Assembly (NCBI GenBank): GCA_003284215.1
Contig: QBVW01000004.1
Coordinates: forward strand, 43,722-107,721
DNA: 64,000 bases
Direction: 5' to 3'
DNA from: SAR86 cluster bacterium AG-313-D11
GTDB taxonomy: Bacteria > Pseudomonadota > Gammaproteobacteria > Magnimaribacterales > D2472
The position numbers and the translations under genes were made by a program. The notes beneath the pieces are model-generated. The model did no database searches, was not told where the DNA came from, and saw nothing but the letters and a program-made list of their open reading frames with translations. Shown here one piece after another: positions 1 to 64,000 of this stretch (the stretch's first letter is position 1; every line of letters starts with the position of its first letter).

Positions 1-515
1 GCGATGTTTATCAAGGCCTGCAAGCAGATACTTTTAACAAGAAAGATATAACTTTTGCGCAAAAGCATTTAAGAATTTTATCTGGTTTGTATGGCGAGCT
101 TAGACCTCTAGATTTGATTAAGCCGTATCGATTAGAGATGGGCACAAAGTTACAAAACTCTAAGGGTAAAAATCTATATGAATTCTGGGGCAACAAAGTT
201 CAAGAAAATATTTTGAAGGAACTTAAAGTCAATAAATCAAACCTTGTAGTCAATCTTGCATCAAAAGAATATTTCACCGTTGTGGGCTCCTTGCCTAAAG
301 ACGTTGAAGTTGTTTCACCTGTTTTTAAAGATTTTAAAAATGGTGAATACAAACTCATTAGTTTTTACGCAAAAAAAGCTCGTGGCTACATGAGTCACTG
401 GATGATTAAGAACAAAGTTACTAAGTCTGAGGAATTAAGGGACTTTAATGCTGAAGGCTACAAATATTCTAAAAAGCTTTCGACTGAATCAGAGCCTGTT
501 TTCTTAAGGAACTAA
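1..515 (+). CDS. yaaA: Peroxide-stress protein YaaA (DUF328), 5'-truncated by the window edge
   Basis: Frame is open from position 3 (DVYQGL...); motifs LYGELRPLDLIKPYRLEMG, NLASKEY, ISFYAKKARG. Confidence 0.9.
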   Translation, partial: DVYQGLQADTFNKKDITFAQKHLRILSGLYGELRPLDLIKPYRLEMGTKLQNSKGKNLYEFWGNKVQENILKELKVNKSNLVVNLASKEYFTVVGSLPKDVEVVSPVFKDFKNGEYKLISFYAKKARGYMSHWMIKNKVTKSEELRDFNAEGYKYSKKLSTESEPVFLRN

Positions 516-1364
516 ACCGTCTTTTTCCCAAAATGAGTGTATTGGCTCTAAGTCATCATAATTAGCTTTTGATTTCTCCATAAAAGCTTTCATTGCAGCT
601 TCCATGTCTTGGCCGCTAATCAATGAAGAATTCCAAGCAGCATGATAATCAAGAGCTTCTTTAACACTGTGATCTCGTGCATAGTTAATTTGTTTTTTAA
701 TCACACGAGTAATGAGCGGTGACTTAGAGGCAATCTCTTTGGCCAATTCTAATGAGCCTTTTTCAAGGTCTTCTCTGCTCTCAAAGACTTTATTCATAAA
801 GCCCAATTCTAGAGCCTCAGCTGGAAGAAATTTCCTGCCAGTGTAAGAAAGCTCTCTTACCGCACCAAGCGGCATCAATGTTGGTAATCTTTGCAGGGTT
901 CCGACATCTGCTGCCAACCCAATATCTACTTCTGCAATTTTAAAAAAAGCATCGGATGAGCAATGTCTAATGTCACAGGCAGCTACCATGTCAATGCCTC
1001 CACCAACGCAAGCCCCTTGAATCGAAGCAATGGTAGGCATGCGACATTCCTCTAATGCAGAAAATGTATCTTGCAACTCAAGAACTTCATGATAAAAAGT
1101 TTCACGCATTCGAGCAGGATCTTTTTTTACACCGCCTTTATCAGCAGGAGCAAAATTTGCTAAGTCCATGCCAGCATTAAAATGCTTGCCTTCTCCTTTT
1201 AATAAAATCACTCTTGCCTCTGCACTTTTATCTAACTCTTTAACAATTTCAGGAAGTTCTTTCCAGAATAATCGTGTCATGGTGTTGAATTCATCAGGAC
1301 GATTCATGACCACATGAGCTACATGATCTTTTACGTTGACATCAAAACATGTGTACTTACTCAT
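504..1364 (-). CDS. Enoyl-CoA hydratase/isomerase (crotonase) family, dienoyl-CoA isomerase-like
   Basis: FNAGMDL, GACVGGG, ACDIR, EVDIGLAADVGTLQRLP. Confidence 0.88.
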   Translation of the reverse strand: MSKYTCFDVNVKDHVAHVVMNRPDEFNTMTRLFWKELPEIVKELDKSAEARVILLKGEGKHFNAGMDLANFAPADKGGVKKDPARMRETFYHEVLELQDTFSALEECRMPTIASIQGACVGGGIDMVAACDIRHCSSDAFFKIAEVDIGLAADVGTLQRLPTLMPLGAVRELSYTGRKFLPAEALELGFMNKVFESREDLEKGSLELAKEIASKSPLITRVIKKQINYARDHSVKEALDYHAAWNSSLISGQDMEAAMKAFMEKSKANYDDLEPIHSFWEKDGLVP

Positions 1365-1521
1365 TTAAATCTACCTCATTTTTGATGTTTTGAACTATCT
1401 CTCTTAACTCATCGACTAACTCGAATGTTTTGTGATGAGGGAGAACCACCTTTCTCTCGGTGCTAAGCTTCCTTAGTCCATTATCCAACTCATCTAATTT
1501 GGTGATTATTTCTTTGCTCAT
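1357..1521 (-). CDS. Small hypothetical protein (54 aa), not in the ORF track
   Basis: Manual translation MSKEIITKLDELDNGLRKLSTERKVVLPHHKTFELVDELREIVQNIKNEVDLNE*; fills the gap, and its stop overlaps the next start (ATGAGTAA). Confidence 0.65.
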   Translation of the reverse strand: MSKEIITKLDELDNGLRKLSTERKVVLPHHKTFELVDELREIVQNIKNEVDLNE

Positions 1522-1567
1522 GGCTACAATAGGTTAACTAAACAAAAAATTATAATAGCTTGAATCT

Positions 1568-2416
1568 ATGAAAGCACGTCTCTGGCAAACTTTATTTATT
1601 TTAAATGCTCTGATTGCATCAGAAATTATTTTAGCAAAAGGTGCAAATAAAGATGTTAGAGATCTAAAAGAACAAAATATTATGTCTGTCCTTTTTCAAC
1701 AGACTTCAGCCGAAAGACTGGCTGGGAGTCTTCAAACTTTTAGATCAGCCAAGCAAGCGCTAGATAATGCTTTAGCAGATTCATCCTGGAGCGCATTGCC
1801 AGGGCAAACTGTTCATGGCAAAAAACCAGCCATCATAGTCGACGTGGATGAGACGGTTTTAGACAATACTGCATATGAAGCTCGTATGATTCTGGATGGC
1901 ACTAAGTATCCAGAAGGGTGGGTAAGTTGGGGCAAAGAAGCGGCTGCAACTGAGGTTCCTGGCGCAAAAGATTTTTTGAATTATGCAGCTTCAAAAGACG
2001 TAACAATTTTTTATGTCACCAATCGAGTAGTGGAGCTAAAAGAAGCAACCAAAAAAAATTTAACCAAGCTTGGTATCCCCTGGGATAAAACTAAAAATAC
2101 CGTTTTAATGCGTGGAGAAAATAACTGGGACTCTGATAAGGGCCCAAGAAGGGCGTTGGTGGGTAATGAATATAGAGTTCTTTTAATGATCGGAGATAAC
2201 TTGGGAGATTTTGTAGATGCCAAGGATAATGCTTTAAACCCTAGCAATCGAAAGAACATTGTAAGCAATTATGCTGACTACTGGGGGGTGCAATGGTTCA
2301 TGCTTCAAAATATTGCTTACGGAGATTGGGAGGGAGCGCTATATGATTTTGACTATTCTCTATCTCCCGATGAAGTCTATAACTCGCGTCTAGAGTTCTT
2401 AGATCCTGGCAGGTAA
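1568..2416 (+). CDS. Class C acid phosphatase / 5'-nucleotidase, e(P4) family, secreted
   Basis: Signal-like N-terminus; DVDETVLDN, FYVTNR, GDNLGDF, YGDWE. Confidence 0.88.
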   Translation: MKARLWQTLFILNALIASEIILAKGANKDVRDLKEQNIMSVLFQQTSAERLAGSLQTFRSAKQALDNALADSSWSALPGQTVHGKKPAIIVDVDETVLDNTAYEARMILDGTKYPEGWVSWGKEAAATEVPGAKDFLNYAASKDVTIFYVTNRVVELKEATKKNLTKLGIPWDKTKNTVLMRGENNWDSDKGPRRALVGNEYRVLLMIGDNLGDFVDAKDNALNPSNRKNIVSNYADYWGVQWFMLQNIAYGDWEGALYDFDYSLSPDEVYNSRLEFLDPGR

Positions 2417-2473
2417 TCTTGCAAAAAAATCTTTGATCATATTTTGCAGGCTTACGATTATGAAAGCCTAGAT

Positions 2474-3124
2474 TCAAGTAATTGTGCTCACTAGATCAGC
2501 AAGGCTCGCAAATGTCTCAACCCTATTTTGCAAAATTCTATTTTTACCTTGAGTGATCCAAGCCACCTGTTTGATTCCAGCCTTTGCAGCGGCTGTGACA
2601 ACCTTTAAATCATCATCAATAAATATTGCATCTTCGAACTCTAGATTTAAATTATGCCTTGCTAAAGCCCAGAATTCTTTTGATTCCTTGGGATAACCTA
2701 CATGCATGCTATAAAAAATTGAATCAAAAAACTCTAGGAAATTTTGAGTCTCGGCTTTGTATTCCTGGATCCTTGGATCTCCATTGGTAAGAATGTACTT
2801 GGGATTTTTTAAAGTTGATAGTCTTTGTAAAGCATCATATGAGCCTGCTAAGTAAGAGCATCTCTCTTCTTTCTCTTGAAAGATTTGCATGCAGTCAACA
2901 TTGAGTAGATTGTCCCAATAATTTAAGTCATAAAAATTTAGAGTCCCTCTTTGGATATCAATTTCTGTCATTATCTCTGCTTTTGCTTCTTCTATGCTTT
3001 TATTTGTTTGCCTGCTCACTTGCTCGGGTAGCCATAATTCCCAAAACTTTTTATCGTATGCAAGATCTAGGATAACTCCATCAAGATCTGAGAGAATTGC
3101 AGTGGTAGAATTAAGCTTTACCAT
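2474..3124 (-). CDS. yrfG: HAD hydrolase, GMP/IMP nucleotidase YrfG-like
   Basis: DLDGVILDLAYD..FW, GTLNFY, GYPKE..FW, FIDDD. Confidence 0.75.
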   Translation of the reverse strand: MVKLNSTTAILSDLDGVILDLAYDKKFWELWLPEQVSRQTNKSIEEAKAEIMTEIDIQRGTLNFYDLNYWDNLLNVDCMQIFQEKEERCSYLAGSYDALQRLSTLKNPKYILTNGDPRIQEYKAETQNFLEFFDSIFYSMHVGYPKESKEFWALARHNLNLEFEDAIFIDDDLKVVTAAAKAGIKQVAWITQGKNRILQNRVETFASLADLVSTIT

Positions 3125-3131
3125 TAATGAA

Positions 3132-3947
3132 ATGTTATCTAAAAATTTAGAACCTATTATCCCTCAATTAGAGGAATTAACGCGTAGTTTATTTCCGGAG
3201 ATTCTTAAAATTTATAGGAATCCAAGGTCTAGTGCACAACAGAAAAAGGATGGTTCTCCTGTGACTGCCGCAGATATGTATGCCCATAAAGTTATAGTAA
3301 AATTTCTGAGAAAGCACTTTGCAGATATCCCGGTCGTTTCTGAAGAGAGTTTTAAACAAAAAAATTATAAGCCTGCAAAAGAGTTTTGGATAATAGACCC
3401 CATTGATGGAACTAAAGAGTTTGTGAATAAATCTGATGAGTTCACAACCAACATAGCTCTTATTCAAAATGGCAAGCCGATACTTGGAGTAGTGGGCGCA
3501 CCTGCTTTTGATCAAGTTTGGTCTGGAATAGCAAACCACTCAGTTAATAAAAAAAAGGCTGAAAATAAAAAACGCTCAATTCTAAGAATAGTCACCAGCA
3601 AAAGTCACAGAACAGTCATAGATACAGCTTTTTTAAATTTTTTAGATAAAAATGGAAAAAGATTAAAAATTATATCTAAGGGCAGTTCTCTTAAAATTTG
3701 TGCTTTGGCAGATAAAAAAGCTGACATTTATCCACGATTTGGCCCAACTTCTGAGTGGGACATAGCAGCTGCTGATGCTGTGCTTCGATCAAGGGGAGGA
3801 GGAATTTTTCAAATAGACAGCCATAAACTCCTTGAATATGGCAAAAAAGACAGCATATTAAATCCTATGTTCATTGCAATAAGTGATTTGAACGAAAAAA
3901 GGACAATTTTGTCTCTAATAGGTGGTTTTAGTAAAAATTTGCTATAA
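3132..3947 (+). CDS. cysQ: 3'(2'),5'-bisphosphate nucleotidase CysQ
   Basis: SPVTAAD, VSEE, DPIDGTKEF, GSSLK, EWDIAA; start moved to ATG 3132 to avoid overlap with yrfG. Confidence 0.88.
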   Translation: MLSKNLEPIIPQLEELTRSLFPEILKIYRNPRSSAQQKKDGSPVTAADMYAHKVIVKFLRKHFADIPVVSEESFKQKNYKPAKEFWIIDPIDGTKEFVNKSDEFTTNIALIQNGKPILGVVGAPAFDQVWSGIANHSVNKKKAENKKRSILRIVTSKSHRTVIDTAFLNFLDKNGKRLKIISKGSSLKICALADKKADIYPRFGPTSEWDIAAADAVLRSRGGGIFQIDSHKLLEYGKKDSILNPMFIAISDLNEKRTILSLIGGFSKNLL

Positions 3948-3948
3948 T
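3940..3948 (+). promoter_or_regulatory. Extended -10 promoter element upstream of rpoH
   Basis: TGCTATAAT matches TGnTATAAT, 52 bp before the ATG. Confidence 0.4.
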
Positions 3949-4000
3949 TATCAGTTCCCAATAACTATGGGTTATAATTAGTTATTAGAAAAACATATAA

Positions 4001-4861
4001 ATGAGTACAGATTTACAAACAATTACGCTTTCAACTCCAGGCAAGGATATAGAATCCTACTTGTCATGCGTGCATGCTATTCCCATATTGACAGCTGAAC
4101 AAGAGCAGGAATTAGCGCAAAAGCTTTATGAGAACAATGATCTTGAAGCTGCCCGTCAACTTGTCCTTTCACACTTACGATTTGTGGTTCATATTGCAAG
4201 ATCATATCAAGGTTATGGTTTGCCTTTGGCTGATATTATTCAGGAAGGCAATGTCGGTCTCATGAAAGCTGTTGATCGGTTTGATCCAAATAGAGGAGTG
4301 AAAGTTGTTTCCTTTGCCGTTCATTGGATTAAGGCTGAAATACATGAGTACATTCTAAAAAATTGGAGAATGGTAAAAATTGCAACAACAAAGGCTCAAA
4401 GAAAACTCTTCTTTAATCTCAGAAGTAAGAAAAAAACTCTAGATTGGTTAACACAAGAAGAGGCCGAAAAGATTGCAGAAGATTTAAATGTAGAAGTAAA
4501 AGATGTCTTGCACATGGAAAATCGACTGACCTCGCATGACTCGGCGTTTGATGCGCCAGTTGGCAGCGATGATGAAGGCGATATTCTCTCTCCCTCTCAA
4601 TACCTAGAAGACAGATCATTCAGCCCTGAAATTCTTGTTGAAGCCCAAGAAGTCTCTGATCATAATGCTCAAGAGCTATCCATGGCCTTGTCTAGCCTAG
4701 ATGATCGCAGCAAAGACATTATTGCAAGAAGATACCTTGCCGATGAAAAAGAAACTCTTCATGACTTAGCTGATGAGTACAACGTTTCAGCAGAAAGAAT
4801 TAGACAAATTGAAAATGGAGCATTGAAAAAACTCAAAGCAGCCATGTCTAATGCAGCCTAA
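4001..4861 (+). CDS. rpoH: RNA polymerase sigma-32 factor
   Basis: RpoH box QRKLFFNLR; DIIQEGNVGLMKAV; VSAERIRQIE. Confidence 0.96.
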   Translation: MSTDLQTITLSTPGKDIESYLSCVHAIPILTAEQEQELAQKLYENNDLEAARQLVLSHLRFVVHIARSYQGYGLPLADIIQEGNVGLMKAVDRFDPNRGVKVVSFAVHWIKAEIHEYILKNWRMVKIATTKAQRKLFFNLRSKKKTLDWLTQEEAEKIAEDLNVEVKDVLHMENRLTSHDSAFDAPVGSDDEGDILSPSQYLEDRSFSPEILVEAQEVSDHNAQELSMALSSLDDRSKDIIARRYLADEKETLHDLADEYNVSAERIRQIENGALKKLKAAMSNAA

Positions 4862-4880
4862 TTAATTAAGGCGCTCTCCT

Positions 4881-5537
4881 ATTAACCAAGATAAACCCTA
4901 TCTAACGAGTTTTGTAAAAAGGCTTGGACGCATCACAGCATCTCAAAAAAGCGCATTAGATTCACTGGAACATCATCATCTCTCAGGTTCCAAGCGGCTT
5001 TCAGAATTAGCCAAGAACTACGAAAAAATTATTTTAGAAATAGGTTTTGGAAATGGAGAAAACACATCTTTCTTAGCAACCGAAAATCCAAATGCATTAA
5101 TTGTTGCCTCAGAGGTATATCTCTCAGGTATAGGCAGTCTCTTAAATAGCATTGCTCAGAACTCTCTGAACAATATAAAAATATATGATGACGATGTGCG
5201 TGAGCTCATTTTAAAACTGCCAAAAGACATGTTTGATGAGGTCTATATTATTTGCCCTGACCCATGGCCTAAAGCTAGGCATCATAAACGAAGACTAATT
5301 AAAAATAATTTCTTAAAAGTTTTAGCCAAAGTGCTAAAAAAAAATGGGACAGTATATATCTCAACGGATTGGGAAAATTATGCTGAATCTATTCAGGAGG
5401 AGTTAGACAAAACAAAAAAATATTTTTCCTTCAAACAAATTTCTAATGAAGGCATGCCCATTACTCGCTTTCAACAGCGAGCAATCAATGAGAACAGATC
5501 AATACATACTTTTTTATTAACAGTTCTAAAAAAATAA
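4881..5537 (+). CDS. trmB: tRNA (guanine-N7)-methyltransferase TrmB, probable non-canonical ATT start
   Basis: Frame is open from 4866 and encodes SFVKRLGR, LEIGFGNG, CPDPWPKARHHKRR, STDWENY; first ATG/GTG/TTG is at 5196. Confidence 0.85.
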   Translation: MNQDKPYLTSFVKRLGRITASQKSALDSLEHHHLSGSKRLSELAKNYEKIILEIGFGNGENTSFLATENPNALIVASEVYLSGIGSLLNSIAQNSLNNIKIYDDDVRELILKLPKDMFDEVYIICPDPWPKARHHKRRLIKNNFLKVLAKVLKKNGTVYISTDWENYAESIQEELDKTKKYFSFKQISNEGMPITRFQQRAINENRSIHTFLLTVLKK

Positions 5538-6638
5538 CTGAATGGTTTCATTGAGGAATCGATACCCTTTTTGAGTTGTTCCAATTCTATCCTCTAATAG
5601 CAAGCCCTCATCAATGCCTTTTTGATATTTCTTCAAGAAACTTGCAGGCAATTTAATTGTTATATCCTGTGGTTGAAGACCATTTTTAATTCTTAGTAAA
5701 TTCATTGCAAGATCCATATCAAGATCATTATCTGAAATTTTTTTTAAGTCAGTTGACCTTTGGTTTTGTATGTATCCTTCTAGGGGTTTAATTTTTCTGA
5801 ATCTAATAATTTCTTCCTCATTTGATATTTTGCTATGTGAGCCAGGACCAACTCCTAAAAAATCACCAAATTGCCAATAATTCATATTGTGTTGACTTTC
5901 ATACCCCGGCTTTGACCAAGAAGAGACCTCATATTGCTTATAGCCATTTTTTTCTAGTAGGTCTTCCGCAATAAGTTCAATTTTTTCAATTTCTTCTTCA
6001 TTGGGGAGTTCCAGCTCTTTTTTATAATAAATAGTATTTGGTTCGATGGTTAATTGATACAAAGATAAATGATTGATATTTGATTGAATAACTCTGTCTA
6101 AGTTTGCAGTAAACGATTTGGGTGTTTGCTTTTCAATTCCATAGATTAAATCAATTGTTGAATTAATTCCCTGCAGCGCTTGAGTGGCCTGAATTGCAGA
6201 TTCCTTATCATGATTGCGCCCCAATGCTTGCAATTCTTGGTTGTTATAACTTTGGATGCCTAAAGATATTCGATTGATGCCTGCGATTAATAATTCGTCA
6301 ATTCTGCCTTCTGATACATTGCTAGGGTTCATCTCTAAAGTTATTTCAGTCTCTTTAGATAAAAATCTATTTTTAATAGAATCCAGTATATGCTTGATCG
6401 ATTCAGTGGAGGCAAGAGATGGTGTGCCTCCGCCAAAATAAACGGTTTTAAATTTTCTGCCAGCTATTAGATCTTTGGATTGGCTGATGTCTTTGATGAT
6501 TGCTTCCGCCAATTTTGCATCATTGCCATTTACTGGATCGGTTGTAATAGAAAAATCACAGTAGGGACACTGTATTTCACACCAGGGCAAATGAACATAA
6601 AGACTAAGAGGTATTTTATTCAGCGACAAAATTTTCAA
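5526..6638 (-). CDS. hemW: Radical SAM heme chaperone HemW
   Basis: LYVHLPWCEIQCPYCDF, FGGGTPS, HNMNYW; next to rdgB. Confidence 0.9.
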   Translation of the reverse strand: MKILSLNKIPLSLYVHLPWCEIQCPYCDFSITTDPVNGNDAKLAEAIIKDISQSKDLIAGRKFKTVYFGGGTPSLASTESIKHILDSIKNRFLSKETEITLEMNPSNVSEGRIDELLIAGINRISLGIQSYNNQELQALGRNHDKESAIQATQALQGINSTIDLIYGIEKQTPKSFTANLDRVIQSNINHLSLYQLTIEPNTIYYKKELELPNEEEIEKIELIAEDLLEKNGYKQYEVSSWSKPGYESQHNMNYWQFGDFLGVGPGSHSKISNEEEIIRFRKIKPLEGYIQNQRSTDLKKISDNDLDMDLAMNLLRIKNGLQPQDITIKLPASFLKKYQKGIDEGLLLEDRIGTTQKGYRFLNETIQLFF

Positions 6639-7221
6639 TCTTTCTTTTTAAAATTTGAATGGCTTTCCCTCTATGGCTCATCAAAGCTTTATCATCTTCA
6701 TCCATTTCTCCTAAGGACAGATTACTGTCTTTTGGATAGAACATAGGATCGTATCCAAATCCATTGGTTCCTTGCATTGTTGTTGTTACTGAGCCTTCTA
6801 AAAGTCCGGTTGCAATCAGAGGAAATGGATCTTCAGCAACTTGAACTAGTGCAAGCACGCATACAAAGTATGCCTTCGTTTGATTTAACTCCAGCTTTTC
6901 AAGTTCTTTCTTTAGATGCTGTCTATTTTCTTCATCCGTTGCGCTTGCATGCGCATACCGAGCAGATCGCAATCCTGGCAAATTATTTAAGGCAGGTACA
7001 ATCAAGCCTGAATCATCTCCCAGCGAGGCCATGCCAGACACTTTATTTGCTACTCGAGCTTTTTGTAGACTATTTTCTATAAATGTCTTGCCCAATTCTT
7101 CTTCAGGCGTTATGCCCAAAGAGCTTTGTGAGACCATCTTAAAGTTAGGTAATAGTAGGGCAAATTCTTTTAATTTACCCAGATTGTTAGTAGCAACAAC
7201 AATGGTAGTCTGATTAGCCAA
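6616..7221 (-). CDS. rdgB: Non-canonical purine NTP pyrophosphatase RdgB
   Basis: ATNNLGKLKE, DDSGL, GFGYDP, SHRG; TTG start 7221 overlaps the metW stop. Confidence 0.92.
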   Translation of the reverse strand: MANQTTIVVATNNLGKLKEFALLLPNFKMVSQSSLGITPEEELGKTFIENSLQKARVANKVSGMASLGDDSGLIVPALNNLPGLRSARYAHASATDEENRQHLKKELEKLELNQTKAYFVCVLALVQVAEDPFPLIATGLLEGSVTTTMQGTNGFGYDPMFYPKDSNLSLGEMDEDDKALMSHRGKAIQILKRKIENFVAE

Positions 7222-7801
7222 TGAGATAGACTGCTTGAGCAGCAAATAAGTTAGGGAAAGTATTAGCCAGCCAGGAAGAGCCACCTCGACGATTTAAATA
7301 GATCTTCTTTTTAATGGCAAAAGATTCTTCATGACATAACTCTTCAAAATCTGTAATTGTACAAAGATGAAGATTCTTTGTTTCATACCATTTAGCTGGG
7401 AGTTGAGAAGAGGAAGGCATTTTGCCATTTAATATTCCCAACCTGAGTTCCCAGTTTCCAAAGTTAGGCAAAGTAATCACACACTCATTTGCAACCTTTA
7501 AAATATTTTTCATCGCATCTCGTGGCTTTCTTAAGCACTGAATGGAGCTAGCCATAACGGCAACATCGAAATCCATACCTTTATAGTGTTGGATGCCAGC
7601 ATCAATATCTTGTTGAATTACTGATACGCCATTAATAATGCAAGCATTAATTTTTTCTGGATCATTTTCCACTCCATAACCCGTAGCAGATTTCTGCTCG
7701 GTTAGTATTTTAAGAAGAGCACCATCTCCACAACCAAAATCAATGACCTTGGAGTTACTAGGTATCCAATCTAGAACAATTGATTGAAGTTTATTATCCA
7801 T
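7214..7801 (-). CDS. metW: Methionine biosynthesis protein MetW
   Basis: DFGCGDG, PNFGNW, NLHLCTI; follows metX. Confidence 0.9.
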   Translation of the reverse strand: MDNKLQSIVLDWIPSNSKVIDFGCGDGALLKILTEQKSATGYGVENDPEKINACIINGVSVIQQDIDAGIQHYKGMDFDVAVMASSIQCLRKPRDAMKNILKVANECVITLPNFGNWELRLGILNGKMPSSSQLPAKWYETKNLHLCTITDFEELCHEESFAIKKKIYLNRRGGSSWLANTFPNLFAAQAVYLIG

Positions 7802-8894
7802 TAGAGTTTAAAAAGTTTTTAAGTACGGCAGCATATTGATCAGAGTAAAAGAGAAAACTGTCATGACCATAAGCACCTTCAAGCTCCAGGTAAGTGCTAT
7901 CAATGCCTGCCTTTATTGCAGACATTTGGATATCTAATCCGTACTCTTTTGGAAACAGCCAATCTGAATCAAATGATGCAATAAGCAATTTGGCTTGAAT
8001 GCTTTGAAGGCACTTCACCAAATTATTATCAAAATCTTTTGCTGGATCAAAACTATCCATAGCTTTGGTCATAAGGATATAGCTGTTCGCATCGAAGGTT
8101 TTAGAAAATTGCTCACCTTTATACTGAAGATAATTTTCTACTTCATAGTTTACGTCTGCATCCATTTTATTGTCTGGATCTTGCAGTTTTCTTCCAAACC
8201 TTTTACTCATATTAGATTCAGATAAATAAGTTATATGACCAAGCATTCTCGCAGCTTTCAACCCATTTTTAGGCGATGCACCTTTGACCAAATAATCACC
8301 ATTATGGAAATTTTCGTCCTTTTTGATTATTTCTCTGGCCACCTCATTTAATGCAATATTTTGCGTGCTAATTTTTGATGAGGCAGCAATTATTGCGGCT
8401 TTTTTAATTCTCTTAGGATATGAAATTGCCCATTGCAGTGCTTGCATTCCTCCTAAACTTCCACCAGCTACCATTTCCCAGCAAGAAATTCCAAGATAAT
8501 CAGCCAGCAATTTTTGAGTTTCAACCCAATCACTGACAGAGACTTCAGGAAAATTTGCACCATAAGGTTGATCTGTTTCAGCTGCAATAGTAGTCGGTCC
8601 AGAAGATCCGTGACAGCCTCCGATGTTATTAAGGGATACAACAAAAAATTTTGTTGTATCAATTGTTTTACCATCTCCAATCATTTCATCCCACCAACCA
8701 GGTTTTTCTTCTCCTTCTTGAGTACCCGCTGCGTGGTGATTGCCTGAAAATGCGTGGCACACCAAGACAGCATTGGTTTTATCTGAGTTGAGCTCTCCAT
8801 AAGTTTCAGTCATTAACTCAAAACCAGAAAGGGTCTGTCCAGACTCCAAGGCTAAAGAGTCTCCAAAAGATATTTTTTTACATACTGTTTTCAT
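7794..8894 (-). CDS. metX: Homoserine O-acyltransferase MetX
   Basis: LVCHAFSG, GGSLGGMQ, DSDWLFP, GHDSFL. Confidence 0.93.
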   Translation of the reverse strand: MKTVCKKISFGDSLALESGQTLSGFELMTETYGELNSDKTNAVLVCHAFSGNHHAAGTQEGEEKPGWWDEMIGDGKTIDTTKFFVVSLNNIGGCHGSSGPTTIAAETDQPYGANFPEVSVSDWVETQKLLADYLGISCWEMVAGGSLGGMQALQWAISYPKRIKKAAIIAASSKISTQNIALNEVAREIIKKDENFHNGDYLVKGASPKNGLKAARMLGHITYLSESNMSKRFGRKLQDPDNKMDADVNYEVENYLQYKGEQFSKTFDANSYILMTKAMDSFDPAKDFDNNLVKCLQSIQAKLLIASFDSDWLFPKEYGLDIQMSAIKAGIDSTYLELEGAYGHDSFLFYSDQYAAVLKNFLNSNG

Positions 8895-9406
8895 ACCATG
8901 GAGCTAATTATTTTTACCAAGGAGGAATTGATAAGATTTAGAACAAGCAAACCAATGATGGGCGTAAAATCTAAGCCACCCATGGGCGGTAGAAATTTTC
9001 TAACAGGACTCAAAATACCTGCAGAAATTTCTTCAATAATTTGTAATAAGGGGTGGTTATTTCCAGGAGCTACCCAACTTAAAACCACTGAACCAATAAC
9101 ACAATAAAATAATATTCTAAACCCAGAATTCACGACATCTATCACGGAGATATAAAATAGGGTTAAGGTTTCATAGCCAGAGGAATAGGCAAGATAAAAA
9201 GAAGCAAACTTCAGCATCAGAGCAACAGCAATTGCAGCAAATAGAGCAGGCAAGAAGAAGAATAGGCTTTTTGAAATTGGTTCTAAATAGGTCGCAAATA
9301 TTTTAACTATTGGATTGAAATAGTTAACTCTAAAAAGTCGAAACAAGGAAAGGATCACAAATGCATAGCTTGCAAAACCTAAAATTACTGCTATTACGCT
9401 AATCAT
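8891..9406 (-). CDS. yggT: YggT family membrane protein
   Basis: PVRKFLPPMGGLDFTP; synteny with proC. Confidence 0.85.
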   Translation of the reverse strand: MISVIAVILGFASYAFVILSLFRLFRVNYFNPIVKIFATYLEPISKSLFFFLPALFAAIAVALMLKFASFYLAYSSGYETLTLFYISVIDVVNSGFRILFYCVIGSVVLSWVAPGNNHPLLQIIEEISAGILSPVRKFLPPMGGLDFTPIIGLLVLNLINSSLVKIISSMV

Positions 9407-9426
9407 ATTACCTATAGTATTTTTTG

Positions 9427-10212
9427 TTATTGCTCATTACTAATCTCAATAGATCTATCTTCCGCAGCTTGAAAGGCATCTTGCAAGATCTTATCAAGAT
9501 TATTCTTTTCAAGAGATTCCAAGCCAGCCTGAGTGGTCCCTCCAGGAGATTTTATCTTATTTATTAAGCTTTCAAAATTCTGCTCTTGCGAAAATGAGTC
9601 ACTTAAGCTGCTGATAAAGTCTTGAAACATTGATTTAGCAGCTGCCTCATTAGTGATGGCTATTTTTTCTAACTCTTGAAGATAGATATTAAGCACTTTA
9701 AAAAGGAAAGCTTGACCACTTCCAATGATGCTGGTGAATCTATGCATCTCATCTTCATTTTGAAGCGCTAAAACATGTCCTACTTTTGAAAATAAGTTGT
9801 TCGCAGTTTTGAATGCAGATGAGTTCTGATCTTCCGCATAGAGAGCCGTTACACCTTTTCTAAAAGCACATGCCGTATTTGGCATTGCACGAACTATGGC
9901 ATTAGGCCGTGAATACTTTTCTATGCCAATGCCTGCAACTAAACTTAATGTATTTGCTTTTGGAGCCAGTTTAGAGATACTTTGTTCGGCGCTCAAAGCA
10001 TCTTTAGGCTTTACTGCCAACATAATCAAATCAAAGTCCATCGAAGCCAAGCTCTCTAATTCAATTATTTTTAAATTCTGCATTTTTAGTGATTCAACTC
10101 TTTGCTCATTTCTTTCAATGCACGCAATATCAGAAGACAAAATGCCGCTTTGCAATAGTCCATTAATGATTGCTTGAGCTATATTGCCACAGCCAAGAAA
10201 ACAAATCTTCAT
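9427..10212 (-). CDS. proC: Pyrroline-5-carboxylate reductase
   Basis: FLGCGNIA, AVKP, RAMPN, SPGGTT. Confidence 0.92.
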   Translation of the reverse strand: MKICFLGCGNIAQAIINGLLQSGILSSDIACIERNEQRVESLKMQNLKIIELESLASMDFDLIMLAVKPKDALSAEQSISKLAPKANTLSLVAGIGIEKYSRPNAIVRAMPNTACAFRKGVTALYAEDQNSSAFKTANNLFSKVGHVLALQNEDEMHRFTSIIGSGQAFLFKVLNIYLQELEKIAITNEAAAKSMFQDFISSLSDSFSQEQNFESLINKIKSPGGTTQAGLESLEKNNLDKILQDAFQAAEDRSIEISNEQ

Positions 10213-10895
10213 GATCTCTTGCCCAACAAACTTTCACCAATCCTTAGAATTGTTGAGCCTGTTAAAATAGATTCCTCAAAGTCACTTGATGTTCCTAGAG
10301 ATAAGTGAGTACAACTTGGCAGTTCGGATAATAGTGATTTATGTAGGCCCTTTATTTTGTTCATAGTATCTATTTTAGCTTTTTTCGAAGCATTAATGTT
10401 TGGCATAAACATTAAGCCTTCTAAAATTAGGTTTGGATAATGGGCAATCAGTTGATTGGTAAAATCAACTACATCTTCTGGAAGAATTCCCGATTTAGAT
10501 TCCTCTTTATCAATATTAACCTGCACTAGCGCATGAATTTTTTTGCCTTCAGACTCTAATGCATCGTTTAGCTTCCTAGCAATCTTTTCCCTGTCTATGG
10601 AGTGCACCCAATTTGCATGTTTAGCAATTAAGCTCACCTTATTGGACTGTATGGGACCTATAAAATGCCAAATAATGTCCCTGGGGCATGCTGAGAATTT
10701 TTCAGCCAACTCTTGTGCATAATTTTCCCCAAAATTATTTATCCCAAGCGCGTATGCCTCATTAATTACATCAATAGACTGTAACTTAGATACAGCCACC
10801 AGTTTTATCTCCTCATCAGGTCTCTGAGCTAGATGGCAAGCTGCTTCGATCTTGCTAGAAATTTCTAAGAGTCTACCTGCTATTCCTTTATGCAT
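10209..10895 (-). CDS. yggS: PLP homeostasis protein YggS
   Basis: VAVSK, FGENYAQE, WHFIGPIQSNK. Confidence 0.92.
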   Translation of the reverse strand: MHKGIAGRLLEISSKIEAACHLAQRPDEEIKLVAVSKLQSIDVINEAYALGINNFGENYAQELAEKFSACPRDIIWHFIGPIQSNKVSLIAKHANWVHSIDREKIARKLNDALESEGKKIHALVQVNIDKEESKSGILPEDVVDFTNQLIAHYPNLILEGLMFMPNINASKKAKIDTMNKIKGLHKSLLSELPSCTHLSLGTSSDFEESILTGSTILRIGESLLGKRS

Positions 10896-11416
10896 TTTTT
10901 GTAGATAAGTGGTTCTCTGCCATTTTTCATGAGCAGTTCTCTTGCATTGTTTACTTCAGATTTATTTAAATATGGTCCTGACATAACCCTAAATAATGGT
11001 TTATCAGGTTGCTTGGAGCTAAATGTTTTTTCAACATAGGATTCTAAGCCCAAAGACAGAAGGGAGCTAAGTTGTTCCTGTGCATATACTCTTTTCCCAT
11101 ACGATTCGATTTGGATTAGGTACTCACAGTCTTCTTCAACAACTATGCCTTCAAGCTCAATCAAGATAGTATCTTTTGCTAATTCAATAGGATATAAAAA
11201 TTCCACAGTTGGATTGCTGACATTGCCTCTTATATTTACAACATCAGTTTGCAGTATCATGTTTGATGCAAATAAAAGCAGGGCGCTCGCAGCACCAATT
11301 ATAAACAAGTGTTTTATTTTTAGCGGCTGATTGAGCTCTCTTTTTGCGCGTAAAGCAGTTTTTACTCTTCTAGCTTTTAACTTATTTATAGGATGTTTTT
11401 TTGCAAAATCTTTCAC
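10880..11416 (-). CDS. SPOR-domain membrane protein (FtsN-like)
   Basis: One TM helix and a C-terminal SPOR-like segment (FRVMSGPY); follows argS as in many Gammaproteobacteria. Confidence 0.65.
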   Translation of the reverse strand: MKDFAKKHPINKLKARRVKTALRAKRELNQPLKIKHLFIIGAASALLLFASNMILQTDVVNIRGNVSNPTVEFLYPIELAKDTILIELEGIVVEEDCEYLIQIESYGKRVYAQEQLSSLLSLGLESYVEKTFSSKQPDKPLFRVMSGPYLNKSEVNNARELLMKNGREPLIYKKCIKE

Positions 11417-11421
11417 ATTAA

Positions 11422-13152
11422 TTACATGCTTTCTAAAGGCTCAATTCCCAACAATTCCAAAGAAGAAGCAATAACAGATTTAACAACGATTAAAGTTCTC
11501 ATAATATTATTCTTTTCTGGTTCTTCTGAGTTAAGAATGTTTACACTGTTATAAAATTGATGAAAGCTTTGTGAGATGTCCCTTAGATAGTAAACAATTA
11601 AGTGTGGCTGAAGATTCTCCCCGGAACTTTTGATAACAAATTGAGCATTTAAAGCTATTTGCAAAAGCTCATCACAGCTATCAAAATCTGCATCATTAAA
11701 TTTGTTTGGCAAAGCCGTGCCTTGCTCAAGATATCTTGTTTCTACAGAACATATTCTGGCATGCGCATATTGAACATAATAATAAAGATTATCTTTAGAA
11801 TTCGATCTAGCAATTTCAAGGTCAAAATCCAGATGTTGGTCTGCTTGTTTGGACAAATAGTAGAATCTTGATGCATCCGGCCCAATGTCATCAATTAATT
11901 TTTTGAGTGTATAAAAATTTCCACTACGAGTAGACATTTTAACTCTTGAACCATTTTCAAAAAGGTTAGCAAATTGAACAAGCTGAACTTGCATTTGTTT
12001 TTTTGAATAACCCATGGCTTCAATGGTTGCTTCAATTCTTTTGATATAACCATGATGATCTGAGCCCCAAACATTTATTATGGTATCGAATCCCCTGTCT
12101 AATTTATTTTTGTGATAAGCCAAATCAGCTGATAAATATGTACCTCTCCCATCTTCTCGAATAATTACACGATCTTTATCATCACCAAATTTGGTAGACT
12201 CTAGCCAAATAGCCCCATTCTTTTCATATGCATGGTCTTTTTTAACCTGGTCGAGTGCTTGAGAAATTTCTGATGCATTATCTGCAAGTTCTCCCAGTGA
12301 AGATTCAAAAAACCAATTATCAAAGATAACTTTGAATTCAGTTAAATCCTCTTTAATAGATTTGATAACATGGTTGAGACCAAAATCCCTGATTGAAAAC
12401 CAATTACTAGGATGATTTATTTTTATTCGTTCAATCAAAACATCTATTTTTTCTTCATCATCTTCTGGAAGATTTTCTATCAGTATCTTTTCTTCTAATT
12501 TGGTGATGGTCTGATTGGTTTCTGCCTCTCTAGCAATATCTATTATGTAAGATCCTTTGTATGCTGAGTTCGGAAAAGTACTGTCATCAAAGCATTCAAA
12601 TTTTCTTAAAAAGATGCTGCATGCCAAAATATCGATTTGCCTACCAGCATCATTCACATAGTATTCCCTTGAGACTTCATGACCTAGTCGCTGTAAGATT
12701 CGTCCAATAGCATCGCCGTAGGCTGCACCTCGACCATGGCCAACATGTAATGGACCAGTTGGATTTGCTGATACAAACTCTATCTGTATTTTTTCACTGG
12801 ATGCATAAGCAGAATCGATAAAAGAATTTGGATTTTTATGAGCATCATCTAGCTGCTTTAAAAAGGCTTCACGAGTTAAAAAAATATTTACAAAACCAGG
12901 TCCTGCTAATTCTACCTTTTCAATCTCAGGATGACTGTCTAGCTTGGGTATAAGCGCTGAAGCTAAATCTTGGGGATTCTTTTTTGCAAGATTGGATGCA
13001 ATCAAGCATAGGTTGGTTGTCCAATGTCCCTTTTGCAAAGAATCTGCAAGGGTAAGCTTATGTTTAGTTACTAATGTCTTCTTTTGATGCGAGTCAAGAG
13101 ATAGTTCATTATCAACAAAATCATTTAACGAAGATAAAATTTGATTATACAA
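11422..13152 (-). CDS. argS: Arginine--tRNA ligase
   Basis: EFVSANPTGPLHVGHGRGA, MSTRSG, YVQYAHAR. Confidence 0.97.
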   Translation of the reverse strand: MYNQILSSLNDFVDNELSLDSHQKKTLVTKHKLTLADSLQKGHWTTNLCLIASNLAKKNPQDLASALIPKLDSHPEIEKVELAGPGFVNIFLTREAFLKQLDDAHKNPNSFIDSAYASSEKIQIEFVSANPTGPLHVGHGRGAAYGDAIGRILQRLGHEVSREYYVNDAGRQIDILACSIFLRKFECFDDSTFPNSAYKGSYIIDIAREAETNQTITKLEEKILIENLPEDDEEKIDVLIERIKINHPSNWFSIRDFGLNHVIKSIKEDLTEFKVIFDNWFFESSLGELADNASEISQALDQVKKDHAYEKNGAIWLESTKFGDDKDRVIIREDGRGTYLSADLAYHKNKLDRGFDTIINVWGSDHHGYIKRIEATIEAMGYSKKQMQVQLVQFANLFENGSRVKMSTRSGNFYTLKKLIDDIGPDASRFYYLSKQADQHLDFDLEIARSNSKDNLYYYVQYAHARICSVETRYLEQGTALPNKFNDADFDSCDELLQIALNAQFVIKSSGENLQPHLIVYYLRDISQSFHQFYNSVNILNSEEPEKNNIMRTLIVVKSVIASSLELLGIEPLESM

Positions 13153-13155
13153 AGT

Positions 13156-13716
13156 CTATACGCGCCCCGAATACTCACCAGATCTTGTGTCCACTTTAAT
13201 TTTTTCACCCTCTTCAACAAATAAGGGAACTTGGATGGTGACCCCAGTTTCTAATTCAGCGGGCTTAGTTGCACCAGATACAGTATCTCCTTTTATACCA
13301 GGGTCTGATTTTGCAATATTCAACTCAACGAATGGTGGGGCTTCAACTGAAATTGGTTCATCATTCCAAATGACAACCTCACAATTCTCTTGTCCAATAA
13401 TCCATTTTTTTGCGTCACCCACAACCTCTCGATTAATACCAATTTGTTCATACGTTGAAGAATTCATAAAATGCCATTGATCACCATCTGAATAAAGATA
13501 GCTCATCTCAACAGTCATTACGTCGGCTTCTTCAACGGATTCGCCTGATTTATATGTTTTATCTACCACTTTGCCAGTAATTAAGTTTCTAAACTTTACT
13601 CTCATAACTGCCTGGCCTTTACCTGGTTTATGAAATTCATGCTCTAGAATCGAACAGGGTTGATCATTGATGATAATTTTTAGACCGTTTCTAAATTGGC
13701 TTGTTGATATTTTCAT
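13156..13716 (-). CDS. efp: Elongation factor P
   Basis: KPGKG loop, PGIKGDT, VDTRSGEY. Confidence 0.97.
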   Translation of the reverse strand: MKISTSQFRNGLKIIINDQPCSILEHEFHKPGKGQAVMRVKFRNLITGKVVDKTYKSGESVEEADVMTVEMSYLYSDGDQWHFMNSSTYEQIGINREVVGDAKKWIIGQENCEVVIWNDEPISVEAPPFVELNIAKSDPGIKGDTVSGATKPAELETGVTIQVPLFVEEGEKIKVDTRSGEYSGRV

Positions 13717-13759
13717 AGTGTGATTAACTCTCTTATTGTATTTAAAAGGGGTCTTTACA

Positions 13760-15589
13760 ATGTCTAAATTTTTATTATCTACTATTTTTCTCTCTATCTT
13801 AGTGCTTTCCTCATGCTCAAGCGAGCATTCGAATGCCCTAACTGAGTCCGATGCAGAGGCATTTCTACAAAGAGTTGAACTTGAAGATAAAACCCTTGGA
13901 CCTATTGTAAGCTCAGCCTATTGGATAGGAGCTAATTTTATCACTTATGATTCCCAGAAAATAGTTGCAGACTATGGCAAAAGATATCAATTGCTTGCAT
14001 TAGAACGTGCCAGACAGGCCTCTGCTTTTGACGAAGTAATCGTTTCTAAAGAAAATCGCAGAAAACTCAATCTTATTAAGAGCTCATTTGTAATGCCGTC
14101 GCCATTGAATGATGAGTTAGCTGGTGAAATTTCTTTGATAAGTGCTGAATTAGACGCTATGTACGGCACTGGAGAACATTGTTTTGCTGATGATGATTGT
14201 TACGACTTAGAGGCATTTGAGTCCATTATTGATAATTCCAGAGATCCCAATGAGCTTTTAAAGGCGTGGGAGGGCTGGAGAAATATTGGCAAGCCGATGA
14301 AAGATATGTACTTAAGAATGGTAGAAATCGGTAATCAAGGCGCTAATGATTTAGGTTATGAAGGCTTAACTGATCTATGGTTTAGTCAGTATGACATGCC
14401 CGCAGATGAGTTTTTAGATGAAACCGATAGAGTCTGGGATGAGCTTAAGCCTTTATATGATGCCTTGCATTGTCACGTTCGTGATGAGCTCTCAAATCAT
14501 TATGGCGAAGAAGTAGTAGCTAAAACCGGCTATTTACCAGCCCATATTCTAGGAAATATGTGGGGGCAATCTTGGTCAAACATTTATGATCTTGTTTATA
14601 CACCCGAAATAAGCTCAACCGCCTCAAAAATAAACTTGACAAACATACTTATAGAAAAAGACATCGATGAAATAGAAATGGTAAAGATTGCTGAGAACTT
14701 TTTTATCTCGCTTGGGTTTGAGCCTTTGTCTGATACCTTTTGGGAAAGGTCATTATTTATTAAACCCCAAGATCGAAATGTTGTCTGTCATGCGTCTGCA
14801 TGGGATCTTAATTCAGACATAAATGATTTACGTATCAAAATGTGTATAGAAAGAAATGCAGAAGACTTTTCAGTAATCCATCATGAGTTAGGCCATATTT
14901 TCTATTATCAAGCCTATAGTGATCTGCCAGATATTTTTCAGAGTGGAGCAAACGATGGTTTTCATGAGGCTGTAGGAGACCTATTAACATTATCAATTAC
15001 ACCAGACTATCTGCAAAAAATTGATATGGTATCTAAGGAAGAAGCTAAGCAAGCAAATGCAGATCCAATTTCTTTGTTGATGCAGCAAGCGCTTGATGGC
15101 GTAGTCTCTGTACCCTGGACTTTGATGTTAGATAAATGGAGGGCAAAAGTTTTTACGGGTGAGACCAGCCCAGAGGAACTAAATAATTCCTGGTGGGAAT
15201 TAAGAGAATTTTATCAGGGCATTGGTGCGCCTCGCGATCGAGATGTTGATGCATTTGATCCGGGAGCGAAATACCACATTCCCGGCAACACTCCTTACAC
15301 CAGATATTACCTAGCAAAAATTCTTCAATATCAATTTCATGAATCTCTTTGTAATCAAATGGGATTCGAGGGACCTCTTCACGAATGTTCAATTTATGAT
15401 AATGAGCTTGCTGGGGAGAAATTACGGGCCATGCTTGCTCTAGGTCAGAGCAGAGAATGGCAAACTGCTTTAGAAGCAATGACTGGGACTAGAGAGTTAA
15501 GCGGAAGATCAATGCTAAACTATTATCAACCACTTAAAGATTGGCTTGATGTTCAAAATGCCGAACGCACATGTGGATGGGAGGGATAA
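13760..15589 (+). CDS. M2-family metallopeptidase (ACE-like peptidyl-dipeptidase), probable lipoprotein
   Basis: HHELGH and EAVGD zinc ligands; CHASAWD, GNMWGQSW, FDPGAKYH; lipobox LSSC. Confidence 0.92.
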   Translation: MSKFLLSTIFLSILVLSSCSSEHSNALTESDAEAFLQRVELEDKTLGPIVSSAYWIGANFITYDSQKIVADYGKRYQLLALERARQASAFDEVIVSKENRRKLNLIKSSFVMPSPLNDELAGEISLISAELDAMYGTGEHCFADDDCYDLEAFESIIDNSRDPNELLKAWEGWRNIGKPMKDMYLRMVEIGNQGANDLGYEGLTDLWFSQYDMPADEFLDETDRVWDELKPLYDALHCHVRDELSNHYGEEVVAKTGYLPAHILGNMWGQSWSNIYDLVYTPEISSTASKINLTNILIEKDIDEIEMVKIAENFFISLGFEPLSDTFWERSLFIKPQDRNVVCHASAWDLNSDINDLRIKMCIERNAEDFSVIHHELGHIFYYQAYSDLPDIFQSGANDGFHEAVGDLLTLSITPDYLQKIDMVSKEEAKQANADPISLLMQQALDGVVSVPWTLMLDKWRAKVFTGETSPEELNNSWWELREFYQGIGAPRDRDVDAFDPGAKYHIPGNTPYTRYYLAKILQYQFHESLCNQMGFEGPLHECSIYDNELAGEKLRAMLALGQSREWQTALEAMTGTRELSGRSMLNYYQPLKDWLDVQNAERTCGWEG

Positions 15590-16461
15590 TGAAACACTTA
15601 ACTAATTTAACCATTGCTGCTGGAGTCTTTATTTTTACAAAGCTCTATGCTGATGCAATTTCTTTTAATAGCATTGATATCTCAGGAGTGAATTTGGTTG
15701 GGCATCTCCTGGTTATGATTTTTGTTATTCAGTGGATTGCATATATTCCAGCCTTTATATTTAAGACTGAAAAATTTTACGATTTAACGGGTAGCCTTAC
15801 ATATATATCTGCTATTTTGCTTGCTTTGTATTCAACTAACACTTCTCAAAGTTTTGATCTTGGCGGCCTAATCATAGGTTTAGCAATTATTGTTTGGGCA
15901 ATAAGGCTTGGCTCATTCTTATTTATGAGAATTCATAAAGATAAAAAAGATGGAAGATTTGATTCTATAAAAACTTCTTTTTCTCAGTTTTTTATGACAT
16001 GGACCTTGCAGGGCATGTGGGTATTTATATGCTCATCAGCGGCTCTGGTCGCAATTGCCAATCCAACGGGAGTAGTTATAAATAGTGTATTTATGCTTGG
16101 GCTTGCTTTGTTTATCTTGGGCTTTGTAGTTGAAGTAATAGCTGACAATCAAAAAACTGTATTTAGATCAATTCCAGAGAATAAAGATTTATTTATAAAT
16201 GAAGGGCTATGGGCTAGATCCAGACATCCAAACTACTTTGGGGAAATTACACTATGGACGGGTATTACCGTAATGGGCATTTCCACATTTGAGGGAATGA
16301 ACTACCTAGCAATTTTCTCTCCCATCTTTTCCTATTTACTTCTGGTATATGTGAGCGGGGTGCGAATGTTGGAATACAGGGGCCATAAGAAATGGGGTCA
16401 TCTTGAGGAATATCAAAATTATAAAAAGAATACTCCAAAATTAATTCCAAAACTCTACTAG
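15589..16461 (+). CDS. DUF1295 / steroid-5-alpha-reductase-like membrane protein
   Basis: EKFYDLTGS, DGRFD, ADNQK, SRHPNYFGE; TAATG overlap with the upstream gene. Confidence 0.85.
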   Translation: MKHLTNLTIAAGVFIFTKLYADAISFNSIDISGVNLVGHLLVMIFVIQWIAYIPAFIFKTEKFYDLTGSLTYISAILLALYSTNTSQSFDLGGLIIGLAIIVWAIRLGSFLFMRIHKDKKDGRFDSIKTSFSQFFMTWTLQGMWVFICSSAALVAIANPTGVVINSVFMLGLALFILGFVVEVIADNQKTVFRSIPENKDLFINEGLWARSRHPNYFGEITLWTGITVMGISTFEGMNYLAIFSPIFSYLLLVYVSGVRMLEYRGHKKWGHLEEYQNYKKNTPKLIPKLY

Positions 16462-16634
16462 CAAGTCTTTCTAAGATATTATTAGCTAAATATATGATTA
16501 CTTTCTGAACATATTTTGTTGAGCGTTTTCTAGCATCATTTCATTAAAATTAGGTACAATCACAAGGTTATAAATGTTTGAATATTTTCACTACGCTGTT
16601 AGACTAGTGAACCATTTTTCCTAGGGAGAAAAAA

Positions 16635-17387
16635 ATGTTAAAGAAAAACCTAGTAGTTCTTACTATGCTGACAAGCTTTGTCACCGCATCAGAGATGGAA
16701 CTAGTTTTAGAAGTTGGAAGAGACAACACAGATCTTTCTGCTCAATCACAAGCAAAAATTGATACTACTGAGTCAGCTACTGACAAACTAATTAATGAGT
16801 TTAAAGTTGTTTCAAAGCAAGTTGAGGGATTGAAACTGTATAACGCTCAAAAAAGAATTCAAATACAAGCTCAGCTTGATTTAATGGATAAATATGATGA
16901 ACAGCTTATTCAAGTTGTTGTTATGCAAAGACAAATTCCGCCTCTTGCTCAAAGGATGTTAGAAGGTCTTGAAAAGTATGTCAGTCTTGATACTCCTTTT
17001 CACATAGAAGAAAGGAAACAAAGACTTGATCTTGTGAGAGCATCATTATCCAATCCAAAGGTTACCGCTTCTGAGCAAGTTAGACAGATTTTAGAGGCTT
17101 ACAATATTGAAGCTGAATATGGTAGAAAGCTTGATGCATATGATGAAACAATTGTATTGGATGGCCAGGAAGTTGTTGTAAATATCTTAAGAGTTGGAAG
17201 ACTCGGAATGTTCTTTCAAACCAAAGATGAAAGACAAACAGGCTACTATGATAACGAATTAGGCTCATGGGAAGAGCTTCCAGGTAGCTATAGAGTGCAG
17301 GTAAGAGATGGCATCAGAATGGCGCAAAAACTTGCGCCCATGGATATCATGATGTTGCCGGTTGTCTTTAGAGGAGATGCGTCATGA
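16635..17387 (+). CDS. DUF3450 periplasmic protein of a TonB system
   Basis: Signal peptide, coiled coil, ILEAYNIEAEYGR, LRVGRLG; GGGAG RBS. Confidence 0.85.
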   Translation: MLKKNLVVLTMLTSFVTASEMELVLEVGRDNTDLSAQSQAKIDTTESATDKLINEFKVVSKQVEGLKLYNAQKRIQIQAQLDLMDKYDEQLIQVVVMQRQIPPLAQRMLEGLEKYVSLDTPFHIEERKQRLDLVRASLSNPKVTASEQVRQILEAYNIEAEYGRKLDAYDETIVLDGQEVVVNILRVGRLGMFFQTKDERQTGYYDNELGSWEELPGSYRVQVRDGIRMAQKLAPMDIMMLPVVFRGDAS

Positions 17388-18766
17388 AAAATCTAAATAA
17401 ACTTTTTTTCACTCTTGCTGTCACTTTTTCTTTTGTGCTTGTCGCACAAGAAGACACTGAAGGAGAGCCAACTACAATACAAGGTCTACTTCAACTGGTT
17501 GAGCAAGGCAGAATTTCAGAACAAAGCGTAAACGCTCAAAGAGAAGCAGATTTTTTAGCTAATAAAAATCAGCAAGCAGCCAAACTAGCAGCAGAAAAAA
17601 GAGAATTAGCCAGGCAAGAAAGAATTGCTGATGAGCTTGAAACGGAATATAAAAAGAATGATGCGATTCTAGTTGTTAAGGAAGCTGCTTATAAAAAAGA
17701 ACTAGGTTCTTTAGTTGAGCTTTTTGGTCACTTGCAGAGTTCTGCGGGAGAGGCTAGTGCCCTTTTTGCTGATTCCTTAACTTCTGCTCAGTATGGAAGA
17801 GACAGAGAAACATTTTTAAATAATCTTTCTTCTAAAATGTCTAGCGCAACAGAACTTCCGACTATTAGAGAATTAGAAGGCCTATGGTATGAGCTTCAAA
17901 GAGAGATGGTTGCGGGCTCAGAAGTTGTTTCTTTCAATGCTAATGTTATTACTCTTGATGGTGAATCAGTAGAGTGTAGCGTCACCAGAGTCGGTCTCTA
18001 TAATGCTATATGTGATGGCAAATATTTAGAATATATTGGTAGCAAAGGTCAATACGCGTTTCTAGGGAAACAACCTGAAGGTCGTTATGTTAGTTCAGCA
18101 AAAAAACTTTCTAAGGCTGATGTTGGTGAAGTTGTAAAGTTTGGAGTAGATCCTACTGGCCCTGTTGGCGGAAGCTTGCTAGCTAACCTAATTCAAAACC
18201 CAAGCTTAATGGAAAGAGTTAATCAGGGTAGAGAAGTTGGTTACATAATTATATTTGTTGGTATATTTGGTATAGCTATAGCATTTTGGAAGTTATTTAC
18301 TTTATATACTATGGGTGTTGCAGTAGCTAAACAGGCTAAATCTAAGACTCATGATAAATCTAATCCTTTGGGCAGAGTGCTTGCAGTTGGTGAAGAGCAT
18401 ATGGGCAAGGATATTGAAACACTTGAACTTCGCCTTGCAGAAGCAATAATGGCTGAAAGACCAGCGATTGAGAGGGGAATTCCTGTTGTTAAAATTATAT
18501 CAGTGGTAGCGCCACTGGCAGGACTGCTTGGAACTGTGACAGGTATGATTGTGACCTTCCAGCAGATTACCTTATTTGGTACTGGTGATCCTAAAATTAT
18601 GGCTGGTGGTATTTCACAAGCTCTAGTTACAACTGTTTTAGGGCTGGTAGTTGCAATTCCAACAACACTTTTACACTCTTTTGCTAATTCATCTGCAAGA
18701 GGAATTATCAATGTTCTTGAAGAGCAAAGTACAGGAATTGTTGCAGAACACTCTGATTCAAAGTAA
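17384..18766 (+). CDS. Long MotA/TolQ/ExbB protein (TtpC-like)
   Basis: Large periplasmic domain followed by APLAGLLGTVTGMI and ISQALVTT. Confidence 0.88.
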   Translation: MKNLNKLFFTLAVTFSFVLVAQEDTEGEPTTIQGLLQLVEQGRISEQSVNAQREADFLANKNQQAAKLAAEKRELARQERIADELETEYKKNDAILVVKEAAYKKELGSLVELFGHLQSSAGEASALFADSLTSAQYGRDRETFLNNLSSKMSSATELPTIRELEGLWYELQREMVAGSEVVSFNANVITLDGESVECSVTRVGLYNAICDGKYLEYIGSKGQYAFLGKQPEGRYVSSAKKLSKADVGEVVKFGVDPTGPVGGSLLANLIQNPSLMERVNQGREVGYIIIFVGIFGIAIAFWKLFTLYTMGVAVAKQAKSKTHDKSNPLGRVLAVGEEHMGKDIETLELRLAEAIMAERPAIERGIPVVKIISVVAPLAGLLGTVTGMIVTFQQITLFGTGDPKIMAGGISQALVTTVLGLVVAIPTTLLHSFANSSARGIINVLEEQSTGIVAEHSDSK

Positions 18767-18773
18767 TTAGATA

Positions 18774-19298
18774 ATGTTTTACGCAATTACTGAAGCATTT
18801 AACACCCTCAGAGACTTTATGTCTGCTGGGGGAAGTGTTTTATGGCTAATTGCTATTCTAGCTGCGTTTATGTGGGCAATTATTTTAGAGAGAATTTGGT
18901 ATTTTAATGCTGGTCATCAGCTCTATATGACATCCTTAAAAGTAGAATGGGAGTCTATCGAAGATCATTCAACTTGGAAAGCCGAGCAAATTAAAGAAAA
19001 GCTTATCTCTCAAGCAAAAATTGAAGTAAACAAATATCTTTCGCTTGTTAATACATGTGTTGCATTAGCTCCTCTTTTCGGATTGCTTGGAACTGTAACT
19101 GGAATGATTGAGGTCTTCCAAGTAATGGCATTTACTGGGGGTGGTGATGCAAGATCAATGGCTGGTGGTGTTTCTAAGGCTACACTTCCAACTATGGCTG
19201 GTATGACAACTGCTCTTTCTGGAGTCTTTGCCACCATATATCTAAATTCAGCAAGAAACAGAGAAGAATTATTAATTAAAGATACAATTAAAAGTTAA
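18774..19298 (+). CDS. exbB: ExbB proton channel
   Basis: APLFGLLGTVTGMI, MAGGVSKAT. Confidence 0.88.
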   Translation: MFYAITEAFNTLRDFMSAGGSVLWLIAILAAFMWAIILERIWYFNAGHQLYMTSLKVEWESIEDHSTWKAEQIKEKLISQAKIEVNKYLSLVNTCVALAPLFGLLGTVTGMIEVFQVMAFTGGGDARSMAGGVSKATLPTMAGMTTALSGVFATIYLNSARNREELLIKDTIKS

Positions 19299-19310
19299 TA
19301 GGAGAATATT

Positions 19311-19721
19311 GTGAGAAGAAACGCTATTTCAAGTGCAGTCCAAGAGGAAGAAGCAGAAATTAATATGACCCCGATGCTTGATGTCGTATTTATCATGCTG
19401 ATTTTTTTTATTGTTACAGCAAATTTTATCAAAGAACCTGGCTTAGAAATTAATAGACCAGAATCTAATACATCCGAAACTCAAGAGAATGCAGCAATTC
19501 TAATTGCAGTCGGAGCATCTGGTGAAATATGGATGGATGGAAGAAGAATTGATGCAAGGCAAGTTAAAGCTAATGTGGTTAAATTGCTTGCTGATAATCC
19601 TCAAGGGTCTGTCGTAATTCAGGCAGATGAAAAAGCTGAGGCAGATACTATAATTAAAGTTATGGATGGCTCGAGAGAGGCAGGCGTATATAACATCTCA
19701 CTTGCATCTGAGCCTAAATAG
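19311..19721 (+). CDS. exbD: ExbD
   Basis: INMTPMLDVVFIMLIFFIV. Confidence 0.92.
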   Translation: MRRNAISSAVQEEEAEINMTPMLDVVFIMLIFFIVTANFIKEPGLEINRPESNTSETQENAAILIAVGASGEIWMDGRRIDARQVKANVVKLLADNPQGSVVIQADEKAEADTIIKVMDGSREAGVYNISLASEPK

Positions 19722-19729
19722 AGAATAAA

Positions 19730-20446
19730 TTGAATACTGCTGCAAATAGCATAAATTCCTTCAACCAAACTATCTCAAAGGTTTTTGGTCCAATTGCAGC
19801 GTTATATCTAAAAGCATTTAACTATAATAAATATCTGGCAGGCTCAGGGTTTGCAGCATTTATTACCCTCGGCTTATTCTTTCTTATGGTTGCTTTAATT
19901 AACCTGGGTGACAATTCTATTCCAACTGATAATTCAAGGAAACTTGGTGACGTTATCATGCCTGATAGAGACATTGACACAATGTTTGACGATGTTGAAA
20001 AACCAGAAGAGCCTGAAGAGCAACCTGAAGATATAGCTCAGCCCGAACTAGATCTTGCTCCCCTTACTGGCGTTGATGTTAGTCTGCCAAAACCAAAAGC
20101 TAATTTTGCAGGCAGTGGTTCATTTTTTAGAGATGGTGAGTACATACCATTATTTAAAGTTACGCCTATCTATCCAAGGAGAGCGCAAGAGCGAGGAATA
20201 ATGGGCTATGCAATTGTTGCATTTACAATTACTGAAACTGGAACAGTAGAAAACGCAGAGCCTCTAGAGGGTGCGTGTGGCGATCCAACAAATCCTGAAA
20301 CAGTTTTTCGTCCATGTTCTATATTTAATTCAGCTGCCTCGAGAGCTGCTGTAAAACTTAAGTATAAGCCTAAGATCGTTGATGGTAAGGCTGTAAGGGT
20401 TGATGATGTTCCACATAAATTTACATTTATCCTCGAGGAAGATTAA
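19730..20446 (+). CDS. tonB: Energy transducer TonB
   Basis: TM anchor, E/P-rich linker, PIYPRRAQERG, KYKPKIVDG. Confidence 0.88.
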   Translation: MNTAANSINSFNQTISKVFGPIAALYLKAFNYNKYLAGSGFAAFITLGLFFLMVALINLGDNSIPTDNSRKLGDVIMPDRDIDTMFDDVEKPEEPEEQPEDIAQPELDLAPLTGVDVSLPKPKANFAGSGSFFRDGEYIPLFKVTPIYPRRAQERGIMGYAIVAFTITETGTVENAEPLEGACGDPTNPETVFRPCSIFNSAASRAAVKLKYKPKIVDGKAVRVDDVPHKFTFILEED

Positions 20447-21924
20447 TGAAAAATTTCCTTAGACGCATACTCTCATTTACTATAATTTTAGCTTTTGCCC
20501 TTGGATCAATTGACTCATTTGCCCAAAATAACTCAAGCAACAAAGCAGAAAAAAAACAAACCTATAAAAAAGCAAGAGTCCTAACTTCAAAAACTGCAAA
20601 AAAAGTAGTGAAGGTTGTTGAAGCGCTTGAAAGACAAAAAACTGTCAGAGTGCCCGATCCTGATAACAAAGGTAAGTTCATTGAAAAAGAAGAAGATGAT
20701 CCTGATTGGGCTGAAGCTAGAAGAATTTTGACAGAACTTTTAAATCAGAGGGCTGAATTAAAAAGCTATGACCGATCCGTGATGTGGAATTATTGGGGAT
20801 ACATTTACTTTAGTGATGAAGATTATGATCAAGCTATGTATGCTTATGAACAACTGCTCAAAGAACCTGAAGCAACCATTCCCTTAAGAACATCCTCTCT
20901 ATTAACTCTTGCTCAATTAAATCTTGTGAAAGAGAACTGGGATAAGGGAATTCGACTTATTCTTCAATGGATGGATGAGGTTGAAAATATTACAGCCCAG
21001 TCATATTACCTGCTAGCATCAGCATACTTTCAAAAAGAAGACTATGTTCGCTCAAGATCCTCTATGGAAGAGGCCATACGACTTGCTGATGAAGAAGGCT
21101 ATCGTCCAAGAGAAAATTGGTATGTGCTTCTTGCAGCATGTTTCAATGAATTGAAAGATAGGAAAATTATAAGCGCTGCATATTCTTTAGAACAACAATT
21201 AGGAATATATGAAATTTTGGTTAATTACTACCCCAAGAAACTATATTTCTTACAATTGGGTGGAACATATCAGCAAATGGATAGAGAAGAGGATTATATG
21301 ATCACCTTAAAGGCTGCCTTTGACAAGGATCTGCTTGATAAAGAGGGTGAGTATCTTGCCTTAGCGCAACTGCTTTTAATCAGCAAAAACCCTTACTGGG
21401 CTGCTCAGGTCCTGGTAGCTGGGCAAAACAAAAAAGTGCTTGTCGATAACAAAGAAACCAAGAAAGAAGAATTAGTTCCTGTAGTCAAAGATACCGAAAA
21501 AAACCTAAAACTTTTAGCTGACTCATGGAGAATGGCTCAGGAAATCGATAAGGCTATTCCTGTTCTCGAACAAGCGGCTAAAATGTCAAAGGATGGAGAT
21601 ACTTACGTGCTCTTGGGCAATCTTTATTTGTTTGAAGATCGAATCAAAGACTCAATCAGAGCCATTGAAGCAGGATTAAAGAAACCTAAAGTTAAAAGTA
21701 GATCACAAGCTCAATTAGTATTAGGGCAGGCCCATTTTGAGTTAGAAAATTTTGATGAAGCAAAAAAACAATTCAGAGCAGCTGCCAGAGATAAAGATAA
21801 ACGTATTAAAAAGACAGCTAATTCTTGGATCAAGTATGCTGAAAATGAAGAAGTCAGAGTGAAAAATCTTGCTTTAAGAAGGGATTTTATTCAGCAATCT
21901 CAAGCGAAAGAAAAAAGTTCTTAG
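20446..21924 (+). CDS. TPR-repeat periplasmic protein of the TonB cluster
   Basis: Signal peptide, repeated TPR-like helices, last gene of the cluster. Confidence 0.8.
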   Translation: MKNFLRRILSFTIILAFALGSIDSFAQNNSSNKAEKKQTYKKARVLTSKTAKKVVKVVEALERQKTVRVPDPDNKGKFIEKEEDDPDWAEARRILTELLNQRAELKSYDRSVMWNYWGYIYFSDEDYDQAMYAYEQLLKEPEATIPLRTSSLLTLAQLNLVKENWDKGIRLILQWMDEVENITAQSYYLLASAYFQKEDYVRSRSSMEEAIRLADEEGYRPRENWYVLLAACFNELKDRKIISAAYSLEQQLGIYEILVNYYPKKLYFLQLGGTYQQMDREEDYMITLKAAFDKDLLDKEGEYLALAQLLLISKNPYWAAQVLVAGQNKKVLVDNKETKKEELVPVVKDTEKNLKLLADSWRMAQEIDKAIPVLEQAAKMSKDGDTYVLLGNLYLFEDRIKDSIRAIEAGLKKPKVKSRSQAQLVLGQAHFELENFDEAKKQFRAAARDKDKRIKKTANSWIKYAENEEVRVKNLALRRDFIQQSQAKEKSS

Positions 21925-22424
21925 TTTTTTAAATAAGTTTCAATAGAAAAATCATACTCATTATCATCATCTTGCTTAAAAGATTCTTGCGAGACTTTTT
22001 TCCAATTGCCTAAATCTATTTGAGGATAAAAAATATCTCCCTCAATCTCACAATCAACTCTGGTCAAAACAAGTTTATTTACCATATTTTTGCTCTCCTC
22101 AAAGACATAGCCGCCTCCAATCAATACAATTTCTTCAGTTCCTTTAGTGTCTCTGCTCAACTTTTTTGCCAATTCAATTCCTTGCTGAAGAGAGCGAACT
22201 ACTTCTAATCCTTCCTGAGCATTCAATTTAGTTGAGATAACTATATTCTTCCTATTTGGCAGTGGCCTCCCAATTGATTCAAATGTCTTTCTTCCCATGA
22301 CAATAGCTTTATTTTGTGTGTATGCGCTGAAATGCTGAAGGTCTCTTTTCAATTTCCAAGGCAGATCATTATTCACACCTATAACAAAGTTATTGGAGAG
22401 AGCAACTAAATGCGAAATAATCAT
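21921..22424 (-). CDS. folA: Dihydrofolate reductase
   Basis: IGVNNDLPW, MGRKTFESIGRPLPNR, IGG. Confidence 0.95.
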   Translation of the reverse strand: MIISHLVALSNNFVIGVNNDLPWKLKRDLQHFSAYTQNKAIVMGRKTFESIGRPLPNRKNIVISTKLNAQEGLEVVRSLQQGIELAKKLSRDTKGTEEIVLIGGGYVFEESKNMVNKLVLTRVDCEIEGDIFYPQIDLGNWKKVSQESFKQDDDNEYDFSIETYLKN

Positions 22425-22428
22425 TTAT

Positions 22429-23295
22429 CTATATTGCCATTTGAGCTTTCAGAGCTGGATGAGATTCATATCCTTCTAAAACAAAATCATCAACAGAATA
22501 GTCATGAAGTGCTTCAATTGAATCAAGATTGGGCATAATTAATTTTGGAAGTTTTTTAGGCTCTCTACTGAGTTGCTCTTGAACCTGCTCAATGCTGTTG
22601 TTATATATGTGAGCATCTCCAAATGTATGCACAAACTCACCAGGTGTTAGGTTTAAGATATTAGCTAAAATAGACTGGAGTAACGCATAGCTTGCAATAT
22701 TAAATGGAACACCTAAGAACATATCTGCACTTCTTTGATACATTTGACAGGAAAGTCGGTCATTTTTTGAAACATAGAATTGAGACATGACATGGCAAGG
22801 GGGCAGGGCCATAGAATCAAGTTTTTCAACATTCCATGCGCTTAATATATGCCTTCGCCCATTAGGGTTAGCTTCTAGGTCATTGATCAGCTTCTTAATC
22901 TGGTCAACTCCTCCCCAGTTTCTCCATTGAACGCCATAAACTGGGCCCAGTTTTTTTGTAGTTTCATTATTCTCATATCCAAGTTCAATACCTTGGTTAT
23001 CAGCATTGTCTGTCCAAATGGTAGAAAATTTACTTAAATCTGTTAGCTCAGATCTATCTTTTTGAAATCTAATCTCTGCAAGCCTTCGTTCATCATCAGA
23101 GCCTTCTAAAAACCATAATAGCTCCGATACAACTCCCTTCCATGCAAGTGATTTAGTTGTAACTGCAGGAAAGCCATCTTCAAGATTAAAACGAATCTGA
23201 TGACCAAAAGACGAAATAACGCCTGTCCCAGTTCTATCTCCACGATCATCACCGTGTTGTAAAATATATTCTAAAAGCTCAAGATACTGCTTCAT
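22429..23295 (-). CDS. thyA: Thymidylate synthase (T4 td-like sequence features)
   Basis: DRTGTG, MALPPCH, YQRSAD, PFNIASY, DAHIY. Confidence 0.96.
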   Translation of the reverse strand: MKQYLELLEYILQHGDDRGDRTGTGVISSFGHQIRFNLEDGFPAVTTKSLAWKGVVSELLWFLEGSDDERRLAEIRFQKDRSELTDLSKFSTIWTDNADNQGIELGYENNETTKKLGPVYGVQWRNWGGVDQIKKLINDLEANPNGRRHILSAWNVEKLDSMALPPCHVMSQFYVSKNDRLSCQMYQRSADMFLGVPFNIASYALLQSILANILNLTPGEFVHTFGDAHIYNNSIEQVQEQLSREPKKLPKLIMPNLDSIEALHDYSVDDFVLEGYESHPALKAQMAI

Positions 23296-24085
23296 CTTTT
23301 CTCAATGATATTATTATTAATATGAGCCCAATTATAACCATAGGGATGCTAAGAAGTTGGCCCATGCTTAATTGTAAAGCAACAAAACCCATGTGAGAAT
23401 CAGGCTGCCTAAAGTATTCAATTAGAAATCTAATTAATCCATAAGCTAATAAGAAGCTTCCACTGACAACCCCATGCTTATTATTTTTAGCGCTAATAAA
23501 AATTAATAAAATAAAGAGGAATAAGCCTTCAAAAACTGCTTCATAAAGTTGAGAGGGGTGTCTTGTAAAGCCATATGGATCTGTTGGAAAAATAAAACCC
23601 CAGGTCCCATCAGTTGGTCTGCCGTAGAGCTCTCCATTTAAAAAGTTTCCAATTCTTACCAGCCCGAGTCCAATGGGCATTGCCATACAAATAGAATCAG
23701 CAAGCCTGAGAAAAGAAATTCTATACTGAAAAGAGTAGACATATAAACTGACAATTACCCCAATCAAACCACCATGAAAGCTTAGGCCACCCTCCCATAT
23801 AAAGAATAAGCTAAGTGGATTAGATGCTAATTGATCCAATCCATAGAAAAACATGTATCCAAGCCTGCCACCGAGCATGGCACCAAATATTAACCCATAT
23901 AAAAATACGATGTCGTTTACCTGATCAGCAGTTAATTGCAGCTCGCTAATAATGCGATGGCTCTTAAGATACTGAAAAATGAAGACTGCTGACAGCACCC
24001 ATGTCACAGCATAATATTGAATTCGAAGCCAACCAATTTCAATTAAGCTAGGGTTATTAAAAAAATCTGAGAGCTCAATAATCAA
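23279..24085 (-). CDS. lgt: Prolipoprotein diacylglyceryl transferase
   Basis: LGGRLGY, GGLSFHGG, RIGNFLNGELYGR, HPSQLYE. Confidence 0.95.
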   Translation of the reverse strand: MIIELSDFFNNPSLIEIGWLRIQYYAVTWVLSAVFIFQYLKSHRIISELQLTADQVNDIVFLYGLIFGAMLGGRLGYMFFYGLDQLASNPLSLFFIWEGGLSFHGGLIGVIVSLYVYSFQYRISFLRLADSICMAMPIGLGLVRIGNFLNGELYGRPTDGTWGFIFPTDPYGFTRHPSQLYEAVFEGLFLFILLIFISAKNNKHGVVSGSFLLAYGLIRFLIEYFRQPDSHMGFVALQLSMGQLLSIPMVIIGLILIIISLRKDEAVS

Positions 24086-24888
24086 TTTACTACCACTAAA
24101 ATTCCTACCATGATCAAAAATACTCCAAAGGAGACTTTTAGCGCCTTCTCAGAAATAGAGTGACTAATGTTAGCTCCAAGCTTAGCTGTAAAAATACTAG
24201 CCAATGAAATAGATATAACAGCTGGCCAAAAAACATACCCAACAGCCCCCATGGGGAGATTTGCATCAGTTGTTTGTCCATAATACGTATATCCAATTGC
24301 TCCTGCAGCGGCAATCGGAACCCCACAGGCTGCTGCAGTCCCAATTCCTTTTCGAATATTGTAGCCTCCAGCAATTATTAATGGGGTTGTAAATGAGCCG
24401 CCTCCGATGCCAATGATTGAAGATAAAAATCCTATCCAAGATCCATGTATCGGAACAATTGATTTAGATAAAGAGATCCTGCCTTTGTCTTTCTTTGCAA
24501 GAGCTTGTGTAAAACCTGAAATCATTTCTGTGCCAATGACAATTAAGAAAATAGTAATAATCCATTTTAAATTATTATTTGAAAGAGTTACTGCGTATCC
24601 AGCTCCAACCACAGCACCCAAAATCATGCCCACGGAGAGAGGCGCTACTAATGACCACTCCACACTGTTTTTATTATGATGAGAGAGAGCAGAAGATAGA
24701 GCAGAAAAAAATATACTCGCCAGCGATGTGCCTATAGCCATGAGTACAATAATGGAGCTATCAAAACCCATGCCATAAAAAATAAAAATAAGGGATGGGA
24801 CTAATAGGCTACCTCCACCAATTCCAAACATACCTGCAAGCAAACCCGTGCATGCACCAAGTAAAAGATAGATCAAAATTTCAATCAT
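24082..24888 (-). CDS. Sulfite exporter TauE/SafE family membrane protein
   Basis: Two GIGGG motifs, AIGTSLA; start moved to ATG 24888. Confidence 0.85.
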   Translation of the reverse strand: MIEILIYLLLGACTGLLAGMFGIGGGSLLVPSLIFIFYGMGFDSSIIVLMAIGTSLASIFFSALSSALSHHNKNSVEWSLVAPLSVGMILGAVVGAGYAVTLSNNNLKWIITIFLIVIGTEMISGFTQALAKKDKGRISLSKSIVPIHGSWIGFLSSIIGIGGGSFTTPLIIAGGYNIRKGIGTAAACGVPIAAAGAIGYTYYGQTTDANLPMGAVGYVFWPAVISISLASIFTAKLGANISHSISEKALKVSFGVFLIMVGILVVVN

Positions 24889-25363
24889 TGTGCAGCTGGA
24901 TATATTTTGGCAGGAATTCAGCCAAGACATTTCTGTAAACCTCTCTTTTAAATGGCACAACACTGGCTAAAGCATGCCAATAGGTAGACCATTTATACTC
25001 AACGAATTCTTGAGGTATTTCATTCAGGAGGTTTATTTCTAGCTCAACATTAGCTTTAAACATGTACCACTTTTGAATTTGGCCTTTGAAATTTTTTAAA
25101 CTCTTAGGCCAGGGTTGATATTGCTCGGGCAAGTCATAGTGATACCAATGGCTGCTTTTTTGAATAATCTTGACTTGGTTTTTTTTGATGCCCACTTCTT
25201 CAAATAGTTCTCTGTATGCAGCTTGGATATGAGATTCACCATCATCAATTCCACCTTGGGGGAATTGCCAGGTTTTTTTCCCTTTTCTTCTGCAGACAAG
25301 AAGCTGATTCTTTTGATCTAAGACAATTAAGCCAACATTTTTTCTGTAAGATTTATCATTCAT
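24881..25363 (-). CDS. rppH: RNA pyrophosphohydrolase RppH
   Basis: YRKNVG, WQFPQGG, RELFEEVG Nudix box, GQIQKW. Confidence 0.92.
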   Translation of the reverse strand: MNDKSYRKNVGLIVLDQKNQLLVCRRKGKKTWQFPQGGIDDGESHIQAAYRELFEEVGIKKNQVKIIQKSSHWYHYDLPEQYQPWPKSLKNFKGQIQKWYMFKANVELEINLLNEIPQEFVEYKWSTYWHALASVVPFKREVYRNVLAEFLPKYIQLHND

Positions 25364-25379
25364 GTTAGATTAACTCCTT

Positions 25380-26048
25380 ATGAGCAAGCCTGAATTAGCA
25401 ATTTTCGATTTAGATAATACCATTCTAAACGGTGATTCAGATTATTCGATGATTAATTACTTGGTAGATATAAATCTGCTTGATGAAGTGGCTAAGTTAA
25501 AAAATGATGAATTCATCAAAGATTATCAACAGGGCCAATTAGATTTTAATCAATACACGAATTTTGCCTTAAAGCCCTATGTTGGCATGACACAGGAAGA
25601 AATCAGTAAAATAATACTGCCTTTTGTAGAGACAATCATTGAGCCCATGATTAATATTTTTGCTCTTAAATTGATTCATGATCATTATGATAAAGGTCAT
25701 ACAATATTACTTGCGAGTGCAACCAATGAGTTAATTGTGAAGCCAATAGCTCAAAGACTCGACATTAATAATGTTATTGGCACTAAGGTCGAATTTAAAG
25801 ATAAGAAATGCACAGGGGAGTTTATCCCGCCATCAGCACTGGGTGTGGGGAAATTAAAATTAGTAGAAATCTGGATGCAAGCTCATCAATACGATGATTT
25901 TTCTGGAGTGACATTTTATTCAGACTCTATCAATGACTTACCTTTAATGGAATCTGTTGAATTTCCAAAGGCTGTAAACCCAGATATAAAGCTTGAGACA
26001 ATCTCTAATGAGAGGGGCTGGGAAGTAATCTATTTGCCGATAATTTAG
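25380..26048 (+). CDS. HAD-IB hydrolase (SerB-like / histidinol-phosphatase-like)
   Basis: [26 protein letters not shown]. Confidence 0.82.
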
Positions 26049-28894
26049 CTTTCTTCTTGGTAATCTGACATGGAAGGACAAGAGCACATCAAATTCTTGT
26101 CTCCATAGACATTATCGACTCTTCCTATCGGAGGCCAATATTTATTTCTACCCCTTAGATCAACAGGATAGGCGGCTACAGAACGAGAATATTTTTGTTG
26201 CCAGTTATCACTGGTTACTTTTTCAGCACAATGGGGAGCATTTCTTAAAGGGCTTTCTTCAATAGAGTATGTACCGCCTTCAACTTGTGTGATTTCATGA
26301 CGAATATAAATCATAGCTTCAATAAATCTATCCAGTTCGGCCAACGATTCACTTTCAGTTGGCTCAATCATTAAAGTCCCAGGCACAGGAAAAGACATAG
26401 TTGGAGCATGAAATCCAAAATCTATTAATCTCTTTGCAATATCATCAACCTCAACCCCGCATAACTCTTTTAATGGCCTGATATCAACAATACATTCATG
26501 CGCAATCAAATTATTTTTGCCTGTATATAAAATTTTGAAGTGAGGGCTCAATTTTTGTGCAATATAATTTGCACTCAGAATTGCTACCTGTGTTGCCTTT
26601 CTTAGGCCTGATGCTCCCATCATTTGAATGTACATCCAGCTGATTGGAAGAATAGAAGCACTTCCGAAATTAGTTGCCGAGACTGGCCCAACATTCTTTA
26701 ATGAGGGTTCATATGTCAAAGGATCAGATGGTAAATGAGGCACTAAATCTTTTACAACCCCAATTGGTCCAACACCCGGTCCACCGCCACCATGAGGAAT
26801 GCAGAATGTCTTATGCAGATTAAGATGGGACACATCGCCCCCAAACTCACCCGGTTTGCATAAACCAACCATAGCATTCAAGTTGGCGCCATCAATATAA
26901 ACCTTCCCGCCGTGATCATGAACGATCTTGCATACTTCGGTTACGGTTGTCTCAAAGACTCCATGTGTTGAAGGGTAGGTAATCATAATGGCAGCTAACT
27001 CATCTGAATGCTTAGAAGCTTTTTCACCCAGATCCTCTAAATCAATATTCCCTTTTTTATCACAGCTTATTGGCACAACCTTCATGCCAGCCATTTGCGC
27101 AGACGCAGGATTTGTTCCGTGGGCTGATTCAGGAATTAAACATATCTTTCTTTGCTGCTCGCCATTACTTCGATGAAATGCATCGATTGCCAATAAACCA
27201 GCATATTCCCCTTGAGAACCAGCATTTGGTTGTAAAGATACAGCTGAATAACCCGTTATCTCGGTTAGCTTAGTCTCAAGATCATTTATTAAGGTTTTAT
27301 AACCAGCCGTTTGATCATGAGGCGCATAAGGATGAATGTTTGAGAATTCTTCCCAACCAACAGGGATCATTTCAGATGTGGCATTTAATTTCATAGTGCA
27401 TGAGCCCAACGGAATCATTGCTCGATCCAGAGCAATGTCTTTATCACCAAGTTTTCTTATGTACCTCAACATTTCTGTTTCAGTTCGATACAGATGAAAG
27501 ACTGGGTGAGTTAGATATTCAGATGATCTTACGATATTGATTGGCAGCTCGAAGTTTAAAACAGCCTTTTCTTTTTTCGACAAGTCTTTGAAAATTTTTG
27601 TTATTTTTTTGATCTCTTGGCTTGTTGTTGTTTCATCCAATGAGATGCTTATATGATTTGCATCAAGTACCCTAAGATTCATCAGTTGATCTTGAGCAGT
27701 TGAAAAAATTTCCTGTGTAAGAGATTCAGTAAAGATAGTTACAGTATCAAAAAAACTAGAAGACTTGAGATCATACCCAAGGTCATTAATTCCTTTTGCC
27801 AAGGCAACTGCTTTTGAGCGAACAGACTGAGCGATCTGTTTCAATCCACTCGGGCCATGATATGCAGCATAAAAACTTGCCATGATTGCTAAGAGTGCCT
27901 GGGCAGTACATATATTGCTTGTGGCTTTCTCTCTTCTTATGTGCTGTTCTCTTGTTTGCAAAGCTAATCTGTATGCTGTTCTGCCGTCCTCATCAATCGA
28001 TGCTCCAACTAATCTTCCAGGCAGGGATCTTTTATATTTTTCTTTGGTGGCCATAAATGCTGCATGTGGCCCACCAAAGCCGAGAGGCACCCCAAACCTT
28101 TGCGAGCTTCCTATTGCTATATCAGCACCCATCTCACCAGGGCTTTTTAATAGCGTTAGAGCCAACAAGTCGGTTGCCATGATCACCAGACCATTTTGTT
28201 CATGCATACTTACAATTTCTTGAGAGAAATCAATGACCGCACCATCGTTGCCAGGATATTGGAGCAAAGCTCCAAAATATGTATCTTCTTTTAAATCATT
28301 TAACTGTTGTGGGTCACCTATCATTACCTCAATACCTATCGGTTTAGCTCTTGCTGTCACCACAGAGATTGTTTGGGGAAAACAGTTTTGATCTACAAAA
28401 AATCTTTGGGATTTAGATTTACCAACTCTGTGAGCTAAAGTCATTGATTCTGCTGCTGCGGTGGCCTCATCAAGTAGGGACGCATTAGCTATTTCAAATC
28501 CCGTGAGATCTCCAACCATGGTTTGAAAATTGATAAGTGCTTCCAACCTGCCTTGAGAGATTTCTGCCTGATAGGGGGTATAGGAGGTATACCATCCAGG
28601 GTTTTCAAAAACATTTCTTAAAATAACTTTTGGTGTAACTGTTCCATAGTAGCCTTGACCAATAAATGATCGATACACAGTATTTTCTTTTGATATTTCT
28701 TTTAGAGCTTTTAGCGCTTCTTCTTCAGACATGGCATCACCAAGATCAAGCTTTTCTTCAGTAAAGATATTTTTAGGTAGCACAGACTTTGAGAACTCTT
28801 CTAAGTCCTTATATCCAAGCTGATCTAGCAGAAGGTCAATATCCATCTGGCTTAAACCAATATGTCTTAGTGCAAAGCTATCAAAATTTTCCAT
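26045..28894 (-). CDS. gcvP: Glycine dehydrogenase (P protein)
   Basis: [31 protein letters not shown]. Confidence 0.97.
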
Positions 28895-28953
28895 TATTAA
28901 TTTTTATTTCAAAGAGTGTGTATTTCCACTCATCAAGCTGTCTTAGTCTAGAG

Positions 28954-29340
28954 TTAGTCTTCGCAGACTGCACTGTAATCTTCAGGAGATAGCAAATTAT
29001 CTAACTCGCCCATATCAGAGGGAGTAAGTTTAAAGAACCATCCATCTTCGTACGGAGAAGAGTTTATTATTTCTGGTTGATCTTCTAATAGGGAGTTTAC
29101 TTCTATGACTTCACCTGAAAGAGGAGAGTAAATATCTGAAGCAGCCTTTACAGATTCAACTATGGCAGTATCATTTTCAGCATCCACGGATTGCCCAACT
29201 TCAGGCAACTCAACAAAGACAATATCACCCAAAAGGTCTTGCGCATGATCACTGATACCAATGGTAATGGTGCCGTCTGATTCTACTCTCGCCCATTCAT
29301 GGGATGAAAGGAATTTTAAATCGCCGGGTACATCACTCAT
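28954..29340 (-). CDS. gcvH: Glycine cleavage H protein
   Basis: SHEW, ESVKAAS lipoyl-Lys motif. Confidence 0.97.
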
Positions 29341-29342
29341 AT

Positions 29343-30404
29343 TTAGATTTTACCTTTTCTTAGGAATCTAGGCGATACAAAATCAATATTTAATACCTTA
29401 TTTCTTATCATAACCTTCCCATTTTCTTGAAAACCCTGATCCACTCTTGCGAGACCAATGCTAGATTGTAGAGTGGGAGAATATGAGCCACTTAACACCA
29501 TACCTTTTCCTTGTTCATGAGTGATCTCATAACCAGATCTTAGAACTCCCTTATCTTGAAGAATAATGCCAACTATTTTTTGTGATTTACTTTGATCAAT
29601 TGATAGGAGAGCATCTTTTCCAATGAATTTACGATTCTGATTGCTCATATCAATCGTCCAGCCCAAATTTGATTCATATGGGTGGTTATTGATTGTCATA
29701 TCATTACCATATAAATTTAAACCTGCCTCCAGTCGAAGGGTATCACGAGCTCCCAAACCAATAGGTGCGCATCCCAGCTCTAATGCTTGGTTCCACAAGT
29801 GATCAATATCTTGAGTTGGAACAATTAATTCCAGGCCGTCTTCGCCAGTGTAACCAGTTCTTGCATACAATTTATCGCCCTCAAACATGCACTCAAATGA
29901 TTGCAGGCTATTTACTTGAGCATCAATCTCTTTAATTTCCAAAATTTTTTTGAGCGCATTAGGGCCTTGAATAGCTAGTACGCCCATATCAGATCTTTCA
30001 ATGACCTTTACCCCAAATTCAACAGCATGTTTTTCGAACCATTGCCTATTTTGCTCTCGGGTTGAACAATTGGAAACCAGTCTAAACTTATTGTTTGCAT
30101 GATAGATGATGAGGTCATCTAAAATACCACCTTCTTCATTAAGCAGAGCACCATAAATTGCCTTGTCATCCTTGTAGATTTTTTTAATGTCATTCGCAAA
30201 AATTTTTTCAAAGAAGGCAATTTGATCGCCATCATCAAAATCAAACACTGACATGTGCGATACATCAAAAATGCCTGCTGCATTTCTCACAGCATTATGC
30301 TCTTCGATCAGAGATGAATAACTAATTGGCATTTCCCAATTAGAAAAGTTCACCATTTTAGCGCCCAGTTGAATATGAGCATTATGAAGCGATGTTTTAT
30401 TCAT
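29343..30404 (-). CDS. gcvT: Glycine cleavage T protein
   Basis: [26 protein letters not shown]. Confidence 0.96.
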
Positions 30405-30488
30405 TGATATTTTTACTCATAGGAATGCATACTAACATCTTAATTCAGCCGGTTAATTTGAAAAGGGCTTTTCTTTGTATATAATCCA

Positions 30489-30507
30489 AACGAGAATCAT
30501 TCTCAAT
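30489..30507 (+). promoter_or_regulatory. Fur box upstream of the iron ABC operon
   Basis: AACGAGAATCATTCTCAAT with a perfect GAGAAT-C-ATTCTC palindrome, 20 bp before the ATG. Confidence 0.8.
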
Positions 30508-30527
30508 TAACAATTACGAGGTTATCT

Positions 30528-31547
30528 ATGTTTAAGTCTTTGTTTTCGATCATTTTTATGCTGGTTAGTTCTTTATCATTTGCTAATGAGGTCAATATAT
30601 ATACTTCTAGGCATTATGATTCTGATGATCAGCTATATGACGATTTTCGTAATGAAACAGGAATTAAAATTAATGTTATATCCGGTAATGGGAATGCTTT
30701 GCTCGAAAGACTAAAATCTGAAGGAAAAAACTCACCAGCTGACATTTTCTTTACAGTTGATGCTGGTAATTTATGGAAAATTCAAAAAGAAGGATATTTT
30801 CAAAGCATTTCATCTTCAAAAGCTCTTTCAATCGTTCCAATGAACTTAAGAGGCCCAAACAATGAATGGATCGCAATTGCCAAAAGAGCAAGAGTGATTT
30901 TTTATAATCCTAAAACTGTTTCGGATGAAGAGCTCACAGATCTTAGCTATGAGAACTTATCAAGCGATGAGTGGAATGGAAGAGTTGTAATAAGAAGTTC
31001 AAGTAACATTTATAACCAATCACTAGTTGCATCATTGATATCAACTCACGGCATTGAAAAAACAGAAAAATGGGCCAAAGGTCTTGTTTCTAATTTAGCA
31101 AGAAAACCTCAAGGGAATGATAGATCGCAGATTATGGCGGTTGCTAATGGGTTGGCTGACCTTGCAATCGCAAATAGCTATTATTACGGGTACATGTTGT
31201 CTGGAAAAGCAGGAAATGAGCAAGTTAAAGCGGCCAAAAAAGTAAAAATGCTTTTTCCTAATCAAAGCAATAGAGGAGTCCACATAAATATCAGTGGGCT
31301 GGGAGTTCTTAAGAATGCCAAAAACATTGACAATGCAAACAGGTTTATTGAGTTTTTGCTTTCAAGAGAAATGCAATCAAGCATGGTAAATAATTCATTT
31401 GAATACCCCGTTCTAACTGATGTATCGCCTCATCCAGATATAGCCAGTTCAGGCTTAGGTTTTCTTGAGGACAAAATGCAGGTCTCAGAATATGGAAAGT
31501 TTAATTCAGAAGCTATAAAACTTATGGACAGGGCTGGCTGGAAATAA
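30528..31547 (+). CDS. Fe(III) ABC transporter substrate-binding protein (FutA/FbpA type)
   Basis: EVNIYTSRHY, SPADIFFTVDAG, YNQSLV, ANSYYY. Confidence 0.92.
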   Translation: MFKSLFSIIFMLVSSLSFANEVNIYTSRHYDSDDQLYDDFRNETGIKINVISGNGNALLERLKSEGKNSPADIFFTVDAGNLWKIQKEGYFQSISSSKALSIVPMNLRGPNNEWIAIAKRARVIFYNPKTVSDEELTDLSYENLSSDEWNGRVVIRSSSNIYNQSLVASLISTHGIEKTEKWAKGLVSNLARKPQGNDRSQIMAVANGLADLAIANSYYYGYMLSGKAGNEQVKAAKKVKMLFPNQSNRGVHINISGLGVLKNAKNIDNANRFIEFLLSREMQSSMVNNSFEYPVLTDVSPHPDIASSGLGFLEDKMQVSEYGKFNSEAIKLMDRAGWK

Positions 31548-31593
31548 CAATACTGTGATAACCTCATTTATTAATTAAACTCAGTTTTATAAA

Positions 31594-33216
31594 GTGCGGT
31601 CTTCAAAAATCTTTTCTGTTTGGCATGGTATTCCGCTTTTTATCCTTTTATTTTTTCTGGCTCCAATTCTAATTATCTTATCTAGTGTATTCGCTGATTA
31701 CTCCGAAAACTGGAGTCACATATATGAGTATGTCTTAGGTGACTACATTCTCAATTCATTCATCTTGGTATCTGGGGTTTCTTTACTAGTTATGATCATT
31801 GGCTCTCTGACGGCATGGTTAGTATCAAACTATCAATTTTTTGGAAAACGGTTTTTTGAATGGGGTCTTATATTACCATTGGCAATACCACCTTATATTT
31901 TGGCTTACACCTTTACTGGGTTATTTGATTCATATGGAACAATGAATGAAATTGCTCGGTCACTATTTAATTTAGAACAAAATGAGATGCTATTTCCTAA
32001 TATCAGAAATATCTATGGCGCAATTATAGTTTTTTCATTCACCCTTTATCCATATGTATACTTGATTTGTCGAACCGCTTTTCTCAATCAATCTAGATCC
32101 ATGTTCGAGGTTGGCAGAACATTGGGTTTATCCCAAGCATCAATTTTTTTAAAACTTGCTCTTCCCTTGGTAAGGCCTGCATTAATTGCAGGTACAATGA
32201 TTGTAGCCATGGAGACTTTGTCTGATTTCGGTGCAGTCGATCATTTCGCCATTTCAACATTTACAACTGGTATTTTTAGAACATGGTATGGAATGTATGA
32301 TTTAACAACAGCAATGCAGCTTGCATCAATGTTGTTAATATTTATCACTTTTTGCTTAGTGATCGAGCGCACCTCTAGAAAAAATGCTAACTATTCCACC
32401 ATTGGATCAAACTTTAAACCAATACAGGTGATAAGATTGGGCTCACTTGGATCCTTTGTATGCTTCTTTGTATGTTTTATCCCAATATTTATTGGTTTTA
32501 TATTGCCTATACTTGAGATTTTAAATTGGTCTTTAAGATTTAACACTAGCTTTTTTAATGAACAATTTTTTTCAATATCATTAAATACAGTTTTATTATC
32601 AATTCTCTCAGCAATTCTGTGTACTTTTATTGCCATGATTATTAATTTTTCAATTAGATATAAAAATAGCTCTGTAATTAAATCTATAAACCCCTTTTTA
32701 AACATTGGCTATGCTGTTCCAGGCCTTATTCTTGCAGTTGGAATTGTTCAATTATTTGTATTTTTAGATAACAATATCTTGAATTTTTTTGAGGGATATT
32801 TCCTTACTGGAAGCTTATTTGGCTTAATCTTTGCATACATTATCAAATCATATGCTTTGGCCAATTCAACTTATGAGGCTGGCTATCAAAAAATTAGCCA
32901 AACAATTGATGACAGCGCGCGCGTTCTAAAATCGACGGGTTTAAACCTTCTTTTTAGAGTCCATTTTCCAATACTGAAAACAAGTTTTTTTACAAGCCTT
33001 CTTTTAGTAACCTCTGAAGTTGTAAAAGAATTACCAGCCACCTTAATTTTGAGGCCTTTTAATTTTGAAACTTTGGCAGTTTCGACATATATTTATGCTT
33101 CTGAGGAAAGAATGGTCGAGGCAGCAGCTCCAGCAACCGCGATAATATTGATTGGATTAATACCGATTTTCTTTATCTCGCAAATGATTAGGGCATCAAG
33201 ATTGGAAAAGAGCTAA
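31594..33216 (+). CDS. Fe(III) ABC transporter permease (FbpB type)
   Basis: LPLAIPPY, YPYVY, KELPATLILRPFNFETLA. Confidence 0.9.
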   Translation: MRSSKIFSVWHGIPLFILLFFLAPILIILSSVFADYSENWSHIYEYVLGDYILNSFILVSGVSLLVMIIGSLTAWLVSNYQFFGKRFFEWGLILPLAIPPYILAYTFTGLFDSYGTMNEIARSLFNLEQNEMLFPNIRNIYGAIIVFSFTLYPYVYLICRTAFLNQSRSMFEVGRTLGLSQASIFLKLALPLVRPALIAGTMIVAMETLSDFGAVDHFAISTFTTGIFRTWYGMYDLTTAMQLASMLLIFITFCLVIERTSRKNANYSTIGSNFKPIQVIRLGSLGSFVCFFVCFIPIFIGFILPILEILNWSLRFNTSFFNEQFFSISLNTVLLSILSAILCTFIAMIINFSIRYKNSSVIKSINPFLNIGYAVPGLILAVGIVQLFVFLDNNILNFFEGYFLTGSLFGLIFAYIIKSYALANSTYEAGYQKISQTIDDSARVLKSTGLNLLFRVHFPILKTSFFTSLLLVTSEVVKELPATLILRPFNFETLAVSTYIYASEERMVEAAAPATAIILIGLIPIFFISQMIRASRLEKS

Positions 33217-33869
33217 TGAAAAATATACTTGAAATTAGAAATTTATCTCATGCCTATGATCAAGCTGGTTCAATAATTAAAGATTTTAATTTTTCGTTAA
33301 AGAAAGGTGAAATAGTTTCAATTCTTGGTCCTTCTGGTATAGGGAAAACCACTCTATTAAGAATCGTTGCTGGATTAGAGGACGTAATGGATGGCGAGGT
33401 AATCATAAGCGAAAAAGTTGCTTCAAAGAAAAATTTCCTTTTGCCTCCAGAAAAAAGAAATTTAGGATTGGTGGTTGAAGACAGAGCTCTTTTTCCACAT
33501 CTTAATATTGAAAAAAATGTAATGTTTGGCATCAGCCATATTCAAGAAAGAGAATCTTTAGCTCAAGAGTATCTTAGTCTATTTAAGGTTGCTGATCTAA
33601 GCAAAAAATATCCTCATGAAATTTCTGCTGGCCAGCAACAAAGGGTTGCATTTGCCAGAGCATTAATCACTAATCCAGATATTCTTTTGCTTGATGAGCC
33701 GTTTGGCGCACTAGATAAAAATCTTAAAGAGGAGTTACACGAAGAGACCAAGAAAATTTTTAAAAATAAAGATTTATCTGTCTTGTTAGTAACTCATGAC
33801 GAAGAAGAAGCTAAGTATTTTTCAGATAGGATAATAGAATTTCAAGAAGACAAGATTTTTATTCGCTAA
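33216..33869 (+). CDS. Fe(III) ABC transporter ATPase (short)
   Basis: GPSGIGKT, ISAGQQQR, LLLDEPF. Confidence 0.9.
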   Translation: MKNILEIRNLSHAYDQAGSIIKDFNFSLKKGEIVSILGPSGIGKTTLLRIVAGLEDVMDGEVIISEKVASKKNFLLPPEKRNLGLVVEDRALFPHLNIEKNVMFGISHIQERESLAQEYLSLFKVADLSKKYPHEISAGQQQRVAFARALITNPDILLLDEPFGALDKNLKEELHEETKKIFKNKDLSVLLVTHDEEEAKYFSDRIIEFQEDKIFIR

Positions 33870-33876
33870 TTATTTT

Positions 33877-34767
33877 TTAACTTTCTACTTGATCCATATT
33901 TTTAATTGCCTTGTTCATTTGCCTTTCTCTTGTAGCATGCTCATTAACAGCTTTTAACATTGCGTCAGTCTTTTTCTGTAGCTCTTCCGTAGAGCTTCCA
34001 AAATTTTCAAATTCTTTTTTGAGTTTCCCAAACTCTTTCATAATCTCACTCGCTCTTTCATTAAGAGCAAGAGTTCTAAACCCCATATGAACGCTTATTA
34101 AATATGCAGCAAGAGAATTTGGCCCCATAATGAGAACTCGGTTATCTCTAAATATTTCTTCTCTTATGTTGTCAATTGAATCAATGAGCTGCATGAGCGA
34201 TTCACTTGGGATGTACATAATGCCTAGTTCAATAGTTATGCCTGATTGGATATATTTTTCTTTTATATCTTTCGCATCTTTTTGAACGTGTCTTCTAATT
34301 GCATCTGAAGAAGCTTTGATGAGTTGAGGGTTTCTATTGTCAACGGCAGATAAGTAGTTATCAAATAGACCTGATGGAAATTTTGCATCAATGGGAAGAA
34401 GCAAACCCTCCGGTAATTTGATTGCAAATTCAACTCTTCTACCTGAACCAGGGATCACTTCTGCGTTAGCAATAAATTGATTATGGTGAAAAATATCCTT
34501 CACAATTGCATCTAGCGACCATTCACCAAAAGTCCCAGCAAGAGCACCACCAGATAAATACCGATTAAGTTTACTTAGAGGATCTTGGAAGGATTGAATA
34601 TCATTTGATAGGTCAGATAGTTTCGCTTCTTGTCTTTCGACAGCTTTATCGAGATCCCTAAGCGACTCTTTAGAATCTGAGCTTTGCGAGCTGTCTTTGA
34701 TATTAAGATAGATTAATAGCCCTAAAAGCAGGATTATTACTACTAAAAGAATCCATATATATGTCAC
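33877..34767 (-). CDS. rmuC: DNA recombination protein RmuC family
   Basis: N-terminal TM, GTFGE, PIDAKFP, MYIPSE. Confidence 0.85.
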   Translation of the reverse strand: MTYIWILLVVIILLLGLLIYLNIKDSSQSSDSKESLRDLDKAVERQEAKLSDLSNDIQSFQDPLSKLNRYLSGGALAGTFGEWSLDAIVKDIFHHNQFIANAEVIPGSGRRVEFAIKLPEGLLLPIDAKFPSGLFDNYLSAVDNRNPQLIKASSDAIRRHVQKDAKDIKEKYIQSGITIELGIMYIPSESLMQLIDSIDNIREEIFRDNRVLIMGPNSLAAYLISVHMGFRTLALNERASEIMKEFGKLKKEFENFGSSTEELQKKTDAMLKAVNEHATRERQMNKAIKNMDQVES

Positions 34768-34816
34768 TTATAAATTTATCCTATAAAATATATTTACTTA
34801 TATACCCAATGATACT

Positions 34817-36019
34817 ATGGATGAATCTCTGGAATCTAAATTTGCCACTTTAAAATCTAAAAACCTAAAGATTGATTTAACTCGTGGTAAACCTGGCTCT
34901 GATCAATTAGATCTTTCAAACGATCTTTTAAATTTAAAGGTACCTGCTGAGAGCCCAAGCGGGGTAGATGTTCGCAACTATGGCGACCCTTTAGGTATCC
35001 CTGAGGCAAGAGCGCTGGGAGGCGAGTTACTTTCAGCTCCTGTAGGTAACACCTTGGTTGGAGAGCAATCCAGTTTACTTCTTATCTATCAACTTATTCT
35101 GGCAAATTATCTATTTGGCCTAGAGACGCCATGGAAGAACCAAGAAAACTTGAAGTTTATTTGTCCTGTTCCAGGCTTTGATAGGCATTTCAGATTATTG
35201 GATGATTTTGGAATAGAAATGTTACCAGTTCCCCTGACTGGGTCTGGCGTAGACATTAATAAATTTAAAGTATTGCTTGCAGAACATGAAAATATCAAAG
35301 GCATCATCTGCGTTCCTCGTCACTCTAATCCTACTGGTGATATTTACACAGATGACAATATGTCAGAGCTGTTAGAGGCAGGAAAATCTTACTCAAATGA
35401 ATTTTTGTTTATCTTCGATCATGCATATTTATTGCATGACTTTTCACCAACCCCGAATCAAACATCCTCATGGGAGCTAGCTAAGAAATTTGATGCTTTG
35501 GATCAAACCGCAATTTTTTGTTCTTTTTCCAAGGTCACATTTGGTGGCGGTGGATTATCTTTTGCAGCAGCTGGCACAAAGCTTTTTAATCTTTTGGTGA
35601 GACAAAGAGGCTCCATGATAGTTTGCTCCGATAAAGTTAATCAGATGCGTCATATACAATTTCTTAAAAATAAGCATGATGTTTTTAATCATATGAGCAA
35701 GCATGCAGACTTGGTTAAACCGAAATTTGAAATAGCTTTTCAAGCATTAGACTCTTTAAGCTCAGAGATAGGTAGTTACAAGAAACCAACGGGCGGATAT
35801 TTTATTTCTTACAACACAAGCAAGCCGATTGCTAAAAGGGTAATAGCGCTATGTGAAGAGGTCGGGGTTTTGATAACTCCTGCTGGATCGACATACCCAC
35901 ACTTTGATGATCCTTTAGACTCAAATATTAGATTGGCACCAACCTTTCTAGGTTTAGAGGATTTAAAAGAAGCAATGGAAGTTTTCACAACCTCTCTGCA
36001 GATAGCTTTTGAAGAATAG
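34817..36019 (+). CDS. PLP-dependent aminotransferase, Rv3722c-like aspartate aminotransferase family
   Basis: DLTRGKP, RNYG, CPVPGFDRHF, SNPTG, SKVTF, NIRLAPT. Confidence 0.82.
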   Translation: MDESLESKFATLKSKNLKIDLTRGKPGSDQLDLSNDLLNLKVPAESPSGVDVRNYGDPLGIPEARALGGELLSAPVGNTLVGEQSSLLLIYQLILANYLFGLETPWKNQENLKFICPVPGFDRHFRLLDDFGIEMLPVPLTGSGVDINKFKVLLAEHENIKGIICVPRHSNPTGDIYTDDNMSELLEAGKSYSNEFLFIFDHAYLLHDFSPTPNQTSSWELAKKFDALDQTAIFCSFSKVTFGGGGLSFAAAGTKLFNLLVRQRGSMIVCSDKVNQMRHIQFLKNKHDVFNHMSKHADLVKPKFEIAFQALDSLSSEIGSYKKPTGGYFISYNTSKPIAKRVIALCEEVGVLITPAGSTYPHFDDPLDSNIRLAPTFLGLEDLKEAMEVFTTSLQIAFEE

Positions 36020-36020
36020 A

Positions 36021-36365
36021 CTAGTTTACAGCTCTTGAGAGCGGCACAAATCTGCCATCTTCAAAATGAGAAAATAAATTTTTAATTTCTGGATGTTTCG
36101 GTAATTCTTCTGAGATATCATCAAGCAGATTTTGTTCTGATACATAAGCCACATAAAAGATGTGACCATTTTCAGCAAAGAGATGATAAAAGGGCTGGTT
36201 TTTTCTCGGACGAATAGATGTCGGTATAGATTGATACCATTCTTCTGTATTATTGAATTCTGGATCAACATCAAATATGACTCCACGAAAATCAAGGAAG
36301 CGATGTTTTACCACTGCCCCGATGGCAAATTTTGTTTCAACTAGCTCTTGTTTTATATTACTCAT
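36021..36365 (-). CDS. hspQ: Heat shock protein HspQ
   Basis: KFAIGAVVKHR, FRGVIFDVDPEF, QPFYHL, AYVSEQNL; GTG 36374 is an alternative start. Confidence 0.88.
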   Translation of the reverse strand: MSNIKQELVETKFAIGAVVKHRFLDFRGVIFDVDPEFNNTEEWYQSIPTSIRPRKNQPFYHLFAENGHIFYVAYVSEQNLLDDISEELPKHPEIKNLFSHFEDGRFVPLSRAVN

Positions 36366-36403
36366 ATGATTCACTTAATCATATCAAATTTTTGGAGCAA
36401 ACT

Positions 36404-36721
36404 ATGTTAGTAACCAGCACCCCATCAATAGAAGGTAAAAAAATTCATACATATCTTGGGATTGTCATGGGCAGCACTGTAAGAGCAAGACATCTGGGCA
36501 CAGATATTTTAGCAACACTTAAGAATTTAGTTGGTGGCGAACTTAAAAGTTATTCAATATTATTGATGCAAGCAAGAGAGGAAGCCATGGAAAGGATGGT
36601 TTCCAATGCTGAAGACATGGGTGCAGATGCAGTTATTAATTTTCGATATGAGACTTCAACCATAGCAGCGGCCGCTTCAGAAGTTATTGCATATGGTACG
36701 GCTGTAAAGTTTGAAGATTGA
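36404..36721 (+). CDS. YbjQ/UPF0145 family protein
   Basis: LVGGELKSY, AREEAMERM, GADAV, AYGTAV; GGAG before ATG 36404. Confidence 0.88.
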   Translation: MLVTSTPSIEGKKIHTYLGIVMGSTVRARHLGTDILATLKNLVGGELKSYSILLMQAREEAMERMVSNAEDMGADAVINFRYETSTIAAAASEVIAYGTAVKFED

Positions 36722-37340
36722 TTCAATCAAAGTTTTTGGCGAGCGTCATTGTGGCACCAATGCTATAGGTTATTTTGCCGGTAAAAATTTCAATTTGAAA
36801 TTTCAGCATTATGATTTCTTGGGTTGGAAGCATAGACTCGCGCCTAAAAAAGATGAGTGGTCAAAATTTGAAGTGCAAAACTGTCTATTTATCTTTTGTA
36901 TGCGTAATCCTTATTCATGGATCCAAGCCATGTATAGAGAACCATACTATGATCATTATCCAAAAATCAAAGATTTGTCTTTAGAGGGCTTTGTTCAATT
37001 TTCTATTGAAGATTATGAGAATTGCATCGCTATGTGGAATCAAAAGAATGATTCTTACTTTAGGATGTCAGAAGAGGTGCCCAACTCAATTATTATTAAT
37101 GTTGAAGACTTTCATGCAGACCAAAAAAAATTTCACGCACGCATTGCAGAGATATTAAACAGACAAGATTTACCACTGGTTAAAATGAATGATTATGTAA
37201 ATGGCAAAGGAAGACATGAACAAAAGGATATTGCTTCCTCATTGCAGATCCCTTTATTAGAGAAGAGCCTGATTAAAATGATCAACTCTTTTTTATCAAT
37301 AGAAACCATGAAAAAATGTAATTACAAGCTACTTACTTAA
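36711..37340 (+). CDS. Putative sulfotransferase-fold protein
   Basis: GERHCGTN resembles the 5'-phosphosulfate-binding loop; RNPYSW resembles the 3'-phosphate-binding motif. Confidence 0.55.
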   Translation: MKIDSIKVFGERHCGTNAIGYFAGKNFNLKFQHYDFLGWKHRLAPKKDEWSKFEVQNCLFIFCMRNPYSWIQAMYREPYYDHYPKIKDLSLEGFVQFSIEDYENCIAMWNQKNDSYFRMSEEVPNSIIINVEDFHADQKKFHARIAEILNRQDLPLVKMNDYVNGKGRHEQKDIASSLQIPLLEKSLIKMINSFLSIETMKKCNYKLLT

Positions 37341-37352
37341 ACTGAGATAGAA

Positions 37353-37577
37353 ATGAATAAAACTGAAAAAACTGCCTTTAGAGAAAGCGTCATTGTCGTG
37401 ATGATGGGAATGATTATTAATTTCCCCCTGCAAACCTTTTTGCTATGGCTCACCATTGATAATTGGAGTTGGACTAACACACTATTAATTTCCATCTTTA
37501 CTCAGACCGTTCTTACTCTTGTGGCTTTAATAAGGGTTTATTCAATAAGAATGAGATTTACAAGGGGTAAGTTTTAA
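37353..37577 (+). CDS. Small two-TM hypothetical membrane protein
   Basis: Fills the gap with ATG and a GAG RBS; two hydrophobic segments. Confidence 0.65.
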   Translation: MNKTEKTAFRESVIVVMMGMIINFPLQTFLLWLTIDNWSWTNTLLISIFTQTVLTLVALIRVYSIRMRFTRGKF

Positions 37578-38998
37578 GAGTTTCTTATAGCCAGTTGCTC
37601 TTTAATTTCAGCATGTGATTCTTTGGTAATTTTATATCTTGCATAAAAGAAAACAGCAATTAGTCCCCAAACCATTGCAAATGGACCGTCAACTAGTCCC
37701 AAATTAAAGATTGTATCTTCAGGTATTGCTCCTGGCACAGCATTCTCTGGGAAGGCGATAAAATCAAGCGCCACTCCAGCTATAACATGACCAATGCCGT
37801 TTGATGTTTTGCTAAAGAATGCACGAGCTGCATAGAAGACTCCTTCTTGTCTAATGCCAGTATTGAGTTCATGTTCATCTGCTATATCTGCTAATGCTGA
37901 CATGACACTTATATGCAATATAGAGCCGCATGCTGATGCAAAAGAGCCTAAGCAAATGATCATCAGAACCAATTCCCATGAGCCTCGTTCTGGAGCAAAG
38001 CCTAATAGAGCAATATTAGCTGATGCCGACCAAAAAATAGTTAGACCAAGAACTGTTACAACAATCACAATAGGTTTATCAAATCTTTGATGAAGTTTTG
38101 CTGTCAGGATGAATCCAAAGGCATACCCAATAATGTTATTGATAATTAGCCAACCAATTTGTATAGGAGACAATTCCCAAAAAAATGTTCCCATATAAAT
38201 GCCCAATGTTTCATGAGTTCCTATGAGCATAGAAAGAAAAAACATGCCTACTAATAATCGAGCATAGTTCTTATTACTAATAGCGCCATAAATGTCTTTA
38301 AATAAATCTGATATCTTGATATGAGATTCATTTCTAGAGGGCTGCTTTAAATAGGGGATTCTATCTTTAGTGAAATAAGCTGATGAGAGAATACACAGTG
38401 AAATTAATACCATGCTAAAAATTGCTATGGGCGTATAGGACTCTTGATAGAGTTGCCCAATTTTCTCACCTGCAAAGTAAGGAAAGATTAAAAACCATAC
38501 AAAGATATGCATGATAATGACGCCCATATACCCAAAGAGATTGTTGTAGCTCATGACTCGGCTGCGCTCAAAATAATCATCAGATAGTTCGGCTCCTAAT
38601 GCTAAATGAGGCACTGCAAACAAAGTAATACTCAGTCTCAGTAAGATAGTTGAAAAAATCAGCCAGCCAAAGAGACCATACTCAGATAACCCATCTGGTG
38701 GAAAAAACATTAGATAGATCGCTATGACCGTAGGGAAAGGTGCAGCGAACATGAAGGGATGCCTGCGTCCAAGCTTAGATGTAAATCGATCTGAAATAGA
38801 CCCCATAATAGGATCGGAAACAGCATCAAAAATGATTGCAATTAAAACAGCTAAGCCAGTCAGTGAACCAGATAGACCAAGGACTTGATTATAAAAAAAG
38901 AAGGTGAGACCAGCAAATATCCAATTTGTTGCACCTTCACCAGTGGCTCCCACCCCAAAAGCTAATTTTGTTTTAATTGTTAGTTTATCTGGGCTCAA
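37574..38998 (-). CDS. MFS GPH-family (MelB-like) sugar/cation symporter
   Basis: DAVSDPIMGSISDR, GRRHPF, ALGAELS, ADIADE, RQEG. Confidence 0.88.
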   Translation of the reverse strand: MSPDKLTIKTKLAFGVGATGEGATNWIFAGLTFFFYNQVLGLSGSLTGLAVLIAIIFDAVSDPIMGSISDRFTSKLGRRHPFMFAAPFPTVIAIYLMFFPPDGLSEYGLFGWLIFSTILLRLSITLFAVPHLALGAELSDDYFERSRVMSYNNLFGYMGVIIMHIFVWFLIFPYFAGEKIGQLYQESYTPIAIFSMVLISLCILSSAYFTKDRIPYLKQPSRNESHIKISDLFKDIYGAISNKNYARLLVGMFFLSMLIGTHETLGIYMGTFFWELSPIQIGWLIINNIIGYAFGFILTAKLHQRFDKPIVIVVTVLGLTIFWSASANIALLGFAPERGSWELVLMIICLGSFASACGSILHISVMSALADIADEHELNTGIRQEGVFYAARAFFSKTSNGIGHVIAGVALDFIAFPENAVPGAIPEDTIFNLGLVDGPFAMVWGLIAVFFYARYKITKESHAEIKEQLAIRNS

Positions 38999-39053
38999 GT
39001 TGATCCTTTTTCTTCATTCTAGCCTTGAAAGCTCTATTAGGTAAAATAACCAC

Positions 39054-39842
39054 ATGAAATTAAAAATGTATCAAGTTGATGCTTTTACCGACAAATTATT
39101 TTCAGGTAATCCTGCTGCTGTTGTCATCCTAGAATCGCCACTTAAAGATGATGTCATGCAATCAATAGCTGCAGAAAACAATTTATCTGAAACAGCATTT
39201 GTCAGCATTCATGAAAGTCCAGTTTCGATAAGATGGTTTACTCCGTCAATTGAAGTCGATCTTTGTGGTCATGCTACTTTAGCTAGCGCGCGCATACTTT
39301 TTGATTACTACCCCAGTCTTGCTGGAGATGAAATTAATTTTGATTCTAAAAGCGGAACCTTAAAAGTAACCAAGTTTAATGAACGGCTTTGCCTTAATTT
39401 TCCTTCTGACCAACCGGTTGTAACTGAACTAGATCCCTTATTTATTGAAATATTAGCCATTAAGCCATTAAGACTTTTGAGAGGTAAAGATGATTATTTA
39501 GCAATTTTTGATAATCAAATACAAATCGAAGACATTCAACCTAAGTTTTCTTTTCTTAAAAAAATCAATGCTAGGGGTCTTGTAGTATCGGCTCCTGGAA
39601 ACGAGGTGGATTTTGTTTCGAGGTGTTTTTATCCTGAAGCTGGCATTGAGGAAGATCCAGTAACTGGATCAGCTCATACTATGTTGACACCTTATTGGGC
39701 TAAACAATTTGATAAAGAGGACCTAGAGGCACATCAACTCTCCAAACGAGGTGGCAAACTTAATTGTAGACTAGCCAGTGACAGAGTTTTTATTTCTGGG
39801 GATAGCATAATTTATTTTGAAGGGACTATCTCAATCGTTTAA
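39054..39842 (+). CDS. PhzF-family isomerase
   Basis: VDAF, GNPAAV, NLSETAF, LCGHATL, EDPVTGSAH. Confidence 0.9.
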   Translation: MKLKMYQVDAFTDKLFSGNPAAVVILESPLKDDVMQSIAAENNLSETAFVSIHESPVSIRWFTPSIEVDLCGHATLASARILFDYYPSLAGDEINFDSKSGTLKVTKFNERLCLNFPSDQPVVTELDPLFIEILAIKPLRLLRGKDDYLAIFDNQIQIEDIQPKFSFLKKINARGLVVSAPGNEVDFVSRCFYPEAGIEEDPVTGSAHTMLTPYWAKQFDKEDLEAHQLSKRGGKLNCRLASDRVFISGDSIIYFEGTISIV

Positions 39843-39873
39843 ACTTTAACTTTAAAAATACCGGAGAGAATTT

Positions 39874-40245
39874 ATGACGACTTATATTATTGCTGCATTA
39901 TTGCTTGCTTTTCTTCAAACATGGCTTATTCCAGCATCTTTCAACATGAAAAATTTCCCTTGGCTGGGCTCGAATAGAGATGATCCTATGCCTCATGAGT
40001 TAACAGTCATGGCTGGGAGAGCCATGAGAGCAAATACAAATTTGCAAGAAACTTTACCAATATTTTTGGCATTGGCTCTCTTGTCTATGCATCTATCTGT
40101 TGATATTACTGGGCTGGCATGTTGGTGGCTTGCATTTAGAGTAGGTCATGTAGTTACATACATCGCTGGTTTTGCAAGATTGAGAACATTGTTATGGCTT
40201 GGTTCAGTTGTTTGCTTAGTCATGATGGCACTGGCATTAATTTAG
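39874..40245 (+). CDS. MAPEG family membrane protein
   Basis: RAMRANTNLQE, R..H...Y; GGAG RBS. Confidence 0.82.
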   Translation: MTTYIIAALLLAFLQTWLIPASFNMKNFPWLGSNRDDPMPHELTVMAGRAMRANTNLQETLPIFLALALLSMHLSVDITGLACWWLAFRVGHVVTYIAGFARLRTLLWLGSVVCLVMMALALI

Positions 40246-40260
40246 AACATTTCTTGTTCT

Positions 40261-40291
40261 AAAAAAAGGGGGGCTTTAGCCCCCTTTTTTT
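40261..40291. terminator. Bidirectional intrinsic terminator
   Basis: AAAAAAA-GGGGGGC-TTTA-GCCCCC-TTTTTTT between convergent genes. Confidence 0.9.
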
Positions 40292-40308
40292 ATTAGATGA
40301 AATTAATG

Positions 40309-41421
40309 TTAACTACTGGGATTGATTAAGAACTTTTCTCCAGTTGCTTGTTTTGCATACACCATCAAAGATTCAAGAGTTAAGACCTCTTTTAGAGATA
40401 CTTCCTGAGTATAGTTACTTGCAAAGGTAGTTTTAATTTCATTAGCAACTCGAGCTTGAAGCTCACCAACTTTTTCAAAACCAACTTTGCCTAAAAATGG
40501 TGTTAATAGAAATCCGCCTATACCCCAATACATTCCAAAGGTTCTATTATTTGGAAGCGTAATCCCTGATTGATTGAGGCCACCATAAATATAAACTTGC
40601 TTGTGATCAGTCGATCCATATGGACTATATTCTGTCGAATTTTTTCTCGCTGCAATTTCCATACAGGTAAGTATTTTTCCAGCTAGTTCTCCACCGCCAG
40701 TTGCATCAAATGCAAGAGTAGCTTTTGTTTCAGTGATAGCCAATGTTAATTGTTCCATGAAATCATCATCCGACGAGTTACAAACAAACTGCGCACCAAT
40801 AGATTTCAATAAATCAACATGTTCTTGCTTACGAACAATATTTACAAGTTGCACGCCATCATTTACACATATTTTTACAAGCATTTGACCCAAATTAGAG
40901 GCTGCAGCTGAATGTACTAGAGCTGTGTGTCCTTCCATTTTCATTGTTTCAACCATACCAAGAGCTGTTAAAGGGTTTACAAAGCTTGATGCACACTCCC
41001 GAGGCTCAGTTCCCTCATTCATAACCATGCAACTCGCTGCAGGCAAGCATCTGTATTGAGAGTACATTCCACCCCCAACAACGCTCACAACCTTGCCCAT
41101 TAATTCTTGAGCATTAGCTCCAGCCTCTATTACGACACCAGAGCCTTCGTTACCTACTGGCATAGGCTTATTCAGCCTTGGTTTCATGGCCCCCATAATT
41201 GCATCTGGAACATCCATAACAATTTTTGAGTTTTCAACCTTGAGGGTATTGATATCACCTGGCCCGATTAATAAACCTAGATCAGATGGATTAATAGGAG
41301 TCGCTTCCACTTGAATTAGCACCTCATTATCACCTGGGATTGGACGCTCAGATTCAGTGATAGCTATTTCTAACTTTCCTTCATCAGTGACCGTAGAAGT
41401 AATTTGTTTATTTGAACTCAT
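40309..41421 (-). CDS. MDR-family oxidoreductase (quinone reductase / enoyl reductase-like)
   Basis: PINPSDL, GNEGSG, VNPLTA, AAASNLG. Confidence 0.85.
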   Translation of the reverse strand: MSSNKQITSTVTDEGKLEIAITESERPIPGDNEVLIQVEATPINPSDLGLLIGPGDINTLKVENSKIVMDVPDAIMGAMKPRLNKPMPVGNEGSGVVIEAGANAQELMGKVVSVVGGGMYSQYRCLPAASCMVMNEGTEPRECASSFVNPLTALGMVETMKMEGHTALVHSAAASNLGQMLVKICVNDGVQLVNIVRKQEHVDLLKSIGAQFVCNSSDDDFMEQLTLAITETKATLAFDATGGGELAGKILTCMEIAARKNSTEYSPYGSTDHKQVYIYGGLNQSGITLPNNRTFGMYWGIGGFLLTPFLGKVGFEKVGELQARVANEIKTTFASNYTQEVSLKEVLTLESLMVYAKQATGEKFLINPSS

Positions 41422-41529
41422 TTCATCTCCTTAAAAGCATTAAATAGTAATATATACAGAGAACTATACAACTTAGAGCATGCTTTAAGTCAAGCAACAT
41501 AATGTAAAAACATGAATGGATAAAATTGT

Positions 41530-42666
41530 ATGAAAGATTATTCAGATCATATTGGAATAATAGGAGGCGGAATAGCAGGCCTAACGCTTGGCTGCGCTCT
41601 CTTGAAAGAGGGTATTCCAGCAACCATTTTTGAAAAAATGCCTGAGGATACCTCTCACGGTGCTGCCATAAGCCTATCTCCCAATGCATTACGTTTGTTA
41701 GACAGGCTGGGTATTTATTATGACTTAAGGAATCAATCTTTTATTCATTCTGCAGCTTTAATTCAAGGAACACAAAAGCAAATATGTGAATTCCAAACCC
41801 CTGAAGTCCTGACAACACGTCGACAAACATTGATGTCGCTGCTCTATTCCAAATATATTAATTTAGGTGGGGAGGTTCATCATGATCACGCTCTTGAAAA
41901 TTTTGATGCAGTTAAATGCGAAGCTACATTTACAAGCCAAAATAAATATATTTTTAAGCACTTAGCAGCATGTGATGGTATTAGATCATTAATACGAGAT
42001 ACTTTTTTTGCTCTTAATCAAAGTCCAAAATATAGTGGTTACAGCGCCTGGAGGGGCATAGGTAAGTCAGACGTACAAAGAATTCATTTTGCACTTGGTC
42101 CTGGTAGTCATATTGTAAGTTATCCAGTTAATAAAAAAGGAGACGTAAGCTTTGTTGCGGTAAAAAAAGAAGATTTTCAATTTAAGGAATCCTGGAGGGA
42201 AGAGGGCTCAGTTAAAGATTTGCTGGATGATTTCTCCATTTATGACTCTAAAATATTTCCAGCACTTGAAGATTCAATGCCCTTATATAAATGGGGGATC
42301 TATATCAGACCGCCCTTAAAATCTATGATTGCTAAAAATATAACTTTGCTTGGTGATGCAGCTCATCCCATGGTGCCATTTTTAGGACAAGGCGCATGCA
42401 TGGCAATTGAAGACACCTACTCATTTGCAATGGCTTGTAAAGCAAAGATTGCCAATTTGAGAGACGCACAAGAGGCTTATGATTTCGTTAGAAACAAACG
42501 TACTAAAAAGATACAAAGACTCTCAATGATGCAAGGTAAAATCTATCATCTGAAGAATCCATTATTAGTTTCAGCAAGAAATACTGTAATGAAATATACG
42601 AATATTCCAGGCAATGATTTAAAAAAAATTCATGAATATGATGCTCACTATGAAATGCAAATTTAG
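41530..42666 (+). CDS. FAD-dependent monooxygenase (salicylate hydroxylase-like)
   Basis: GGGIAG, ACDGIRS, GDAAHPMVPFLGQGA. Confidence 0.88.
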   Translation: MKDYSDHIGIIGGGIAGLTLGCALLKEGIPATIFEKMPEDTSHGAAISLSPNALRLLDRLGIYYDLRNQSFIHSAALIQGTQKQICEFQTPEVLTTRRQTLMSLLYSKYINLGGEVHHDHALENFDAVKCEATFTSQNKYIFKHLAACDGIRSLIRDTFFALNQSPKYSGYSAWRGIGKSDVQRIHFALGPGSHIVSYPVNKKGDVSFVAVKKEDFQFKESWREEGSVKDLLDDFSIYDSKIFPALEDSMPLYKWGIYIRPPLKSMIAKNITLLGDAAHPMVPFLGQGACMAIEDTYSFAMACKAKIANLRDAQEAYDFVRNKRTKKIQRLSMMQGKIYHLKNPLLVSARNTVMKYTNIPGNDLKKIHEYDAHYEMQI

Positions 42667-42770
42667 ATCTCAAACAGCATTTATCAAAGAGTTACATTGA
42701 ATATTTCGCTTTAATTTGATGAATACTCTTATCTGCTAAAGTTGATTATTTGCTAATTTCAAAAATACTT

Positions 42771-43256
42771 CTACTCAAGATTTGGAAGATTATCGTAATC
42801 TAATCCAGCGTATGGTAACTGTTCTGCAATTGCGTTCGGATGGACAACTGAAATTACTATATCGCTGCCATAATCACCACTTATGAATTGTCCTAAGCCT
42901 GTAGTTGGAGTGATATAAATAGTAGCGAATCTTCCTTCTTTTCCATAAACTAGTGAGATTTCTTCTGCAACTTTTGAGCTAAGCAATAGCCAACCAGTTT
43001 CTGGGGTTGCATTACCATAGAATATTAGATTTTCTGCAGGGCTATAGCCAGATTTTAATACAATTCTTCCGGACACAGCATTGCCAGTTCCAAGCACAAC
43101 AGTTGGATCTTTTATAATTTCAGAATTTTTTGGTAATGGAAAATCTGATAGAAGGTAGCTAATGATTTTTCTTTGGTTGACCTGATATTCATTTACAAAA
43201 AGTGTACAACTTGATGAAAAGGCAAGAATTAAAGTGATTGATAGTAGATTTTTCAT
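42771..43256 (-). CDS. Hypothetical lipoprotein
   Basis: Signal peptide ending in FSSSC (lipobox-like). Confidence 0.7.
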   Translation of the reverse strand: MKNLLSITLILAFSSSCTLFVNEYQVNQRKIISYLLSDFPLPKNSEIIKDPTVVLGTGNAVSGRIVLKSGYSPAENLIFYGNATPETGWLLLSSKVAEEISLVYGKEGRFATIYITPTTGLGQFISGDYGSDIVISVVHPNAIAEQLPYAGLDYDNLPNLE

Positions 43257-43274
43257 ATTTTTCTAATTTAATTT

Positions 43275-43970
43275 TTAAAAATTTAATTGATATCCAAGTT
43301 TAAACGAATTTTCTATAACTTTGCTAGAGGAAGCCTCAATAAAGACAGCGCTTCTTTTATTAATATTATATAGTATTCCAACGCCAAATTTTTTATCTGA
43401 ATCATCTGATAATTGAGCATCATAAGGGGGGCATGACAATGCTTCGCAAACAGGAGCACCAGAATCTACAATTATTGCCTCTTTTGAAGCATCAACAAAA
43501 ATCTTTCCCTCCCAGTAATTACTATTACCAAATCTTATTCCAGCAACAAAACTTGCATGGCTATCGTCACCTTGAAAATTAAATCTTTCTCCATCAAAAT
43601 CAGAGGTTTTTATTCCAACCTCTGCAAAGACATCAAATAAATTTTTAATTTTTAAATTTACATCTCCAGAATTTATATTTCCCAATAAATCACCAACACC
43701 CTTGTGAAATCCAAACCTAGCTGTATCAACTACTTTATCATAGGACTCTTTTTTATAATTTACGCCTTCTGCTTTTCTTTCTATAGTTGCATAGAAAGCT
43801 CCGGGCAAATCAATAGATAAATTAATTGCAAAACCCGACTTATCAGATTCAATGAAATGAATGCCTAAAGAAGTATATTTATAGTCATTTGATTTTCTAT
43901 CCAATCTATTGGCTTCAGCATGCAAGAAAAAGGGCATGCATATTAGTGAAATTAATATCGTCCTTTTCAT
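43275..43970 (-). CDS. Putative outer-membrane beta-barrel protein
   Basis: Signal peptide, alternating beta-strand pattern, C-terminal LGYQLNF. Confidence 0.6.
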   Translation of the reverse strand: MKRTILISLICMPFFLHAEANRLDRKSNDYKYTSLGIHFIESDKSGFAINLSIDLPGAFYATIERKAEGVNYKKESYDKVVDTARFGFHKGVGDLLGNINSGDVNLKIKNLFDVFAEVGIKTSDFDGERFNFQGDDSHASFVAGIRFGNSNYWEGKIFVDASKEAIIVDSGAPVCEALSCPPYDAQLSDDSDKKFGVGILYNINKRSAVFIEASSSKVIENSFKLGYQLNF

Positions 43971-44001
43971 AAGAATATCTTATCAGAATTGATTAAAGTA
44001 T

Positions 44002-44958
44002 TTATTTCTTGAATCCAAAACTATTTGTTGCATTAATTAGCTCATTAGTAATTTCATTTTCAAATGCACTATGACCCGAAAAAGGCGTGATAATAAATTT
44101 TGCTTCTGGCCAGTTCTTATGAAGTTCCCAAGCAGTTGTCAGAGGAGTGCAAACATCATATCTTCCTTGAATAATAGTAGTCGGGATGTTTCTAATAATA
44201 TCAATACCATCAATAAGCTGTTGCTCATGTGATAAAAAACCTTTGTTAATAAAATAGTGATTTTCAATAAGCGCAAATGCAAGAGCGAACCTGGGTTCAG
44301 AAAAACTATCCACCATTTCTGGGCTATAGCTTAGATTAACAGTAGACCCTTCCCATCTTGACCACGCAACAGCTGCTTCAAGCTTTTTGTCCTCATCATC
44401 GCCATTAAAAATTTCATAATATGCTGATATCAAGTTATCTCTTTTTGATTTTTCAATTGGCTCAATAAATTTTTCCCAAGCATCAGGAAATATATTGCTA
44501 GTTCCATCTTGATAAAACCAATCTAATTCTTTTTTTCTCAACATAAAAATTCCGCGAAGGATCATTTCGCTTACTGAATCTGGATGAGTTTGAGCGTAAG
44601 CTAGAGCCAAAGTGCTGCCCCATGAGCCTCCAAAAACCAACCATTTATCTATCTCTAATTTTTGTTTTAAGGATTCAATATCCGCTACTAAATCCCAGGT
44701 TGTATTATTTGTTAAACATGCATGAGGTTTGCTTCTACCGCATCCCCTTTGATCAAACACTATGATTCTATAGGCTTCTGGATTAAAGAATCTTCTTACA
44801 GCCTCACTTCCGCCTCCACCAGGCCCACCATGTAAAAAAACAGCAGGCTTTCCATTTGGATTGCCACATTGTTCATAATAAATTTGATGCTCACCTGCAA
44901 TCATGAAACCAGTATCAAAGGGTTTAATTGCAGGATAAAGTTTTTGTTGTTCTGTCAT
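44002..44958 (-). CDS. pip: Proline iminopeptidase
   Basis: HGGPGGG, DQRGCGRS, GGSWGSTL, GRYDV. Confidence 0.93.
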   Translation of the reverse strand: MTEQQKLYPAIKPFDTGFMIAGEHQIYYEQCGNPNGKPAVFLHGGPGGGGSEAVRRFFNPEAYRIIVFDQRGCGRSKPHACLTNNTTWDLVADIESLKQKLEIDKWLVFGGSWGSTLALAYAQTHPDSVSEMILRGIFMLRKKELDWFYQDGTSNIFPDAWEKFIEPIEKSKRDNLISAYYEIFNGDDEDKKLEAAVAWSRWEGSTVNLSYSPEMVDSFSEPRFALAFALIENHYFINKGFLSHEQQLIDGIDIIRNIPTTIIQGRYDVCTPLTTAWELHKNWPEAKFIITPFSGHSAFENEITNELINATNSFGFKK

Positions 44959-44988
44959 AAAAAACTATCTTAGGTAAGTAAAGTACTA

Positions 44989-45876
44989 TTAATTTTTTTT
45001 GGTAGAGCTTTTTACTAGTTCTTCTGAGGAAGCAATTTTAAAGCGATCAATATCTTCTCCAAAGAGTTTCTTTGGTGATACAGATTCAAATTTTCCCTCA
45101 GTGTCTGTAGGGTCGGTAAAGAACCCTAAAACATAACCGCCTTGAGAGTAACCCATCAGATCTCTGAGCTCGGGTTCAAGATCTTTTGCTATGGAGGGAG
45201 GACAAGAGAGGTATTGATTTTCCTCCTGTCTTAGCCAATTTGGAGCATAGTGTAAAAAAACACCAAGTCTATTTTCTGATGTTTTATTGGCTCCCCCGCC
45301 GTGCATTACAGACCCAGTATAAATAAATACTGAACCTGCACTCATTTCAGCATTCTCGATTTCTTCATCTAGAGGCATTCTATTTTTGTCCCATTTGTGA
45401 GAGCCTGGCACAACTTGAGTTGCCCCATTTTCCTTGGTGAAATCTGTTATAGCCCAAACAGTACTCAATTGAGTTTCAATTTTACGAGGTACATATCCAC
45501 CCCATACTCCTCGATCTCTATGCAAGATCTGAGGCGTTTCATTAGGCCCTATTGAGATAGCAGATGTGAAATGAAGCTGATAGCCATCGCAGTGAGGCTC
45601 TAAAAATTTTTCTGATAAAGTATTGATTGTTGGATTGAGGGCTAACTCACGACACTTGGGTGATCTTGCCATCAGTGCGCCTACTCGCTTTGTTTGAAAT
45701 CCAGTAAATTCATTATCACCCTCAATATCATTTTCAAGGTATGGTTTAAGCTCATTTTTAATATCGTCAAGATCTTTTGTAGACAAAATATTTTCTATAA
45801 CTACAGCAGCATCCCGCTCAATAATGGCTAGAATCTCCTCAATGTTAGTATCGGGAGTAACGCGTTGAATGCTCAT
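44989..45876 (-). CDS. Phytanoyl-CoA dioxygenase (PhyH) family 2OG-Fe(II) oxygenase
   Basis: LHRD, NGATQVVPGSH, HGGGAN, LRQEEN. Confidence 0.85.
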   Translation of the reverse strand: MSIQRVTPDTNIEEILAIIERDAAVVIENILSTKDLDDIKNELKPYLENDIEGDNEFTGFQTKRVGALMARSPKCRELALNPTINTLSEKFLEPHCDGYQLHFTSAISIGPNETPQILHRDRGVWGGYVPRKIETQLSTVWAITDFTKENGATQVVPGSHKWDKNRMPLDEEIENAEMSAGSVFIYTGSVMHGGGANKTSENRLGVFLHYAPNWLRQEENQYLSCPPSIAKDLEPELRDLMGYSQGGYVLGFFTDPTDTEGKFESVSPKKLFGEDIDRFKIASSEELVKSSTKKN

Positions 45877-45921
45877 GGATTTAGTTTAGGACAATTTTAA
45901 AAATCTGTGAAATTTTTTCTT

Positions 45922-47094
45922 TTAGGTTGTGTTGATAATTTCATCATATATTTCTGGATCTGTAGCTCCCTCTGTTCCAAATAATAAAACAATGCTATTT
46001 GAATCGAGGCTCATCTTTTCAGCTACTTTTTTGTTGTTCATTGTTTGCATGAGCCCCTCAAGCCCGGCAACTGATGACTCTCCAGCTTCAATTGATGGCC
46101 TATTTTTTGCAAGCAATCTCATTGATTCTGGAATTGATGCATCTGAAATAGTAATGAAATCATCGACGCCTTTACTCAGTATTGTCCATCCTAAAAGAGA
46201 GGGTTCACCACATGAGAGTCCAGCCATCATTGTTTCTTTTTTAATATCAACTGAAGTCATTTGATTATTTTGAGCGCTGCGAATGAGGCAGGGCGCATGC
46301 TCTGATTCAACAACAATAAATTTAATATTATTGTTGGGAAATTTTTCCCAAAAATATCCACATATAGCACCAGGGAATGAGCCAACACCGCCTTGTAAAA
46401 ATACATGAGTTGGAAATGGCAAGTTATTTAGCTGACTGACAATTTCTTCTGCCATGACATTATAACCAGCCATAATATAGCGTGGATATTTTGTGTAACC
46501 TTCATAAGAAGTGTCTGAAATGACGTGCCAGTTGTTCTTTTCAGCAGCATCAATGCATATTCTCAGGGATTCATCATAGTTTCCAGAGATACGCGTGACG
46601 TTTGCCTCAAGATTTTCCATTGCTTTTTGACGTCCAGCACTTACTTCCGAATGAATATATATCTGACATTTACATCCAAATAGCATGGCGCCAAAAGCTA
46701 CCGATCTGCCATGATTGCCATCCGTTGCTGTGGTAACTGTGTACTTTGAAATTTGCTCTGAATACTTCCCGGCATGAATATCTTTGACGCTAACTTTATC
46801 TCCAACTTCTTTCTGTAAGGCGTGATGAATGAATTTCAAAACTCCATAAGTGCCGCCTAGAGCCTTGAAGCTGCCCAATCCAAATCGAGAACTTTCATCT
46901 TTGTAGTAAATATTTTTGATCCCAATATCAGAGGCCAAAGAATCCAGAGAATGCAGGGGAGTTATGGAATAACCTTTCCAGGTTTTAATTTCCTCAAAAG
47001 CACTGATTGTATTTTGGAGACTCAATACATATCGCAAATCATTTGAGTAATGCCCCGTATCTTTTTGAGGGTTATGAAAATGTTCCATCAACAT
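45922..47094 (-). CDS. Diaminopropionate ammonia-lyase
   Basis: KDESSRFGLGSFKALG, ATDGNHG, MAGLSCGEP, TEGATDP. Confidence 0.88.
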   Translation of the reverse strand: MLMEHFHNPQKDTGHYSNDLRYVLSLQNTISAFEEIKTWKGYSITPLHSLDSLASDIGIKNIYYKDESSRFGLGSFKALGGTYGVLKFIHHALQKEVGDKVSVKDIHAGKYSEQISKYTVTTATDGNHGRSVAFGAMLFGCKCQIYIHSEVSAGRQKAMENLEANVTRISGNYDESLRICIDAAEKNNWHVISDTSYEGYTKYPRYIMAGYNVMAEEIVSQLNNLPFPTHVFLQGGVGSFPGAICGYFWEKFPNNNIKFIVVESEHAPCLIRSAQNNQMTSVDIKKETMMAGLSCGEPSLLGWTILSKGVDDFITISDASIPESMRLLAKNRPSIEAGESSVAGLEGLMQTMNNKKVAEKMSLDSNSIVLLFGTEGATDPEIYDEIINTT

Positions 47095-47106
47095 GAAAAA
47101 ATAGAA

Positions 47107-47589
47107 TTAGTCTCTAAAGTTATCAAACTGCAGTGGTAAGTCATATTTTTGATCTTTAATAAGTTGAATGATCTGTTGCAATTCATCTCTTTTCTTGCCG
47201 TTGATTCTAATGCTCTCACCTTGGATCGACGCCTGCACCTTAACTTTAGATTGCTTAACTAAAGTAGTAATTTTTTTTGCAAGCTCTCTATCAATACCTT
47301 CTTGAAGGTGAATCGATTGACGAGCTTCACCAGTTGCAGACTCTATAGATCCAGGTTGAAGTGTTTTTAAATCTATCCCCCTTTTGGACATAGCTTCATG
47401 AAGCACAGGTTCCATTTGTTTGATTTGAAAATCTTCCTTTGCAGTCAAAAGAATTTCTTTTGCATTAAGAACAAAAGACGCATTAGTTCCTTTAAAGTCA
47501 AACCTATTTTGCAGCACTCTATTTGCCTGATCCACTGCATTGGTTAGCTCATGAAGATTTAGTTCAGATTTGATGTCGAACGAAGCCAT
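47107..47589 (-). CDS. yajQ: YajQ nucleotide / c-di-GMP-binding protein
   Basis: MASFDI, RFDFKG, GKKRDELQ, QFDNFRD. Confidence 0.93.
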   Translation of the reverse strand: MASFDIKSELNLHELTNAVDQANRVLQNRFDFKGTNASFVLNAKEILLTAKEDFQIKQMEPVLHEAMSKRGIDLKTLQPGSIESATGEARQSIHLQEGIDRELAKKITTLVKQSKVKVQASIQGESIRINGKKRDELQQIIQLIKDQKYDLPLQFDNFRD

Positions 47590-47675
47590 ATGATTTTTCT
47601 CTAATTATTGATTAATTCTACACCAACAAAATAAACCTCAATCAGATACTTGAGATTATTAAATTTAAAAAAAAT

Positions 47676-49589
47676 TTAAGCTTCGGAAACGATAGTTGTT
47701 TTCATAGATTTTTTGCTAAGACCCCAAATTAGCCTGGCAGCCTTAATAAATAATAATCTAAAGGTTCTATCAAAAAGTGGCACTTCTGTGATTTCAGATT
47801 TCACATCACAAACCTGCTTACCTCTAATCAAGTTTCCAGGAAGTGCTCCAGTTGCAACCCCATTCTCACTAATCACTTGACCACTTTTTATTGTAGCGAC
47901 ATATCCTGTTGCATCTTGAACCAGTCGTCTTCCTCCCAATGGTAAATCGTGAATCATCTTGGGATGGCTAACATTTAATTTTTCAAAATCAATAATATTA
48001 ATATCGCCCAACATGCCTACTTTTATTTCGCCTCGATCAAAGAGCCCGAATGTTTCAGCTGTATCTTTCGTTTGTTTTTTTATGAGCATTTCTAAAGGAA
48101 ACTTCTTTCCAGCTTCACGATCTCTTGCCCAATGGGATAAATTTGTTGTTGGCATGCTTGCGTCACATATCAGCCCGCAATGTGCACCCCCGTCGCTGCC
48201 TCCAGCAACTGACGATTTTAATCCATATGCTTGCTCAACAAAATCAAGTTTGTAATTTTCATATGGAGTAAAAGCTGCATAAATCAAATTGCTACCATTA
48301 TTCTTGATCATTTCATCGTACATTACTTCAAGTTCTGAAATGCCTCTTTCTAAGGCAACAGCAGCTATGCTGTCCTCTTTCTTTGGTTCATAGTTTGGAG
48401 GCGTTCCCAAAATGAATTGTGTCTCGTAATTGGATGTCAGCTTTGTAGGAAGCTCAACATCCTTTGCAATTTCCTCTTTTGTTTTATTGTTTGGATTCTT
48501 GGCAAGCTGAATTTTAATCTCTGATTCAAAATCGGGTTGCTGGCTAAGCAATTTCTTTTTAAAATCAGGATCTTTCATAATTGCATATTTTTGTTCAAGT
48601 GGTAAATCGGCAATCTCTTTATAAGCTGGATATTGAATAAAAGGATGTAGAGAGCTTTCTAGGCCGAACATGAGTCCAACATTTCTGCCAGGAAACTGAG
48701 GACGAATATTTTTTCCCTTCAGGAATTGCTCTTCAGCAAATAGAATTGTTTTAACGGCATCTCCACTTGTTTGCAAAAAAGTTAACCCACAATCACTTTT
48801 TTTAACGTATTCCTTCATCCAAGACATCTCAATTTCTTCATCGAGCCAATCAGAGGTAATTTCTAATGTGCCTTCGCCAGCTTTATCAACACCAAAGGCT
48901 AGGGCTCTCATTTCTTCAGAGCTAGCTTCGGTTCCTGGAACATACTTTCCATATATGTCTCTGTGGAGAATTGTTCTTGATGTACTAAACCCTAAAGCGC
49001 CGGCGTTAATTGCCTCAGTCACCAATTCAGACATCTTGTCTATTTCTGTTTCAGACGCATCTACTTGATTTTGGCATCTCTCGTATCCCATGACATAACT
49101 TCTTAATGGACCATGACCCATCATAAATCCAAGATCCATAACAAAATCTTTTTTCTCAATTGCATCTAAAAATTCAGGAAAGGTTTCCCAGTCCCACTCA
49201 ATTCCTTCATGCAAAGCTGAGCCAGGAATATCCTCAACACCTTCCATTAACTGAATAAGGAAATTTTCATCACCAGGTCTAACTGGAGCAAAACCCACCC
49301 CACAATTTCCCATAACTACTGTTGTGACACCATGCCAGCTAGAAGGGGTTAAGTATGGATCCCAGCAAACTTGACCATCATAGTGAGTATGAACATCAAC
49401 CCATCCAGGAGTTACTAATTTACCTTTTGCATCAATTTCTTTTTTACCCGACCCTTTAATTTCTCCAATTAAAGAAATTGTTCCTTCATCGATGGCAATA
49501 TCGCCAATAAATGACTTTGCACCAGATCCATCTATGATCTTGCCATTTCTTATTACCACATCGTGTAAATTATTCTTCTCTGTATGCAT
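47676..49589 (-). CDS. N-acyl-D-amino-acid deacylase-like amidohydrolase
   Basis: PGWVDVHTHYD, MGNCGVGFAP, SDGGAH. Confidence 0.85.
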   Translation of the reverse strand: MHTEKNNLHDVVIRNGKIIDGSGAKSFIGDIAIDEGTISLIGEIKGSGKKEIDAKGKLVTPGWVDVHTHYDGQVCWDPYLTPSSWHGVTTVVMGNCGVGFAPVRPGDENFLIQLMEGVEDIPGSALHEGIEWDWETFPEFLDAIEKKDFVMDLGFMMGHGPLRSYVMGYERCQNQVDASETEIDKMSELVTEAINAGALGFSTSRTILHRDIYGKYVPGTEASSEEMRALAFGVDKAGEGTLEITSDWLDEEIEMSWMKEYVKKSDCGLTFLQTSGDAVKTILFAEEQFLKGKNIRPQFPGRNVGLMFGLESSLHPFIQYPAYKEIADLPLEQKYAIMKDPDFKKKLLSQQPDFESEIKIQLAKNPNNKTKEEIAKDVELPTKLTSNYETQFILGTPPNYEPKKEDSIAAVALERGISELEVMYDEMIKNNGSNLIYAAFTPYENYKLDFVEQAYGLKSSVAGGSDGGAHCGLICDASMPTTNLSHWARDREAGKKFPLEMLIKKQTKDTAETFGLFDRGEIKVGMLGDINIIDFEKLNVSHPKMIHDLPLGGRRLVQDATGYVATIKSGQVISENGVATGALPGNLIRGKQVCDVKSEITEVPLFDRTFRLLFIKAARLIWGLSKKSMKTTIVSEA

Positions 49590-49615
49590 TTATTCTTAAT
49601 TATTTAACAATTCAA

Positions 49616-49644
49616 AGGTTATATATTGGCATAAATTATGTCAA
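49616..49644 (-). promoter_or_regulatory. Sigma70 promoter of the amidohydrolase gene with an overlapping palindrome
   Basis: Minus strand TTGACA-17 bp-TAACCT; imperfect palindrome ATTGGCATAAATTATGTCAAT at 49625-49645. Confidence 0.55.
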
Positions 49645-49683
49645 TAAATTTTTATATTAAAAATTATAGTAGCTAATAAAAAA

Positions 49684-49733
49684 TGGTGCCCAGAGGTGGA
49701 ATCGAACCACCGACACAAGGATTTTCAGTCCTT
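49684..49733 (-). repeat. Duplicated 3' part of tRNA-Phe (att-type direct repeat)
   Basis: 50 bp identical to 52007-52056; lacks the 5' acceptor strand and an intact D-arm. Confidence 0.95.
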
Positions 49734-49777
49734 GTCTCTAACTGTAAAACCCTATAAAAAAAGGTATTACAGACAAG

Positions 49778-49843
49778 AGTGTTCATATTAGTGTTCATGA
49801 ATTAATAAAATAAAATAATTTTTTCATAATGATTATGAACATA
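49778..49843. repeat. Left cluster of AGTGTTCAT motifs (putative recombinase arm sites)
   Basis: AGTGTTCATA 49778-49787, AGTGTTCATG 49790-49799, degenerate inverted TATGAACATA 49834-49843. Confidence 0.7.
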
Positions 49844-49901
49844 ATTAATTTTTTTTAAAAATAATATTTTCTTTTGTCTTATTAAAGATATTATCTACGT
49901 A

Positions 49902-50330
49902 ATGAAATCCAAAAATATTACTCAAGAATACTTGCGTAAAAGAATCTTTGAAATCGATAAAAAATCAAATCAGGAATACTATATAAAAGATGGAATAAAA
50001 ACTCTCAAAAATGGTCATTGGGAATATCTTTATGATGATGGCAGTTTGTCAGGAAAAGGAACTTTTATAGATGGAGTTGCAACAGGTGCATGGCAACTGT
50101 TTTATCAGAATGGAAAACTTAGTCAAAGAGGATTCTATGATTCTAATGGGAAAAGAGTATCTAAATATGAATATGGAGATACATGGGAATATTATGATGA
50201 GAATGGAAACCTAGAAGTTCTCTTCAATGAAAATATTTACTATGATGATGACCAAACTCTTGAAGAATTTTATGCGTCCTTAAGTCCAGATTTTTTAAAG
50301 GCAATCGAAGAATATGAGGATGACGAATAA
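49902..50330 (+). CDS. MORN-variant repeat (YwqK-like) protein with an acidic tail
   Basis: Repeats NGHWEYLYDDGSL / GAWQLFYQNGKL / DTWEYYDENGNL. Confidence 0.75.
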   Translation: MKSKNITQEYLRKRIFEIDKKSNQEYYIKDGIKTLKNGHWEYLYDDGSLSGKGTFIDGVATGAWQLFYQNGKLSQRGFYDSNGKRVSKYEYGDTWEYYDENGNLEVLFNENIYYDDDQTLEEFYASLSPDFLKAIEEYEDDE

Positions 50331-50333
50331 CTA

Positions 50334-51350
50334 ATGGCAAGACAATCTCCGAAAGTAATAAGTCTTTTTTCTGGATGTGGAGGACTCGATTTTGGTTTCC
50401 AAGAAGCAGGTTATGAGATTGTTTATGCAAATGACATATGGTCATCAGTAAAGAAGACATATGAATACAACCTTAAACATGAGATTGTTATAGACGATCT
50501 CATTAAGGTCAATAAAACTAATATTCCTCAAGGTGATGTAATTCTGGCAGGCATACCCTGCCAACCTTTTTCAAATGCAGGAAATAGGAAGTCTACAAAA
50601 GACAAAGATGGAAACTTATTCCTAGAAGTGATTGATGTTGTGATAAATCAAAAAAAGAAACCTAAAGTCGTAGTTTTTGAAAATGTCAGAGGTTTTTTAT
50701 CTTCTAAAGATGAGGATGGAAAACTACTCACTGATAGATTTACAGAAGAAATGGAAGATTTAGGTTATGTAACAAAATTTGAATTAATTAATGCTGCTAA
50801 TTTTGGGGTTCCATCAAATAGATTTAGAGTTTTTATTGTTTGTTATCTCAAATCAATGAAGAAAGAATATTTTTTTCCTAGACCTTTGGGGATAGAGACA
50901 CCAACTGTAGGAGATATAATTTCTATGAAACTACCTAAATATGAGAACTTAGAAGTATGGGATCTACCTCCTTCGTCCAAGAACATTGTAAAGTTCATTA
51001 AGGAAGGTGGTTCATGGAAAGATGTTCCATATGATGAACTTGCTCCAAGGCATCAAAGAATTAGAGATAATATTAAGAAATATAGATCTCCGAATTTTTA
51101 TAGAAGATTTTCACGAAAAGAGATAATGGGAACAGTTACTGCCACCTCTTCACCTGAAAATAGTGGGATTCTTCATCCTTTAGAAGATAGAAGATACTCA
51201 GTAAGGGAAATTGCAAGATTTCAAAGTTATCCAGATACTTTTACATTCATTGATAAAAGCATTCCAAATAAATATAAAATGATAGGAAACTCTGTCCCTC
51301 CTTTGCTTTCTAAGCACATAGCAGAATCGATACTTACTTCACTATTTTAA
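50334..51350 (+). CDS. DNA (cytosine-5)-methyltransferase
   Basis: Motif I FSGCGG, IV GIPCQPFS, VI FENV, VIII RFR, IX REIARFQSYP, X IGNSV. Confidence 0.95.
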   Translation: MARQSPKVISLFSGCGGLDFGFQEAGYEIVYANDIWSSVKKTYEYNLKHEIVIDDLIKVNKTNIPQGDVILAGIPCQPFSNAGNRKSTKDKDGNLFLEVIDVVINQKKKPKVVVFENVRGFLSSKDEDGKLLTDRFTEEMEDLGYVTKFELINAANFGVPSNRFRVFIVCYLKSMKKEYFFPRPLGIETPTVGDIISMKLPKYENLEVWDLPPSSKNIVKFIKEGGSWKDVPYDELAPRHQRIRDNIKKYRSPNFYRRFSRKEIMGTVTATSSPENSGILHPLEDRRYSVREIARFQSYPDTFTFIDKSIPNKYKMIGNSVPPLLSKHIAESILTSLF

Positions 51351-51902
51351 TTTTTCCAACCATTCCTTTGCTCTGATAACTATAGTTGGATCATCATCAA
51401 ACCTACCAATACCAGTATTACAACTCTCACATAAATATCCTCTCACTTCTCCTGATTGATGATCATGATCCAATACAATTTTACTTATTCCGGCAATTGA
51501 TGATTTATTACAAATTGGACATTCAAATAAGTCATAATTTTTAGGTTTTAAATTTTCCCACTTTTTTCTATCTTTTTGAGAAATTGGTTTTCCGTCTTTA
51601 ATTTTTCTGCAACTTTTACATGAAGGTCTTTTTGTAATAAACCCACCTTTTTTTATTCTGTTATTTGAAAAATCATTCGTTGAAAGTCTCTTAAAGCATC
51701 TGTCACAAACTTTATAATCAAAATTATCACCAACCTTTTCAATATCAAAAAAATCTATTTGACCCATTACCACATTAATAATTTGATTAGATCTCAAAAA
51801 TTTAACTTTGAATTTATTGCTTGCAAATTCATCCTCAATAATCCCAACGTCATTTTTTTCTATGGAATTTAAATTCGTTGTTGCATATATAAACTTTTTC
51901 AC
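51342..51902 (-). CDS. Hpy99I-like type II restriction endonuclease (beta-beta-alpha-Me, Zn-binding)
   Basis: CDRC...RPSCKSCRK, CPIC...DHDH...LCESCNTGIGRF; layout matches R.Hpy99I as I recall it; GTG start. Confidence 0.85.
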   Translation of the reverse strand: MKKFIYATTNLNSIEKNDVGIIEDEFASNKFKVKFLRSNQIINVVMGQIDFFDIEKVGDNFDYKVCDRCFKRLSTNDFSNNRIKKGGFITKRPSCKSCRKIKDGKPISQKDRKKWENLKPKNYDLFECPICNKSSIAGISKIVLDHDHQSGEVRGYLCESCNTGIGRFDDDPTIVIRAKEWLEKLK

Positions 51903-51941
51903 TTGAAAAAAATAGCATATTTAAAGCAACTATGTAGAAAA

Positions 51942-51977
51942 TATGAACACTAAATCTAGTGTTCATAAGTGTTCATA
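51942..51977. repeat. Right cluster of AGTGTTCAT motifs (putative recombinase arm sites)
   Basis: TATGAACACTA-AATC-TAGTGTTCATA perfect 11-bp inverted repeat, plus tandem AGTGTTCATA at 51968-51977. Confidence 0.75.
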
Positions 51978-52006
51978 AAAATGAAGTTTAAGAAATGCAT
52001 TAAGAA

Positions 52007-52082
52007 TGGTGCCCAGAGGTGGAATCGAACCACCGACACAAGGATTTTCAGTCCTTTGCTCTACCGACTGAGCTATCTGGGC
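52007..52082 (-). tRNA. tRNA-Phe (GAA)
   Basis: GCCCAGATAGCTCAGTCGGTAGAGCAAAGGACTGAAAATCCTTGTGTCGGTGGTTCGATTCCACCTCTGGGCACCA; 76 nt cloverleaf with encoded CCA. Confidence 0.98.
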
Positions 52083-52169
52083 AATAAGAGATCAAGAATT
52101 ATAACTGAACTGTGTCTAGTGGAGAATAGTTAGTTAGAATATAAATATGAATACAATCACACAATATTT

Positions 52170-52934
52170 ATGAAACCAGTTTGTTTAGTTTTAGGCGCCG
52201 GGGCCGGCATTGGCGGAACAGTTGCGACCAAGTTTGCTAAAGAGGGCTATCACTCATGTTTATGCAGAAGATCTAATCAGGAGGGGCTCGATCACCTGGT
52301 AAAAAATATTGAGGAGCAGGGAGGATCAGCAAGTGGCCATTTGATTAATGCAATTGAAGAAAATGTTCTTGAGGAACTCATAGCAAGCGTAGAAAAAGAT
52401 ATTGGCTCAATAGAAGTTCTTGTTTACAACCTTGGAGCTCAAACTGGAATGAAATTACTCAATGAGACGACTTTAAAAGAGTTTGAGTGGGGCTGGAGAA
52501 TGGCAGATTTGGGATTATTTAGAGTAGCAAAAGTATTGATGCCAATCATGGAAGAAAGAGGCTCAGGGACATTCCTTGTTACTTCAGCTACAGCTGCCAT
52601 GCGTGGAAATAAGAATCAGCACTCTCATGCTGCTGCAATGGGTGGCAGAAGAATGTTATGCCAAACTTTAAATGCTGAATTTTCTCCAAAGGGAATTCAT
52701 GTGGCGCACATTGTAGTGGATGGAATGGTTGATGCTCCAGATACATTAGGGAAAATGCTCGGAGATGAATTATTTCAACAACTCAGAGAGACAAAGGGCA
52801 TGGAGCATGACGGCCTTGTTTTGCCTGAAAGTGTTGCTGAAACTTACTATTATTTATCCCAACAACATCGATCGGCATGGAGTCACGAAGTCGATATTAG
52901 AGCTTTCTCAGATACAGCTTGGTGGAATAGTTAG
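52170..52934 (+). CDS. Short-chain dehydrogenase/reductase (atypical)
   Basis: GAGAGIG, YNLGA, TSATA, HVAHIVVDG. Confidence 0.85.
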   Translation: MKPVCLVLGAGAGIGGTVATKFAKEGYHSCLCRRSNQEGLDHLVKNIEEQGGSASGHLINAIEENVLEELIASVEKDIGSIEVLVYNLGAQTGMKLLNETTLKEFEWGWRMADLGLFRVAKVLMPIMEERGSGTFLVTSATAAMRGNKNQHSHAAAMGGRRMLCQTLNAEFSPKGIHVAHIVVDGMVDAPDTLGKMLGDELFQQLRETKGMEHDGLVLPESVAETYYYLSQQHRSAWSHEVDIRAFSDTAWWNS

Positions 52935-53200
52935 TCTATTGCTTTAAAACCGGAAGCTTGCTCGACTTCTTCATTGTTAAAAAATTTTTCCATCTGCTCT
53001 AGCAACCAGGAGCGGGTATCTGCTTGAGATAAGTCTAGGTGTTTTTCATTGATAAGAGTTGTTTGATGTGATTTCCAAGACTCCCATGCCTCCTGAGAGA
53101 CGGTCTCCATTAACTCTTTACCTTTAGGCCCTGGCATTGGCGGCACTGTCATGGCAGGTAAATCTTTTTGAAATTTTTTACAGAAAACTGTTGTGCTCAT
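52931..53200 (-). CDS. yggX: Fe(II)-trafficking / oxidative-damage protection protein YggX
   Basis: VFCKK, PGPKG, W..HQTTLINE; follows mutY. Confidence 0.93.
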   Translation of the reverse strand: MSTTVFCKKFQKDLPAMTVPPMPGPKGKELMETVSQEAWESWKSHQTTLINEKHLDLSQADTRSWLLEQMEKFFNNEEVEQASGFKAID

Positions 53201-54198
53201 AATTCTTTAATAACTTTGCTAATGGGTTTTGGTAGACCATATTCTTCTATTCTATCCTTTTTTATCCACTTATATGTTTGATTGGTTTCTATTTCTAGCT
53301 CTTTTAATGATGAATAGGTTTTCAAATTTATTTCTAGTGTTCTATGTGTAAGCTCATGTTTAATTTTTTGAGTAGTTGCTAGTTTAAAATTTTTGATGTG
53401 ATTTTTTATAGATCCTGAATCAAAAGGCAGCCAAAGATTCTTCCATATTGAATCATTTTCATTTTTTACGAGCAATAAAGATTTTTTAGTCAGTATTAAT
53501 GATAAATTCATCTCAATTACTTTTTTTACTGACGCTGTTTTATTTTTTTTAGCTGAACTTACATTGAATGCAGACAAGCATTGAGAATTGACCGGACATT
53601 CTAAGCAAGATGGGTTTGACGGCTTACAAATCGTTGCTCCCAAATCCATAATTCCTTGTGTATAAGAAAAGCAATCATCTCTATTCACCATTTCCTTAGA
53701 TAGTTTCCAAAGCTCAGCCTCTTTGAGTAAATCTAATTCTTTTTTTAAGAATCTTGATATAACTCTTTTAACATTTCCATCAAGTATTGGGTGAGGATCA
53801 AGATAGGCTAATGACATTATTGCTCCTGCAGTGGATTTACCAATTCCAGGTAACTCTATGATGTGTTCAAATTCATTGGGAAATCTATTCCTATAATTAT
53901 TTTTTATAATTTCTTTGGTAGCAAATATATTTCTAGCCCTTCGATAGAACCCTAGTCCTGACCACGCAGCTAACACTTGGTCTTCACTTGCTTCAGACAA
54001 GCTCTTTTGAGACGGGAATTTTTTAATGAAATTTTTAAAATAAGGTATGACCGTTTTTACTTGAGTTTGTTGCAGCATGATTTCTGAGATCCAGATTCTG
54101 TAGGGCGTGACTTTTTTTCGCCATGGCAAATCATGCCTGCCATGCTCTAAATACCATTGAACAATTTGCTGAGAGAAAAGTTGATTTCGCTTATTCAA
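53197..54198 (-). CDS. mutY: A/G-specific adenine glycosylase
   Basis: [26 protein letters not shown], 4Fe-4S Cys motif; probable TTG start overlapping the gpmA stop. Confidence 0.93.
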
Positions 54199-54817
54199 AG
54201 AGGTTTTCTTTTGCAATTGGTTCTTTCCCGCCATCAAAAGAGTAAATAATTGGAGCACCGGTTGGAATCTCTAGCGCTATTACCTCTTCCTTTGATAAAT
54301 GATCTAGCTGCATTACCAAAGATCTAAGTGAATTCCCGTGTGCAGCAACTAAAATATTTTCTCCGTCTGAGAGTTTTGGCAAGATTGAGGAATTAAAGTA
54401 AGGGAGGACTCTCTCTGCAGTATTCTTTAAGCTCTCGCCACCTGGAGGAGGTATGTCATAAGATCTTCTCCAAATATGAACCTGCTCTTCTCCCCATTCT
54501 TTTCTGGCATCATCTTTATTTAAGCCTGCTAGATCTCCATAATCTCTTTCATTTAAAGCTTGATTTTTTATAACCTCAATATCTTCTTGATCTATGCCCT
54601 TTAAAATCATTTGACCTGTGATTTGCGCTCGCTGCAAAGCAGAGGTATACATCTTAGAAAATTTAATGTTTCTCTCTTTGATTAAAATGCCAGCATTGGA
54701 TGCTTCTTTTTCGCCAATTAGAGTCAGTCCTGGATCTTTCCACCCAGTGAATAAATTTTTGGCATTCCATTCACTTTGCCCATGTCTTACAAGCACTAAA
54801 AAATTTTGATCTTTCAT
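54191..54817 (-). CDS. gpmA: 2,3-BPG-dependent phosphoglycerate mutase (short form)
   Basis: [30 protein letters not shown]. Confidence 0.93.
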
Positions 54818-54856
54818 AATATAAACCTCACCAATAAATATATTTTAAGCGATAAT

Positions 54857-55282
54857 ATGCAAATGCTTGAATTCAATTTATTTTTAATCGACTATTGGTA
54901 CTTTTCTGTTCCTTTATTTCTCTCAATTATTCTATGGTTTCGTTCAGAAACAAGACGGGGTGGCGATCGAGTTGATTGCAATCAGCTAACTAATTTAGTC
55001 AATAAAAAGTCTGCCTGCTTGGTTGATGTAAGGCCCAAGAGTGAGTTTGACCTTGGAGCTATAGCTGGATCTGTAAATATTCCATTCGAAGAGCTAGATA
55101 ATAGAAATGATGAATTATTAAAACAACAAGAGAGCCCCTTGGTGTTAATTTGTAAAATGGGAAGGAACGCGGCTCTGGCTGGCGAAAAGTTACAAAAGCA
55201 TGGTTACAAAAACACTCATGTGCTGCAAGGAGGAATTTCAACTTGGCAGCAAGAAGGGCTTCCGCTAGTTAAGGTAAAATAA
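54857..55282 (+). CDS. Rhodanese-domain membrane protein (YibN-like)
   Basis: N-terminal TM, VDVR, LICKMG, LQGG..W. Confidence 0.82.
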   Translation: MQMLEFNLFLIDYWYFSVPLFLSIILWFRSETRRGGDRVDCNQLTNLVNKKSACLVDVRPKSEFDLGAIAGSVNIPFEELDNRNDELLKQQESPLVLICKMGRNAALAGEKLQKHGYKNTHVLQGGISTWQQEGLPLVKVK

Positions 55283-55285
55283 TTC

Positions 55286-55723
55286 ATGAGCTATTGCACT
55301 AAATTTTTTGCACTTTTTTTAATTTTTTCCTTCAATATTTCTGCAGATGAATTAACTGTCAATTTATCAGGACAAACCAAAGAAGGGGTTTTATCTTTGG
55401 CTATTTATGATAATGCTGAGGCATACAATAATTCTGTTAAAGGAGAAAAGCGATCAGAAGAAGGCGTATTTTCTGGGATAGAGACTTTTATTGAGCTTAA
55501 AGAAAGCCATAAGTTTGTTATTAATTTACCAGAGGGAATTTATGCAATTGCACTTTTTGTTGATGCTAATAAGAATTTAAAAATTGATAAAAATTTTCTT
55601 GGCATCCCAAAGGAGCAGTTTGGTTTTTCTAATAATGCCATGGGAAAATTATCAGCACCTTCTTTTGAGCAAGCAAGATTTAAGGTTGAAGGAAATACTT
55701 TACAAAATATAAAATTAAAATAA
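55286..55723 (+). CDS. DUF2141 secreted protein
   Basis: YAIALFVDAN, GIPKEQFGFSNN, PSFEQA. Confidence 0.85.
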   Translation: MSYCTKFFALFLIFSFNISADELTVNLSGQTKEGVLSLAIYDNAEAYNNSVKGEKRSEEGVFSGIETFIELKESHKFVINLPEGIYAIALFVDANKNLKIDKNFLGIPKEQFGFSNNAMGKLSAPSFEQARFKVEGNTLQNIKLK

Positions 55724-55737
55724 TTTAAAATCTAATC

Positions 55738-55989
55738 ATGAAAGACGTAATCATATACACAACAAAAACCTGCCCATTCTGTTATAAAGCAAAAAGATTA
55801 TTAAAAGGCTTGGATATAACCTATCAAGAAATTTCTGTTGATTTTAATTCTAAGCTTAGGGCTGAGATGGCATCAATGGCTGGAAAAACTTCTGTTCCAC
55901 AGATATGGTTTGGTGAAGATCATGTTGGGGGATGTGACGATTTGCATGAGTTGCATGCAGCTGGTAATTTGTTGGAGGCTTTAAATTAA
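55738..55989 (+). CDS. grxC: Glutaredoxin 3
   Basis: CPFC, SVPQI, GGCDDL. Confidence 0.92.
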   Translation: MKDVIIYTTKTCPFCYKAKRLLKGLDITYQEISVDFNSKLRAEMASMAGKTSVPQIWFGEDHVGGCDDLHELHAAGNLLEALN

Positions 55990-57362
55990 GTTTGTTGAGC
56001 CTTTATTTTCTTTGTAAGGGTATTTCTTCCAAGTCCTAAGACTTTAGCAGCTTCTTGTTTCTTACCTCCGGTTTTTTTTAAGGCAAAATCAATCATAACT
56101 TTGTCTAATGTTGGCTCAATAATCTCAAGCATATTTTCAGAGTTGCTCTGATAAATTTCACCCAGCCATTGAGAAAATCCTGATTGCCAATCGTCACTTT
56201 GTATTTGAGGCGATTGATCATTATCAATAATTTCAACAGGGAGGTCTTCTAATTCAACATTTTGCGTAGGCGCCATTAGAGCAATCCAATAACATGTATT
56301 TTCTAATTGTCTTACATTTCCAGGCCAATCATATTGAGTTAGAGCCAAGAGCGCCTCTGGAGAAAGAACTTTTGGTTCATCCAGCAATGAATCTGCATGC
56401 CTTTTCAAAAAAGCAGTGGATAAGTCACCGATATCCTCTTTTCTTAGTCTAAGAGGGGGCACATCAACTCTGATTACATTTAGTCTATAGTAAAGATCCT
56501 CTCTAAAAGAACCAGAAGCCACCAGTGATTCTAGGCTTTGATGAGTTGCAGCTAAAATTCGAACATCCACCTTGATTGGTTTATCACCCCCAACTCGAAA
56601 AAATTCTTTATTTGATAACACTCGCAATAAACGTGTCTGTGTCTCAAGAGGCATATCTCCAATCTCATCAAGAAATAAAGTGCCACCATTTGCTTGTTCA
56701 AACCTACCAATTCTTTGCTCAACAGCTCCGGTGAAAGCTCCTTTTTCATGTCCAAACAATTCTGATTCAATAAGTTCTTTTGGAATATCAGCCATGTTTA
56801 AGGCTATAAATGGCATATCATGCCTTGGACTATTTTTATGCAATGACTTAGAAACAAGCTCCTTGCCAGTTCCAGATTCTCCTTGAATTAGAACAGTAGC
56901 ATTTGTATTAGCTAGTTTCCCAATTGATCTAAAGACGATCTGCATTGAAGGTGCCGAACCAATGATTTCTGATTTAGGAACTTTTTTTGGTTTGGTTTCT
57001 TTATGTTCCTCTAGGGCTTTTTTCACTGTGATAATGGCTTCTTCTAAATCAAAAGGTTTTGGAATATATTCAAAAGCTCCACCCCCGTATGAATCAATGG
57101 CAGCCTGCATGTCTGTAAAAGCAGTCATAATGATGACTGGTAATTTGTCATAATTATTTTTGATATGTTTTAAAAGATCATAGCCATGCATGCCTGGCAT
57201 TTTTATATCCGAAATTATTAGGTCTGGTTTGTCAGTATTTAATGCATCAATTAATGACTCTCCATCAGCAAAGGTAACAATTTCTAGACCGGCACTCTTA
57301 AGTCCTTCTTCGAGCACCATTCGAATTGCTTCATCATCATCAGCGATCCATATTTTAGGCAC
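55986..57362 (-). CDS. ntrC: Nitrogen regulator NtrC (GlnG)
   Basis: Receiver domain, GESGTGKE, intact GAFTGA, Fis-type HTH LGLGRNTLT. Confidence 0.95.
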   Translation of the reverse strand: MPKIWIADDDEAIRMVLEEGLKSAGLEIVTFADGESLIDALNTDKPDLIISDIKMPGMHGYDLLKHIKNNYDKLPVIIMTAFTDMQAAIDSYGGGAFEYIPKPFDLEEAIITVKKALEEHKETKPKKVPKSEIIGSAPSMQIVFRSIGKLANTNATVLIQGESGTGKELVSKSLHKNSPRHDMPFIALNMADIPKELIESELFGHEKGAFTGAVEQRIGRFEQANGGTLFLDEIGDMPLETQTRLLRVLSNKEFFRVGGDKPIKVDVRILAATHQSLESLVASGSFREDLYYRLNVIRVDVPPLRLRKEDIGDLSTAFLKRHADSLLDEPKVLSPEALLALTQYDWPGNVRQLENTCYWIALMAPTQNVELEDLPVEIIDNDQSPQIQSDDWQSGFSQWLGEIYQSNSENMLEIIEPTLDKVMIDFALKKTGGKKQEAAKVLGLGRNTLTKKIKAQQT

Positions 57363-58443
57363 TTTTTACTCCATTAACATTATTACTAGAGATAGGTATT
57401 AAAATAGAAAACATTGTTTGATCATCTTTTCGATCAAATGATATTGCTCCTCCATGAATTCTTACAATATCTTGTGAAATTGATAGGCCGATGCCGGAGC
57501 CATTTTCTTTGCCTGATATCATTGGAAAGAAAATTTGGTCTTTAATTTCTGCGCTTATTCCAGGCCCATTATCTTTAACAATGATTTCAGCCAGGGTATT
57601 GTGGACTGTTCCATTAATGGGTTGTCTATAAGAGATTTTGGTTTGAATGCCTAAACAGGGCTCTTCTGAAAAATTTGTGCATGCATGAACAGCATTCTGA
57701 GTAATATTAAGCATAGCTTGAATAAATAAATTTTTATCTCCGTAGATTTCAGGGATGCTTGGATCATAATCTCTATCTATAATTAAGTTTTCTTGTGATT
57801 CTGCATTGCTTAAAGCCAATACTCTTTGTAAAGATTCATGAAGATTAAAATATTCAAAAGTTGGTTTTTTTGCTGGAGTTAGTATTCTGGTAACAATCTC
57901 GTTTAATCTGTCTGTTTCTTCTTCGATTATTTTCAAGAATTTTTTTGAAAAATCATCGACATATTTTGACTTCAAGATTTGCGCACTCCCTTTAATTCCT
58001 GATAAAGGGTTTTTAACTTCGTGAGCTAAAGTTCTAGCTAAGCCAGCTGCAATTTTTTGTGTTGAAAAACTTCTTGTTGAATCAATAATTTTATTAAGAT
58101 TATCAATGCTTACCGCTTCTATAAAAATCATATTCTTTTTTTCTGCAAAAGTAATGGTTAGGTCAACTGTTCTCACAGTACCGACTTGATGAACAATCTC
58201 AAAATCTCTTCTAGTAACAGACCCAGAATTTTCTTTAGTTTTCTTGAGAATCTCATTTATCTGAAACCCCGTCTCTTCATTTAATAATGATGAGATGGTT
58301 TTGCCTTCAAACTTTGAAGAATCACCAATCCAATTAGCAGCTTTTGCCGCATCATTAATCCAAAGCAGTTTGAAATCCTTTCCATCTAGAATAATGATTT
58401 CAGTATTCAGGTTATCAAATGCTTTAAATTCTATGTAATCCAT
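57355..58443 (-). CDS. ntrB: Nitrogen sensor kinase NtrB (GlnL)
   Basis: LAHEVKNPL, DYDPSIP, DNGPGI, GIGLSI. Confidence 0.92.
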   Translation of the reverse strand: MDYIEFKAFDNLNTEIIILDGKDFKLLWINDAAKAANWIGDSSKFEGKTISSLLNEETGFQINEILKKTKENSGSVTRRDFEIVHQVGTVRTVDLTITFAEKKNMIFIEAVSIDNLNKIIDSTRSFSTQKIAAGLARTLAHEVKNPLSGIKGSAQILKSKYVDDFSKKFLKIIEEETDRLNEIVTRILTPAKKPTFEYFNLHESLQRVLALSNAESQENLIIDRDYDPSIPEIYGDKNLFIQAMLNITQNAVHACTNFSEEPCLGIQTKISYRQPINGTVHNTLAEIIVKDNGPGISAEIKDQIFFPMISGKENGSGIGLSISQDIVRIHGGAISFDRKDDQTMFSILIPISSNNVNGVKSA

Positions 58444-58455
58444 AAAACAGACTTT

Positions 58456-58490
58456 AAAAAATAAAGCCCTCTTTTAAAGAGGGCTTTTTA
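58456..58490 (-). terminator. Intrinsic terminator between the GS gene and ntrB
   Basis: Inverted repeat AAAGCCCTCTTT/AAAGAGGGCTTT followed by a U-rich tract on the minus strand. Confidence 0.85.
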
Positions 58491-58524
58491 TCATTCTCTG
58501 TATAAGAGTTATTCAATCTTTAAT

Positions 58525-59505
58525 TTATTTAGTAAGAGTTCCAACAATGTGAGCTAAGATCTTATATGGATCTGCATTTGAGGCTGGTCTTCTATCTTCC
58601 AAATAACCATTCCAATTATGCTCGACTGTATACACAGGTATTCTTATGCTTGCTCCTCTATCACTTACTCCATAAGAAAACTGATCAATGTTTTGTGTTT
58701 CATGAAGACCGGTTAATCTCATATCATTATCTGAGCCGTAGGCTGCAATTCCTTCTTGATGAACTTCACCAAGTTTGTCGCACATAGATGAAAATAATTC
58801 TTCTGAACCTTTAGATCTCATTTCCTCATTTGAGAAGTTAGTGTGCATTCCTGAGCCGTTCCAGTCTCCAGTTTTGGGTTTCGGGTGAATATTTACTCCG
58901 ACACCATACTCTTCAGCAATCTTATAAAGCATATATCTACTAACCCATAGATCATCTGCTGCTTTAATACCCTTGCCAAGACATTGATACTCCCACTGTC
59001 CTAGTGCAACTTCAGCATTAGTTCCTGTTAATGTTATTCCAAGATCTAAACATGCTTGAAGATGATGATCTGATATTTCTCTTCCAACTACATTTCCTGC
59101 ACCTACGCCACAATAAAAATCACCCTGTGCTCTTGGCTCACCATTTTCCCATCCCAGAGGTTCACCGGTTTCAGGATCTGTAAAGAAAAACTCTTGCTCA
59201 AACCCAAACCACCAGTCATCTGTTACTACAGCTTCAGCTGCAGCGCGAAAGTTAGTTGGATGAGTAGTATGATCAGCTGATTGAACTTGTGTCATCACTA
59301 GATCATGACCATGAGGGTTTTCGTATGTCTGAACGGGAAGAAGCAAACAATCTGAACTCCCACCTTCAGCTTGTTGTGTTGATGACCCATCAAAAGACCA
59401 ATCTGGGGGTGTGTCTGCATCAGTAGCCTTAACTTTGCTCCTCATCGAAGGTTCTGGCTGATATCCATCAAGCCATATGTATTCATAAGTTTTATATTTC
59501 GACAT
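58525..59505 (-). CDS. glnII: Glutamine synthetase type II (326 aa)
   Basis: EYIWLDG, FDGSST, QGDFYCGVG, GDWNGSGMH, RLTGLHET, GYLEDRRPASNADPY; ATG 59505 preceded by AGGAG. Confidence 0.9.
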   Translation of the reverse strand: MSKYKTYEYIWLDGYQPEPSMRSKVKATDADTPPDWSFDGSSTQQAEGGSSDCLLLPVQTYENPHGHDLVMTQVQSADHTTHPTNFRAAAEAVVTDDWWFGFEQEFFFTDPETGEPLGWENGEPRAQGDFYCGVGAGNVVGREISDHHLQACLDLGITLTGTNAEVALGQWEYQCLGKGIKAADDLWVSRYMLYKIAEEYGVGVNIHPKPKTGDWNGSGMHTNFSNEEMRSKGSEELFSSMCDKLGEVHQEGIAAYGSDNDMRLTGLHETQNIDQFSYGVSDRGASIRIPVYTVEHNWNGYLEDRRPASNADPYKILAHIVGTLTK

Positions 59506-59547
59506 TCTATTTCTCCTAAAAATTTTTAAGTACTTATATCTTATGCA

Positions 59548-59563
59548 TGCAACATCTATGCCA
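59548..59563 (-). promoter_or_regulatory. Sigma54 -24/-12 promoter of the GS gene
   Basis: Minus strand TGGCATAGATGTTGCA fits TGGCA-N6-TTGCW with exact GG-N10-GC spacing. Confidence 0.85.
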
Positions 59564-59570
59564 ATATATT

Positions 59571-59587
59571 TGCACAAAAAATGTGCA
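59571..59587. promoter_or_regulatory. NtrC binding site (proximal)
   Basis: TGCAC-AAAAAAT-GTGCA matches TGCAC-N7-GTGCA. Confidence 0.8.
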
Positions 59588-59622
59588 AATAATGATTTAT
59601 TATAGGGCAAACAGTAATAATA

Positions 59623-59639
59623 TGCACTTTATCAGTGCA
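59623..59639. promoter_or_regulatory. NtrC binding site (distal, overlaps the yqiA stop)
   Basis: TGCAC-TTTATCA-GTGCA matches TGCAC-N7-GTGCA. Confidence 0.78.
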
Positions 59640-60204
59640 TATTTAGAAAATTCTGTATTTTTAGAATATGAGACTCAAAATTTTCAAAGGAATGATTTCC
59701 TCCAAATGTAACATCGAGCTGGCTGCCGGAAAAGTACTTAATAGCAATTTTATAGTCAAGGACTTCATCTCCTGACTGAACCAAAGTCATGAAATTCTCA
59801 TGTTTTTTTAAGACTCTAATTTTTTTATTCATTACGCCTAACCAGTCCAACTGATCCTGATCAATAACAAACTTTTCTCCAGTTGAGTAGTTTTGATTTT
59901 CACCAAGATATTCAGACATATCTATCGGAGGAATTGCTGGGTTTATATTTACACACAACAGATCATATTTTTCTGCAAAATATGTTCCAAAAAAACCACC
60001 TAAGGAACTTCCAATAATTGAAGAGGGAGATTCTGTTTTAATTATTTCTTCAATCTGCTGATAAGCATGTTTAATATTATTATTCAAATCAGGAATTAGG
60101 ATCCTACTCGAGCTTGTATTTTTCTTAACAAAAGACTCAATTACTTTTGCTTTAGTTGAATCTGCAGAGGATGCAAATCCATGAAGATATAAAATTTTAG
60201 TCAT
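59632..60204 (-). CDS. yqiA: YqiA/YcfP-family esterase
   Basis: YLHGFASS, GSSLGG, INPA, GDEVLD, GGNHSF. Confidence 0.88.
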   Translation of the reverse strand: MTKILYLHGFASSADSTKAKVIESFVKKNTSSSRILIPDLNNNIKHAYQQIEEIIKTESPSSIIGSSLGGFFGTYFAEKYDLLCVNINPAIPPIDMSEYLGENQNYSTGEKFVIDQDQLDWLGVMNKKIRVLKKHENFMTLVQSGDEVLDYKIAIKYFSGSQLDVTFGGNHSFENFESHILKIQNFLNMH

Positions 60205-60285
60205 TAGTAATTTATTTATTTGGCATCAACCTCTTGATTTAAAAATATGTTTTCAAACTACTTATTTTGAACTTAATAAAAATTT

Positions 60286-60717
60286 TTAATCATTCAAAAA
60301 ATTTATTTCTTTTGCTTCGACTGCTCCGTTTAAAAATATGTTTTCAAGCCACTCAGTAAGAATTCTATTTTGTTGATATTTTTCATCTTGTGATTGAGAG
60401 AATGGAGAGGGCACAAAAAATGGAACAGGTTTTTCTTGTTGGTAAGAAATTACTTCAGCTAATTTTGCATCAATATAAATATTTATTCTAAGTAAAAAAT
60501 TTACTAGGGCCGAATCTTTATTTTTAAATTTTGCCTCGAGCATAAGAGTATGTGGCGTTCTTGAGATTACTAAGAATTCAGCTAGATTTTTATATTCAAG
60601 ATTTAGAATTTCAAATGTATATGCATCATTTTTAAAATCACGAAGAATTTTACTTAACCTAGAAAAATTTGCACTGCATGTTGTTAAATGATTTTTTGTT
60701 TTTAAATTCTTATACAT
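60286..60717 (-). CDS. DUF1249 (YqiB-like) protein
   Basis: C..NF.RL, IYIDAKLAEV, DEKYQQNRILTEWL. Confidence 0.78.
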   Translation of the reverse strand: MYKNLKTKNHLTTCSANFSRLSKILRDFKNDAYTFEILNLEYKNLAEFLVISRTPHTLMLEAKFKNKDSALVNFLLRINIYIDAKLAEVISYQQEKPVPFFVPSPFSQSQDEKYQQNRILTEWLENIFLNGAVEAKEINFLND

Positions 60718-61842
60718 TTATTTAATTTTATAATCATTGTTAAAAGGTGTATAGGATTTGCATGCCTCAATATAATTTTCAATTTGAGTCCTTTCTGATT
60801 TACAAAAATCATTTACTGCTTGGCCAAAATCATCTCTTAAAAAATAATGAAATGATGAACTTAAATGCGGTTGAAAGCCTCTTCTAATTTTATGCTCGCC
60901 CTGAACTCCAGGATCAAAAAATTTAAGTTTATTTTTTATGCAATATTCTATTCCTTGATAATAACAGCATTCAAAATGTAGATTTTTTATTTTTGTTGTT
61001 GCCCCCCAATGCCTTCCATATAAAGTGTCGCCACCTTCAAAACATAATGATGCACCAATTGACTCTCCTTCAATTTCAGCAAAGAAAATTACTGGTTTAA
61101 CTTTCTGATTTACGGTACTAATTAGTTTAAAAAATTCTTTATTCAGATATGGGTCTTGTGCCCTTTCATAATAGGTTTGTTGATAAAATATATAGAATAA
61201 ATCCCAATCCTGAGCAGTAATTTCATCATTTTTCTTACATTTAAATTCGATGCCAAGTTTGGAAATGCCTTTCCTTTCTTTGCGAATCGTCGCTCTTTGA
61301 CGTGAAGTAAATATAGATAGAAAATTATTGAAATCAACAAAATCTTCATTCTGCCAAGTAAACCTATAATTGTATCTTTCAACAAAGTTTCTTTCTCTTA
61401 GAATGCTCTTGCCTGATTCATTGGGGAAAAGAATATGCCAGGATTCTATTTCCTCCGTTTCCATTTTTTTAATTGCAGCATCAATAAGATTCAGTTTTGA
61501 CTTATCATTCTCAGCTAAAATTCTGTCTCCTTCACAAGGAGTAAAAGGAATTGCTGTAAGTAATTTAGGGTAATATTTTCTGCCAGCTCCATTTAATGCA
61601 TTTGCCCACTGATGATCAAAAATGAATTCACCATAGCTATTAAATTTTTTATATAAAGGTAGAAAGCTAATTAATTTTCTATTTTTGATTTCTCCAAGAT
61701 GATCTGGAATCCAACCAGATCTTTCAGACGCAGAATTACTTTGCTCCATTGCTCGCAAATATGAAAAATCTTCAAAAGGATTGCTTGCTTTTATTGAATA
61801 AAGCTTTTCTTGTAAATCAATTTTTTTGATTTCAGGTGGCAT
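60718..61842 (-). CDS. FemAB-like GNAT protein (DUF482)
   Basis: SYGEFIFDHQWA, YYPKL, LHFECCYYQGI, QGEHKIRRG. Confidence 0.88.
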   Translation of the reverse strand: MPPEIKKIDLQEKLYSIKASNPFEDFSYLRAMEQSNSASERSGWIPDHLGEIKNRKLISFLPLYKKFNSYGEFIFDHQWANALNGAGRKYYPKLLTAIPFTPCEGDRILAENDKSKLNLIDAAIKKMETEEIESWHILFPNESGKSILRERNFVERYNYRFTWQNEDFVDFNNFLSIFTSRQRATIRKERKGISKLGIEFKCKKNDEITAQDWDLFYIFYQQTYYERAQDPYLNKEFFKLISTVNQKVKPVIFFAEIEGESIGASLCFEGGDTLYGRHWGATTKIKNLHFECCYYQGIEYCIKNKLKFFDPGVQGEHKIRRGFQPHLSSSFHYFLRDDFGQAVNDFCKSERTQIENYIEACKSYTPFNNDYKIK

Positions 61843-61846
61843 AAAA

Positions 61847-62689
61847 TTAGAGTATCAGAAAACAAAATATTGAGAGGGTAAGCAAATACAAAGATGCCCA
61901 ATGATTATTTTTAAAAGCTAGTAAATAATTTTTTTGCAATGCAAGCCGCTGCTGAAAAAAGTAAAAACCACTTAACAACATTATGCCAATGTACCAAGCA
62001 GATGAAAGCTCTGCTTTCAATCCAACGATTAGCAAAAGGCCAATAACGGAAAATTGCAAGATTGCAATAATCAATAAAGTATTTGATCCCCACCATAATG
62101 GAGTCGAATTGATACCTAATTTTTTGTCATCTTCTTTATCACACAACCCATAGAAGGAGTCGAAGGCGATAGTTTTTGCAGCGATTGCAAGATAGAGAAA
62201 AATCATCGTTGGGTTATTCAACTCATTTGTCATAGCGTAAACAATAATTGTTGGGTTGAAAGTTAGACCAAGAAAAATCTGAGGCCCAATAAAAAATCTT
62301 TTTGTCAGAGGGTATACAACTATCATTAGACCAAAACAAATACTTATCAAAATAGTATTTGCATTGGTTAAGCTAAGTAACGCTAGGCTCAATATACCAA
62401 GCACCACAAAAATAACCCAACTTTCAGATATTGAGAGCTTTTTACTGGGTATTGGCCTTGTTTTTGTTCTCTCTACCTCTCCATCAAGGTCTTTATCCCA
62501 TATATCATTGATAACACAGCCTGCTGATCTCACTAAAATACTTCCAATAATGACAATTAATAAATGAGAGTATGCAAAATTACCGTTTGTGCTAATTACT
62601 AAAGCTAATAATGCTGGCCAAAGTAATAGGTAGATACCGATTGGCTTATCAAGACGCATCAATTCAAATATAGCCAATGCCTTACTCAT
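61847..62689 (-). CDS. ubiA: 4-hydroxybenzoate polyprenyltransferase
   Basis: RLDKPIG, AGCVINDIWD, RTKTRP, DKEDD. Confidence 0.93.
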   Translation of the reverse strand: MSKALAIFELMRLDKPIGIYLLLWPALLALVISTNGNFAYSHLLIVIIGSILVRSAGCVINDIWDKDLDGEVERTKTRPIPSKKLSISESWVIFVVLGILSLALLSLTNANTILISICFGLMIVVYPLTKRFFIGPQIFLGLTFNPTIIVYAMTNELNNPTMIFLYLAIAAKTIAFDSFYGLCDKEDDKKLGINSTPLWWGSNTLLIIAILQFSVIGLLLIVGLKAELSSAWYIGIMLLSGFYFFQQRLALQKNYLLAFKNNHWASLYLLTLSIFCFLIL

Positions 62690-63177
62690 AGCGATAAAAA
62701 TACCTCCATAACACTCAAGGGATATCCTCGAACATGATAATGAGTCCTTCTCCCCCAGACCAACTCTTCAGAAGAGGTAAGAAATTTTGCAAACTCACGA
62801 TGTGTTTTAATAAACAGATCGCTTTGAAATAGTAAATCACCTAGCGGTTTTGATCCAATGGTTCCTAATCCAGGATAGCCTTTTGCTGCAGTAAGATTTG
62901 GGATAATGCTTCTTGCAAAAACACGGGGCACTAGATCTCCGTATAAAACAACTTCTCTTATTCGAACTTCATCTGATGCGATATCAAGCATCAAATATTC
63001 TTCATCTTCTGCAATGCCAATATCATCACTTAAAATTTCAAGTTTAAAGTTAGAATCTGCTGAAATTTTTGCTGTAATTGAACCTTCTTCATTCAACCAA
63101 TCCAAAATGTTTTGATCCTTTAAAGAGCTTTTTAACTCTAGACTGTTTAGCCACTTATTAATTCTTTTTGCTTGCAT
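62686..63177 (-). CDS. ubiC: Chorismate lyase
   Basis: GSIT, REVVL, FARSIIP, PLG.LLF, WGRR, EVFL. Confidence 0.88.
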   Translation of the reverse strand: MQAKRINKWLNSLELKSSLKDQNILDWLNEEGSITAKISADSNFKLEILSDDIGIAEDEEYLMLDIASDEVRIREVVLYGDLVPRVFARSIIPNLTAAKGYPGLGTIGSKPLGDLLFQSDLFIKTHREFAKFLTSSEELVWGRRTHYHVRGYPLSVMEVFLSL

Positions 63178-63264
63178 GAATTAGATCTATAAAATCTGAT
63201 ATTATAGCCTGCTTAATTTTCATTAAATGAGACTTTTTAAGTCAGATTAACTAAGAGAGAGAAA

Positions 63265-63435
63265 ATGGAATACAAAAAATGGGAATGTATTGTATGCGGA
63301 CTAATATATGATGAAGAGCTGGGTTGGCCAGATGATGGTATTGCCCCAGGAACTGCTTGGGATGATGTTCCGGACGATTGGTTATGCCCCGATTGTGGGG
63401 TGGGTAAAGAAGATTTTGAAATGACAGAGATTTAA
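63265..63435 (+). CDS. Rubredoxin (56 aa), not in the ORF track
   Basis: [56 protein letters not shown]; two CxxCG motifs. Confidence 0.95.
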
Positions 63436-64000
63436 TGATTGAAACTCCAAAACACTTAACCAGAAACATACTTATTGGTCTGGTTCTTGGTTTTGTTGTT
63501 GGCTCTTTCCTTTTTTATACAAATTTCTTTCCAAACTCGGTAGATGCTTTTATAGAAAAATATATATTTAAGATGGGCGGAGATATCTTTATGAATCTCC
63601 TGAAGTTATTAGTTGTGCCTTTAGTTTTCTTTTCGTTGGTAACAGGCATCTCTTCTCTTGGAAGCTCTCAGTCTTTGGGAAAACTAACATTGAAAACTGT
63701 AGGCTTCTATCTCCTGACTACCGGAATTGCAGTTTCTTTGGCGCTTATAGCAGGCTCTTTCTTTCAGCCGGGCTCCAACTATTCATCTGATATAGCTATG
63801 GCTGCACCAAGTTCATTGCCTCAAGGGCAAGGAATCTACTCAACCATTGTTGGAATCTTTCCTTCAAACATTATTCAGGCAATGGCTGAAAATCAGATGC
63901 TGGCAATTGTATTCTTCAGTATTATTTTTGGTTTAGCTTTAAATAAAACAAATCATTTAACAGGAAATTTAAGCGATTCATTCGCCAAATTAAACACAGT
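63435..64000 (+). CDS. Dicarboxylate/amino acid:cation symporter (DAACS), 3'-truncated
   Basis: GDIFMNLLKLLVVPLVFFSLVTG, FPSNII; TAATG overlap with rubredoxin. Confidence 0.88.
   Translation, partial: MIETPKHLTRNILIGLVLGFVVGSFLFYTNFFPNSVDAFIEKYIFKMGGDIFMNLLKLLVVPLVFFSLVTGISSLGSSQSLGKLTLKTVGFYLLTTGIAVSLALIAGSFFQPGSNYSSDIAMAAPSSLPQGQGIYSTIVGIFPSNIIQAMAENQMLAIVFFSIIFGLALNKTNHLTGNLSDSFAKLNT

Follow-up and report, generated by a model that had tools for sequence, protein, structure and literature searches.

A 2.3-kb restriction-modification and MORN-repeat element at tRNA-Phe, probably mobilised in trans by a rare tyrosine integrase

Introduction

The exchange of defence genes among genome-streamlined ocean bacteria is an open question, because these organisms have, to our knowledge, no plasmids, no conjugation and mostly no prophages. 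The locus described here lies in a window of 64,000 nt (the whole stretch of DNA that was analysed), taken from an assembly of 1.30 Mb with a completeness of 75%, and it poses the question in miniature: a restriction-modification (R-M) module sits between two copies of the 3' part of a tRNA gene, and no recombinase gene accompanies it. From comparison of sequences, positions 49734-52056 probably represent a 2.3-kb non-autonomous element, with R-M and MORN-repeat genes as cargo, that is inserted at tRNA-Phe and mobilised in trans by a rare tyrosine integrase. On this reading the locus gives a concrete, testable answer for one abundant uncultured group, namely miniature cassettes that have only attachment (att) sites of their own, a readable code in the arms of those sites, and a rare modular integrase acting in trans.

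The insertion site and its cargo

The single tRNA found in the window by ARAGORN is an intact tRNA-Phe(GAA) on the minus strand at 52007-52082, which is also the sole tRNA-Phe among the 32 tRNAs of the assembly. A repeat search located a 65-nt direct repeat at 49676-49740 and 51999-52063, with a start-to-start spacing of 2323, and within it a perfect core of 50 bp (49684-49733, identical to 52007-52056) that starts at the encoded CCA end, includes the T arm and takes in the whole anticodon stem-loop. The core 50-mer, with up to three mismatches allowed, is present exactly twice in the 1.30-Mb assembly, and its reversed control is present zero times. A preliminary description of this DNA had claimed a perfect 50-bp copy of the tRNA-Phe 3' end at a distance of 2323 bp, reaching the anticodon loop, and coordinates, spacing and copy count all bear it out. 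Rfam sees the displaced copy as a sub-threshold tRNA fragment (49695-49750, 25.9 bits versus a gathering score of 29), and the GC content inside the island is 0.23-0.35 versus approximately 0.38-0.43 in the flanks. The locus is thus bounded by an intact tRNA on one side and by a direct repeat of its 3' part on the other, the arrangement that characterizes Islander-type islands. The core at 49684-49733 (minus strand), which abuts the host flank, is the original end of tRNA-Phe, now displaced, and forms the attR core; the attL core, corresponding to the 3' 50 nt of the intact gene (52007-52056), was contributed by the element.

Each core is accompanied by an arm in which a fixed triplet of the 8-mer GTGTTCAT is found, two copies in direct and one in inverted orientation, in agreement with the earlier claim that shared motifs flank both ends. 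In the left arm (49734-49850) the direct copies occupy 49779-49786 and 49791-49798, at a constant 45 nt from the core, and are followed by an imperfect inverted copy, ATGAACAT, at 49835-49842. The right arm (51943-52006) begins with the inverted copy ATGAACAC at 51943-51950, continues with direct copies at 51959-51966 and 51969-51976, and ends with a 30-nt spacer to the end of the tRNA.

Three ORFs occupy the interval between the repeats. A MORN_2-repeat protein of 142 aa is encoded on the plus strand at 49902-50330 (Pfam PF07661, E 6.7e-8; no PADLOC match), followed on the same strand by a type II C5-cytosine DNA methyltransferase of 338 aa at 50334-51350 (PF00145, E 6e-72; PADLOC MTase_II, 1.2e-90), and, on the minus strand at 51342-51902, by a Hpy99I-like His-Me finger type II restriction endonuclease of 186 aa (PF02945 and PF18275; PADLOC REase_II, 8e-36). 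The nuclease and methylase genes are convergent and overlap by 9 bp. The nuclease matches Hpy99I (PDB 3fc3) with an E value of 6e-36 over residues 4-184, and the combination of a His-Me finger nuclease homologous to Hpy99I with a paired C5 methylase places the module in the Hpy99I family of type II R-M systems. It resembles the Hpy99I system itself (PDB 3fc3/3gox) in the near full-length alignment of the nuclease and in having a C5 methylase partner; host and mobile context are not alike, and Hpy99I-like activity and specificity are predictions. ORF and domain searches agree with the earlier statement that the repeats enclose three genes, for a MORN-repeat protein, a C5 methylase and a Hpy99I-like nuclease, and no recombinase. 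Furthermore, the island has no PF00589 match, and when three cognate integrases (described below) served as tblastn queries, nothing matched at E<=1. An Islander-type island would have an integrase gene next to the tRNA; here none of the three ORFs is a recombinase.

Empty sites, exchanged cargo and spread

The preliminary description pointed to related genomes as the place to look for empty sites and for other cargos between the same ends, and both exist. Three of 16 congeners (G012, G027 and G007) have a precise empty site, with tRNA-Phe directly beside an amidohydrolase gene, and when the element is excised in silico the window's site aligns with that of G027 over 317 nt, gap-free, at 96.8% identity. 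The locus thus shows the presence/absence polymorphism with a precise empty site that is expected of Islander-type insertions. Five further congeners have other inserts bounded by 45-50-nt copies of the tRNA 3' end. In G019, an element of 4.7 kb has approximately 80 bp of left end and 65 bp of right end in common with the window and different genes between them, and many metagenome contigs likewise present other cargos within the same ends. The locus, in other words, combines a site-specific insertion architecture with presence/absence polymorphism and swapping of cargo between conserved ends. Of the outcomes that the preliminary description had held against itself, identical fixed content in all relatives was not seen, as content varies among them, and neither was derivation by deletion from a larger prophage or island: the element is not a prophage remnant, because even its full-length relatives are very small, with a length of 4.15 kb in G047.

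The MORN gene is variable cargo, its place being taken by another small gene in siblings that share the R-M module; it is missing from the genome G099 and the contig L211, and a piece of it, 77% identical in nucleotide sequence, is found relocated within the G019 element. Window positions 50333-52056 (methylase, nuclease, right arm and core) are 90% identical in nucleotide sequence to G099 and 92% to L211, with amino acid identities for the methylase of 93% and 96%, respectively. G099 belongs to a different bacterial family, in which the neighbouring host proteins are 43-63% identical in amino acid sequence. The integrase-less unit has thus spread horizontally between bacterial families. Because the same integrase-less junction between nuclease and right arm is found in the window, G099 and L211, the integrase was lost before this spread, unless an identical deletion occurred three times.

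The window's element belongs to a family of cassettes of just 0.5-4.9 kb, mostly with R-M cargo and with a GTGTTCAT triplet in each arm, that are inserted at tRNA-Phe and tRNA-Ile within a single order of marine Gammaproteobacteria with small genomes. Tandem arrays are common, and between their units there is always a 45-50-nt tRNA-3' copy that stops in the anticodon loop. Units of 482 bp consisting of arms only exist, and in contig L212 an integrase-only unit adjoins a cargo-only unit. No replicator is proposed for the family: tblastn with a 166-aa ORF from the element in G047 matched neither the window's island nor any sibling locus. Conjugation and relaxase genes are absent among 132 ORF representatives of sibling elements scanned with Pfam.

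The absence of an integrase extends to the family as a whole. By tblastn at E<=1, neither integrases nor integrase remnants are present in any of 33 fully bounded elements (0.5-4.9 kb; 16 at tRNA-Phe and 17 at tRNA-Ile), and PF00589 at E<=1e-4 was not found in the ORF-cluster representatives upstream of right arms, 132 of 135 of which were scanned. In the window's own genome (75% complete) the only recombinase found is XerD-like, although a resident integrase may be encoded in the missing part. In four other carrier genomes and G000 the PF00589 search gave, apart from proteins of Xer size, just two short fragments (G192 and G019), which lie far from the islands. As a PF00589 search would miss a divergent integrase, the genome search was repeated with the integrase protein as query, and no homologue of the cognate integrase appeared in the window's own genome. 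Nor was an integrase seen beside tRNA-Phe with GTGTTCAT arms in 20 metagenome contigs with tRNA-Phe or in six genomes.

Arm sites and the candidate helper integrase

Conservation within the arms is concentrated on the 8-mers. In 17 tRNA-Phe elements (11 from metagenomes, picked by the right arm alone, and 6 genomic), the left-arm 8-mer columns are 0.98-0.99 identical, at fixed spacing, versus 0.62-0.75 for the spacers, a pattern that points to selection holding the 8-mers while the spacers drift. Among 266 genomes of the order, 12 have the paired 8-mer and one has the reversed control; in 10 of the 12 the pair adjoins tRNA-Phe (6) or tRNA-Ile (4). The right-arm pattern was found in 61 marine metagenome contigs; it had 0 matches in the viral-contig and genome-contig sets, from which close relatives may be missing. 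A loose 8-mer-pair pattern matched more than 124 loci in IMG/VR, and these are attributed to chance: none of 78 loci examined had att arms beside a tRNA fragment, one giving a tRNA-like 80-nt match and one a match to the motif only. The arm code is not simple, because in some tRNA-Ile elements the right arm is of the GTGTTCAT type and the left end has another repeat.

The preliminary description had looked to integrases elsewhere with matching att motifs, and a family with the same arm 8-mers does exist outside this genome. At tRNA-Ile, in 5 of the 61 metagenome contigs, an ORF of 399 aa (P0001) abuts an identical right arm. The protein matches the PHROG integrase phrog_1 (E 1.6e-16, residues 9-384), and R240, K272, R350 and Y383 are invariant in six sequences. 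Its own Pfam match is only a SAM-like domain (E 0.016), and there is no sequence match in the PDB. The integrase family counts 147 clusters, and precomputed PF00589 assignments are found for 20 of 120 homologues, among the matches listed. Homology of the catalytic domain and the conserved Arg, Lys, Arg and Tyr indicate that P0001 is a divergent tyrosine recombinase. All five integrases with GTGTTCAT arms are at tRNA-Ile, and no left end was present within up to 8.8 kb on their contigs; the only tRNA-Phe integrase seen, that of G047, has a different 8-mer, TGTGTTA. The autonomous relatives are units of 1.3-4.15 kb, consisting of integrase and cargo, with 5 nt between the start codon of the integrase and the inverted right-arm 8-mer. 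No relative of the integrase was confirmed in viral contigs (114 pattern matches) or genome contigs (256 pattern matches), and there is thus no evidence of a phage that carries it.

The amino terminus of these proteins tracks the arm motif. Integrases with GTGTTCAT arms are 90-95% identical over their N-terminal ~42 residues but just 57-59% identical in their bodies, and the same ~42-residue stretch is 46% identical to that of an integrase with an 89%-identical body and CTGTTCAA arms. A third type of N-domain, with TGTGTTA arms and the same architecture, is that of G047. Across these three motif types the integrase N-domain appears to co-vary with the arm 8-mer.

These observations suggest how the element may have come to reside at tRNA-Phe. 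Insertion would have occurred by site-specific recombination, catalysed by a tyrosine recombinase, into the segment of tRNA-Phe that runs from the anticodon loop to the 3' end, with the GTGTTCAT 8-mers as putative arm sites to which a divergent integrase of ~390 aa would bind by its N-terminal domain. Genes for the integrase would be confined to rare units of the system, either autonomous or with the integrase alone, and the enzyme, when present in the cell, would excise and integrate cargo-only cassettes in trans. Binding of the 8-mers, catalysis in trans, passage of DNA between cells, and a tRNA-Phe-specific integrase with a GTGTTCAT-type N-domain are the steps that this scheme presumes. The preliminary description had proposed a cargo-only element moved in trans and a swappable slot; polymorphism, cargo swapping and cognate arms all speak for that proposal, and excision of the window's element and a tRNA-Phe integrase with GTGTTCAT arms were not observed. 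Mobilisation in trans is supported by comparison, short of proof.

Junctions and read depth

An integrase-less sibling, contig L233, has an exact terminal overlap of 99 bp, and its closure gives a circle of 3394 bp without an integrase. The circle junction consists of right arm, 50-nt core and left arm, with an ORF restored across the join, and it is 86% identical over 199 nt to the attP predicted for the window's element. It could also represent a tandem dimer. A second contig, L227, was rejected as a circle, as its 33-bp terminal overlap falls in the tRNA core. For the window's own element, neither a circle junction nor an empty site was recovered among Logan contigs, which end inside the tRNA repeat. 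A joint between 49740 and 52004, present in a single contig of run X2 with 30 letters on its shorter side, matches neither form, and loose ends at the tRNA belong to the tRNA-Phe of other organisms. In four seawater runs the word depth was 18-76 for flank-identical contigs versus 2.7-6.2 for island contigs; these depths are counted per contig and summed across organisms, and the lower depth of the island is a weak hint of mobility.

Alternative explanations

Streamlined genomes readily delete DNA, and one alternative to mobilisation in trans is that an autonomous mini-element, such as the 4.15-kb G047 unit, entered tRNA-Phe and lost its integrase by deletion, leaving a fixed scar with both repeats, while relatives differ through independent integrations followed by decay. 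Autonomous relatives with the same architecture do exist, and their integrase sits exactly at the position of the window's nuclease/right-arm junction. Loss of the integrase with retention of attL and attR is described as an origin of cis-mobilizable elements (PMC5704250), and tycheposon islands with fragmented integrases and partial tRNAs are described in Prochlorococcus (bioRxiv 10.1101/2020.12.28.424599). The imperfect ATGAACAT copy in the window's left arm, and the lack of an excised form among the Logan contigs, with the limit at the tRNA repeat noted above, would also fit a dead remnant. It is difficult, however, to reconcile a dead remnant with 33 bounded elements that include not one trace of an integrase, with an integrase-less junction shared at 90-92% nucleotide identity by two bacterial families and a third contig, with 8-mers held at 98-99% while spacers drift, or with an integrase-less sibling that assembles through its attP junction, and this explanation is considered unlikely.

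A less likely explanation still, and an improbable one, is that no site-specific recombinase is needed today, and that the tRNA gene, its partial copy and the arms of ~65-100 bp are mere homology anchors at which RecA exchanges cargo after DNA uptake, as proposed for the replacement of flexible genomic islands. The arms and tRNA segments are indeed the only sequence common to elements with different cargo; modules are mosaic, with the gene beside the left arm differing among copies that share the R-M module; some tRNA-Ile elements join left and right ends of different motif types; and congeners have numerous unrelated inserts at this locus, a busy hotspot. But homologous recombination would not explain why conservation is specific to the 8-mers rather than the spacers, why a 45-50-nt tRNA-3' copy lies between all tandem units, why arm-only units of 482 bp exist, how the attP junction of L233 arose, or why N-domain and 8-mer co-vary, and the host flanks of the two families that share the cassette (43-63% amino acid identity) are too diverged for recombination through the flanks.

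Comparison with known mobile elements

Mobilisation in trans of att-flanked cargo has partial precedents, and the window's element is a CIME-like or tycheposon-like variant. Some CIMEs (cis-mobilizable elements) carry R-M cargo. Streptococcal CIMEs are described as flanked by attL and attR, without integration or transfer genes, as lying in tandem with kin at the same target gene end, and as dependent on the recombinase of another element (PMC5704250), a dependence also proposed here for the window's element. The window's element likewise has both cores and both arm triplets and no integration or transfer genes. According to the same account, CIMEs derive from conjugative ICEs/IMEs in Firmicutes, and their movement in cis follows accretion with an ICE that has entered the cell (PMC5704250), a derivation by decay that the window's element does not show: no relative has conjugation genes, the autonomous forms are only 1.3-4.15 kb, and the family consists of coherent, sequence-conserved integrase-less units with a defined arm code that spread between bacterial families. 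The tycheposons of Prochlorococcus are also described as small cargo elements of streamlined marine bacteria, with tyrosine recombinases at tRNA genes, tandem stacks separated by partial tRNAs, and defence or adaptation cargo (bioRxiv 10.1101/2020.12.28.424599). As presented there, they are defined by an integrase of their own and usually a replication module, at 10-20 kb, and integrase-less material is described only as degenerated remnants (bioRxiv 10.1101/2020.12.28.424599). In contrast, the window's element and all 33 bounded siblings are without an integrase, which is the rule in this family, and their arms are conserved. The R-M units in tRNA genes described by Furuta, Abe and Kobayashi (2010, PMC2853133) are similar as minimal mobile R-M units with long direct repeats from anticodon loop to 3' end; they differ, as described, in that they include an integrase gene, which the window's unit is without, and the window's unit has arm-site triplets common to many cargos.

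In function, the nearest analogues of the family appear to lie elsewhere, in two systems compared here by analogy. Integron gene cassettes, and ccr-less pseudo-SCC elements at rlmH, are cargo-only units with a recombination site of their own, arrayed at one chromosomal site, for which the recombinase is encoded elsewhere. Unlike these, the window's family has no attC hairpin, IntI, platform promoter or serine Ccr, its site is a tRNA gene, and each cassette has lambda-style arms on both sides. Rather than an attC hairpin, with IntI and attI at the head of an array, the window's element has tRNA-derived cores and 8-mer arms, and Rfam gives only tRNA. Within the literature searched, no description of an arm-coded integrase-less family was found.

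It is conceivable, although we hold it as tentative and somewhat doubtful when all its parts are taken jointly, that the whole forms an integron-like, tRNA-anchored cassette system. In such a system rare tiny integrase units would shuffle dozens of cargo-only defence cassettes, all with a complete attP and an 8-mer 'arm code', in and out of tRNA-Phe and tRNA-Ile, and the exchangeable N-domains of these integrases, of ~42 residues, would set the compatibility groups (GTGTTCAT, CTGTTCAA, TGTGTTA and others). Cassettes without a recombinase would then be the state of most cells, and a host glutamate-synthase small-subunit-like protein, which has a related N-domain, may also interact with these arms. 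The substrates (attP arms and tRNA attB) and the candidate enzyme are defined well enough for the reaction to be rebuilt in E. coli, and the family is traceable in metagenomes by a 25-nt pattern. Integrase-less islands elsewhere in such genomes may be under-explained, because screens based on PF00589 miss the candidate enzyme. Two ORF clusters, of 138 aa and 154 aa, absent from the window and with no Pfam or PHROG assignment, adjoin arms in 11 contigs each.

An integrase-less element in tRNA-Phe

The sole tRNA gene that ARAGORN found in the window is a tRNA-Phe(GAA) on the minus strand (52007-52082). The preliminary description placed a perfect 50-bp copy of its 3' end, spanning the anticodon loop, 2323 bp away, and repeat analysis bore this out: a direct repeat with a start-to-start spacing of 2323 has a perfect 50-bp core (49684-49733 and 52007-52056) that extends from the encoded CCA end across the T arm and takes in the entire anticodon stem-loop. 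The core 50-mer occurs exactly twice in the genome's own assembly (1.30 Mb, 22 contigs, 75% complete), with no occurrence of the reversed control. The element is certain to have arisen by site-specific integration into this anticodon-loop-to-3'-end segment of tRNA-Phe. It was described as holding only three genes and no recombinase, and those found are a MORN_2 protein of 142 aa (49902-50330), a 338-aa C5 methylase (PF00145, E 6e-72; PADLOC MTase_II, 1e-90), and a 186-aa His-Me finger nuclease with a nearly full-length match to Hpy99I (PDB 3fc3, E 6e-36). GC content is 0.23-0.35 inside the island and ~0.38-0.43 in the flanks. When the window island, 26 genomic loci, and 61 metagenome contigs were searched by tblastn with three integrases (E ≤ 1), no match fell inside any bounded element. 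The motifs said to be shared by both ends are copies of the 8-mer word GTGTTCAT, three per end: two direct and one imperfect inverted in the left arm, one inverted and two direct in the right arm.

Polymorphism at the tRNA-Phe site

Sixty-one related genomes were queried with the neighbouring amidohydrolase, and 16 same-genus loci were taken and annotated. Both empty sites and other cargo with the same ends, for which the preliminary description had proposed a search, are present. The site is empty in three of the 16 congeners (G012, G027, and G007), where the amidohydrolase gene directly adjoins tRNA-Phe, and the window site with the element removed in silico aligns with that of G027 over 317 nt without a gap, at 96.8% identity. 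In five (G019, G018, G010, G011, and G031), other inserts are present, with 45-50-nt duplicates of the tRNA 3' end at their boundaries, and eight have 1.3-3.6 kb of other genes with no detectable repeat. The 4.7-kb insert of G019 matches the window element over ~80 bp at its left end and ~65 bp at its right end, all GTGTTCAT copies included; it also holds a relocated MORN gene fragment, and its remaining cargo is unlike that of the window element. In four congener loci (L041, L045, L046, and L048, from G011, G003, G031, and G020), the slot between the amidohydrolase gene and tRNA-Phe holds a conserved 383-389-aa gene in several and a 474-aa lipoprotein-like gene in others, some followed by 45-46-nt tRNA-Phe scars; non-defence cargo is therefore also found at this hotspot.

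A cassette family recognised by its arms

Of the order's 266 genomes, 12 contain the pattern GTGTTCAT-N(2-4)-GTGTTCAT (reversed control, one genome). In ten it adjoins tRNA-Phe (the source genome G000, G019, G005, G131, G135, and G099) or tRNA-Ile(GAT) (G114, G009, G178, and G192), with two variants elsewhere. A 25-nt right-arm pattern was found in 61 marine metagenome contigs, with no occurrence in IMG/VR or in genome contigs, the latter a set that may omit close relatives. By the adjacent tRNA or fragment, 20 of the 61 contigs belong to tRNA-Phe and 31 to tRNA-Ile, and ten end too early to assign. Both boundaries are present in 33 elements, several of them one element counted twice, with 16 at tRNA-Phe (679-4862 bp, median 2.3 kb) and 17 at tRNA-Ile (482-3695 bp), and tandem arrays with a partial tRNA separating the units are frequent. 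The smallest units, of 482 bp at tRNA-Ile (L077 in G192, and contigs L215 and L231), are essentially cargo-free arms, or 'empty' cassettes; they carry GGTCGGATAAAC twice at the left end and a GTGTTCAT right arm, so left and right ends can bear different words.

Upstream of the right arms, 203 ORFs of at least 100 aa formed 135 clusters, of which 132 representatives were scanned against Pfam. Restriction-modification (R-M) genes are the dominant cargo, with ~20 of the 132 being DNA methylases or restriction nucleases (C5, N6/N4, D12, LlaMI, HaeII, MvaI/BcnI, HNH, and type III), and none of the 132 matches PF00589 at E ≤ 1e-4. MORN_2-repeat proteins (142-283 aa) recur beside R-M genes, on contigs L208, L215, and L218 as in the window, and PADLOC gave no match to them.

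Arms were compared, over 170 nt starting at the partial tRNA and without alignment gaps, among 11 metagenome tRNA-Phe elements picked by the right arm only and six genomic ones (16 distinct sequences). Left-arm identity is 0.98-0.99 in the direct 8-mers, 0.84 in the inverted 8-mer, and 0.62-0.75 in the spacers, with fixed spacing, and on this comparison the arms look to be under selection. Other lineages have the same architecture at the same sites with another repeated word (CTGTTCA, GTGTGTAT, or TGTGTTA). Outside the window, the source genome has just one further duplication of a tRNA 3' end, a 52-nt copy of tRNA-Thr(UGU) bounding an ~1-kb insert (G000:C1:163394-164465), and the word repeated at the left end of this insert is another one, TGACTACA.

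A divergent integrase adjoins matching arms

A 399-aa ORF adjoins an identical right arm at tRNA-Ile in five of the 61 contigs (L209, L213, L217, L221, and L244). Pfam yields just a SAM-like domain (E 0.016), so PF00589 misses this integrase; in PHROGs, residues 9-384 match integrase phrog_1 (E 1.6e-16). An alignment of six sequences shows no variation at Arg, Lys, Arg, and Tyr, and 5 nt separate the start codon from the inverted 8-mer. The suggestion that integrases with matching att motifs might be found elsewhere thus held at tRNA-Ile but not at tRNA-Phe, where no integrase was seen next to GTGTTCAT arms among the loci examined. In the tRNA-Ile elements that carry the integrase, no left end was detected within 8.8 kb. 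On contig L212, two partial tRNA-Ile copies enclose an integrase-only unit of ~1.3 kb (oriented 7095-8485) with CTGTTCAA arms, which is arrayed in tandem with a 7-kb cargo-only stretch that carries a LlaMI-type R-M system and ends in a GTGTTCAT right arm.

The N-terminal ~42 residues of the integrase track the arm word, not the remainder of the protein. With GTGTTCAT arms on both contigs, L213 and L217 share 90.5% of these residues and 58.8% of the rest, and L221 and L217 share 95.2% and 57.4%, whereas for L212 and L217, with CTGTTCAA versus GTGTTCAT arms, the values are 46.2% and 89.2%. The family comprises 147 clusters at E ≤ 1e-10, from marine sources, in a collection of 5.8 billion proteins; a few are labelled 'Gammaproteobacteria bacterium' or 'integrase', and exchange of N-domains between body types is evident. 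IMG/VR gave no confirmed relative. Full-length homologues occur in three of the 266 genomes (G047, G115, and G046), and the query found none in the 75% complete source genome. G047, from another family of the order, has a complete autonomous 4.15-kb tRNA-Phe element with a 51-nt repeat, in which the integrase adjoins the tRNA; the arm architecture is the same, the arm word is TGTGTTA/TAACACA, and the N-domain is of a third type. This element also encodes a 166-aa ORF with an HFH motif (L291:8300-8800), for which tblastn finds no homologue in the GTGTTCAT family.

A 555-aa protein of G019 resembling the glutamate synthase small subunit (Fer4_20 and Pyr_redox_2; L289:40-1707, minus strand, on G019:C1) has an N-terminal extension of ~80 residues that shares 38% identity (E 3e-13), and the PRSPYFYG stretch, with the N-domain by which the integrase presumably binds its arms. 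Similar matches occur in 137 of the 266 genomes, with none in the source genome for the same query, and the same N-domain is found in ~270-aa frames in family f4.

Probable movement of integrase-less cassettes

Window positions 50333-52056 (methylase, nuclease, right arm, and core) are 90% identical in nucleotide sequence to an element of G099, where the copy is the second unit of a tandem array, and 92% identical to contig L211. G099 comes from a different family within the order, and the host proteins encoded beside the element share 43-63% amino acid identity with those of the window. The nuclease/right-arm junction is identical in all three copies, none of which has an integrase, and the gene next to the left arm varies. 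The integrase-less unit has spread in that form. The two ends of contig L233 (3493 bp) overlap exactly over 99 bp of cargo DNA; joining them gives a closed form of 3394 bp in which the right arm, the 50-nt core of tRNA-Phe, and the left arm are contiguous as a complete attP, and a 656-aa DUF4379 zinc-finger ORF is whole only across the join. A second protein of 378 aa has a weak HEPN_Apea match, and the closed form lacks both an integrase and a replication gene. An alignment of this junction with the attP predicted for the window element spans 199 nt at 86% identity. L233 is an excised circle or else a tandem dimer, and each of these requires recombination of an integrase-less member.

We consider it probable that the window element is a non-autonomous cassette moved in trans, with the 8-mer triplets as putative arm sites bound by the N-domain of integrases of this family. 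The N-domain would recognise the triplets, and an integrase supplied in trans would move a cassette that carries cargo only. One observation counters a simple arm code, as some tRNA-Ile elements mix end types. That the element is instead a dead deletion remnant seems unlikely beside the spread of the same unit and the attP junction of L233. Replacement of cassettes anchored by homology, for which the ends shared with the G019 insert might serve, is more doubtful still given the L233 junction.

The stretch is contained in 19 runs, all as Logan contigs, four of which were analysed for depth. Word depth is 18-76 in flank-identical contigs and 2.7-6.2 in island contigs; contigs in these runs end inside the tRNA repeat, and each depth is a per-contig value that adds up all organisms, so the gap is only a weak hint of low occupancy of the window element in populations.

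Relation to known systems

Among known systems, integron cassettes and ccr-less SCC elements are analogous in function to cargo-only cassettes. Literature searches returned no description of an arm-coded integrase-less cassette family. CIMEs are defined as retaining attL and attR with integration and transfer genes lost (PMC5704250); this anatomy fits the window element, but the ICE ancestry of CIMEs does not. Tycheposons are alike in ecology, tRNA targets, and tandem stacking, but differ from the window element in that an integrase is part of their definition (bioRxiv 10.1101/2020.12.28.424599). Units that combine R-M genes with an integrase in tRNA genes have already been published (PMC2853133).
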